From: Octopus vulgaris
Lineage: Eukaryota
Direction: 5' to 3'
Assembly: GCA_951406725.2 (NCBI GenBank)
Contig: OX597820.1
Span: forward strand, 75,020,001 to 75,084,000
Length of the DNA: 64,000 nucleotides
Below the pieces are notes generated by a model that saw nothing but the letters and a program-made list of their open reading frames with translations, ran no database searches and had not been told where the DNA came from. Each line of letters opens with the position of its first letter. The stretch's first letter is position 1. This document shows, piece by piece, positions 1 through 64,000 of this stretch. The position numbers were made by a program, and so were the translations under genes.

Positions 1-448
1 TGAATGTTGGTTGGATTCATCGCTTTGAGCTAGAGAAAAAGACAATCATGTAGTGGTAACACCCCTTCTCTCTTACTCCAAGGTCGTTTTATCTGCAGGG
101 AAAGTGATGGCATCAGCATTTTTGGATGTAACGGTATTGTGCTTGTTGACTATTTGAAAAGGGTGACACTATCAGTAGAGAACACTATGCCAACCTTCTG
201 AGGAAGTCACGAAAGGCAATCGGGACCATCAGCCCGGGAAGCTGTATCCAAGTGATGATGACGTCATAGCTGCTGTTCATGACTTTTTTGACCAACAGCT
301 TAAAAGCGTCGTTACCAATGGGATCCAAGCACTGCAACACCGATGGAAGAAGTGGACTGTAATAGGTGCAATGTTGGTAAATAAACCCCATTTGGTCACA
401 TTCCATGAGAGTAATTGGTCAGCTAATGCACTTCTCAATCGACCCCTG
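1..448 (+). mobile_element. Degraded, internally deleted mariner transposon (transposase fragments plus right end)
   Basis: Manual translation across stops and frameshifts gives WIHRFE..SAGKVMAS..GIVLVDYL..YANLLRK, then SDDDVIAAVHDFFDQQ..NGIQALQHRWKK, typical of mariner transposase; TIR-like end near 415-448. Confidence 0.8.
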
Positions 449-1240
449 TTTGTCACCATTACAACGTCACTTATTATTATTGCATGTTCTAGTAACTTAT
501 CACCGACTACCACTTCTACGTCTAACACCACCATCACAACTAACTTAAATACAGGCAAATATTTCTACAACGGATGTTATCAGCCATCAGCTAGCTACTC
601 GCTGCCGCTCACACAATGACAATTGGAGCCGCTACCGACATCATTTCAGAAATGGTTGCAGCTGCTATTTTTGCCCACACTGTCACCATGGTGATGCTCC
701 CCTCACAATGATCAACATAGCCGGTATTGTAAAGGCTCATATTTCTCGTCTGATTACATCTGTGGACGGACCCTTCTCTCAGATATATATGAAGGTTATT
801 AAACGATTTCCTTTTCGCGTTGCAAGACATCTCTCTTCACTCTTTTATTTTACTTTGATAATTCATAATATTTTTGGATAAACACATCACTGTTGATAAG
901 TGGGCGGCTTTATAAGAGAGAGGATTTTATATTATGATTCGATTGTATCACACCTAATTTAATACACACACATATTGCGATCTTAAAATATATATATGAA
1001 GCATAAATATGAACCTAAAGACCTGAGCAAAATACTCCCCCTACTCCCCCTCCCCTCAAAGCAAGTATTTTTCAAGATTTATACCTAGCTTCAAATGAAT
1101 CAAAGATCACCTGAATCTTCCCCATACAAAATATGTGTATACACATTTCTTAATATCAACCAACGGTCGCTTTTGTGATTCAGCTTCGCTGTGGAGGTGT
1201 AGCAAGTGAAAAACATGTATACTTGAATATCAATATTCGG

Positions 1241-2074
1241 TGTAACCCATTTTCTATTTCCATTTGAATTTTATCAAGTCTCTAGTTCCTAAAGTCTTTT
1301 ATAACATCGATTTTCTATGAAGATAGTGTCCTGCAGGGAAGCTGAACGCTGAAAGCCATTAACTATAAGGTTGACGATTGATCTAAAGTGGTAGGCGACT
1401 TCAGAGGTTTTATTGTTTTGATGGTAAATATCACTTCACACCGACCTTCTCACGTAGTGAAAGGAAAGGAAAGTAACAAAGATGGATGAGTTGACAGTTC
1501 CCTAAGAAGCGATCCTCGAAGACTCTTAGGAAAGATACAGCTACAGTGAGTTGGTGAAAACGATGGATGGGCGGCAATATGTCTTCAGGAAGAGAGAGGA
1601 GTCAAAGAAATTGTTGGAACCAGTGTTCACTTGAGACTCAAGAGACTTGAATTCGCAGCAAAGGAGAGAATAGATGCTGCCAGAAAACTGTTGGAAGTCA
1701 CAGTGAAAACAAGCCATTACATCTGTCTCAAGAAACGAGACGTATGACGCAGCAAGATCGTGCACTGAAGATGATATAAACACCTGGGGCAGAGTTGCAA
1801 CACCTGACTCATCAAAGTTTATGATGTACAGGAGTTTTGTCTCCTATATCGGTTTGTGCTTCCGGGCAGCTTCGTAGCTGTTTCACCGACTGAGGAGTTA
1901 TCGCCTGTTGCAATCGGTAACGGAAGACAGTAGGACACTCAGCACACGGATGTTACAATAAAACTAATTATCTTAAGAAAATTATTATTCTTGCTGTCTA
2001 ATGAATATTTAACTTGAATTTTCGATGTATTGTCTATAATGGACTATACTATGTCACGAAAATTCCACTTTACA
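1241..2074 (+). mobile_element. Possible solo LTR
   Basis: TGTAA...TTACA termini, about 830 bp, GC-richer than flanks, AATAAA near 1957; flanking 5-mers match only 3/5 (ttcgg/tttgt). Confidence 0.35.
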
Positions 2075-3219
2075 TTTGTATTGTGTACAACGTGTTTGTA
2101 CATGTAAACATATTTTACGCATCACTCGTATACACACAAACCTATGCACGCAACCACCACATATCATGTGTGTGTGTGTGTGTGTGTGTGTCTCTCTCTC
2201 TATCGCTAATTTGTGTGCGTGTGTGTGTGTCAGTCTGTGCGCGTGCGTTATCTTTCATCTATGTGAATAATTTTAGAAAGTAGATTTTATTGGCAATATT
2301 GTAATTTTATAAATGACAACCGTAAACCTCACACTAAAATGCTATTAATAATTCATGTAAAAGCTATATCATTATTTTCTCCAGGATAAGATGAATATGC
2401 TTGCTTCTTTGCTTTTTTGACATTGCTATTTAAAAAAATATTCTGGATTTTCGAATTTTCTTGTAATGAAGGTCTTCTTGTTGAACGAAATGTCAATAGA
2501 GAAAGTCAAATATTCAAATATATTTATGTTTTGTGCCAAACATGAATTTAGAAGTGAAAAAAATTGATGATGCACACATTTACATGTAAAAATAACTGCC
2601 TTTCCTTCTAACATTCGTTGCATCTTCTGAACATGATTGTGATGATTGAGTACAGCGGATTGTAGTGATCTGAGGTCGATTCTGAAGAAAGCATGATATA
2701 TTTTGAGGAAAAAAATAACACTTTATATGTTCACTAGAATACCTGTGTATTTTGGTGTTTCACTTCGCACGTACGCGATTTCGTGTTCGATTCCTTTGTG
2801 TTGCTTAATGAGTTTTTCGACGGTATCACATACGCAAATCTAGCAATATATGGTTGGTGGTTCCCTGTCATATATTATCAACACCGTATGTGCTAATGGA
2901 TCCCTTTCTTTCACTCTCTCTTATTCACTCTTCTCTCACTTTCTCTCTGTTTCTCTCTCTCTCTATCTCTCTCTTCTATTTCTCAATTTCTCTTTGTCAA
3001 TTTCTCTTTCTCTCTTTGACTTTTTTTCTGTCAACTCTTGTTTTCCCCAGGGTTCGTTTGTATCCTTTACATTCTTCGGTTAGGCATCATTGACCTACAT
3101 GTCATCACGTTCAGCAATGCTCTCGTTTATATAGATGACACTGATCACGGGTCCATCTCTAATCATCCCATCGTATTTTTCGCCATAATGCATAGTATAA
3201 AATAAAAGCTCCCCCAAAA

Positions 3220-3700
3220 TATGGACGAACTTTTACGGGAAAAATAATCTGGATTCCGATAAGGGAGATCATGCATTAATCAGATACTAACACATCGAAT
3301 AATGATCGAACACTCATTGAAAAAGGACAGTTCTTTGTGAGTGGTATTTATCGATTATGAAAAGAACTTTTCCAGTGAGGAAAAGTGACATTTGAAATTG
3401 CTTCGATGTTTTGGTGTCCCCGATAAAATCCTTACTTTGATCAGGGCTGCTTATGAACGATCAACATGGCAAGTTCTAGATGATAGAACTTTGATGCAAC
3501 CATTCAGTGCATGGATGGTTGAGTCAAGAATGTCTGCTATCATCTTACCTTCTCCTATTGGTAAGTGACCGGATGATGAAAGAAACAAAGCACATCCCAA
3601 TGGAGTACAACAGTCTTTCTTTAGCTACTTAGAAGATATTCTCTTCACCGATGATGTTACTCTTGTCTCTCAACGCTCTGTTGACATGGATGAGGATATA
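3220..3700 (+). mobile_element. RTE-clade LINE reverse transcriptase fragment, degraded
   Basis: MDELLREK*SGFR*GRSCINQILTHRIMIEHS..VVFIDYEK..FGVPDKILTLIRAAYE..LEDILFTDDVTLVS matches RTE RT motifs (GFR.GRSC.DQ, FIDYEK, F.DD). Confidence 0.8.
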
Positions 3701-5220
3701 GCAGTGAGCAACTATAGATGTTTGTATCAACCAAATTTACAAATTGCTTGGACAAATTTAGATCATGGGATTTTTAAAAATTGACTATAATTTTATGTAG
3801 GAGAACTTATAGTAGTAATATTTAAAGGTGCAAAACACTCTCCCAATATACTTTTCTTTGTAGAGAAAATAAAACTTGAGATGGAAATATAAGTGATTGA
3901 TTTAATTCTGCTGACTATGTAACTGGTAAAAGCCATGGATGATATATTTGACATATATTCCAACGCAGCATTTATAAGTTCTGTTAGTTGCCATAAAAAA
4001 GCATTATTCTAATCCTGGCATCTTTTAAAAGTTACATCAGTATAGAACTCCACAACACCAATAAATACTCTGCATACAAGAGAAAATTAACCAAACAGAT
4101 ACTAGTTACAATACTCGATCGAAATTTACCAGTGTTTCGAATTAGTTAATATGAATGAGTTTATTTAATTTATACTTGAATCAAATCATTGTAACGTAAA
4201 AGTTACAACCACGCGTCGTCTTTCTTAATGATGTTACAGTACATTTTCTAAATATTTCATTTCGATCCTTTCTAAATACAAAATTGTTATTCTGCCTTTT
4301 CAGCTTTCATGAATTGGTACTAAATTTCTTTAATGCAATTCAGCTCTGATTACAGAAATAAAATATTATTAAATCTTTAAGCGGAATCGTTAGAGTATCA
4401 GATGGATTATTAAACATAGGCTGCAGATAAGGAAACCAGTTGCTCTCTCTTTGTATCTGTAGAGAAATAAATAAAAAAATTATATTGGTTCCTTAAATCA
4501 AAATAAGGCCTGGAATTTGTGATAGAGTCAAAACGATTGTGTGCAATTTGTAATTGTCCCGAGAGCATTCGGAGCATAAACAGAGTAAAAGAGCGCTAAT
4601 GAGAAATGGGGATTTGGTTCCAGATTTGACACGACGAAATAAACTCCATAGCAACAGCAATCCTTACACAATATTGTTTAGTTGTATTATTTTCAGGATC
4701 CTCAAATAATCACCTGATACTTTACTGATTTCATACTAGATTAAGATCGAATAACATTTTAGAGGAATGAGATCCAAATTCCATAAATGAAATTTAGTAC
4801 CCATTCATGAAATTCGAAAATACTGATTAATAATTGCATTTGATTTTTTATGGAAAACAATGAAATATATTTTTATGGAAATTCAAATGAAGAATGTTTC
4901 AATGGATAATTCCATACAGATACTAAATTCTTTAACTATTCTGTTGTCATGAGAAAATTATTCTATTTTTACTTTTCAATTTAGCAACATGCTTTATTTG
5001 GTAATCTTTATTCCATAAACAGGATATTGAACTGGTTAATACACTCTGTTTCGTGTGCATTCCTCTCAGCTCAAATTTTACTTCAGGAGGTTGAGAGCTT
5101 TTCTTATATACAAAATAAAAAATACATCAGTGTAATTGTCATTAAGTCTCAAATGAAACCTGTTCGAGGAAAAATTTGATCAAAAGTATCTCAAGTTGAC
5201 CAATTTTTCGTAGATTTGTT

Positions 5221-5612
5221 AGGCGTGGCTGTGTGGTAAGAAACTTGCTTCACAGCCATGTGCTTCCAGGTTCAGTCCCACTGCGTGGCACCTTTGGCAA
5301 GTGTCATCTACTATACTCTCGCTCCGACCAAAGCGTTTTGAGTGGATTAGGTAGAAGAAACTGAAAGAAGCCTGCGTACATACATATATATCCACGTATG
5401 TCTTTGCGCCTGTGTTTCCTTCTCCGCCACAGCTTGACGGCCGGTGTTGGTTTGTTTATGTCTCCATAATTTAGCAGTTCGTCAAAAGTGACTGACACAT
5501 CAAGTACCAGACTTAAAAGAATAAGCAGTGGAATCGATTCATTCGGCTAAAAATTCTTCAAGGCGGTGCTTCGGCATGGCCGCAGTTCAATAACTAAGAT
5601 AAGTAAAATATA
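5221..5612 (+). mobile_element. tRNA-derived SINE family A (CORE-like, octopus type)
   Basis: A box ggctgtgtggtaag, B box ggttcagtccc, CORE-like caccttgggcaagtg, shared 3' end ggcggtgctccagcatggccgcagtcaaatgactgaaac; many copies in window. Confidence 0.8.
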
Positions 5613-7039
5613 AAACATAATGTATGTTTACTATTTTAAAATCCTATCTTGTGATTTAATGCGTATTTGGCGACTATTCTAAACAGAGTAACCTCGTATA
5701 TAGAATCTCCATCGTAGTGTTAGATAAACTGCGTGAGTAAAGGATATCCATGTGCTTAGTCAAACGAAGGCAATTATAGCAACACCACACCACGTAGAAT
5801 AACGATGAATACTTGGTGAGCTTGTCTGCTTCACAATTTTAGTTCTTTTGTACATGTATTTCAATTTCTTTTTATAGGCAGGTCATTTACGTATCTTTTT
5901 CAACTGATTTACGTCGTTAATACTCTTAGTAAAAGCCTGGAAGTTAGAGTTAGAAAACTCTGTTTCTGTCATGTCATGCTTGTAATAGACTCTGAGATTT
6001 GTACTTATGCAAGTAATCCATATTTTTTCTACCTTTTGTGAATCACTGCATAACTAAAGGATATTGTTGATAATTCGGTTTTCATCGAGAAAAGGATGGA
6101 TGGAAGAAATAATTTAAACGACAGAATGAATGCATAACATATAGGAATTGAAATTCTTTGCTGGTGAGTCAAGCACTTGAAGCGCACCTGTGAGGCGGCA
6201 GAACGAGTTAAGAAAGATTTACACTTGACAACTAATTATAGGATAGAACCATCTTCAATCTTGTAAACACAAAACTGAAACCCTTAACTTGATATAAACT
6301 AAACTGAAGCCATTACATCCAATATCCATCAATACGTCTGCTTCGTTACTTTCCGTGCGTCTTGCATTTCGTCTGAAATGTGATTACTTTTACGATCTAT
6401 GACAAGTCTTGGATGAATTAAACCATTGCATCACGTTGCTGTATCATAACACTTTGGAGGTGAACACTTGGTTATATTGAATTAGTGGCCTAGTCAGAAC
6501 AGTGAAACAAAACGTTATAAGCGTTATACAGGTGAATACATTGCTGTACGAGGCATCGAGTTATATCATAGAGTGAATATTAATGAAAGATTTGCGTCAG
6601 TTACGAAGCACTGTGTGAAGATAAGCGATGCGCAAATATTTGTTAATTTAAAACCTTATTGGACATTTCATTGTTAGAAGGGAAACTAAATGATCAAAGT
6701 TGTTATAGCCTAAAGGTTTATTTTTCGATCCTGTCGAATTTGTAATATGAACACTGCTTCTTTTCTGTAACTCACGAAATAACTCGCATTAGTGTCACAC
6801 ACTTTTGGAAAATATATATATATATGAACGGGAATGATTTTAGGAAGTTTATAGACAAATACATAAACACAAATATAAGGTAAGAACGCATGCACACACA
6901 CACACACACACACACACATGTCTATATGTTTATGTACACACACATTCACAAACATACACACACAGACGCACACACATATATACATATATAAACCTTCAGG
7001 TATATACAACGTATATGTGATATAGGTTAATATATGTAA

Positions 7040-7064
7040 AGACACACACATATATATATGTATG

Positions 7065-7105
<41 letters not shown>

Positions 7106-7166
7106 CTATATCTATATATATATGTACATACATATGTATATAGATACGGGTATCTATGCATATATA

Positions 7167-7227
<61 letters not shown>

Positions 7228-7360
7228 TATACATATATGCATGCATAATACACATATGCATATATATATGTATTTACATATATATATACATATATACATA
7301 TATATATACACACATATGTATATATATATATATATATACATACACACACATATACATATG

Positions 7361-7411
<51 letters not shown>

Positions 7412-7420
7412 ATATAGTCA
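7040..7420. repeat. Compound (TA)n/(CA)n/(TATG)n microsatellite
   Basis: Directly visible; representative of dozens of similar arrays. Confidence 0.95.
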
Positions 7421-8302
7421 TTAGCTTATTACCGCTCAGTTTTCGCATGAATAAAACTTGCTTCATTACAAAATGTAGTGGATGGAAAGGAAAGCAACAT
7501 CATGTTAAAGATACAGAGAAAAATTGTTCTACAAGAAAAACAGACATTCACTTACCATATTTATTCCCAAACGTATCCGCACACACACACACACACATAT
7601 TCACACATATACATACTCACAAACACACACACAAACAGAAGCGCACACAAACACACGCATGCACATGTGGATACGCATTTAGACACACTTTTTTGCACAT
7701 AAGAAGTGCATATATTTAAATACAGAGGGTCTATAGATAAAACTGTAACATACACACGCACACGCACACACATATACACATACACACAAATACACACATG
7801 GAGTAGTGCACGCGCACTTTTATCTGCAAAGAATTTGTTGCCATCCATATATGCAATAACTGAGGAAGAATATGAAATTTCGCGAACGTAATAAAAGCTT
7901 TCAGGTTTATCGAAAAACTGGGTAAGATTTGGTTGGAATTCATTTAAAATTGCTACCAGTATTTGCTTTCTTTTAGCGTGTGATATAGATTCCGTTGCTG
8001 TTCGAAATATTTAATATTTCATCATTAACAGTTTGAAATCAAAATATTTTATGTCGCTATTCTGATGGTTTAAGATATTTTGCAATACATGTATCTCTAA
8101 GTTGCAGTAGAAAAATGAAAGAATATTTACATGAAAGAGAGAAGGCTAAAATATATGTATGATTCAAATATAGAAATGTATCAGTCACAAATACACAGTT
8201 AGGCTGACGACAAACATTCATATCCATGCGTGCACACACAAATGCACAGAGACGTATACACTTATGTATGGAGACATGTGTACGAGTGTGTATCATTGGG
8301 CT

Positions 8303-8365
<63 letters not shown>

Positions 8366-8724
8366 TATATACATATACATACATACATACATACATACAT
8401 GCATATATATATATATATATATATATATGGACAGGAGTGGGTGCTGTGTGGTTAGAAGCTTGCTTCCTAATCACATGGTTGAGGTTACAGTCCCGCTGCG
8501 TTGCACCTTGGGCAGGTATCTTCTACTAAGGCATCATATAATATATATGTTACATATATATTATATGATAACTTGACACTGTTTGGACTAAGATTCCCGT
8601 TGACAGGCCGATGGAATTTTTAGAGTGTTAAACTCTTTCGTTATGTAAATAGGAACTCCTTCATTTGCTGAGTATATAAACAGTTTGGCTCTTTGTTTCT
8701 CTGGAGACTGTTGGGGTCATCTAG

Positions 8725-8772
8725 ACGGCTCTGATGAGAACCCAGTAAGGTTTGAAAATCGATTAAGGTTGT
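8725..8772 (+). ncRNA. Minimal type I hammerhead ribozyme motif with weak stem I
   Basis: CTGATGA (8731) gaacc-cagtaa-ggttt GAAA atcgat TA; palindromic stem III; stem I acggct/aggttgt imperfect. Confidence 0.6.
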
Positions 8773-9002
8773 TCAACATGTTTTTTCAGTCTGCAGAGAA
8801 ATGGTTAAATTCTGCCCTATTTATAATTATATGTTACAAATATATATTTATGTATGTGTGTATATAATATTATTTATTTAAAAGTCACAATACATGTATT
8901 AAAGCGTTACTAATAGTTTCTTATTTTGAGAAAACACAGACATAATCTTCATGCGCAAACCACATAACATAACGAATTAAAGAATGTGGTGATATGCGGT
9001 TT

Positions 9003-9055
9003 GCCCCTGATGAATATGTATGAGTTTCCTCAAAATATGAAACTATTAGTCGGGC
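9003..9055 (+). ncRNA. Type I hammerhead ribozyme
   Basis: gccc CTGATGA atat..tgag tttc ctca..atat GAAA cta-t-tag TC gggc; all three stems pair; GUC cleavage after 9051. Confidence 0.8.
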
Positions 9056-9187
9056 TTTAATACATGTATTGTGACCTTTAAATAAATAATATTTCTCTCT
9101 CACCAGATGGAGCATTTTTTTTTGTTGAATCTTCTGTCACGCATCAATACATTATGTGTGAGTGTGTTTGTGTGTGTATACATACAT

Positions 9188-9481
9188 ATGTTCTTCACTC
9201 CTGCTCCAGAGCGTCGGCTGCGAGGTCACTCCGAAAAGCTCTATCTGCGATGATTTCATCTCAATCGAAGGAGAGGGGCTTTCTCCGTCCGGGTTGCGGA
9301 TCCGTGGAATAAGCTGCCGGACGAGATAGTAAAGATGCCAACGACCGCTCGGTTCAAAGACTCTCTTGACCAGAAATGGCCTGAACTCTTTGTAGGAACA
9401 CCCTCCATGTACATAACTCCATGTCCCTCTACATGACCCTGCGTTTGCTTTTTGAGCCAAAAAATTAACTTAACTTAACTT
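9188..9481 (+). mobile_element. CR1-type LINE 3' end
   Basis: RRLRGHSEKLYLR*FHLNRRRGAFSVRVADPWNKLPDEIV..FKDSLD (CR1 C-terminal RGH..KL and WN.LP motifs) followed by a (TTAAC)n tail. Confidence 0.8.
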
Positions 9482-12100
9482 ATATGATAAGATATAATAT
9501 AGGCAGTGGATAATGAAAGGGACTTGATAAGAAGATGGCTTCACTACCTCGCGGTCTAAGTACTCAATTTATTTCATAGCATCAATGGCAAATAACATCT
9601 TCGTACCAGTAATACAAAGGATGCAGATATTTTCAGATCATGCCAGACATATTCTGCCATATAGTGCCTCAAATGTACTCATATCTGTGACATATTCATC
9701 CTTTTACACTTTATTGGAAGAGCAGTATACTTAGGTGACCAAACCACAGAATCCTCATCGTCAGGAGGCAATAAGCGGTTACGATTATACATACGCCCCC
9801 ACACACACCTCACACACATGAACACAGGCCTTCAGCCCCCCCCCCCCCCACACACACGCACCTCACACACATGAACACACACACAGACAACGTACACGTA
9901 CATACACAAACACATAATGTATACACGCATATACACACGCATATTTTCTTCCAAACTCCACCGTTATTCAATTCTAAATTTCTGCCACGGGCCGCATCAC
10001 AAACAGCCTAATGAAGGCTTTGACTACATGTCGAAATGTATAAAATACAGAAAAATTCGGCTTAACGTTTTATATCCTGCTAAAAACATAGATTCAAATT
10101 TCAGAGAATGCATTAACATTTTAAGAGATCCGAATTTTGAGTAAATACCCATGACATTTTTATATGAAAATACAGAACTATTTTTTAAAATTTACATCTA
10201 TTGTATATGTAATATTCGTACTTAAATATATTTTTTCTATAATTCATTCATATTTTGCTTGTGTATCTATAATTCATTTATATTTTTCTTGTGTATCTTG
10301 TGTATCTATTTTCAAACTTTCTCTCGCATACCATGTCAAATTTTGGCACTTCAGTTTTAAACTATTAGAGCGTCAAGGCTTCCAATCATTGCATTAGTCA
10401 TACTTTCATCGATAAAAGAGAGACGTCAGATCTATTATATAATTATCAATAAAAATCGATCTGGCTAGTGTTGATGTGCTTAGACCGAATGGATTACCCT
10501 CTTTCTCCAACGCTTTTATTTGTTCTTTCGATTTGTGCTATCACTGAGCAACTGTATTCATTTGTTGCTTGAATTAACAATAAAAGCACCGGGACTATGA
10601 AAAGAATTGTGTGCAGTAATTGCATCTGTAAAAAACGTGTGGGATTCATAGAAGGCATTTACAAACAAATTTTTTTCCCGGAACCGGGAAATTTCTTTGC
10701 AGACAAACTATGAAAAATTTAATTTTATAGCATGCAAGAACTATTCAAGGATAATTTGGGGCAAAGCCAGCAACTTCAAACAGATTGTAAGTCAATCATA
10801 TCGACCCCAGTGCAAAGCTGGTACTTATTATATCGACCCTGAAATGACGCTATGCATTTTGCTCAGGGTTCGAATTATTCTGCCAGATTGCTGCTTTATT
10901 AGGAACTTGTTTCGTCTAGGTATCGAGGTATTGCTGAATACAGCTCAGTTTAACCAAATGTCTACTCCTTATATACAGTAGTATTGAAGAAAAAAAATTA
11001 TTTTTAAAAAATTTATAACAATACTAACACATTTAACAAATCTTGAAAGAAAATATTTCGATAGTATTTATCGCCTGGTTTTAAGAGAGAAAACAAAAAA
11101 ATATCTTTAAAATCAAACTTGAAGAACCTAAATCAATAAATCACACCAAAGACGTTTTTTTTTTCGTTCATACGAAATTTGCAAAATCATTAAAATCTAT
11201 TAAATAGAATTTTGCACCTAACGGGCAGCAGTTTTCAAAGCAAATATGCTATCAAAAGCTCTCTCAGGGATTTTCTTTTATACAATGTTTTTTAATATAT
11301 ATTTTTTTTCACGAAAAAAATTGGTAAAACTTCTTTTTTGTTTTGTCCAATATTTAAGACATGAATGAAAAATGGTGCAATGAAATATGAAGATATGTCA
11401 CTCACATCTGAAGGCATAAAAGCTATGCAAAATATTAATAAAATCAAACAGCGATTTATGAATAAAAAGAAATCGAATTGGTGAAATATATTTGGAATTT
11501 TGTCAGGTGAGCGAATAGTCACGCATATATAAGTGTATTTAAGGAGTGAGGTTTATAAATATTTTTTTGGTTTTCAATTTAAGAAAGAAAAAACCCGATT
11601 ATTTATTCCTAGCATCTCAAATAGTGTGACATATATTCATAGAAAATTGAAGAGAGATGTTTATAGTCATAGACGTTAAGTAAAAATATCTTTCTGATAA
11701 CAAGTGACCCATTCAAACGAGGTGTATGTGGTAAATAATGGAACTGGCATTTCAACAGATCATTCATATCTATTGATTAAGATTTTTTTTTATTCGAAAG
11801 AATGTGATAAAATTAATATTTGACTATGCACGAATTCAAAGAAAATGAATCTTTCAATTTTCGAGATGAATATTTCAGCTTTTCGATCAACTAAAACGCT
11901 TACAAACTGAATTTTAATGTATGTGGCTGATTATTTTCACGACAATTGTATCTTTACTGAATAGTTAGAGAGAATCAGTGTGATGGAGTGCTAAGAGGTT
12001 CGATATTTGAAAGAAGGGTACAGTCCAATCGACGACTTTCCGATCGGTTTCCAAACCAACCGATTCCAATGAAGTAAAAAGTTCAGGTACTTAACTCTTT

Positions 12101-12103
<3 letters not shown>

Positions 12104-12182
<79 letters not shown>

Positions 12183-12213
12183 ATATCTATATCTCTCTCT
12201 CTATCTATCAATA

Positions 12214-12310
<97 letters not shown>

Positions 12311-12315
12311 CTATA
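12104..12315. repeat. (CT)n/(CTAT)n microsatellite
   Basis: Directly visible. Confidence 0.95.
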
Positions 12316-12974
12316 TGTATATATTTATGCGTGTGTGTCTCTCTTTCTTTCTCTATGTATATATACATATATACATAGGTATGTATATATGTGTGTATGA
12401 ACATACAGAGAGAGAGAGAGGATAGAGAGGAATTAAGAGAAAGAGAGAGACAGACAGAGACAGAGAGAGGCATCTCTGTGTTATAAATAATGTATACAGA
12501 TTGTCAATAGGCCAGATAATACAATTTTTGTCCGGAGATAACATCTCTTATGGATTTGTATTAAGGTCACAGAATGTGAGAGAGACGAAAATTCATCTCA
12601 GGAGCAGACAACGAAAGCATCAGATGCATTTCTGTCTTTTTGTGCCTTTCGGCAGTGTATATATGTTATGATGCATAAATGGCCATTTTAATAGATACTG
12701 TCTCAAATATACACACCGAACATTTATTCCCTTTTTCCTTTATCAAAAACAAAATATTCTTGTCCAAGCATGTGACTTGCTGTCGGTGCATTCAATTCAG
12801 AAGGTCTGAAACAACCGAAATACAGCTGCACTTTGCGCGAAGCTTTAACAATTCAGTAAATTCACTGAAATGTAGATATTTGTCCCCGGAAATATGATTA
12901 ATAAAAACATTAACAAAATTTTATCTCCAAATCTGAAGAATAAGTTACTCAATACATTTTGTGTGGAGCCTTTT

Positions 12975-14330
12975 TGACTGCTGAATCCATCAGGGCTAGT
13001 AGCTGAGTTTGGGTTCACTTCATCTATAGCCCTTATTACATTGTTTTCTTTTATATTGATGTAATCAATCATCACTCTCTCTGTTTTTATATCTGCAATG
13101 GTAAAAAAAAGCCAGCTGGATTCCTGACCTGCAAGTGTCCTAGGGGTGGAGTGAAAACTCTTTTGAATTGCTCATTTAGCATTTCACTTATCCTTATTGG
13201 GTTTCTGTGAGTGAACCATCATTTTCAACAGCACTACATTGAGGCTGTTTCTTTGGCAAACTTATAGAAGGCTCTGAGGTTAGATTTCATATTGCTCCGG
13301 CTTCTTTGTCTGCTCTTTCTCTTTCATGGGGGAGTTGTAGTATTTTTTTTCATCTCCAGCAGTTGTATTTTCTGGCTGGATTTTTCACTGCTTTCAATTT
13401 GTTTTTTTTTCGGCGATTTGAAATTTTCGTACGTCGTCTCTTAAGAAATTTCCTCTCCTTTCAGATTGTGTTCTCTCTCCGTGACACATTTGTAGTATAT
13501 GGCATGCATTACAGACATGAATTTTTGACGTTTCATGTCGAAGTCCGGTGAGGAGAGATATTTAAACCAGTTTTGTTTGAGGATCTCTTTCTCAATTTGT
13601 TTCCGGTTTGCCTTATGGAAGTTCAAACTGGATTGATTTTGAGAGTTTCTTGTAGGCTGTATTTCCTTGGTTTCCTTTGGTTTGTACATGGTCAGCTCTA
13701 CCATGTTGTGGTCCAAGAGTAGCATCAGCATCACTTTCGCATCATGGATGAGATCCATATTTGTGAAGCAGAGATTCAGTATATTACCTGCTCTGGTTGG
13801 AGTACTATTTGTTCCATGTAAAGATTGTTGATGAGGTTCAAGAGGGACTTCACCTGTCCTTGTTCGCATCGCGCCATTCCTGGGAGAGAAAGGCTCACAG
13901 GCCATCCGACATTGGGCAGATTGAAGTACAATAAGTACGCTTATGTGTTGTTCTAATATGTCTAGAACTTCTATTTTTGTAAGGCAGTCTTCAAACATGT
14001 CTACATGATTCGGAGCATATGGAGGGTGATATGTAGCACATATAATTACATCGAGTTGTCTTATATGTACAATTAGTGTGTCACATACCGAATTTCAGTG
14101 TGACAAAAGGATGTGGAGTGTGAGATTTTCGGAGATGTAGATAGCAAATCCAGCATGACTCCTTTCTTTTCTGTCGGTCTGTAATGCAACATACTGTGGT
14201 ATGTGTATTTCTGCCTTTGCTATATCTGGTTTCTGGTGTGTTTCCGTGAGTTGCATAAGGCTTGATTGAATGCAACAAGGTCTCTCAGGAAAGGAATTTT
14301 TGTCCTGTTACTAAGTGTTAACGTTCCTCT
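12975..14330 (-). mobile_element. Degraded CR1-group LINE (APE endonuclease and linker)
   Basis: PTRAGNILNLCFTN..DHNMV (APE C-terminal motif), NFHKAN, and DYINIKENNVIRAIDEVNPNSATSPDGF (pre-RT GPDG motif). Confidence 0.75.
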
Positions 14331-14334
14331 GATG

Positions 14335-14387
<53 letters not shown>

Positions 14388-15343
14388 GAGTAAACATATA
14401 AATATATACATATATATGTATACTCACTTTATATAAGTTTGCGTGCTTGTGAGTGTTCGTATGTGTATCTGTCTGTGGATGGGTCTCTCTCTCTATATAT
14501 ATGTGCATATGTCTGTATCACCATGTGAATATACGTTTGTGTATAAGCAATGGGTGTAAAAAACACAAAGTGAGAAAATAGAACGAAGTAAGAAAAGCAA
14601 ACCAAAGAATAAATAAAGAGATAGATAATTGCATTTTTTGTTTCACAAGGAAATGCAACTTGTGTTTCTCAACTAGTCCCAGAATCATGCAAATATTTCT
14701 TTGCAGGAATAAACATTCACGAATGGGATTATGCAGAGAGATGTTGCGTGGAGAGTGTCATGACTGTTGAGTAAAAATGATTAATTGCAGCGGGATTTTA
14801 GCAGTGCCAACCAAGTGATAAATCATGATATTTTCCTTCTATTAATCTTCATTGGATTATGCCAATAATAATGGTATGTTATCCTTAGTAAAATGTATTG
14901 ATTATAACGAAAATAAAAATTCGCAATTAATCAATCTTGCGTTACAACTTTACTCACAACAATCCTCAATCCACCTTTTGCACGAAATGAACATTTTCAT
15001 AGCTTCTTATGTTTTATGTTCTAAAGTACAGAAGTACAGGCATAATTATGCATCTGTCTATCCTCATTCTGCATTTCCCTGTTTCTTTCTCTCTCTCTCT
15101 CTCCATCCCTCTCTCTGTCTCACTCTCTTAATATATATAAGTATGTATGTACATATATAGATATAAATATAGATATATATACATGCATATATAAATACAC
15201 TCATATATACACATATGTAAATACTCACACGTATGTATTTATACACACGTATGTATGCATATATATGTGAGTGCATATATATATATATATTTCTTTACTA
15301 CCCACAAGGGGTTAAACACATATATATAGCCTTTTACATACGC

Positions 15344-15401
<58 letters not shown>

Positions 15402-15874
15402 CCTTTGGTTGCATTTTCATATGTGTATATATGCATGTATTCATGTATACATGTATATATATATATATATAAAACTATCTATCTATCTGTTTTTGGATAT
15501 GGTTTGCAAGATTTTTTATGGGAGTCCGTGAGTTGAAGCATATTTTTCTAAAATGTTCATTGCTTCCTGCAAACGTTTCCATTTCTATGGAAAAGTTTGC
15601 AAAACGCAACGAAAATTTTAGGAAAAATAACTAAATAAAGGAGTGGAAACTTAACCGGTGTGTTAAATAATAAGGCGCTAAAACAGAATGACTCTCCCCA
15701 GACACAACAAAATTTTACGTATTATTTTTTAAATACTCTGATTTGTATGATCCGATGTCAAAGTCCATATGGATGTTATATTAAAAAAATTGATTGGAAT
15801 CGTCTTGTGCATCGAAGTAGAACATTTATAAAGCTGTAAAGTAAAATTCTCCTTCATCTGTTATCATTTTCCTT

Positions 15875-16545
15875 CAACTTGTTCGAGTTATTAGACTGCG
15901 GACAGGCTGGGGCACTGCCTTGAAGAACTTTTTGTCGGATGAATCTACTGCTGTACGCATTCTCTTAAGCCTGGTACTTATTTTAACGGTCTTTTTTTCT
16001 GAAACACTAGGCTACTTGAACGTAAGCATAACAACACCGGTGGTCATGCGAGGTGGAACAAACAGAGACATAAAGACACACACATACACACACATCTGCA
16101 CACATACACAGATACACACACACACATCTATATACACGTACGAACATACATATGTATATGTACATATATTATTTATTCTTTTACTTGTTCGAGTCAGTTG
16201 AATGCTGCGATGCTGGAGCACCGCCTTTAATCGAACGAATCTACCCCAGGACTTATTCTTTGTAAGCCTAGTACTTATTATATCGGATCTTCTGGCCGAA
16301 CCGCTAAGTTACGGGGGCGTAAATACACACCAACATCGGTTGTCAATCGATGGTGGGGTGGGGCAAACACACACACTTGCATATACACGACAGGCTTCTT
16401 TCGTCTACCAAATCCACTCACAAGGCTTTGGTCGACCCGAGGCTATAGTAGAAGACATACTTGTCGAAGATGCGACACAGTGGCGCGGAACCCAGAACCC
16501 TGTCTTTGAGAAGCATGCTTCTTACTACACAGCCACGCCTATGCC
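15875..16545 (-). mobile_element. Two SINE family A copies
   Basis: Reverse-complement matches to the SINE at 33916-34320. Confidence 0.75.
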
Positions 16546-16782
16546 TATATCATAATCTATAGAAGGCAGATTTTCTCTGTCTGTGACTATGTTTGTTTGC
16601 TATACGATTGTACTTTTTTGGGGTGGGGGTGGGGGTTCATATGTATTCTCATTTTTGTATATGCGTGTGTATTTATGCGTATATAATCATGTGTATTTGG
16701 GGTACTTAGTTGTGCTCATAACTTAGTCTTTGCTTCTTCCATGGCTATGAGTAAGTATCTCATTTATTTCTTTTGCCACATG

Positions 16783-16840
16783 TATCACTGACGAAGAGAG
16801 GGCTCTTAGTAGCCAACTCTGAAATCGGTCCGATATGGTA
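16783..16840 (+). ncRNA. Type I hammerhead ribozyme, copy 1
   Basis: tatca CTGACGA agag..ggct/agcc..ctct GAAA tcgg-t-ccga TA tggta; AUA cleavage after 16835. Confidence 0.85.
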
Positions 16841-17276
16841 ATAATGGAATTTATTAGAAATGTCTGTCGACCTTTTTTCGAGTAGCGTGCGTATTGTGAA
16901 AAAAATATATGGTTAATGGACAATATGTCCAATTTTTCGGCATATTTGGCATTAGAAATTTTTTCCTTTGCCCTCATTTATGAATTGTTTATAAATTTAA
17001 CCGTTTAAGGTATTTTTTAATATGCTGGCCATTGATAAAATTTTTTCGAAAAATATTTTTTTCGAAAGAAATTTTATCCTCATTAGATATAAATTTAAGC
17101 GTTCACTTCCGGACTATCTCACTCTGTGAGAGCCTCAGTTCTAATCGCACGTATCTCGAATGGGCTGGAGTATTTCTATTTTCGAGGTATTTGGGGTACT
17201 TAGTTGTGCTCATAACTTAGTGTTTGCTTCTTCCTTGGGTATGAGTAAGTATCTCATTTATTTCTTTTGCCACATG

Positions 17277-17334
17277 TATCACTGACGAAGAGAGGGCTCT
17301 TAGTAGCTAACTCTGAAATCGGTCCGATATGGTA
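17277..17334 (+). ncRNA. Type I hammerhead ribozyme, copy 2
   Basis: Same fold as copy 1 with one change in the stem II insert; cleavage after 17329. Confidence 0.85.
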
Positions 17335-17476
17335 ATAATGGAATTTTTTAGAAATGTCTGTCGACCTTTTTTCGAGTGGCGTGCGTATTGTGAAAAAATG
17401 ATATGGTTAATGGACAATATGTCCAATTTTTCGGCATATTTGGCATTAGAAATTTTTTCCTTTGCCCCCATATATG

Positions 17477-17519
<43 letters not shown>

Positions 17520-17523
<4 letters not shown>

Positions 17524-18028
17524 GTTGCATATCTAAACATACTCTTATATACTTAAATAATAAACTGCTGGAAAGTATTACATATCTTTTCAGTTCCACT
17601 GATGGCCATGGATCCATAGTCTTCAAATCAGCTTTCACCTTTCTGGCATTGGGAAGCCTAATTTCTCAAGATTGTTATATATCCTAGTGCGCCAATAATT
17701 ACAGGTATAAACCTGAACTTGTAATTTGGGTAAAGTAGCTGTTGAGTTCTCAACAGTTCAGCGCAGGTATCTTTAATTTAACATCCACTGGGCAGCCAGT
17801 TTCCACAATAGTACAGCTTCACTTCTCTTGCCCAAATCCCTATGACAGGTCTATATTGTTTACGTTTTATTGATCTTTTCACTGAGATATTCCGCCGGTA
17901 CACCTTGTTATTACAAAGGGCTATGGCTTCTACCATACTGTGGGTTCTTATTTTTTTGGCTTCAGGCTTATTCTTCCGACGGATCTCATTATATAGTGTC
18001 TTCGCTAAAACATCTTGTCTCAAAACAG
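17520..18028 (-). mobile_element. R4/Dong/NeSL-type LINE 3' fragment (restriction-like endonuclease)
   Basis: LRQDVLAKTLYNE (RHD-like), RPVI.IW (RPD-like), ETGCPVDV, YPNYKFRFIPVIIGALG. Confidence 0.75.
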
Positions 18029-19174
18029 CCACACACAGACACACACACAAACACACGCACATGTCTGAATTTATGTATGTGCCTGGATGTGTGTATGTGT
18101 ATGTATGTACATATATACACATATACAGTCAGTGGAAACTTAAACAGCAACACTTTTTATTTTCTAATATGTGTAAAGTAGAGATGTTTTCAGATATATA
18201 TGATTTTGCACTGTAAAACATATGGAATATAATATCATATTATAGACACACTTGTCTCAACAGCAAACAAACTAATAATTGAATCTGTCATTTCAAAAAT
18301 ATTTAAAACGCTAATTGAAGCTTTCGAAAAAGAAAAGAGAAGAAAAAAGTAAAAAAGAAAGAAAGGAAATAAAGAAATTATAAAAATATAAAATAAATAA
18401 AAATATTTAAAAAAATCTTTAGTTGAAATAGGTTATTGAGTGACTTAGAAATTATAATTTAAGTAGAAAGAAACGTGTTGATTATATAAAATACTCTCAT
18501 GCGTCTTCAATATCCGTCTTTGAAAGACGTCTCCTGCATTGTTTAAATATATATATATATATATGTGTGAGCTCTCAAAGAAGATTCTCGTTTGGTGGTA
18601 CAGGCCCTGCTAAACTAGACCCCATTTTTAATTTTAAAATATCGCTACGTATAAGATACGAAAATTGCTTCCTAAACGAAGGGTTCTGGGTTCAGGCCCA
18701 CTACGTGGAACCTTGGGCAGATCAAAGCCTTGATATTGGAGTTGGAAGACGGAAACTGAAAAAAAAAACCCCGTCATATATATATATATATATATATAAA
18801 GATATATATATATATGGTTTTTAGGTTTGCAAGATTCTTTATATGACTTCGTCTGTTGAAGCATATTCTGTTGTGTCTGTGGGGAATCATTTTCTTTTTG
18901 TGCCTTAAAATTTAAGACACTCGCCGGTAAAATTTCCACTTATTTCTTATTTTTATTTTCCTAAAATTTTCGTTGCGTCTTGTAACCTTTTGAAGAGTCT
19001 TCGGATCTCTCCAGTTACAAAATTGACATAAGACTAGCCGTGCGAGGAACTTTGGTAGATTTTGATGATAATTTATGGAATAGATCTGAAACTCTAAGTA
19101 CGGATCGAACCTATAACCAAAGGCGTTACGGTCATGACCATACTGTTCTACTTTCAGACATGGCGTATACATAT

Positions 19175-19432
19175 ATTGGTGCAGGACGTCACCAACAGTA
19201 CACAACATAAAATACGAATATAAATTATTTAAATACGCAAATAATGAGAGAAAAAGAAAAGGACAAGTAATACAAAGAATGACCCTTCTTAAGATGTCGT
19301 CTGTCTATCTACTCCACACGGTCATTCTTTGTATTACTTGTTCATTCTTTCCTTCGTTATTCCATATCTAACTCATATATTATTTGTATTATTATTTATT
19401 TGAACGCCGCGCATCCATTTCCAAGTAAGTAA
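19175..19432. repeat. Fold-back fragment of a PLE-pLTR-like repeat family
   Basis: Perfect 22-bp inverted core at 19263-19284 and 19320-19341 with degenerate extension; related to 56800-56960 and 57660-57698. Confidence 0.6.
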
Positions 19433-19496
19433 ATATGTATATATATATATATATATACTTACACACACACACGTATACATATTTGCATATACCTTC

Positions 19497-19608
<112 letters not shown>

Positions 19609-20176
19609 TTAGTGTAGAGGAAAGCATCGATAATATTCTTCAGTTTACGTAAGAAATACAACCATATGATGTTTATTTGAATTTATGTTCATAGTTTATA
19701 TATTTCGCTTATGTTTCGAAGAATTCTTGTTTGATGTCTTCTGAATATATTTCGCCAGTAAGCCGAATGGAGCGTATCACTTCAACAGCTAAGACGCTGA
19801 TGACTAATATTACATTAGAATAATGGTTATCTTTGCAAATTTTTGATCTTTGCAATTTTTTTTTGTATTATTAAAATCTACATTAATCCAACCAATAAAA
19901 ATATTCCTTCAACTTAGAATGCTGTCATATCCAAGTTCGTTTTAGGACTTAACCATCAGACAGGAAAACTATTATCTTATGTATAACAACTGACTGGACA
20001 CATCAATACTTTTTTCATGAAAATTCATCGAATTAGCACCGACTGGACCTCAGCTGACAAGAATGTATGATGAGCTATGTTGAAGCGATTTTCTTGCCTT
20101 CGCGTATTTACGTATCATAGTTATCTCCCTTTATCAACTATCTCATCATCCAACCACCTATCTATTTATCTTTCTG

Positions 20177-20235
<59 letters not shown>

Positions 20236-21307
20236 GCCTATCTATCTATCTCTCATTTTTACTGGCCATCTATAAACTAGTACGGCCAAATAGTAAAACA
20301 TACATAGGTGCAGTTACAAAGACAAAAGCTAAGAATTTATTAAGCATAAATATAGAAACTGACTGATGCGTATATTTAAATGACATTTTCAATAGTATTT
20401 TGAACGCGAGTAACCAAACGTTTCGTATCATTCAGAAAGAATATTGTTGGTCAAATTCAAGCAAAACTAAACGCGTGAATGCATGTAGTTCGCCACAATG
20501 ATTTGCTCCGTGTTTGTCTTCGAAATACACCTGAGGATGTTAAATATGGAAAGTGATATATTTCTTGCTTAGAATGGAAACAAAATAGTGATCATATGGC
20601 CGCAAAATACGAGAATGCTTTCAGCAGACGTATAGCAAGATATATTCTACCTTGACCAGAGAAGGGTACATGAAAGTGTATACTATTAATTTACACGTAA
20701 GGCGAGCGTACCAGCATGTGATCCTCTTATTTATCCACAGGCTGGAACTGCAATGAGTAACATGGAAAATATAAGATTAACGACCGCAGATATTGATATG
20801 AAATGCATGTCTACATGGAAGAAGCTTTTAGACAAGTCTTTTTTTTAATTTCATCTCCGTCTCTGTTAGATATAGAATGTAGCTGTGATAATTTTTACAT
20901 AGCCATCGTCGTAATCCTGCTGGATCTCCATACCGGTTTACTCATCAGTCCTAAATATAGATTAACATACTCTCAAATGTTATACTGACTTTTGCAAATT
21001 CGCACATTTTAACGCTATTTATAGAAAGATCACTTGTTCTACGGACAGAGATCTATGGTAATAAACCATCGCTTTTAAAGACATGGTCCGAAGCACAAAC
21101 ATCACAAATTAAATCAATTTGATGTAGAATATTTTTACCTCTCCGTACAAAGGAACAATTTACTACGATCTGATAGTAGAGCAATACCTCTTTAGTTAGC
21201 ACACATTGTTCTGGCTACTTTTCCTTTATAGAGAGGAAAAGTCCTTAGGCGTTGCACCGTCCCTCCAGGCTGCACTAATAAGTTCATGAAGGGACTGTAG
21301 GATGTAA

Positions 21308-22112
21308 TCTCTCTATATATAAACGGCAGTTTGTCTGTCTGTGTGTCTGTGTGTCTGTCAGGTTGTACCCTCACCCTGACCACGGCTTTCAACCGATTCT
21401 GATGAAACTTGACACACACGTAGCCCAATGTCATAATTCAAAACTAACGGAGCGAAAATTTTGAGAAGTTCCCCCAGTTCTGAAAAGAAAATCGATAAAT
21501 TCGACATGGGTCGAGAATCTAAGCTTTTTATATGCAACACATTTTCTACAGACTGTCTAGGGGACGCAACTCGACCCTTTTAACCCTCGGAACACGTGGG
21601 GTAAGTATCCCAAAATGTATAAAAATGTACAAAAACGGCAAAAAAACGGGCAGCAATGTGACAACAACCAAAAAGTCAAAAGTGACCAAACTGAACAAAC
21701 GAATGGAAAAAGTTTTTTGATGCACACGACAAAAGCGGTTTATAATAAACCAAGAGTTTGCAAGTAGCGTCCGACGACCCTTAGGGTACGTCAAACATTT
21801 AAGGTAAAATGTTTGGGGTGGTAGTTATAAAGAAAGTGTAAACAAAAAAAGTATTCGAATAACTTGCGGCTGCAGCAGCTATTAGCAGAAGTGGCGGTGT
21901 TGGGGGTAAAGTCTCGAATGTAATTTCTTCCTGGTAGGAATTGGGTTGGGTTGAATTATCGATAGCTGTTTGATAGTTATTTGGGAGTGAAGAGAAGATA
22001 TTGCAACCTACACATGCGCCTTCGTTCCCTAGAGGGAAAGGACTAGATTGGGATTAGTCGTTGCCTACTAGGGGCTCTTACATACCGGGGCAACGCCGGG
22101 CTATGCTGCTAG
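21308..22112 (+). mobile_element. Non-autonomous Helitron
   Basis: A|TC 5' end, (CTGT)-rich tract, ccgattctgatgaaactt motif, 3' hairpin ccggggcaacgccggg, CTAG|T end; no TSD. Confidence 0.85.
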
Positions 22113-22457
22113 TCACCACTAAATCGCAAGATCACAGCACAAATTCCATCCTTTCCAGGTGCCCTGCCAAGATTCAATTTACTCATTTATGCCATTACTT
22201 CATCTATTGCGGGCGTGGAATTTAAGGAGCCAATGATAGGTCTTTGTTGCATAGTATCAATCACTGTTTCGTCCATAACAGACTCATGGCCAGAAAAGTC
22301 AGGAATGGAATAGGTGCAGGAAAGAATGAATGAGAGCGAAAGATTTTATTTTATTTTACTTTCCCTCTCATTCATTCCTTCCCACACCTATCCCATTCTT
22401 GTCTTTTTTCTCTCCTCTCTCTTCAAATTCACCTTACCTTAGTTAATTTTTTATAAA

Positions 22458-23485
22458 CTAGCATAGACGCCCGGCGTTGCTCGGGATTAAAATGGCATAG
22501 TTTGTATATCTAATGCAGTTATGTTGAAACAGGTGATACGGGATAAGGTAGCATTGGCGACAAAATATTTGTAGAGTAAATAATGGGCTAATTCGCCTAA
22601 GCGACATGTCATACATCCGTTTGGAGTATTCCAGGTACTAAAATGTCATGGAAAATTGGGGTGGGGGTATGTCCATGCCTTTGCTCATCTCGAGAAAGTC
22701 TCATCTCGTTTCTGTCTTGAAACTCCATTTGATGTACTGCTGCATGCGTTTGCTGATTTTCGAAATATGACATCTCTTGTTCTCTTGACACTCCATTTGA
22801 CGTGCTGGGAAAGTCTCATCGCCCTTTTGCTTTGAGACTCCACCTGACGTGCCGCGGTATGCCTTTGCCGATCTTGGGAGAGTCTCATCTCCCTTCTCTA
22901 GTCAGACTCCATTAATTTAAGGGTAAATATATAATGGTAAATAACTTGCAACTGCTGGGATAATTATGAACTGGTAATTGAACGGCAAATGTGTATTTTT
23001 ATATACCTAGGACCTGCCACCAAATTGTTTTTTGCGAAGAGTTTCACCATCAGCCGTTTGTTATGTTACTCAGCACACATACACCAACACACATTCCGCT
23101 GTCATGGCGGTAAAGACGGAAAGCTGCTGATACATAATGTTGTTCACATTAGGATATAAATTATTCATTTATTTATCACTGTAGAATTAAAAGTGAAACA
23201 ATAAAAGTGTAGCAATAATATAGGCTTAGAATGAAAAATACAAGAATAAAAGTGAAATAAGAACATACGACATTGCAATATAGATCTTATTCTTTCAGTT
23301 ATGACACGTTATACCGAACTAGCGTTAAATTTATATTGTTTTAATCCAAATGAAAAAAAATTACACGTTGACACTCAGGTGGTTTGATACTATTACCTTG
23401 TAAAATTTGATTTGATTTGGTCGTGCCGTTCGAGAAAATATAGGGAACAGAGAGACAGACAGACTAAGAATTTTATATATATAGA
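22458..23485 (-). mobile_element. Non-autonomous Helitron with internal repeats
   Basis: Minus strand reads TCTATATATATAAAA..ctgtctgtc at the 5' end and cccgagcaacgccggg..CTAG|T at the 3' end. Confidence 0.8.
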
Positions 23486-24153
23486 CAAGGAAGTTAATTT
23501 TTTGACAAAACTTACAAACCCCGATTGAGTGTATAAAGCTCTAGAAGAAAATAGCTTGAGTAACAAAACTTGAGTCGCTTTAGGAGAGCTTTTTCTAACG
23601 CATGACCACTAAGTGGCGTGGTTACAATCTCATTGGTTCGTAATAAAGGCTTATCGGCCGAACGTGGCTCATAGCGGTCATACGTACGCATGCACGACCG
23701 CACACACAACGTTTTTCGATAGATGGAGAAATGTAGATAGTGTATTTAAATAACCGGAGTGCAAACAATTTAAAATAAGTAATGTTGTAGGGAGAACGTA
23801 CACACACCCTAAGGACTAAGATATTTACGCACGACAAAATTGAAATACACCGAAGATACTTTTTTAGGTAGATGTGGCAAAACTGGGTGAACAAAAATTA
23901 AGAATAACTAAATTATTTTTTAGAGAGGACGTACAAAAACCTAACAAAAGGTAGACCGATAGAATAAGTACTGGGCTTACAAAAGAATAAGTCCCGGGGT
24001 CGAGTTGCTGGATTAAAGGCGGTGCTCCAGCATGGCCGCAGTCAAATGACTGAAAAAAGTAAAAGAGTAAAAGAGAGTAACAGATTCTTACGCACAATTT
24101 ATTGAAATACACGGAATTCAATTTGTAAACATATGTTAGTAAGAGTGTGAGTT

Positions 24154-24205
<52 letters not shown>

Positions 24206-24637
24206 TGAAAGATACAGACAGACATAGACTAAAAGCGAGGAACTATTACAGAGGGTGTGAAAACATGTGTAAATAAAAGTAACAGAGACTGAGAAAAAGA
24301 GATAGAAGAGAGAAAGAAACACAGAGAGAAAAGGGAGAGAATCGGTTGAAAACTGCAGAAGTCTTTAAAGGAGAACCTGTGTAAAACACCGTTTTCCCGG
24401 TTTCTCGCTTGACGCGAGAGCTCTGGGGGAAATGTTAGAGTGCATGCCAATCCGTAGCACATAAGTAATGTGTGTGTAACGTTTGGTGAAAATCGGTCGA
24501 AAACTGTACAAATCCATACGTACTACATACACACAATAAGCGTGTGCGCACACAAGCACGAATACACACAGGCTTGCGTGTACAAATAAACAGACATCAT
24601 TTGTGATATATATATATACACACATACACACACACAT

Positions 24638-24681
<44 letters not shown>

Positions 24682-24886
24682 GTCGAGAGTAAAGGAATTT
24701 TGTTAACATCTTCGTTCGACTCCATTCTTTCATTTATTCATATACAACACAAATTTCTGCACATGAACCCGGAGTTTCTACCCTTGGACAGGTCGCTTCA
24801 ACCGTGTTTCTGTCGTGAATTTGCTACCCTGGTTTCGGTTCAACGAATTTTCCATGCTGACGATATACATAGGATAATTCATTCAC

Positions 24887-24926
<40 letters not shown>

Positions 24927-25320
24927 CTTGAAATACTCGTCCTACATTGATTATTGTTGTCCTTTTCCTCTAATATATAGTTTCTAAATCAGAAGCCTAA
25001 TACGGGTTCCTAGCTCCAGCCTCAGCTGTGAAATTGCAATCTAATGGACGACCAGTTATAGAAGTTAGTCAGCGTACCTATTCGTTTTAGATCCCCACTG
25101 TACTAAATATTTCGTATTCTCTGTATATATATGTCGGTGTGCTTACGTCCACGTAACTTACCACTTCGGCAAAGGTGACTCATATATTCTGTATTAAGCT
25201 TACAAAGAATAACGCCAGGGATTGATTTGTTCCAATAAAGGCGGTGCTCCAGGATGGTCGCAGTCAAATGACTGAAACAAGGAAAGGAGTCCCGAAATAT
25301 AACTATATATATATATTATG

Positions 25321-25378
<58 letters not shown>

Positions 25379-25402
25379 TATATATATATATTGTTTTCAC
25401 CG

Positions 25403-25452
<50 letters not shown>

Positions 25453-25768
25453 CGGAGAAAACAAAACTGGCGAAGTATTTTCTTGTTTAGCTGCGGTGTT
25501 TAGGACAGATACATCAGACGTGTAATCAAAGACATTGCACCAAATATTGTATTTATATATGCGTATTACGAAATATATTATTTAATATTCATTTTTGTTT
25601 TCTTTTTTTTTTTAATATGATTGATGTAGATAGAGTTAGATATTGTGTAGACGTCATAGTCTTCTGTACAGTTCTGCATAAGCAGATTTCATTCCATGTT
25701 CTGTTTGTATGTTTCCTACGATGAGCAGTGAATTTACTACCTATAAAAAGGTTATTCATATATAGCAA

Positions 25769-25821
<53 letters not shown>

Positions 25822-26471
25822 AGGCCAAAAATACATCAACACATATCTCACAGCAATAAATACGCCTGGAACAGTTCGTGTATTAAAGGCAAGGCCAGTG
25901 AATCAATATATACGTTGGATACACAGGTTTATCGATAATGTAAGAAAGGTGTATTAGTTCGATAAATATCTCGTTTCATAACGATGCAACCATAGCCGTA
26001 AGAGAATCCGACAGCAAATCAAGCATAGATCAATTTTTTTGTAATTGACTCTGTTATTGAGTTCGTATATTCAACAAAACGTATCTATTTATCGTATCAC
26101 GTATTCAATTAATTCATTAGCAACTGCACATATGTGCGTGTGTTCGTGTCTGTGTTTGTGTGCATACGTATCCTTGTGTGGGAGGATATACAGTTTCTTA
26201 AAAATTCATACGATTGGTAAATGAATGAGCTTCAGTTTGCGTCACTGCATTCATATATTTGCAGTTTATTGACCCATGTAGAAAAAAGCCTAAGTGTCCC
26301 ATTCACGTAGTTAACTGATATGAAGACATGAAGACATGAAGACAAGGTCATATGCACTCGCCTTAAATCAATGCGCACACACACTCACTAACATATTTCT
26401 ATTTGTCTATATATCTGTCTGTATGATATACGTGTGTATATGTATGTAAATATCCATATGCATATATGTAA

Positions 26472-26517
<46 letters not shown>

Positions 26518-26594
26518 GTATTTTTGTTTATGCATATATATATATATATATATATTTGTTCATACATACATATATACACATATATGTATGTATG

Positions 26595-26625
<31 letters not shown>

Positions 26626-26704
26626 CTGTACATACATGCATATACACATACATATACGCAAACATACATATACATATGAAAACACAGGCATACATACATG
26701 CACA

Positions 26705-26779
<75 letters not shown>

Positions 26780-27635
26780 GTGTGTGTACAGAGAAACTGA
26801 GAAAGAAATAGGGACACAAACAGAATGGATTATGTGTTACATATACATTTCTTTAAATACATATTGAAATCTATGTGTTTGACATCGTGGCTTTGTCCGT
26901 CTCCGTATTTGTCTACGTATTTCTGTGCCTGGTATGTAAACGTGTGTATTTCTTAGTGTGTTTATGACATATACATTTGTTTCTATCGTAAATTCCCTTG
27001 TGCATATATGTTTGCCCTCATGAATAGGAATGCATCGTAAATGTAAAATGATGTTAGCCTACGTGCATTTCAATCTGTTGTACATGTTTACATTTGTTTG
27101 CGATTCTGTGACGATGAACACGTGCATAATATAAAACATCGTCCGGTAGTAAATTTGAGAGTCTGATGGTTTATTGACTGGGAACGAGGTTTTGTTACGT
27201 TAGAAGAGTTTATATAGCGGAGACACACATCGTGATGTGTGTAGGATTGCACTTCCGCGTATACGTCAATACATATTGAAACACATACACAGATATACAG
27301 ATACATATGCTTGCATACATATACAAATAAAAACACTGCCATACATACACACACACATACACACATATCTTTACACATGAACACAGCCAGATTTCTCATA
27401 TTAAGTTTATCTTCATCTTCATACGCAACCCTCAGTGCAGAAAGCTAGAACGATCAAAATTTTACTATATACGTCTATGTTTCTGAGCATATATGTGCAT
27501 GCGTGTGTATGTATGTGTGTATGTATGTATGTATGTATGTATGTATGTATGTATGTATGTATGTATGTATGTATGTATGTATGTATGTATGTATGTATGT
27601 ATGTATGAACTCACATTACCAGAACGTAGTCATGC

Positions 27636-28453
27636 TATAAACGGTGCCAGGCAAACCATATGCTTCACTATCTATTTACCAGGGAATGGTAAAAGTTGAA
27701 AGCCGTAGATAAATTTGTCTTACACCGCTAACATTTAATACTCTCGATGAGGCGGTCAGTTATTGACATTCTAAAACTTGTGATGCGTTTGGAAAACTTG
27801 AATCGAGGTTTTGGTCGCACTAGGAAATCAAAGCAGCAACGAAAAAATTGACCTCTCTCACAGATGTATCTTACCAGCACTGTTGTGTATATACGCGACC
27901 ATGACATCCTACCGAAGGCATATCCAACATCTCCAGCGATGTCAGCGTAATATCTTATGTACCTGACACAAGAGTGGAAATGACAAATATCGAGTCCATT
28001 GTCATGAAACACCAACTTTGATGATCTGGTCATGTTGTCTGTTTAGAGTACATGCACATTCCTAAACAAGATCTGTATTGTGGGCTGGAGCAAAAAAACG
28101 ACCCCAGTGCAACACATGCAATCGTTTCAAAGACTGCCTTATAGACACACTTAAAAATATTATTATCGATAATAATATCCGGAAAAATCTTGCATCAGGT
28201 AAGGACGTGGGTTGGAATCTGATTGTTACTTGAGTTAAGACATTCAAGAACAACAAGGTTGCATAACCTGTGTTAAAACGCGTTGGTAACTATGTGGAAT
28301 TTGTAAATCCCCTCTTTGAGAAAGGCATGACTGGGTGGAAGAAAGATGCATTAAACACAGGACGTGGAACTGTGGCAGAAAACAAAGAACTTAGAATTTC
28401 GGAAGGACACGATCGCCTGTGTCTTCCAATCTGGGCATGGCACCTGTTTTATA
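27636..28453. mobile_element. Possible degraded TIR DNA transposon
   Basis: Imperfect inverted ends tataaacggtgccaggc / gcatggcacctgttttata around a GC-richer interior. Confidence 0.3.
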
Positions 28454-29909
28454 TAAATAGCACTCGTTAGTTAGACTAAATCCTACGTTCAAACATGTAA
28501 TAGAATTATGGCAGATGAAAATTAACTGGCATCTTCAAATCCCATTACTAATTTTCATTGTCTTGAAAGCGATGTTTTCAAACATCATATCACATAGTAC
28601 CATGAATATTGTATAGAATTTGTTTTTTCCATTTTATATATATATATATATATCAATTCTTTTTATTTGTAATATTAATCCCAACCTGTTGTCGTTATTA
28701 ATCACTCCTATGAATCATGTAGTAGGCTTTCAGTCAGCTTGCAATGTGCTTTCCGTTTATGATCTCTGTTTGTTTAAGGTGTTTCCTAATGGTTTATAAT
28801 TGTTTCTGTTCGTGTCACTGTGAGAAAACAAGTTGGAAATATAGGGTAAAAATAAAGAAAACTGACATCCATACCATTTCATTACCATCACACGCATCAC
28901 CATCTATCACTTGCGTTCATATCAATTAACGTAAGTGATGGACTCTTATTTATTTCATGATTTATTAATTTCCCCGTTTATCCTTTGTATGATTCACGCA
29001 AACATATAATTGTGCGTTTTCACCTCTTCGCATTATTATTTCTGGATAAATATAGGTAATATAGATATCCATGATGTTTTTTTTTTTCATGTATGGTTAT
29101 ATTCTCTTGTTTGAGTGGAAAAGTCGTTGCCTGGATTCACAATTAATAATTGATATATTGGTTCTCAAATAACTACAGTTTGATGAGAGACATTTGTAGC
29201 AATAAAACATAGTTTGTGTCGAATGACCCTTATCAACATGAATTTCTTTAATAATTTTAAAAAAACTGATTTGGAATAATTGACATGTTGGTAATCAGAA
29301 CAATAGATGATAGGTGATAAAACTCTAATCACCATGTAGACTATTTCAAAAATATTGCAAAAATATTCAGAATATTGCAGGACGGCAACTGCGCGATAAA
29401 TTGGTTTAAATTGTGGCTCCTCGAAATAATGAAAAGCAAAGTTGACAAGTGAACCGCAGCGGAAATTTAATAAAGAACGTAATGACGAACGAAATGCTGC
29501 TAAGCATTTTGTCCGCCGTGCTAATGATTCTGACTGCTTGCCGCCTTTAATGGTTTCAAATTTCTGCTCAAGTTCGGGGGTAGGGTGAAGACGATTACAT
29601 AAACCCCAGTTCTCAGCAGGTTCTTATTTTATCGATCCTGAAACTATAAGACAAAGTCGACTTCTTGCAGAATTTGGACTCAGAGCCCGAAAACAGACGA
29701 AAGGCTAGAGAGAAATTTTGCCTGTGAGCGAACGATTCTGGCATTGTATATTATGTTTCCACGCTGGGAATCGAAACACACACACACACACGAGTAGAGA
29801 GATAGTAAACAGAGAAACAGACATATATTTCAAATTTACAGGAAACAAACATTTAAAGGAACAACAAGCAGATGTATTAGTTTAATGCTCGATATATATT
29901 TGTATGTGA

Positions 29910-30022
<113 letters not shown>

Positions 30023-30351
30023 GGACAGAAGCTTCTTTCTTTGGAATGATGGATCTCGAAGCAAAAAAGCTATATAAAGTAGCATATATTTCTTGCATTA
30101 AAAACACTTTGGCAGCACGTGGGACTTGAACTCAAATCTGCTGTAATCACGGCAATCTTCGACTTTCTTTTTCGAAGGATTATTTAACCCAATATTTAAA
30201 ACTAATATTTATAGCTTTATCTTCCTTCGAGATCCACTGTTCGAAAAAAGAATTATTTCATGTTATCTTGGTGTCTATATATCCTTCTTAGGTCAGGGCT
30301 GTGTTTGCTTGCATGTGTGTATGTTTATACACACACACATATATATGTACC

Positions 30352-30384
<33 letters not shown>

Positions 30385-31809
30385 GTACATATGTGTATTG
30401 TTCTTGTATTGTTAATCTTTTCCAGTACATTTGCTTCATTGTTATTTTGATCTTCCCTTACTAATATTCCGTGTATTTTCTTTTATCTCGTTTTTCTTCA
30501 GTCTTTTGATTTCTCGCTTCTTTTCTTCATTTCTAATTAATTCTCAGAATTTAACACAGAAATTTTGATACGACTCCAATTTAGCAAGAAGCTACACACT
30601 GCCTTATAACAATACAACGGCTATCTCTTCATCTTTTTTAATAGTATACGTATGAATGCATGAATGTTTCGTGTGGGTGTATTTGTGAGTGCATATGTAT
30701 ATATATATATATATATATCTATATAAGCATATACATGTAAATTTCTAGACACATACATAAATATATAAGCATATATACTGTGTGTCTCGGGGAGGGCAGG
30801 ATGTTTCTATATGTGTTTTATCAATGAATCTGAAGGACAATTGTATAAACATTTATTTGTGAATGGATCGCTTATCTTTCAGAAGCACGAACGACTAGCT
30901 TTGTTTTGTAGTAGCTGTTTTTATAACTTTTTTCGTTCAATGTTTCTTTACTAGACTCCATTAAGCTATCTGTGATCAGTGCATATCAAAGATTGTATTG
31001 TTTTCCAGTAGTTATCTATATAAACTACATATATTTATCTGAAAGTTGTTTTCTCTATGAAAACGATAGTATAAAGGAAATCATATACCAAATTTTGCCG
31101 TTCAATCTTCCATATTTAATTATCAGCATTTAGAAGTGACAACTTATTTCTCACACTTACTTATAAACATCTATCTAGCGTTCGATCTGTATGTTTGTAT
31201 GTATGTATGTATGTATGTATGTATGTATGTATGTATGTATGTATGTATGTATGTATGCATGCATGCATGTATGTATGTATTTATGTATGTGTGTGCCTGT
31301 ATGTAAATGAAGCGCGCATATGCACTATGAGTAATATATAACATTACATATTTAAATATTTACACACGCGCGCACAGATACATATATCATATACATCTAT
31401 CTACAACATGCATATGTATGATATGTTACGCATATATATATATATATATGATGTGTATATTGTGCACACACACACATACACACACGTGTGTGTGTATACG
31501 CATATCTACTGGTATAGCTATCTCATGACGAACTACACTTAATTGACCTTATAATATTGAAGTGGACACATTCTAAAGGAAAGTTACCGTTACTGAGACA
31601 CAGCATGCCAAATCTAGAAGAACTGCCTGAGCAGTATATAGGCATGATGGAATGACAAGTCAAAGAACAACGCTTCAATAATTCCTTATCCAGAGTGTGA
31701 TAGATGAGAAGGATATAACAAAATTTTCAATTGCAATATGTTAACTATTTCCATAACTAGTGAAACACCATCGAAAGATCTAAATTCTGTAAAAACGAGG
31801 CTAAATAAT

Positions 31810-32207
31810 GCTTTCAAATTTTGCCAAAAGGGCAGCAATTTGGGGGAAGAGGTTAAGTCGATTACGTCGACCTAAGTGTGCATCTGTTACTTATTTTATC
31901 GATTCCGAAAGGATGAAAGGCAAAGTCGACCTCGGCGGAATTTGAACTCAGAACGTAACGGCAGATGAAATACCAATTTCTTTACTACCCACGAGGAGTT
32001 AAACACAGAGAGGACAAACAAGGACAGACAAACGGATTAATTCGATTACATCGACCCCAGTGTTTAACTGGTACTTAGTTTATCGACCCCGAAAGGATGA
32101 AATTCAAAGTCGACCTCGGCGGAATTTGAACTCAGAATGTAACGGCAGATGAAATACCGCTAAGCATTTCGCCCGGCGTGCTAACGTTTCTGCCAGTTGG
32201 CAGCCTA
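31810..32207 (-). mobile_element. SINE family B (Meta-domain-like), internally duplicated
   Basis: gagttcaaattccgccgaggtcgactttgcctttcatcctttcggggtcgataa on the minus strand, present twice. Confidence 0.75.
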
Positions 32208-32639
32208 AATGTGATTAAATAAGGATAAATATAACCAGGCGAGACATACCTTATACTTAAAATCATTTACATTTCTACAGAATAACTGGAATTACTGCCC
32301 AAGTCTAAACGCTCCGACACTAAATATTTAGCTGATTAACTTCTTGTTTACATATATTTCTGCATTATTGAATCCACTTTTCCAGTATGTTACGTTATCA
32401 ATGAATGCGCCATATTCATTGTAAGAGGTCTGCTAAAAGAAAAAAGATTGTGACAGAGCTAAAGATAGCAAAGTGAATCTGCAAGGCACAGGTTGATATT
32501 TGAATCTGTTGTGCACGTACACTAAATTATAATGTCCTCGCTCACTTTCGGTTGTTTTTTTAAAAATTTTTATATAGCTGTGCTTGGAAGTAAAATGTAT
32601 AGAGTGTGATAGTATCACCTCACCTAAGACGTTGTATCA

Positions 32640-32980
32640 GTGACCATGACAGAGGAAATATGATGTACTTGAGTTCGGGCGTGGAAAGAGACACGGTTTG
32701 AAGGCTATTACGACCAAGAACCCTTCCAAAAATCACATCGCACATGAATGGAACAAAATTTCAAGACGTCGAGAAAATCCGAGAGAACGCCACGAGGGAG
32801 CAGCTCGCAACCCGCAGAAAAAGTAGTTCCAGGATTGCTTCCATCAATGGAAATGAGGATGGATAAAGGGCGCAGCCTCAGAAGGGAACTACTTCGAAGG
32901 AGATTAAATGCCAAATTAATGTGTTGTAGCTTTCTTTTTATAGCACCAGTTCCAACACTTCTTGATCGTTCATCGTCTAT
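32640..32980 (+). mobile_element. Mariner transposase C-terminal fragment plus right end
   Basis: MNGTKFQDVEKIRENATREQLA..FQDCFHQWK..W.K.AASEGNYFEGD* across frameshifts matches the mariner C-terminal G.YFEGD motif. Confidence 0.75.
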
Positions 32981-33237
32981 ATAAGAATTAATTGATGTAC
33001 ATGCGTAATACATGTATATACGTATAGGTATATGCATTTGTGATTCAGCATACATATACGAATCACATATACATATACCTGGCTTTCGATAAATGATTCT
33101 ATTCAGCATATTCCCGTCTCAGATTCACACACTTATTGCAATTTTTCCAAGCCTTGTGAAAGAACTAGGAAGTTTGGTCCTCCAACCAAGCCTTTCCGTG
33201 ATACTCTTAGAGCCGGGAAATTTTCAGTATCCCTCTC

Positions 33238-33287
<50 letters not shown>

Positions 33288-33915
33288 TTAGCGGTTCGGC
33301 AAAGAGACCGATAGAATAAGTACTGGGGTTCCAAAGAATAAGTCCCAGGGTCGATTTGCTCGACTAAAGGCGGTGCTCCAGCATGACCGCAGTCAAATGA
33401 CTGAAACAAGTAAAAGAGTAAAAGGGTAAAAAAGATATATATATGAATATATACGTGTATGCACGTGTTGGCGTGCTTATCACTGCTAAAGTAAATTCTC
33501 CACTGCTGCTGTAGAGTTACATCACAAAACTCGTTGAAGCCTTCTTATCTATTATTAAATTTACAATCCCTTTTTATTTTATGCTAATATGCCACACAAG
33601 ATTAATTTAATTGTGTCAGTTTTTCTTTTTATCCTGTATATTCCTTGTAGTAACTATTCCCTTTTTAACTTTCCCTTTCCTTTACTAAATAATCTACTAT
33701 TATATATATTTCTTTTTTTTTTTTCTCTGATACCATAGTAAAACATCATTATTTCATATTCTATGAGTTGAGCGCCATATGCCTTTGTTTTCCAACCTGC
33801 ATCTATCGGAGACTTCGTATGGTTTAAATATTCTGGATACGTCGCTTCAGGGAATTACAGCGAAATTTGTCATGACGTTTACAGATACAACGTGTTGTAT
33901 ATCAATGAATATATA

Positions 33916-34320
33916 CTCTTTTACTTGTTTCAGTTATTTGACTGCGGCCATGCTGGAGCACCGCCTTTAGTCGAGCAACTCGACCCGGGGACTTATTCTT
34001 TGTAAGCCCAGTACTTATTCTATCGGTCTTTTTTGCCGAACCGCTAAGTGACGGGGACATAAACACACCAGCATCGGTTGTCAAGCAATGCTAGGGGGAC
34101 AAACACAGACACACAAGCACACACGCACACACACATATATATATATACATATATACGACGGGCTTCTTTCAGTTTCCGTCTACCAAATCCACTCACAAGA
34201 CTTTGGTCAGCCCGAGGCTATAGTAGAAGACACTTGCCCAAGGTGCCACGCAGTGGGACTGAACCCGGAACCATGTGGTTGGTAAGCAAGCTACTTACCA
34301 CACAGCCACTCCTGCGCCTA
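33916..34320 (-). mobile_element. SINE family A, near full length and young
   Basis: Complete head (A and B boxes), CORE-like block, internal (TA)/(CA) tract and 3' tail gtaaaagag. Confidence 0.85.
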
Positions 34321-34327
34321 TATATAT

Positions 34328-35404
34328 ATTTTTCGTTGTGCTTATTGTCCTGTATCTCTTTTTTTCTTTTTTGCTTGTCCTGTTCCTTGGTTTGTGTCTA
34401 TGTTTTTCGTCTCTCTATGTGTTCGACGTCTTTTTGGTGTCCTGTACACATATATGCGTGTATATGTACATGTAGAGGTACGTACGTACATATATGTTTA
34501 TATATATGCATATGTTCTATTTTATTAACATATTATACGACTAAACGCACGCACCCTATTAAGTAAGATTGTTCTGTTTATCAAGTTAGCCTTGATATTA
34601 ACTCTCACGCGACTCTGCATCTTTCTTTCTTTCTCTCCCATTCCCTTTTTCGTCCTTTTTCCCTCACTTAACTTGTCTCTTCCTCTCTCTCTCATTCTTC
34701 ATTCTCTCTCTCCCCCTCACCATTCTTCATGGTCTCCTCGCACCATTCCCCTTCTTCTCTCTCTTCCTCTTGCTCCTCCTCCCCCATTCCCGTCGTCCAT
34801 CTGCGACGATACTTCCGTCGTAACTGCTATCCTGTCTTTTCTCGCCCGCCTTCTAAGGCCACTGGTCGACATTCTTTCTCTCTCGTCGTCCACTATAATC
34901 CAGCGTTTGCATTACTTTTTTCGTCTGGCGTAAACAGCCCTTCTTATCTTGTTCTCCTTGTCCTGTCTCTCACTGTTATATATTTATTTTTCAACTGTTT
35001 ATATATAATTTTTTTTTTTACTGTTTATATGTTTGTACTGTCGTTACCGTCTTGCTTTTTTTTACCATTTTTTACCCCTCTGCGAAAAGATCTCAGAATT
35101 TTAATTGATTTGCTTTTCGCAGGAAGGAAGTTTCTTCGAAGTATACGTCTCGCTTTTATCCTTCGAAACGTAGAGTAGATGAAACCTTAGCGACTGAAGA
35201 AGGGGATTTTTCGTTGTGCTTATTGTCCTGTATCTCTTTTTTTCTTTTTTGCTTGTCCTGTTCCTTGGTTTGTGTCTATGTTTTTCGTCTCTCTATGTGT
35301 TCGACGTCTTTTTGGTGTCCTGTACACATATATGCGTGTATATGTACATGTAGAGGTAGGTACGTACATATATGTTTATATATATGCATATGTTCTATTT
35401 TATT

Positions 35405-35411
<7 letters not shown>
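34328..35411 (+). mobile_element. Partial-tandem non-coding element (878-bp unit, 206-bp terminal direct repeats)
   Basis: 34328-34533 repeated at 35206-35411 with about one mismatch; flanked by (TA)n; no TG..CA termini. Confidence 0.7.
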
Positions 35412-35459
<48 letters not shown>

Positions 35460-35622
35460 GCATGTATGTATGTATAAAATAAATGTATATGTGTGCGGGT
35501 GCTTGTGCATGTAGATGTGTGTGCGCATTATTGTGTGTGTGTGGTTGTGTCCTTCGCACGCCCTACTATCTTGGTGAAGTAACGATGCGTGAAATGAAAT
35601 GACTCACGCAAGGGCACGTGGC

Positions 35623-35668
<46 letters not shown>

Positions 35669-36103
35669 ACAAATATTAAAAATAAGGGTTACTCCGAAGT
35701 ACCAATAGCATCTTTCTATTCTTTCTTTTATTATTTCACCTGTTTGAGTCATTTGACTACGGATATGCTGGAGCACCACCGTTAGTCGAACAACCTTTTC
35801 CCAGGACTTATTCTTTGTAAGCCTATATTTATTCTATTGGTGCCTTTTGCCGAACCGCTAGCTAGCGGGAACGTAAAAGCACCAAAGATAGGCTGTCAAG
35901 CGATGGTGGGGGACAAACACAGACACACAAACATACACACATACCTTCATTATGCATGTATATATATATATATATATTTTATTTTTTCTAGTGTCAGCTC
36001 AGAGCTGCGGCCATGCTGATGCACCGCCGTTTTGTGCTACAATGTTATTTTGAATAACTGGGAGCAAACTGGTAATCGTTTTGGGACAATCCCCTACTTT
36101 TTA

Positions 36104-36604
<501 letters not shown>

Positions 36605-38289
36605 AGGTAGGTAGGTAGGTATGCATGTATGCATGTTTGTGTATATACACATATGTTTGTATATGTGTATAAATATATATATGTATGTTATATATATACA
36701 TAGATGTATATTTGTGTGTATGTATGTACGTTTGCATTTATGAATATATAAATGTGCGGCCGCGTATCTGTATCGGTATAATCAGAAATATTAACATTTT
36801 GAATGCATTTAATACATACGTTTCGAGTAACTGCTAAAAAAATAATAACTGTTGCGTTATGCAAACTTGGTCAGTTCACAATTCAATAGATGACGTTACA
36901 TAAGCATAAATATTTGTCCATTGTATTGTAATTGGCGGAGAGTCTTAGAAAATCTGCCCAAATTCAATGGAGAGTTAAATACAGAGAGAAAATAAGTCGG
37001 TAGAGTAAGAGTGGGATACTAAAAAGGAAGAGTAAAAGAGAATATAAATATATGTGCAAATAGATAAATGAATGATTAAACATACCAAAAAAAGACACAT
37101 TTGCCGAGATAAGCTAGAAAAGGAAAGGATGAATGAAAGTGTATTAAAGATAAAATGGAAAAGGAAAAGGGGAAGAGAGCCAGATAAAAATTTGGTGCTG
37201 GATGAGGCAAAGACGAAAATGAAGACAAGAGGTATCCAAACATAGGATCTGCTTACAGATAATTAAAGAAAGAAAAGTTAATGTGTTCTGGCTATTTCTA
37301 TCGGAAAATAATGTAGTACCGCTGATCGGCCGCCATATGTAAACATAGATTTAACCACACACATATCACCACAAAAACATCCATACGCATACATACTACA
37401 CTTACGTGGTTACACATACATGTCTATATTCATGTTTATATATAAGTATTTATTTATATATACATATACATATACATTATATATACAAATATACGCAAAT
37501 ATATACACAGGCACTCCACTCCACACAAATATACACACACGTGAATGTGTGTGTGTGTGTGTGTGTGCGTTTGTGTGTATAAGTGTTTACATACAAGAAT
37601 GTAGATAAACATACACTTATGTGCATGTATTGATACAACCGAAGGTAGAAATACACACACGTGTGTGTATTCTTATATATATAACAATCATAATTCAATC
37701 GAATGCTGCCTATATAAAAATCAGAGAGATGAGGGAGAGATGGAGAGATAGATAGAGAGAGAAAGGGGCTGTGCGAAGTTGTTTTATTATAGTGAGTTAA
37801 AAAAAAAAGACTAGAGCGTGTTAGAAGCAGACACAAAATATTTTCAAATATGAAATAGATAAGAAAAAAAGGCAGTAAATTAAGATTAAATGTAAAATAA
37901 TGTAAAGTAATATAAGACGAAGAAATGATTTAGAAAGAACGAAGAACGTATAAGTAAATCGTAGACTGTGCCAAATGGAATTTTGAAATGTATATGAATT
38001 TGAATGATGCCAAATGAGATTTTGGAAAATATGAATGTTGTAGAGTTTTCCAATAAAGAAAAAAAAAAAAAAAGAATTTCGTGATATTTATGATGATGAG
38101 AAAAATTTCTAGCCAATAATTTATAAAAGATCTTCAAAAGAAGTTTCAATATTATTGGTGAAGAGCGGATTATAGCAGGAAATTTCATGCTTCCTGCTTT
38201 TTCTAATAGTAATATTAGTCGGATATTTTAAGGCATGGAGTTAGCAGAATCGATAGCAATTTCATCTGTCTTTATATTTTCACTTTAAA

Positions 38290-38797
38290 TTCCTTTTCTA
38301 TTCTAGGCACCAGGCTCGAAATTTTGGAGAAGGGGGCCAGTCGATAACATCGACTTCACTACGCAACTGGTACTTAATTTATCGACCCCGAAAGGATGAA
38401 AGGCTAAGTCGACCTCGGCGGAATTTGAACTCGGAACGTAGCCGTAGAGGAAATACCTATTTCTTTACTACCCACAAGGAGCTAAACACAGAGAGGTCAA
38501 ACAAGGACAGACAAACGGATTAAGTCGATTATATTGACCCCAGTGCGTAACTGGTACTTATTCAATCGACCCCGAAAGGATGAAAGGCAAAGTCGACCTC
38601 GGCGGAATTTGAACTCAGAACATAACGGCAGACGGAATACCGCAAAGCATTTTGCCCGGAGTGCTAACGTTTCTCCCAGATCGCCGCCTTTAAAATATTC
38701 TTTTCTACTCTAAGCAGAAAGACCGAAATTATTTGGGAGGAGGCCAATCGATTACATCGACCCCAGTATGCAACTGGTACTTAATTTACCGACCCTG
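38290..38797 (-). mobile_element. SINE family B cluster
   Basis: Same dimeric organisation as 31810-32207 plus a further 3' fragment. Confidence 0.75.
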
Positions 38798-40608
38798 TAT
38801 GCAATTGTATTCTTCTTCTCACAAAAGCTGCCATATGTTGAATTTTCAACCTCTTGGGCTTCTAGTATGACACATCAACATAATTGATTTACCTGGTTAA
38901 AAAGGATTCAATGCATCGAGGAATACTCTACTAAGAAAGGCCATTCACACATAATTCTTACACACCTAATATTCTTGTTGCCAGCCATGTATGAGGCAAT
39001 ATATATATATATGTTCAATATTTTCTATTTTAAAAGATGTTTTCTGAATTCCAATGTGATTTTTTGAACTCTTATTGCTCCAGTATCTATGAGATGTCCA
39101 CAAAAGGAAAATGCTCCTGCGCACTGACTATTCCATTAACATATATGTAACTGTAACATATATAAATCAGATGTGAATTCTCTCATATACAGGTATGTCT
39201 TTTCTATCATAAGCTCGTACTTCAATATAAAATTATTTAATAATATAAGTTCTCTGAAATATTTATTTGCAAAGGCAGAATTTATTGCAATGGTTTGCGA
39301 GCCTACGTTACGTGTCTCTTGCTTTAGCTACCGATGGATTTGGTTGAGTTATTTTGTAGCTTAAACGTTCTGAAGATAGCAGAAAAATATTGCTCAGCAC
39401 AGGTTTATGTTCTCTGCAGTAGCTAAAATAATTATGTTGCTTGAATAAACTGAGAAAACAAATAAATAAGGCAGTTATAGACCAATACTGGTTAGGAAAT
39501 ATCTCCATCGTATTTCCTGTTTTATTTCTTTTCACAACCTTCGTGATTCTGTGATTTACGTGTAGGAAAATAACGAAGAAATATTATTGGCTCATGATAA
39601 TGCAGAACCTAAAGATGAGACATGTTATGCCTTAATGTTTACATCTTAAATTCACATAACGTTCAAATCTGCAACGGATTTGGTCAGTCATTAAAGTCCG
39701 TATTCCTTGGAGATTTTGACAAAAACGTGCCCCGACGCTATAAAGTTATGAAAAGGAAATATACACAAAGGTTTGTTTATGTTGGGATTTTAGTTCCTTA
39801 AAAGCGCAGTGATATGTGAATCATCTCCACTCACTTTGTAAATGGAACGAATGGTAGACACGTTGAGACTAAATTCACGGCTCACACCTGCAATACTCTT
39901 ACCGTCACATATTTTCTTGATCATCTATACCTTCTTCTGTAGAGAATAAACTAGCCTGCGTTGGTTGTTGGTATGAGACGCCTTTGCATGTTTTCTGTAC
40001 GCTGATGACATATTGATTGGTATGAGTTGATAAATCCATAAAAACACAATAGGCTGCGAATCAGTGATGTAAACACAAGTGATATTCAGTACATTCTGGG
40101 TATCTGAGCATTGTGGGTGGTCGCTGGGAGAGGACATTGCTGGGCAAGCAGTTTTGGATCGTTGAACCGTGTTGTTACAGATCAATCTGTGATAAGTGTA
40201 ACATGATTCATCATTGTGTGCACTATTTTACTTCAGATCAGTGAATGGAATACATGAGGCTACATGTAAAATATTTGAGGTTGAAAATAGTTCGAACAAA
40301 CAAAGGAAGTGTGAGAAATACATATGTCAGTAGACCATGAATCTCGAAGCAAATAAAACAAAATAAAACTATAAACAATAGCATATAAACATTGGGTTAA
40401 AAACCTTTGGACAGAAAAATTTGAAAGCTACTTATGGGACTCGACAACATACACTTCTCGCGGGTAAGATTAAAGTTTCTAAAATTTAGGGAGAAATGCG
40501 AAGGGCTGCTTTGGTTAGGTGGTAGATTGCTTGCCATGTTTACAGATGTGGGCTCTACTCCCACGGGCAGCCTTCTATTTCTTTTCTATCCAATATTTAC
40601 ACGCTTAA

Positions 40609-40820
40609 GGCGGCGCGCTGGCAGAAATGTTAGCACGCCGGGCGAAATTGTTAGCAGTATTTCGTTTGTCTACGTTCTGAGTTTAAATTCCATCGAGGTC
40701 GACTTTGTCTTTCATCATTTCGGGGTCGATAGATTAAGAACTAGTTGCGTATTTTGATCGATGTAATCGACTGGCCTCTCCCCCAAAATATCGGGCTTTG
40801 TGCCTAGAGTAGAAAAGAAT
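40609..40820 (+). mobile_element. SINE family B monomer
   Basis: ggcggcgcgctggcagaaatgttagcacgccgggcgaaat head, Meta-like core, agtagaaaagaat tail. Confidence 0.75.
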
Positions 40821-40953
40821 ATTCACACGCTATTATTTATAGCCTTGCCTGCGTTGATATCCACTGTTCATATTCTCTCGACGTTCCTAAATTGTTATGA
40901 CATAAACACTACATATGCATACACACACACACATACATATATACATACATATA

Positions 40954-41036
<83 letters not shown>

Positions 41037-41044
41037 GTATATAT

Positions 41045-41366
41045 ATTTTACAGAGATGTACTGGCATAGCAAGTGACTTGATCCGAGATCGTGTGCTGAA
41101 ACAAGAATAATTGCAGCGTGAAACACACAAGAACTGTTAGATTCACTTCAACATTTAAATATTATTTGGTGTCAGAATATTTTCGTCGCTTTGAAACCGC
41201 GACCTCTTCACTAACAAAATTACGTGCTGCATCTCTTCTCAGTGAACAGGTTGTTCAAAGCGGCGAAAATATTTTGACACAAATAAACTTTAAATGTTGA
41301 AGTGAATCTAACGGCTTTTGTGTGTTTTTAAATGGCTTATAAACACCTTCCACGCTGCAATTATTT
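41045..41366. repeat. Fold-back element with a variant hammerhead-like core
   Basis: Inverted arms at about 41106-41212 and 41241-41366, flanked by TA-rich DNA; relative at 57950-58185. Confidence 0.65.
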
Positions 41367-41827
41367 ATATATTTATATAGAGAAAGACGAAGACAATTTC
41401 ATGAACAACAAGCGAGTGTATTAGTTTAACGCTCGGGATAAAGGAAAAAGTCTTCTATGTTTCGAACCTATGTTCTTCAATAAAAAGGAATAGAGAAAAT
41501 AAACAGAGAGAGTATATTTCACGGTATTGATCATACTATCGGATGTTCTTATACATCGCTGGTCACGATATGCTTGCATTGTTTAAACCTTCGAATGACG
41601 CCACCCGCTAACTAGTCGAACAGGCCAACATGATCGGAACATTTATTCTGTCACCGTGTTCCCCTTTTAACCTGAGTGAGCTAGAGTAACGAGAAATGAA
41701 GTGTTTAGTTCAAGAAGACAATACGCCGGCCGGTTCGAGAACGCACGATCTAGCGATCCTAAGTGCAGCACCCAAGCCAAAAGTCCACTCGCCTTGACAT
41801 ACACACACATAAAGACATAGCTATATA

Positions 41828-41909
<82 letters not shown>

Positions 41910-43433
41910 TGCAGAGAGGGAAAACCGTTTTATGTACATTACAGTATTGTCTTTCTACGCTGATTTTCGTTATTGCTTTAGGGTACCCTAACTTGATTAA
42001 ACATTATGAAGAAATATTTCCATTTATTTTATTAGCGAAGAGAAAATATATCCACCATTTAAGCATTTCTCATTGCTAGAATTAACTTCTCTTGTGAACT
42101 GAAATACATTTCCCAATATTCTTTCTACACATTTCCTACACAGTTTTTATATTCAACACGTTTGATATCAAATTCCATTTAAACGCTTCATTTGAGATGA
42201 ATAAGGTAAAATGAAACCACGATTGAACAGAGTTTTGGCATTGCATATGCAATTTTCCGATTAAGCATCAATTTTTAATTTGTCTCTAAAAGTTATTTGC
42301 GATATTAGTTAATGTAATTTTAATAACATTTCTTTTAATTTCCTTTAAGTGTATACGTATATATTTTTTCTTTTATTCACGGTCACTTAATCCTTATTGG
42401 TATTGAAGTAGTTATTAAACAAAGTCAATTCTGTGTCAGCCATTACCGTACTTCAGCGCAAACTTCAGCACAAGAAGATGTCTCTCTTGTAGTAACGCTA
42501 CTTTCATCTCATGTTTACTGATGTTTTTAATTTGAAAGCACATTTTCAATAGAGAAATCAATATTCAGAGCTATGACTATGTATTTTGCTGAAATTTAAC
42601 ATTATGCTTGGCTTTCAAAATTTAATCAGTTATCTTTCAGTAAATTAGTTTTATATGAACACAGACAAATTATATCCGCACTTACATCCACAAATACATA
42701 TTGTTTACTATGTTTACAAAATAAAAATCGATGTTATTGACCGCTTTACCTACACATAAACACATACATATACCCACTCGCGTATACATACGTACATACA
42801 CACACGCGCTTTTATACACATACACTTAATTTAGGTTTATCCAGTAAGTATTAGAGCACGTAAAAACATGTCTAACTTCCTCAGAACTAATCATAAGAAG
42901 CTGGGTTTCACATGACCAAAAAAGAACGGGGCTAATCAAATGAGTACAACTGTAAACTTATCAAAGGTACAGTCGAATTATGTAAAACATTCATGAAGCT
43001 CAATATCTCCTAAGATGAACGTAGTATTAAAACGAGGCATCATCCATTTATTCTTTATCCGCATTCAGTATTTCCCACGGAAACTGGATGCATCTAGCAA
43101 ATTGTAAAGGAAGTGGCAGTTTTTAGGTAAAAAATCAGGCATAGTCGAGGTGTTTTATAACGAAAGGTCGTTCACCCATAACATTTTCATAACACGCTTT
43201 CAGATATACTACATCCTGTTCCAGATGGTTCAATCTGCTATATTCTAACGTAAATACGTTATTACTTGAAAAAGATTCACCTAGTATTGGAACAAGGTTG
43301 AGCGACCACGTATTGGTGTTTCTATGAAAACCCGTGATTACCCGTCAGCTAATTGGTGTTATATACACATACACACATACACATACGCACACAAACACAC
43401 AAACACACACGCACACACACACACATATATATA

Positions 43434-44492
43434 CAAGGCACTGTGTTGGGCCCACTTCTCTTCATCATCTACATAAATGATATTACTGACACCATCAAAC
43501 ACAGTAACATCAGAACCTTCGCTGATGATTCCAAGCTCCAGAAGGTCATCAATGGCGTGGATGACCGAATAAACCTTCAGTCAGACCTACTGGCTGTTGT
43601 CCAATGGGCGGAAAAGAATAACATGTTGCTAAATGAAGACAAATTCGAACTGATCCACTTTGGAAGGGAGGACGCTCTGAAACTCCCATACTCTCTTCCC
43701 TCTGGAGAAATTCTCATGGCATCCAACAACATCAGAGACCTGGGAGTAACAGTGGACAACAACATAAGCTGGGCTACACATATAAGCAGCAAAGTTGACA
43801 TGGCCCGCAGAATGTGTTCCTGGATTCTCAGAACCTTCCAGTCGAGAGATTCCCACGCTATTATCCTTCTCTTCTCCACTTTTGCCCGACCCCACCTTGA
43901 ATACTGCTGTCCACTGTGGTCTCCCTACACAAAACAAAATATTATGAGAATTGAAGCTCCCCAAAGGTCAATCACAAAAAAGATAGATGGCATGTCAGAC
44001 CTTGACTACTGGGGTAGACTAGAGAAGCTGAAATTGTATTCACTCCAACGACGCCGTGAACGCTACATTATCTGTATGATGTGGAAAATATTCCATCAGC
44101 ACTGTCCGAATGATGTTGGCATCACCTTCAAAATGCATCCAAGGCTTGGACCACGTGCCATCCGTCCACAACAAAAATCTAAATCGCATCACATAACAAC
44201 AATACGGCACAACTATTTCACCTCAATTGGACCCGCTCTCTTCAACATTACACCAGGACACGTCAAAAAAGAAACTGACCACACAAAATTCAAGAAGTCT
44301 TTGGACAAATTCCTTCAAACAGTACCGGACAAACCACCCACACCCGGATATGTCTCCGCAAACAATAACTCTCTGCTCGAATGGGCCTTGGTGCCCAAAT
44401 CCTGAACTGAAAGACTTCGCCAGGTGGTGCTATTAAGTTAGACATGGCCTGGGCCAATACTGGCCAAAAACCTTTCTAAGTTATTCTAAGTT
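43434..44492 (+). mobile_element. 5'-truncated CR1-group LINE with open RT/C-terminal frame and 3' UTR
   Basis: QGTVLGPLLFIIYIND..FADDSKL..RDLGV..RPHLEYC..WSPY..RLEKLKLYSLQRRRER; stop at 44405; tail (TTCTAAGTTA)x2; the ORF N-terminus upstream of 43434 is only microsatellite. Confidence 0.9.
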
Positions 44493-44598
44493 ATATATAT
44501 ATATATAGATAGATAGATAGATACATACATATATACATACACATATACACGCATATATATATACACACACATATATATATACGCATATATATACATAT

Positions 44599-44699
<101 letters not shown>

Positions 44700-44867
44700 C
44701 GACGGATTTCTTTCAGTTTCCGTCTACCAAATCCACTCACAAGGCTTTGGTCGGACTGAACCCGGAACCATGTGGCTGGTAAGCAAGCTACTTACCACAC
44801 AGCCACTCCTGCGCCTAATATATATACATATATTTATATATATACATATACATGTATACGTATATAA

Positions 44868-44918
<51 letters not shown>

Positions 44919-44923
44919 CATAT

Positions 44924-44973
<50 letters not shown>

Positions 44974-45187
44974 AATAAATATTAGGGAATAAGTCCAAGC
45001 TTACAGGGAAAAATCAGATTTAGAATTGAATCCAATTTTATAGTAAAATATTATATTATATTAAATTAGAGACAAAACCACTATTAGGCAAATCAAACAA
45101 TGAAAAACTTAAGCCAATACATAAGATTATTTAATTTATATTATTTAAATATATAACAAAATTATTAAAAATATATAATTAATATCA

Positions 45188-45251
45188 CACTACGATCGTT
45201 TCATGCCTGCTAACTTCTTCAAATTTTTGAGTCGCAGTCATTCATCAGGTG
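45188..45251 (-). ncRNA. Type I hammerhead ribozyme (left arm)
   Basis: Reverse complement of the motif at 45294-45357. Confidence 0.75.
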
Positions 45252-45293
45252 GTTTAAATATTGTTTAAACCTCGCCAAGATAAATATTTAAAC

Positions 45294-45357
45294 CACCTGA
45301 TGAATGACTGCGACTCAAAAATTTGAAGAAGTTAGCAGGCATGAAACGATCGTAGTG
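45294..45357 (+). ncRNA. Type I hammerhead ribozyme (right arm)
   Basis: cac CTGATGA atg-a-ctgc-gact..agtt-a-gcag-g-cat GAAA cgatcg TA gtg; palindromic stem III; GUA cleavage after 45354. Confidence 0.75.
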
Positions 45358-45537
45358 TGATATTAATTATACTTTTTAAATAATTTTGTTATATATTTAA
45401 ATAATATAAATTAAATAATCTTATGTATTGGCTTAAGTTTTTCATTGTTTGATTTGCCTAATAGTGGTTTCGTCTCTAATTTAATATAATATATATATAT
45501 ATATATATGTGTGTATATATATATACACATATGTATG

Positions 45538-45600
<63 letters not shown>

Positions 45601-45935
45601 CGAATTAAAATCTAAAGCTCTTACATTCAACTAAATACCAACGCAGGAAACTTGTTTGAATTACGTCAATTTGAAAACGTCCTAAATAATGGACCTTTCA
45701 TCAAATGGTAACGCCTAGGATGTATAATTGCAGACAGAGCAATGTGCAGTTGGTGCAGTTGAAAGATATGTTAGTCATTGTCATATAGACGGTAGAAAAC
45801 TTTTATGAATAACTTTTGGATGTGAAAAAATCTCCACACACCTCTTGGTTTTCAATTATGTATATATGTATGTATGCATGTATGTATGTATGTATATATT
45901 ATGTATGTATGTATGTATGTATGTATGTATGTATG

Positions 45936-46015
<80 letters not shown>

Positions 46016-46134
46016 TATATATATATATATATGTATATATAGACATAAACACACATATGCTTTCAAAAATGCATGCATTAATTCATACATACATCCATAC
46101 ATGATGGTTGAGCAATTCTTGTACTTACACCTTA

Positions 46135-46425
46135 GATAGATCATAGCATCTGATGTGGCTGTTTAATCCAGACACTATATTGAAGAGACTCTCACATAGA
46201 TCGCATATCTTTTTTGGAGCACCAAAAACCTGCAGTTATGTTCTGATCTTTGTGGATCTTAAATGTCTTTTCATACCTCCTTTAGATTTGCAGACCTTCT
46301 AGCATACACAGCATCGGGAGGTATACACAGATATATAGACAAAGTAGTTAGTGGAGCTTCGTTTTGCATGGGTCTAAGAATGAGATTTGAGCCCAACAAA
46401 AGAAAGGTATGGTCCCTCACAATGT
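46135..46425 (-). mobile_element. Degraded C2H2-like zinc-finger repeats, probably a LINE (RTE-type) C-terminus
   Basis: CEGPYLSFVGLKSH, C*KVCKSKGGMKRH and LCESLFNIVSGLNSHIRC, with stops and frameshifts. Confidence 0.45.
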
Positions 46426-47194
46426 GTGCACACATACATACATACACTCATACATAATACATACATGCATACATATATACATACATACATATATGCATAC
46501 ATGCATACATACATATCTGTACCAACTATATCACTTACATAAAAATAGAAGCTTTGTGTCAGAGAAACACAAGAGATCTAGATCCGACTGATTAGTGTCT
46601 TCCTCTCACAATAACCAAGTTACAAAATTTACATAGTGTCACAATCATTCCCTTTTGAAGGAGTTAAACCGCCCCACGGTTCTTAGCCTAGCTGATGTTG
46701 TTTGTCTTTTTTTAATTTCATAATCAATTAAATCAATGACTATAATATGACTAGCGTGACAAATAACACAACCAAAAGTGTGCATCATATAACTTTTTCC
46801 TTTTTCTTCCTCAGATAAAATATTTTGATTCCCAACGAGTTGCTATTTCTGGAGTCTGTGTAATTTCGCTGAATTAAATGCATGCTATTGTTGCGTTCTT
46901 TAAAAAAACATTTGTAAACGAATCAATATTTGTACCTTTCTTTAGTTTAAAATCTTCAATGGTGCTATGTCTCATCACACTGGATATACATGCGTCTACG
47001 TATTTGTGCAACGTAAGTAATCCACGCATCCATCCAACAATTTTCCCTTTCCCCACGATAATTATTCATGGGAAGGTCACGGTAGTAGATTCTTCATGCA
47101 CCTCCATTATACGCTCCTATCAGAAACAACAGCCATTTCAATTTCTTGTATTTCCATGAGTGACCAACACGGAATATGAATATTATCTAATCAT

Positions 47195-47410
47195 CTCGTT
47201 CTTGCCTCTCCTCTTGGGTATCCTGTCAATTGGTTTTGTTTGAAGAATCTTGCAATTCTTTCCAGCGACACACTAATTCCATGTCTGTAGTACCAGAGCA
47301 GCGACCTCTCAAGACACTATAGTTGCTTGATCTGTAAAGATTCCTGATCTCTGAGATCCGCACCCTTTTGGGTAACGTTACTCCAGAAACCCTACAAAGG
47401 AACTCATTTT
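47195..47410 (-). mobile_element. RTE LINE C-terminal fragment
   Basis: EFLCRVSGVTLPKRVRISEIR..ERSLLWYYRH..ERI resembles the RTE pattern FLRRI.G.TL.DRVR..EIR..LRWYGH. Confidence 0.65.
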
Positions 47411-48039
47411 GTGAAATAAAAAAAAAAATTAAAATATCACTTTTTATAGACATAATTTTCATTATTTTCTAATTTTAATAGAGACTTTGTTCCTTTTAAC
47501 ATATTTGAAGTTACTCAAGATTATTTAACGATCAAAAAGTAATTATCTATATTTATTTTTCTACAGTGGTATAAAGATTTGATGTCGCAACTTTCAAATA
47601 ATTTCTTTAGTACAGCGGGCGGAAATTCTGTAGCGAAAATCCCATTAAGAATATAATGATTTTGCATAAAACTATACGTTAATATCTAACTAAAAAGTCA
47701 TTCTTCTGCATTCGAAACCAAATTTATTAAAGATAAAGAAATAAAGAATAATAATGGAAAGCAGTTTTAAAATGTAATCTGCAGAACCTCGTGTAAACGA
47801 TACTAGGAAAGTGTTTTTTGCTCATTACGTATTTCATCTCGACGGAGTTTAGTATGATTCAAGTGTCTATACTTCCATTTTACAAAGATGGGATTGGTAC
47901 ATTTACAATAGAGTCATTTACCTGTTTATTTATTATCACTGCCTGACGATAAAAAACATGAAAGGCTTCTGACGTAATATCTAGTGTATGAATAAAAAGT
48001 AAGGTAATAGATATTATACATACATTAATACATACATAT

Positions 48040-48148
<109 letters not shown>

Positions 48149-48901
48149 CAGCAAACATCGGCTGAGAAATAAAACTAATATGAAAGCGGCCGATTGACTA
48201 CCTGCTTTCTGACAACATTGTACATATTGGTAATGGAGTTTTAGTTAACACAACAAAAGAACATTTCACAATATTACGTAGAAAAGCGATAAAATATTGT
48301 TTGCTGACAGGTTGTAAGAAGAAGCATACGTCATGAGAAATGGAAAATATTAAGAGGAGTGTTACGAAATTACAAGACAATCCTAACTGCTGCAGAATAC
48401 AGCACTTTCGATATATTATTTATGGTTGCTCTGTTATCAATACAACGAAAAGCTTACTGAAATATTTATCAGTTGAACGGCTCATCACTTATTGGATGCA
48501 ATTTCCAGACAATGATGCTTCCGAAAGCAAAGACTAATATTAATACTTTACACAGATTCATATGGATAGTAATTTCGTTCGCAAGCAGCACTTTTATGAA
48601 CTTACAGGATTCTTAACTTGTCTACAGTTGCTCCAACGTTACAATATCTTGTATTTGAGGTATAAATTTATTTGTATTAAACAATAAATTCAGGAAAATA
48701 AACTTTATAACGAGAATAATAAAACACTCGTTACGTTTTAGGTGTCTGTCAATCCTAAATATATGGCATATAGTAGCACTGAATGATGATGGAATAACTG
48801 ATTAAAGAAAGATATGATTTATATTATTTAGAATATGTAAATTGTTCATAGCCAGCAACTGTTCATGATACGACCATTAATTATTTTGACTTTATAAAAT
48901 A

Positions 48902-50185
48902 CTAGCAGAGATACCCGATGTTGCCCGTGTTACATGCAATTGAAGAATTAGACTTTTCTGTTATATTTTCTGTAATGAACTGGAATAACTATGTATCGAA
49001 TTTCATCTGAATTGCAGATGAGCGTTATTTCCCTCTTTACACACCCTAAAAAAATTGTAATCGTGCCACATGCATCCCATACTACTGATTTTTATGCGCA
49101 TATTCCAAAATTCCAGGCTTATTGAACCTGTTAAAAGGATTTTGCTCCTGAAAAATGAAGGTCATGGAGCTCTAAAATGTGAGATTAAGGCCTCCATTGG
49201 GGGTGGGTGTCTTAATGTCAAGCAGAGAATTTGAATTGCTGAGAATCTTTTTAAATTGCGTCTTATATCTATTGTTTAAATTTCTTTGAAATAGGAAATA
49301 TATGTTGACTGGGTTTGTAAAAGAGAACAAAGCTACAGGAAACCAAAACACGAATGATCACAATAAGCAGTCAGCTACCCTACCCTGGTCATTACCACTC
49401 CCAATATAGGATTCATCACCATCCAGGTGACAGGCACAGCCGTAAGATGTATTACGAATCTATAGCAATTGGAGGGGCGTGACCTATCTGAAATAAACAT
49501 TAACAACTGTGTGACGTGAGAGCTAAGGAGAAATGAAAGTGTCACCTCTGGAGTTTGCAAATGAACACTATACTTATACGTAACTGGACAGAATAAATTT
49601 ACAATCTATAAATATCTTTGAATAACCAGTCACTCATCTGGGAAGGCCTTGAAATCAATGTTATCATCTGGGGACTATATGTGACCTGGTGATAATAAAA
49701 AGACTGAAAGGAGGTCTGCAATCCAATAACTTTACTCAACACTTTGCAACTTAATCAGTGGAGGCAAAGATGCCTCTCATTTACTTGACGAATTATGCAC
49801 CACATTGCAGAAATCACAATGTAAGTGTATGTCAAAGCAAACTGTTACACTGTTGTACCATTGAATTACAAATAATGCTCATCTTTTATGCACGGGTAAC
49901 CCTACAGTTTCCAAGGGAACAACTGTATTTGTCTTTGCTTAGATAAAATGACAAAATTGTGGGTGTTAAATCCCCATGGAGGGGGTCTTTGTAATTTATA
50001 AGAAGATGAAATTTTATAAATATTACTTCATTTGTGTCTAATATCTGTGATTAAAATTTCCTCAACAGCAAAAATATTTATGGTCTTAATGCATAGAATT
50101 TTCCAAATTTCACAATACTTTTGACCTAGTCTTGGATCGTAAAAGAAATGACTAAAATTTGGTAGTTAAGGCTCCCAATAGGGTG

Positions 50186-50186
<1 letters not shown>
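48902..50186 (-). mobile_element. Helitron-like element (3' end clear, other boundary uncertain)
   Basis: Minus-strand 3' hairpin cgggcaacatcggg..CTAG|T at 48902. Confidence 0.5.
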
Positions 50187-50247
<61 letters not shown>

Positions 50248-50279
50248 TTTATTTTAAGCAGCAGAAAATTCAACAAAAT

Positions 50280-50317
50280 CTGTTACTCTGAGTTTCTCGT
50301 TGCCGTTCATCAGACAG
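50280..50317 (-). ncRNA. Minimal type I hammerhead in PLE pLTR (sense to the ORF)
   Basis: ctgt CTGATGA a-cg-gcaa-cg-a GAAA ctc-a-gag TA acag. Confidence 0.75.
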
Positions 50318-51360
50318 TTTTTGCTAGAATGGAACTTATATATTAATTCAATCTATACTCTTACAAACGCTACACCTTTAAAAAGAAATGGACTTGTTTG
50401 ATTGGCCCTTTAGAAAAAACGGTCAATCTTCGAGCGATAAACAAAAAGGTCAAAAATATATGTATATATATATAAAAAACTTATAAAAATTATAAAATCC
50501 GAGGAAAAAACCGAGGAAAAAACCTATTGCCGTTAATGAAGACAGTGCAAATTAATGCATAGAAATTAAACCTGTTATAAATACTGCAATACATATTTAT
50601 ATTAAAATCTACATATATATATCAACATACACAAAAGGATGCGCGTAAACGCCATACATACATATACAGACGTATGAATATGAATCTAAATATACACATA
50701 AAAGCATGTGTACATATATTCACGCAAACCGTCTCGCACGCAAGCTAAAATTCATCTATGTAGCAATTCTCATATACTGAGCAAGGAGGGGGAACGAAAG
50801 AAAGGGAAAGAGAGAAAAAGGAACGAAGGAGGGTGGGGAAAAAACTTGTAACGATGTTATTGGCATCTATAGAGACCAGTATACATACACAAGTTTGAAT
50901 GGATACATATACATACCGTCGTGTATATGTGCGCTTAAGCACAAGCATACTTTCACTTACACATACACAGATACGCATGCTTTACAAATACATATGCTTT
51001 GCTATACACATACTTATATAAACATTCTAATTTTGACAACATTGCTTTTTTTAAAAAAAACATTGCTTTTAAAATATGGGTGCATTAATAAAAATATATA
51101 CGAAAGACATATAAAATAAAATATAACATCCTATTTTGGGTCATTTATAAATAATCAAGGTAATATAAATAATCAAGGTAATCCTATGCAATACAATAAC
51201 ATGAAAACAAAGTTTGTAGGTTTTTCCTAATATATATGTAGAAACATAGGACTTTGCTATACGGATTAATATCCGCGTAGCTTGGAAACAGAATCAAAAT
51301 CCGTCGTAACGCTCAAGAGTCAAAATCAAAATCAAAAATCAAAAATACAAAACATATACT

Positions 51361-52506
51361 CTATCCATATGGTATATTTATATTCGACATTTTAAATTTA
51401 GCCGCGTGCCTACATAAGTTCATTAACTCACTTCTTTGATTCAAAGAATTATTGTCTTTGAATAAGATGTGCATTTTTTCTAATAGGCAGAGTCTGCACT
51501 TGAAATTATATTTGTAAGCTCCATGCCTGTATGGTGCCGCCCTGTCCAGAATGCTCCATGTCACGTTGAAAGGTGGGGCTTCCTTTTCTTTTAGTTCCCA
51601 GACATATTTTGCTAGGCTGGTTTTCTTCCTATTCTCTGGGTATTTAAAAGAATTTTTATGAGAATAAAATCTTGTTTTAAATGAATTTTCTGAAGCCCCT
51701 GTGTATGTCTTGTATTCCGATGAGCCTTCCACTTGCACCTTGGCTCTATAAACTACTCCTTTCACTAGACATTTCCCTTCTAACGGACAGGAGCTTTCGT
51801 TTTTGAAATTACATTTCTTAATGGGCTCGGCACCATGTCTAATCTCAATTAGCTTCCTATTATGTTGGCTAATGTAAGAGGCGAAATTTCTGCAACAAGA
51901 ATAGCTAACCTTCAGGGTTCTTCTATTAAATATTCTGTAGAATTTATGACCCTGCTTAAAATGCTTAGAGACTAATCTCAAAAATTCCTTACCTATATTA
52001 GTCTTTACGGCCAAATTGAAAGCCGGGTTGAACCACAAAACTGTCCTGGTCCTAGTTCTTCGTGCAGCATTATTATTAGCATTAAGCTGGTTGAACTGGA
52101 TCTTCTCCGAGAATCCACTATTCTTTAATGCGCTATCGTAATAAGGTGCAGCATTATGGAATGCTGCCTCGTCCGAAGAAATTGAAGATATTCTTCTACC
52201 TACATTGCTGACTAAGTTGCTAAGGATAACTGGTGGATGGTTCGAATCTTTGCTAATATACGATAGCTTTTCATTGGGCTTACGGAAAGGTTTAAATCTA
52301 TCCGATCTTACATTAAAATTTACGTCTAAAAAATCTACACTATTCAGGTTAGCATCTATCGTAATCCGTAAGCCCATCCTTTGAAAGAAAGCTATAAGGT
52401 CCTTCCTAAGTCTATCTGATTCATGGCCGTTTAGATTATGCGTGGCTATAAGGCCGTCATCCCTATATAAACCTGCATCTATAAATGGGAATTCTATTTT
52501 TAGATT
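51361..52506 (-). CDS. Truncated PLE polyprotein: RT catalytic/thumb region plus GIY-YIG endonuclease (Naiad-like)
   Basis: Frame open upstream of the listed ATG: DAGLYRDDGL..VDFLDV..KPFRKP..SNHPP..WFNP..KVSYSC..CPLEGKCL..VVY..YTGASE..FKTRFYSH..CRLCLLEK..CRH. Confidence 0.9.
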   Translation of the reverse strand, partial: NLKIEFPFIDAGLYRDDGLIATHNLNGHESDRLRKDLIAFFQRMGLRITIDANLNSVDFLDVNFNVRSDRFKPFRKPNEKLSYISKDSNHPPVILSNLVSNVGRRISSISSDEAAFHNAAPYYDSALKNSGFSEKIQFNQLNANNNAARRTRTRTVLWFNPAFNLAVKTNIGKEFLRLVSKHFKQGHKFYRIFNRRTLKVSYSCCRNFASYISQHNRKLIEIRHGAEPIKKCNFKNESSCPLEGKCLVKGVVYRAKVQVEGSSEYKTYTGASENSFKTRFYSHKNSFKYPENRKKTSLAKYVWELKEKEAPPFNVTWSILDRAAPYRHGAYKYNFKCRLCLLEKMHILFKDNNSLNQRSELMNLCRHAAKFKMSNINIPYG

Positions 52507-53061
52507 GAATTATGTATGCTCATAGGAGCCTTTATTCTCCATAATCTAAAAATAGAATTCCCATTTATAGATGCAGGTTTATATAGGGATGACGGCCTTA
52601 TAGCCACGCATAATCTAAACGGCCATGAATCATGTACACATGCGTGAATATATGTACACATGCTTTTATGTGTATATTTAGATTCATATTCATACGTCTG
52701 TATATGTATGTATGGCGTTTACGCGCATCCTTTTGTGTATGTTGATATATATATGTAGATTTTAATATAAATATGTATTGCAGTATTTATAACAGGTTTA
52801 ATTTCTATGCATTAATTTGCACTGTCTTCATTAACGGCAATAGGTTTTTTCCTCGGTTTTTTCCTCGGTTTTTTCCTCGGATTTTATAATTTTTATAAGT
52901 TTTTTATATATATATACATATATTTTTGACCTTTTTGTTTATCGCTCGAAGATTGACCGTTTTTTCTAAAGGGCCAATCAAACAAGTCCATTTCTTTTTA
53001 AAGGTGTAGCGTTTGTAAGAGTATAGATTGAATTAATATATAAGTTCCATTCTAGCAAAAA

Positions 53062-53099
53062 CTGTCTGATGAACGGCAACGAGAAACTCAGAGTAACAG
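53062..53099 (+). ncRNA. Minimal type I hammerhead in the inverted pLTR
   Basis: Identical motif; GUA cleavage after 53095. Confidence 0.75.
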
Positions 53100-53203
53100 A
53101 TTTTGTTGAATTTTCTGCTGCTTAAAATAAAGCATATTACTCTACCACTGGTATTTGAGTACTCTTTTTTCCACCTTGTTTCACATTTATGTGTTTACTC
53201 CGG

Positions 53204-53234
<31 letters not shown>

Positions 53235-53299
53235 TGAGAGAGAGAGAGGAGAGACAGAGAGAGACAGAGAGATAGATAGATATATACACACACACGCAT

Positions 53300-53566
53300 A
53301 CAAAGATAAAGTGATAGATACAACTGAGTGGGCAAACAAAGATATGAGCCTAGTGTTTTTTTTTATGTTGATTTTCTTTATGTTGATAAGCCTGGTATTT
53401 ATTCTATTAGTTTCTTCTTGTGAAACCAGTAAATTATGGGGATGTAGATAAATGAACAGCTGTTGTGAAGCAGTGATGAGGGCGAAACACAGAGACAAAG
53501 ACACACACATACGTATATATATATATATATATATGATAGATTTGTTTCAGTTCCTGTCTACGAAAT

Positions 53567-53603
<37 letters not shown>

Positions 53604-54069
53604 AAGATAAATTGCTAAATACAACTGAGTGGGCAAACAAAAGTATGAGACACTGCCTAGTGCTTTTATATATTTTGATAAGCGAGGTACTTATTCTATC
53701 AGTTTCTTCTTGTGAAACCATTAACTTATGGGGATGTAAATAAACGAATACCAGTTGTGAAGCAGTGATGAGGGAGTAAGAGAAAGACACACACATAGAC
53801 TTACATATATACATACATATATATACAACTGATTTCTTTCAGTTTTTCACTACAAAATCCACTGACAAGGCTTTGGTTGGTCTGAGGCTATAGCAGAAGA
53901 CACATGCCAAGGTACCACACAGTGGGACTGAACGCAGGACCATGTGTTTTGGAACCAAGTTTGTAACCACACAACCACACCTGCACCTATGTGTGTGTGT
54001 GTGTGGATGTGTATGTATATGTGTATGGGGGTATATATGTATGCATGTATATATGTGTACATATTACAT

Positions 54070-54158
<89 letters not shown>

Positions 54159-54630
54159 TACACATACATATATACACATACATATATACGTATACATCTT
54201 TATTCTGTCTCTCTGTCTTAACTCATGGTACGATATGAACACTTAAGGTGGTTTTTAGAGTCAGGGTTTTGACTGCTATTTCGGCATGGTCGTATCTCTC
54301 AGATACTCTTATACATGTAAATTTGAATTTAAAAGGACAATCAGTTTCTTCTTGTGAAACCAGTAAGTTATGGGGATGTAAATAAACGAACACCAGTTGT
54401 GAATTGGTGATGAGGGAGAAAGAGAAAGACACACTCATAGACTTACATATATACATACATATATATACAATTGATTTCTTTCAGTTTCTGTCTACAAAAT
54501 CCACTAGCAAAGCTTTGGTTGGTCTGAGGCTATAGCAGAAGACACATGGCAAGGTACCACACAGTGGGACTGAACGCAGGACCATGTGTTTTGGAACCAA
54601 GTTTGTAACCACACAACCACACCTGCATCT
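53300..54630 (-). mobile_element. Locally multiplied, diverged SINE family A copies
   Basis: Three copies share private variants (gtttcttcttgtgaaacca..ttatggggatgta), indicating local duplication. Confidence 0.7.
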
Positions 54631-54691
54631 GCGTGTGTGGGGGTGGGGTGGGGTGTATGGCCGTATATATGTATGCATGTATACATATTAC

Positions 54692-54740
<49 letters not shown>

Positions 54741-54813
54741 CATCTACACCTACATGTATACATATACATGTGTACATATACAGCTATGCATGTATATGTA
54801 TACATCTATATAT

Positions 54814-54868
<55 letters not shown>

Positions 54869-55058
54869 CATATATATATACATGTATATATATGTATACA
54901 TCTATATATATATATACATCTATATGTATATCTCTCTCTCTATATATATACATGTATATTTAAATTTAAAATAATAAGGGTGACAAATTGAAAATCAATT
55001 TGATTAATATGGATTTAAAACCAGTGGTGTAGCATATAAGACCATAGCAGATCTTCTT

Positions 55059-55388
55059 CTAGCATAATGGAAGGATTCCAGTTACAGTTCATCCCTGTTA
55101 TATAATAGTTTCACGTTAATGGTTTCAGTATTAAAGTGAAAGCATGTGACATTACAATAGAGAGATGTTTTTGTTTCACTTTTGACACGTAATACTGAAA
55201 TAGTGGAGAAGATATGACATTGCTGTGAGCTCGCACTAGGCAAAAAGTATTTTTGCCCATGACACTACATGGACCCTAAGTAAGGCATGTGTAATATTTG
55301 AATGAAATTGGTTGTGTAGTTCTCAAGTTTTAGGGATTCACACAGACAGACATATAGACACACATTCTCAGGTTTATATGTGTATAGA
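55059..55388 (-). mobile_element. Short Helitron derivative
   Basis: Minus-strand A|TCTATAC..ctgtctgtgtg..ccaatttcattcaaa 5' signature; CTAG at 55059. Confidence 0.55.
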
Positions 55389-56263
55389 TAACACCACTGG
55401 AGCAATGATAACATGTCTTTTTATAATTTACAACACAGTATTAGGGTATTTGGGCGAATACTTTTAAAATGATTGCCATTTTTTTGCTTTCTTTTTGTCC
55501 AGAACAGTGATGAAGAGAGAGCATCGTTATGTAGTCGAATGAAATGTAAAGCAGCGTTACTTGTGAATACATACAATCTGAGAGCAAATTTCACTTGGGT
55601 TGACTTTGCATATCATCCTTTCCATATAGAAAAAATAACCACCAGCTGAGCACTGAGTCGATCTAATCGATAACCCCTACATTTCCCCATACTAAACTAG
55701 TGACGTTATGCCAAAATTTTAAACCGTTATTCATCTCCCGATTAAATTTTATTATACAGGTCTATGGTAGAAGCCCTCAAGCGAAGACGATCATATTTTC
55801 ATCAAGCTTTGTATATACTACATTATTTCATAAGTTCAATTTTAAAGCAAGGAAGACGCCATTTTAGAAATTTTTAGTAGCATTTGAAAGCCGAGCTGCT
55901 TCGCAAAACCTTCCTCATTGGCCGTAGATACTTATATAGTGACATTCTTCAGCGGTCAAAACATCTGCGTTACAAATTCAAAAAAGCCAGAGGCCATACC
56001 ATTTTTTCCTTTTACTGGTAGTTATTGATTATGTCGTAGGAATTTTATATTTTCTAACATTTGGAGCACATTTTAAAGATAATTGCATTTCTAAAGCCAC
56101 AGGTGTTAATTTTAATGACAACATAAACTAATTTCAACAGGCACATATGCAACTGAAGGTACTTGTATATATGAATATATAGAGAGATATTGTCAAAGTG
56201 AGTTAATAACAGAAACACATGATGTATGTATTATTTATTCTCATTTAAATCAGGTGATTTTAA

Positions 56264-56298
<35 letters not shown>

Positions 56299-56318
56299 TA
56301 TATATTTGAAATCACCTG

Positions 56319-56358
<40 letters not shown>

Positions 56359-56369
56359 ATATATTTATG

Positions 56370-56405
<36 letters not shown>

Positions 56406-56766
56406 TATATGCATGTGCATATGTATATTTACATATACATATACGTATGTATATATATGCATAACACACGCACACACACACAAATATATATATATATGCT
56501 AATACATATGTAAAAATATAGATAAAGAATTAAATGTAAATACATATGGAACCTTAATGTAAAACATGATATACTGGAGAATATATGAGTATGTCATGTA
56601 GTTCAGGATATTGAGAATGGAAATACAGTTGAATACGTTAAATAGATCAGAAAAGAAGGTAAAATGAGGCAGGCTTTGATATAAAAATATAAAAAGAACC
56701 AAACAAAATGAAATCACTGAGTAGGAACGTGAGATTAAATATATAGTATTTAGCTGAGAAATAAGT

Positions 56767-56800
<34 letters not shown>

Positions 56801-57437
56801 TATATGGGTACAGGACGTCACGAAAAGAAAACAGCATAAAATACGAAAACAAATGAGTTAAATACGCAAAAACAACAAGAGTAAAAAAGGACAAGTAATA
56901 CAAAGAATGATTCTCCAGCAGTTGGCGACTGTCTACTTACTCCTTATTTCGATCATTTAATTCGGCAAAAGAGGCCGATAGAATAACTACTAGTCGTACA
57001 AAGAATAAGTCCTGGGTTCGATTTGCTCGACTAAAGGCGGTGCTCCAACATGGCTACAGTCAAATGACTGAAACAAATAAAAGAGTAAAAGAGTTATCAT
57101 TGCTGCATCATTGTCTCATTCGTAGTTATTATTCATCATTGTCCTATACTATAAAATTAATTGGAAAACCTACATTAGCTTTCAAAATCAGAATCGGGCG
57201 AAACATTTTGGACACCCTGTATAATATACACAAGACATGCATATTCTGTCTATACGGAATTATGTGTGTAGGAGCGAATATAAATAAATTTTGGATTTAT
57301 GGAGGGTCAAAGTTAGGAATAAAAACAGGTCAGTGGAAACATATAAGGAAACCGACCGAAAAAAAACATGGTGGTTTGTTAGGCCTGAACGAGGGGAAAA
57401 TAGTGAATGCTGAGAGAAATATTTTCTTTGAAAAGAG

Positions 57438-57935
57438 AAAAGATAGAAGAGAGAGATAGGAGACGCCCAGTACTTAGAACGTCCGTGCAGGAAAAAAATA
57501 TGACGATGGTCACGTGTGAGCAACGACAGAAAGAGAAAATAGTGAAAGAGGGGAGACAAAGAGACAGATAGAAAACGGTGAAAGGGATAGAGAGGGAATT
57601 AGAGGGGATAGGGGAGAAAACAGTTTATAATAGAGTCGCATAAAATACGTTAAGATAAACTTACTTGGAAATGGATTCGTGGCGTTCAATTAAATAATAT
57701 GGTAGAGGCGCATCAAACCTGCTCTATACTGTTTTCTCCCCAATCCTCTCTAATTCCCCTTTTCTCCCTATCACCGTTTTCCATCTATCTCCCTCCTCCT
57801 CTTTCTCTTTTTCTCTCTCTCACTCGTTGCTCACACGTTACCGTCGTCCATCTTTCTTTTCCTCACGCCAACATCTTTCTTTCATGCACGGACGTTCTAA
57901 GAACTGGAGTCTCCTATCTCTCTCTTCTATCTTTT
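57438..57935. repeat. Degenerate inverted repeat with arms of about 200 bp
   Basis: 57438-57635 versus 57722-57935, e.g. cttagaacgtccgtgca / tgcacggacgttctaag and gtgtgagcaacga / tcgttgctcacac. Confidence 0.8.
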
Positions 57936-58186
57936 ATATCTCTTTACTGACAAAATTGTGTGTAGCACGAAATTTTGTCAATAAACAAGTCGCGGTTTCA
58001 AAATATTATGACAAAATATTATGACAAAAATATTATGACAAATTAAATTTAAATATTGAAGTGAATCTAATGTTTCTTGTGTGCTTTTAAATGGTTTATA
58101 AACACCATCTGCGCTGCAATTGCTTTTGTTTCAGCACGTGATCTGAAATCAAGCCTATTGCTATTTGAGTACATTTCTGTTTTATA

Positions 58187-59057
58187 TATAAATGTTGCCC
58201 AGAAATTTTCGCCCGATCTTTATTTTATTGTATTGTATTACTATTGTATTATTATTCTATTATTCCATCTTTCTCTTCGAACTTCGAGGAACATAGCTTT
58301 TAGACTGAATCGTAATGAACGAATTTCTGCTCTCCGCCATTACTATGAGTCTGGTTCAAATGCAGCTGAGGCAATCATCGCCCCAGTGAAGAATTTCATA
58401 TTCCTGTTGCTCAGAGCAGGATCATCAAGTCACTCGTTAACAAGTTCGAAAACACCGGCTATCTTAACGACGCACCCAGATCTGGACGACCCGCTACTGC
58501 AACATCTCCTTAAAAAGTTGAGCAGCTGGGAGCTAGTCTAATCAACAGTCCGCAGAAATCATTCATAGGCGTAGGAGTGGCTGTGTGGTAAGTAACTTGC
58601 TTACCAACCAGATGATTCCGGGTTCAGTCCCACTGCGTGGCACTTTGGGCATGTGCCTTGTGAGCGGATTTAGTAGACGGAATCTGAAAGAAGTCTGTCG
58701 TATATATGTATATATGTGTGCTTGTATGTCTGTGTCTGTCCCTCCTACATCACTTGACAACCGATGCTGGTGTGTTTACGTCCCCGTAAATAGCGGTTCG
58801 GTAAAAGAGGCCGATAGAATAAATACTAGTCGTACAAAGAATAAGTCCTGGTTCGATTTGCTCGACTAACGGTGGTGCTCCAACATGGCCACAGTCAAAT
58901 GACTGAAACAAATAAAAGAGTAAATGAGTTATCATTGTTGCATCATTGTTTCATTCGTAGGTATTATTCATCATTGTCCTATACTATAATATTAATTGGG
59001 AAAACCTATATTAGCTTTCAAAATCAGAATCGGGCGAAACATTTTGGACACCCTGTA
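58187..59057 (+). mobile_element. Internally deleted Tc1/mariner element with a nested SINE (58566-58925)
   Basis: ERISALRHYYESG..IIKSLVNKFENTGYLNDAPRSGRP..SPQKSI (HTH region, 58293-58563); right TIR cgggcgaaacattttggacaccctg-TA; degenerate left TIR ..tttcgcccgat. Confidence 0.75.
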
Positions 59058-59594
59058 TAATATACACAAGACATGCATATGCTGTCTATACGGAATTATG
59101 TGTGTAGGAGCGAATATTCAAGCAACGGGCACTAAAGAAATCAATATGCATCTCTTTCCAGAAAGTGTTTGTCAGAATGAAATTGATATTGATCTCTCAA
59201 ACTCATTTGTGCTTCTAATCTATCAGTCTAGTAGTGACTCACCTGCGGTGTATCTCGGACAGATAGGTAGTGGGAACACAAATTAGATTGATTGACCAGA
59301 CACTCACCTTACCGAACAGCGATCTGAGTATGCAGCAACTCTTACGTGGACATATTCCGAACACTTCCGTGCAGAAAATCAAATCCTTCGCTCACAAGTA
59401 AGCGTACGTCACGCTGTTCCCTACTATTGGAACATCATCATTTACAAGGATTTATTATCAGAATTGTTTTTGTTATTATTATTACGACGACGACCACGAT
59501 GATGACGATCACCACCACGGCGACAACTATCATCATCGTCGTCGCCGTCGTCTTCGCCATCGTCTACGCGAACATTATCGTCGTCATTGTTTTT

Positions 59595-59612
59595 GTATTA
59601 TTATTATTATTA

Positions 59613-59665
<53 letters not shown>

Positions 59666-60058
59666 TTCTTTCTTTCTTCAAAATTATCTTCCATTTCTTG
59701 CCGAGTGTTTTCCGTATACCTAGGGCAGAGAAGCTCATTGTATGCATTCCCAGATTACACACGCAAATTCACAGGTAAAATATGTATTTAAAAAATTAAT
59801 AAATTAACTAATTCATGAATCGATGTTGTTTTCACTGCGATAATGCTCTACTCAGTACACGAGTGGTTCCAGTTAACCCGATTTTTGCACTCCTGTAGGG
59901 ATAGTAAACCTGCTTTCATTTCAAATATGTTTCAGTACCATTTTTTTTTATCATTCCTAGAGATCTTGCAATCACTGGTACTGTAGTCGCCTTGAGATTT
60001 TTTTTCAATTTCTATTAGGAAGTTTTTTACTCATCTTGTGAAATTCTTTCGCAGGTAT
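59595..60058 (-). mobile_element. R4/Dong-type LINE 3' end with (TAA)n tail
   Basis: LIEIEK..LKATTVPVIARSLGMIKK..LTGTTRVLSRALS resembles an RLE C-terminus; followed on the minus strand by a UTR and (TAA)n. Confidence 0.7.
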
Positions 60059-60069
60059 ATTATTATTAT

Positions 60070-60618
60070 TATTGAGTGAGAGAGCAGTGCATGCCACCAA
60101 AATGACACTGGGGTAAAATATACGAAGCCCAGTATACTCATCATGACTACCCGTTTGATAAGGGTACACCAGGCACCTTCATCACAGCCATATTTGCGCG
60201 ACATGGTGATTTCATATCAAGATAAGCAGCGCGTGACCTTGCAGGTGGGGCCCAGTTAGAATTTTCTTCTGGTCGATTAGCCCATCCCGCTCAAAAGGTC
60301 CTTGAATAAGGATCGTTTAAGGATGTTGAACGAACCACCCATGTTTCCAAAGGTGAATTATCCAAACCTTTAAGACTTCCTTTCAACACACGACTATGAT
60401 GCTCCCCTACTACTTCTGCTCGTGATCAGAGATGCACATATCGTCAACCTCTAAGAGACATGGTTAAGGTCAAACAACTGACAAGCAAATCTGAGGTATT
60501 GAGCAGAATGTTTGCTGTAGCCCATCTTTTATACCAAGGCAAAACAATGTAGATGATAACACTTCCTTTAAGTTAAGATCAGAAGCCATGAGAGCCACTG
60601 TCTGTCTTGTAATGCATC

Positions 60619-60620
<2 letters not shown>
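60070..60620. repeat. Unclassified 550-bp repeat-like block between (TTA)n and (TAA)n arrays
   Basis: Complex sequence bounded by trinucleotide arrays; identity not established from this window. Confidence 0.4.
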
Positions 60621-60662
<42 letters not shown>

Positions 60663-60680
60663 TTAATAATAATAATAATG

Positions 60681-60820
<140 letters not shown>

Positions 60821-60964
60821 TGGTTCTGAATCTCATGTAAGGGTTGTGTGTGTGTGTGTGTAGCCGTGTGTGTACAGGCTTGTGTGCGTGTAATGCATGC
60901 AATGTATGTATGTTTGCAGGCATACAATTGATAAGGTTGTGTTTTCTTTCTTTTTATGTTGCTA

Positions 60965-61899
60965 CGAGCTGACATACCCGGTAATTCCTGGGAATGCGGG
61001 GCTTATACCTTGGTTCCCTTCTCATAATATTTTAGCTTATCCAATAACAACAATACAAAGTATGTAGCCCTTAAAACGGTTTTTGTGCATTTACATAGAA
61101 TATCGAACTATCATACACAGGAACTTGTTTTTAGGAATTCCCAATGAGTTATGAATACCCAAATTGTGAAGTCAGTTATGTAATAACATGAAATTAGTTG
61201 CCCGATAGTAAGAATCCAAATAAATTAGCCCCGAAAGGGCTTTAATGCGTTCCCAGAGTAAATAGAACATAAGAGGAAATATTATGTATACTGAAATCGT
61301 GAAGCATGTTACATAATAAAAGTCTAATCAGATATGAGATAATTACAATTCAAAGTAAATAACTCTGAAAAGGGTTTTTGTACGTTCCCAGTGTATACTA
61401 CCCCCAGGGGCGCTAGTTTTGGTATATTCGTGAATAAGTCACTAACCAAAATAAGTGGATCTATTGTTTATGAAAATACTATTTACTTCTTTAAGGGATG
61501 TACTAGATATATTGTGAAAATAACACTAACAGTTCAAATACTAAGAAATAAGCATACTCAATTTCATTTTTACCAAATAACTTAGGAAAAATTATAGGCT
61601 ATTTTTCTTGGCTATATATAAAGATCCCTTCCAGGGCTAATGGCTTACTTCCCTTGGCTTTTAAAATAAAATATATTAAATATATATAAGGATCCCTTCC
61701 AGGAACCCCATTATCGATTTTTTTTCAACAACCTGAGTATGCCATGAAGTTTCCAGACATGAATTCGACTCACGTGTCAAAATTTTATCAAAATTGATAA
61801 AACGATGTAGGAGGAGTTAGGTAACAACTCTACTAACCCATAGGAGTTAGGTAACAACTCTACTAACCCATAGACAAAATTTCCCACATATGTAGTAGA
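60965..61899 (-). mobile_element. Non-autonomous Helitron
   Basis: Minus-strand A|TCTACTA 5' end, caattttgataaaattttg motif, 3' hairpin cccaggaattaccggg..CTCG|T; internal 31-bp tandem duplication; another CTAG end at 61904. Confidence 0.6.
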
Positions 61900-62827
61900 T
61901 TAACTAGCAGAATAAACTGGGGGAATTTAACGTTTATTAGTTACTATTTATTGAAAGTACTTACTGCTTGTAATTATTTCTTAGTGGTTATTTTCCTAGA
62001 AAAAAAAACATTTTCAATGTGTTGTGAAGAATTTCATTTCTAGTGTATGGGTCCTGGGAGGTTTCTCTTCCCAACAGGGATTGTTTGAACTGTCCGTTTT
62101 CGTTTGTTACAGTAAAAAAATAATCATCAAATAGACCATGTTTCTTCTAGGTGAACATAACAATTATTGACACTCTACAAAGGCCAGGTGGAAACCATTT
62201 AGAATATTACTACTGTCGCACATATTTTAATCACATCCAGAAAAGAATCTCTTAATTGTATTGAATAAAGTTAATTACAGAAACATTCTAGCCTCTAGTT
62301 GTTGAGTATGAAGTTGCCTCTTTCTGTTCTTCTTTATACTACTACTTCGCATCTTGAAAATGTGCGTATGTGTGTGTGTGTGTGTGTGTGTGCTTAAGCA
62401 TCGGTGTTTCAGCGTGTGAAGGCGCATGGTTTAGTGGCTAGCGTGTCGCAGTCACGACCTCTAGACCCTGATTTCAATTCTTAGATCGGCTGGTGTGTTG
62501 TGTTCTTGAACAAAACACTTCATCTCACCTTGCTTTGAGATCACTTTGATACTTGATGCATGGTATACATAATGCACATCTTCATGCAATGTCAATTTCA
62601 TGGAGGGAGTCAGCTAATACACATCACATACATTTGATAACTAAAAACAAATTAATTGTGTAGGTCGATCGGTGAAAGCTGAACGCTCATACGGCATCTT
62701 CGACCAATAGAGTCCATTATGTTCGTATGTTTATTCTTTGTGTGTGCTGTAACCCGTTCTTCGATATGGTCCTCCATGTTTTCGACCCTTGTGGCCAGTA
62801 AAGGAAATCATTCTTCTTCTTCTTCTT

Positions 62828-62858
<31 letters not shown>

Positions 62859-63777
62859 TTATTATTATTATGTTTAAATGAGGCCAGACTTGCTGTTTTA
62901 GAATATTGTAAAGTTCTTTTCCGAAAAGCGAAGTCATTAACGCTAATCTCCCTTTGTGCAGGTACTATTTATTCGCTTGACAAAGATGTCGCTGCTTTCG
63001 AGGCCTGCAACGGAAATTTGAGATTGAAGAACCGTATACTTGTGAAGTTGCGGTAGGATAGAGGAGGCACGATATGTAATCAGGATACTTAGAGCTGGTA
63101 GTGAAATCACAATGCATTTCGTCCAATTATCTAACAAATTTGTGAATCCATATCCTTGGGGTCATAGTTTATTTCAATTTAACCAATATAAAATTTGATG
63201 AAAGATGCAATGATTCAGAAGAAATACCATAACACATTCTATATGATACTGTAATTATTCTGACAAGTCGACGTTAAATCTGCTGTCATAAGTATAATAA
63301 CCGCTCAAAGTCAGGGGACGTTGCTTAAGGACCTCATGCGCATGGAGAAAAATAGATTACTTATTTGAAACTTCACTTATTACACTGAATAATAATTCGC
63401 ACATTTCATATAAGAGACACTAAAAAAGCTGCTTAAACAGTTTTACGTTAAGGAAAAAATATTCATAAACTCAACGAAAACGTGTTAAATTTTAGTAAGT
63501 AGTGGAGACTACACGCCGCAAAGTTCTCTCATACGCGTAAACCAGACACTTGACTTCAAGCGCAACATTACATTCATGAATTGACATTATTAATTGAGTT
63601 AATGTTGTCTTTTCATTACTACATGATCATATTTGAAATTAGGAGGAACTTAACGCTAACTGGATGAAATATGTTAAATGCGACGTAACTCAAATAGATT
63701 AATAAAGAAGAAGTATATATTTGAATAGAAACATGAATACAAATACAGTATTTATTATATATATATATGTGTGTGTC

Positions 63778-63825
<48 letters not shown>

Positions 63826-63849
63826 CGTGTGTGTGTGTGTATGTTTGTA

Positions 63850-64000
63850 TGTCTGTGTTTGTCCCCCAACAAAGCTTGACAACCGATGCTGGTGTGTTTA
63901 CGTCCCCGTAACTTAGCAGTTCCGCAAAAGACACCGATGGAATAAGTACTACGCTTACAAAGAATAAGTATTGGGATCGATTTTCTCGACTAAAAGGCGG
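63850..64000 (+). mobile_element. SINE family A 3' half
   Basis: gcttgacaaccgatgctggtgtgtttacgtccccgtaacttagc.. runs off the window end. Confidence 0.8.

Follow-up and report, generated by a model that had tools for sequence, protein, structure and literature searches.

Anatomy of the locus

The window, a 64,000-nt stretch of Octopus vulgaris DNA, is AT-rich and microsatellite-laden animal DNA, and its SINEs and other repeats look octopus-like in style. Between 16693 and 17523 it carries two direct repeats of 294 bp (16693-16986 and 17187-17480; gap-free, period 494, 10 mismatches), each with a hammerhead ribozyme motif, followed by a tract of TA dinucleotides. The locus holds only 1.6 units, so it is not called as an array by TRF. 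Its features are listed below.

16693..16986, + strand: direct repeat copy 1, the 5'-truncated start of the insertion
16776..16847, + strand: first type I hammerhead motif, with its core starting at 16788 and cleavage predicted after 16835
16824..16834, + strand: palindromic stem III of motif 1, AUCGGUCCGAU, a predicted double-hammerhead arm
16836..17329, + strand: predicted cut-to-cut monomer, 494 nt, 34% GC, with a circular fold
16855..16900, + strand: 5' arm of a predicted long-range stem, pairing with 17139-17178 (four main helices, probability 0.94-0.99)
16987..17186, + strand: once-present 200-nt part, family sequence rather than host flank
16994..17089, + strand: inferred 'tail', delimited by the family's two main 3' ends, from loose (TA)n ends
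17034..17078, + strand: AT-rich palindromic hairpin with a short local duplication (computed)
17089..17090, + strand: end-to-start unit junction (probable position), spanned by contigs X1 record 5 and X16 record 16
17184..17264, + strand: long predicted hairpin immediately upstream of the hammerhead, with four inverted joints at 17236/17237
17187..17480, + strand: direct repeat copy 2, ending at (TA)n near the first 3' end of the family, as placed by loose (TA)n ends behind 16993
17270..17341, + strand: second type I hammerhead motif, with its core starting at 17282 and cleavage predicted after 17329
17318..17328, + strand: palindromic stem III of motif 2; in the predicted inactive fold of the monomer, its 17319-17323 part pairs with 17281-17285 instead
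17480..17523, no strand: (TA)22 tract at the 3' end of the insertion, the likely insertion target

An initial annotation had described the unit as lacking any recognisable protein, and this is borne out. The longest ATG-initiated open reading frame in the unit is 54 aa, circular reading included, and tblastn of 243 proteins related to Penelope-like elements (PLEs) or LINEs against 12-22 kb of the window gave nothing below E 0.01. An open reading frame for reverse transcriptase (RT) plus GIY-YIG is absent between the repeats, so the locus does not qualify as an autonomous PLE. No target-site duplication is discernible, and the flanks are microsatellite.

Of the 10 differences between the repeats, 7 are transversions, for which assembly error or chance is possible. 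A SINE-like repeat (16395-16550) lies just upstream of the insertion, with 76-83% matches at 5220, 34177, 53850 and 54490 and further, shorter matches elsewhere in the window. Splicing between GTAAGT at 16751 and TTTTCGAG at 17186 was considered but rejected, as almost all other copies have G at 17183 and T at 17186; it is also disfavoured by the position of GTAAGT within a predicted hairpin.

Hammerhead motifs and predicted folding

Both motifs run in the order CTGACGA, a 26-nt stem II region, GAAA, TCGGTCCGA and TA, and stem I forms across the predicted cut. They share the type I arrangement of a CUGANGA/GAAA/UH core and three helices with helix I open. Two intact same-strand hammerheads within 294-bp direct repeats had been claimed at this locus, and all three stems indeed pair in both copies: stem I as 5 bp, an internal loop and 3 bp, stem II as 4 bp, a 2x2 loop and 4 bp, and stem III as an 11-nt palindrome. 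Internal loops are therefore present in stems I and II. Cleavage is predicted between AUA and U after 16835 and 17329, leaving exactly 494 nt in between.

In a structure-aware motif scan, four matches were found in the window, two of them being these motifs, whereas 30 shuffled windows averaged 0.07. The bare sequence pattern is not significant, with 16 matches in the window and 7 of 100 shuffles reaching 16. Rfam models gave no match at gathering score and, by E-value, only microsatellite-driven chance matches. Pattern scans found 23 loci in metagenomes, none resembling the 494-nt unit, and no matches in viral contigs or prokaryote genomes.

Stem III had been proposed to be far more stable as a double hammerhead between the two copies. 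Locally this holds: the duplex of 16824-16834 with 17318-17328 reaches -13.9 kcal/mol versus 0.0 for the single-copy hairpin, and the double hammerhead -40.7 versus -26.8 kcal/mol for two single ones. In folds of the 788-nt transcript, however, the double hammerhead (-210.9 kcal/mol) is less stable than the unconstrained minimum (-222.4) and than folds with one single hammerhead (-215.2 or -211.3), and more stable only than the fold with two singles (-203.1); all of these energies leave tertiary contacts out. The inactive core pairing of 17281-17285 with 17319-17323 wins locally, with a pair probability of 0.94. The active fold costs the monomer 7.3 kcal/mol, and active folds overall are 7-11 kcal/mol above the predicted minimum. 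Cutting, if any, is predicted to work best via a double hammerhead in multimers, with the core locked in the monomer.

The circular 494-nt monomer is itself predicted to be strongly folded (-134.1 kcal/mol, z -5.4, with 0 of 100 shuffles equally low). Its z is lower than that of 13 of 16 control tiles, which range from -2.3 to +1.4; the three tiles below it comprise two with long inverted repeats and one in the open reading frame of a separate PLE.

A high-copy family with defined ends

The stretch, or part of it, occurs in 20 sequencing runs from 10 studies under four organism labels, none recorded as RNA. Contigs from four of the 24 listed runs were compared with 16836-17329 at a threshold of 80% likeness. 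Matching contigs number 4,833 in X1 (DNA, organism A) and 3,777 in X3 (DNA, organism B), totals that are not copy numbers. They fall in all four identity bands (99% to <90% alike) and all 30 bins; the latter places 16987-17186 within the family rather than in the flank. With thousands of related contigs in two DNA runs, a single-copy locus, raised in the initial annotation as one outcome that would overturn its reading, is excluded. X11 (2 contigs) and X16 (100 contigs) were rejected as evidence of transcription, since the RNA nature of these runs is a guess. A joint from 17329 to 16836 was likewise rejected as evidence for circles, as it is plain read-through in any copy that spans the motif. 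Contig depth has steps at about 17160 and a trough at 17057-17073; these were discounted because contig depth gives no ranking of parts and because the trough overlaps the palindrome and duplication of the window copy.

Two main 3' ends recur among the 21 loose-end rows listed of 454. In X1 (17 contigs), X11 and X16, loose (TA)n ends lie behind 16993; in X3 (24 and 23 contigs) and X11 they follow TTTATCCTATATTAGA, behind 17053/17054. The latter corresponds to about 17089 at the window locus, so that the two ends are about 96 nt apart and delimit a 'tail'. This two-end picture is blurred by three X16 contigs that show a further, minor (TA)n end at 16959.

Among the 26 records listed of 8,833 pieces, two bridge 17089/17090 colinearly (X1 record 5 and X16 record 16). 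These contigs differ from the window by 8 and 11 letters and therefore represent other loci. Over 17004-17170 they also lack 10 and 13 letters relative to the window, from which we infer a family unit near 480-485 nt. The exact 494-nt monomer of the initial annotation accordingly stands for the distance between the predicted cuts at this locus but is locus-specific. Since other contigs share the end-to-start junction, a short unit of fixed extent is favoured over a long element that was broken, as far as these sequences go. Taken together, ends and junction suggest that the locus consists of a 5'-truncated unit that retains its tail (16693-17089), then a complete tail-less unit (17090-17480) and finally (TA)n.

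Joints within contigs were read at 80% likeness, so some may be misplaced, and the orientation of inverted joints was not reported. Of the 15 listed joints (of 21), 5 are inverted, 4 of these at 17236/17237, 46 nt upstream of the core. One inverted joint found in both DNA runs also reaches 17087. Other joints connect the neighbourhood of the 3' end with restart points at 17119, 17149, 17228 and 17231. Upstream of the unit start, X11 record 9 carries 165 non-unit letters, which may be flank or PLE body. The family thus displays the marks of PLE-type insertion, namely (TA)n targets, a tail, partial tandems and inverted 5'-truncated copies, although few rows are listed.

Both window repeats have A at 16720/17214, where the family depth is G in 99.9% (X1) and 99.8% (X3); this shared rare allele points to one template or one local duplication. 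Among the 40 variant rows listed of 99, none lies in the catalytic core, and the four that fall inside the motif leave stems I and II intact or lengthen them. One X16 variant contig (depth 77.8) apparently combines 17291G with 17312C and 17297T with 17306A, giving two compensatory stem II pairs (A-U to G-C, C-G to U-A), together with two G-C to G-U changes in stem III. The phase of this single variant was deduced from depth sums (307.7 = 229.9 + 77.8; 137.9 = 77.8 + 60.1). Against the whole-unit fold, 14 of the 40 listed variants keep pairing, 9 break it and 17 are unpaired, with 57% keeping expected; the listed variants give that predicted fold no support above chance. In a post-hoc subset of 16 common variants (15-60% in X1), 9 keep, 1 breaks and 6 are unpaired, which is a hint only. 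Changes at the cut site are present in some X3 copies.

Two X16 contigs bypass either the ribozyme (17247 to 16935) or the upstream arm (17231 to 17285). In X11 record 10, a 2,429-nt contig, the 3' part of the element (16962-17054) lies at the contig end, suggesting passive inclusion in host sequence.

Comparison with known elements

The closest published counterparts are the metazoan non-LTR retrozymes, with units of 220-240 bp in coral, 350-390 bp in mussel and 330/350 bp in axolotl (Cervera and de la Pena 2020, PMC7229834). As described in the available text of that study, they share with the octopus unit a type I hammerhead at unit spacing, a non-coding sequence, GC below 50% and many copies, as well as a self-paired predicted circle, a weak stem III suiting the dimer and PLEs in the same genome. 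The octopus unit is longer (about 480-494 nt versus 150-450) and differs in its extended stem II with an internal loop and its longer, 11-nt palindromic stem III. Its core is predicted to be locked in the monomer, whereas a free core is predicted there for most metazoan circles. Unlike with those retrozymes, no long arrays of the octopus unit were seen.

Non-LTR retrozymes have recently been proposed to be non-autonomous PLE derivatives, on the strength of co-occurrence and pLTR similarity in a set of 31 vertebrates, three insects and one coral (Li, Clavereau, Pollet 2026, bioRxiv 10.64898/2026.07.22.740005). In the accessible portion of that preprint, one of nine predicted retrozyme dimers was cleaved in vitro. 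The size of the octopus unit falls within the consensus range of 51-972 bp given there, and many solo monomers plus dimers are described. The link to PLEs drawn here comes from insertion anatomy, as opposed to the co-occurrence and pLTR similarity of Li 2026.

The unit also resembles the pLTR and tail of EN+ PLEs, going by the available sections of PMC4209133, PMC8557442 and PMC11167929. Shared features are a type I hammerhead that lies close to the 3' end and has a palindromic stem III, insertion at (TA)n, a partial tandem, a tail and inverted 5'-truncated copies. The tail is longer at the window locus (about 96 nt versus 30-40 bp), and there is no RT/GIY-YIG open reading frame between the repeats, unlike in EN+ PLEs. 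A (TA)n-targeting Hydra-clade PLE is listed for Octopus bimaculoides in the available part of Craig 2021, and this is possibly the partner class for the unit.

In the literature searched, no cephalopod retrozyme was found, and the main text of PMC7229834 contains no mention of octopus or cephalopod. Four window motifs are absent from the accessible Craig 2021 supplement, and two from the texts covered by a full-text literature search. The family may already be catalogued in repeat collections (Repbase/Dfam). The unit is a new family within an already published kind, the non-LTR retrozyme or non-autonomous PLE derivative, and since the class is known, the hammerhead pair itself is unsurprising.

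Identity and origin of the insertion

The locus is best read as an insertion of an abundant non-coding family, a non-autonomous, Penelope-mobilised non-LTR retrozyme (probability about 0.7). The retrozyme features are hammerheads in tandem at unit spacing, GC below 50%, the absence of a protein, multiple genomic copies and a highly self-paired monomer. The initial annotation had offered two options, greater-than-unit reverse transcription of a circular RNA or a truncated tandem pLTR of a PLE. These are not truly opposed, as both are accommodated by a non-autonomous Penelope-type element with partial-tandem insertions. Its retrozyme-like identity is upheld by the multi-copy, non-coding, 34% GC and self-paired unit with a shared junction, but the 1.6-mer needs no circle as its origin.

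Mechanistically, a PLE protein supplied in trans would nick the (TA)n tract and begin reverse transcription at one of two internal sites. At this locus, one event would have copied 1.6 units (788 nt), starting near 17480 at the first site and stopping at 16693. As the cDNA would run through the ribozyme site, the template would have been either uncut or cut and re-ligated. A PLE protein has been found to nick AT-rich DNA and to start reverse transcription at two internal sites, giving rise to the tail, and ribozyme cleavage was dispensable for its reaction in vitro (both from the available text of PMC11167929). The two (TA)n end classes of the family match a PLE tail bounded by two such start sites. 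PLE machinery exists in this genome, as a separate PLE lies at 50.2-53.2 kb. Blastn of the unit against this single PLE of the window gave no match, and a partner PLE sharing the unit sequence was not found; colinearity of the copies with a long PLE is disfavoured.

As for the template, an uncut tandem transcript explains the 1.6-mer as well as a re-ligated circle does, and we lean slightly towards the former. Points counted for the circle are the strong whole-unit folding, the fixed junction and the circles known from coral, mussel and axolotl retrozymes. Those counted for the uncut transcript are the PAc result, the recurring 5' breakpoints upstream of the ribozyme, the unfavourable active folds and the inactivity of eight of nine predicted dimers in the accessible portion of Li 2026. 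A fuller model is less likely than not: the family would yield a circular RNA of 480-494 nt whose ribozyme is silent as a monomer but active in multimers, and a PLE RT would copy this circle from two internal start sites. Were the circle to be true, the family would bear PLE tail and inversion marks on a circular template, offering a direct test of the proposed PLE-retrozyme partnership in a new lineage.

The retrozyme reading has to be weighed against a tandem of two 5'-truncated ends of an autonomous PLE (pLTR plus tail), with the 494-nt unit an accident of truncation. Partial tandems, tails and inversions are usual for autonomous PLEs (as covered in the available text of PMC8557442), and several other hammerhead-bearing PLE-like ends occur within the window. 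Such a tandem would also suit the X3 joints from the 3' end region to varied restarts (17119, 17149, 17231) and the non-unit letters upstream in X11 record 9, but the same colinear junction in two divergent contigs from two studies counts against it, as does the inverted joint of both DNA runs that reaches 17087. It also sits poorly with the predicted pairing between the sequence 3' of the cut and the once-present part; that no listed loose end enters coding-like sequence counts weakly (21 of 454 rows, 30 letters each). We consider this tandem unlikely, though it is the most serious competitor.

Two further explanations appear far less probable. Boundaries that fall at family ends (near 16993 for the 3' end and near 17089 for the junction), and a junction present in other copies, speak against a solo copy duplicated locally after insertion by slippage or unequal crossover, with an incidental second hammerhead, even though the rare allele at 16720/17214 would fit equally well. 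It is similarly improbable that the family belongs to some other class of high-copy repeat (SINE- or satellite-like) and has decayed, leaving the hammerhead as an inactive relic. The core locked in the predicted minimum fold, the altered cut sites in some X3 copies and the X16 contig that skips the ribozyme are in keeping with a relic, yet none of the 40 listed variant rows (of 99) touches the catalytic core, those within the motif preserve its stems, no tRNA gene was called in the window, and the ends are of PLE type.

Under the preferred reading of a Penelope-mobilised retrozyme, the value of the locus lies in a high-copy family that joins retrozyme features with PLE insertion marks. Both the enzyme that moves animal retrozymes and the circle as template, as framed in the available literature, become testable through thousands of copies with two defined 3' ends.

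Other elements in the window

The separate PLE (50242-53203) is 5'-truncated and lies on the minus strand, with an open reading frame at 51361-52509 (382 aa). The 497-bp inverted ends are 97% alike, one arm carries a 66-nt tail, and (TA)n flanks the element on either side. Hammerhead motifs lie at 50313 (-) and 53066 (+), and the internal segment 52417-52632 is inverted. No Pfam family matched the open reading frame, which has 335 relatives, many with PF26215; we take the element to belong to the Hydra clade, as a guess.

Hammerheads are commonplace in the window, given several other hammerhead-like ends (8731, 9007, 45248/45297 and the PLE). A long inverted repeat at 44912-45596 has head-to-head hammerhead-like motifs at 45248 (-) and 45297 (+), with a long stem II and a palindromic CGATCG after GAAA, and is likely another PLE end. 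The region 8660-9093 includes two hammerhead-like motifs: the one at 8731 has TATATAAA upstream of it, a weak stem I and a palindromic stem III, and the one at 9007 lies within an inverted repeat (8866-9093). For the 9007 and 45248/45297 motifs, the centre of the inverted repeat is about 25 nt upstream of the core.

A 217-aa open frame on the minus strand (13441-14094) had no Pfam match and presumably resembles a LINE endonuclease remnant. At 43353-44405, a LINE-type reverse transcriptase fragment retains an open frame of 350 aa with RVT_1.
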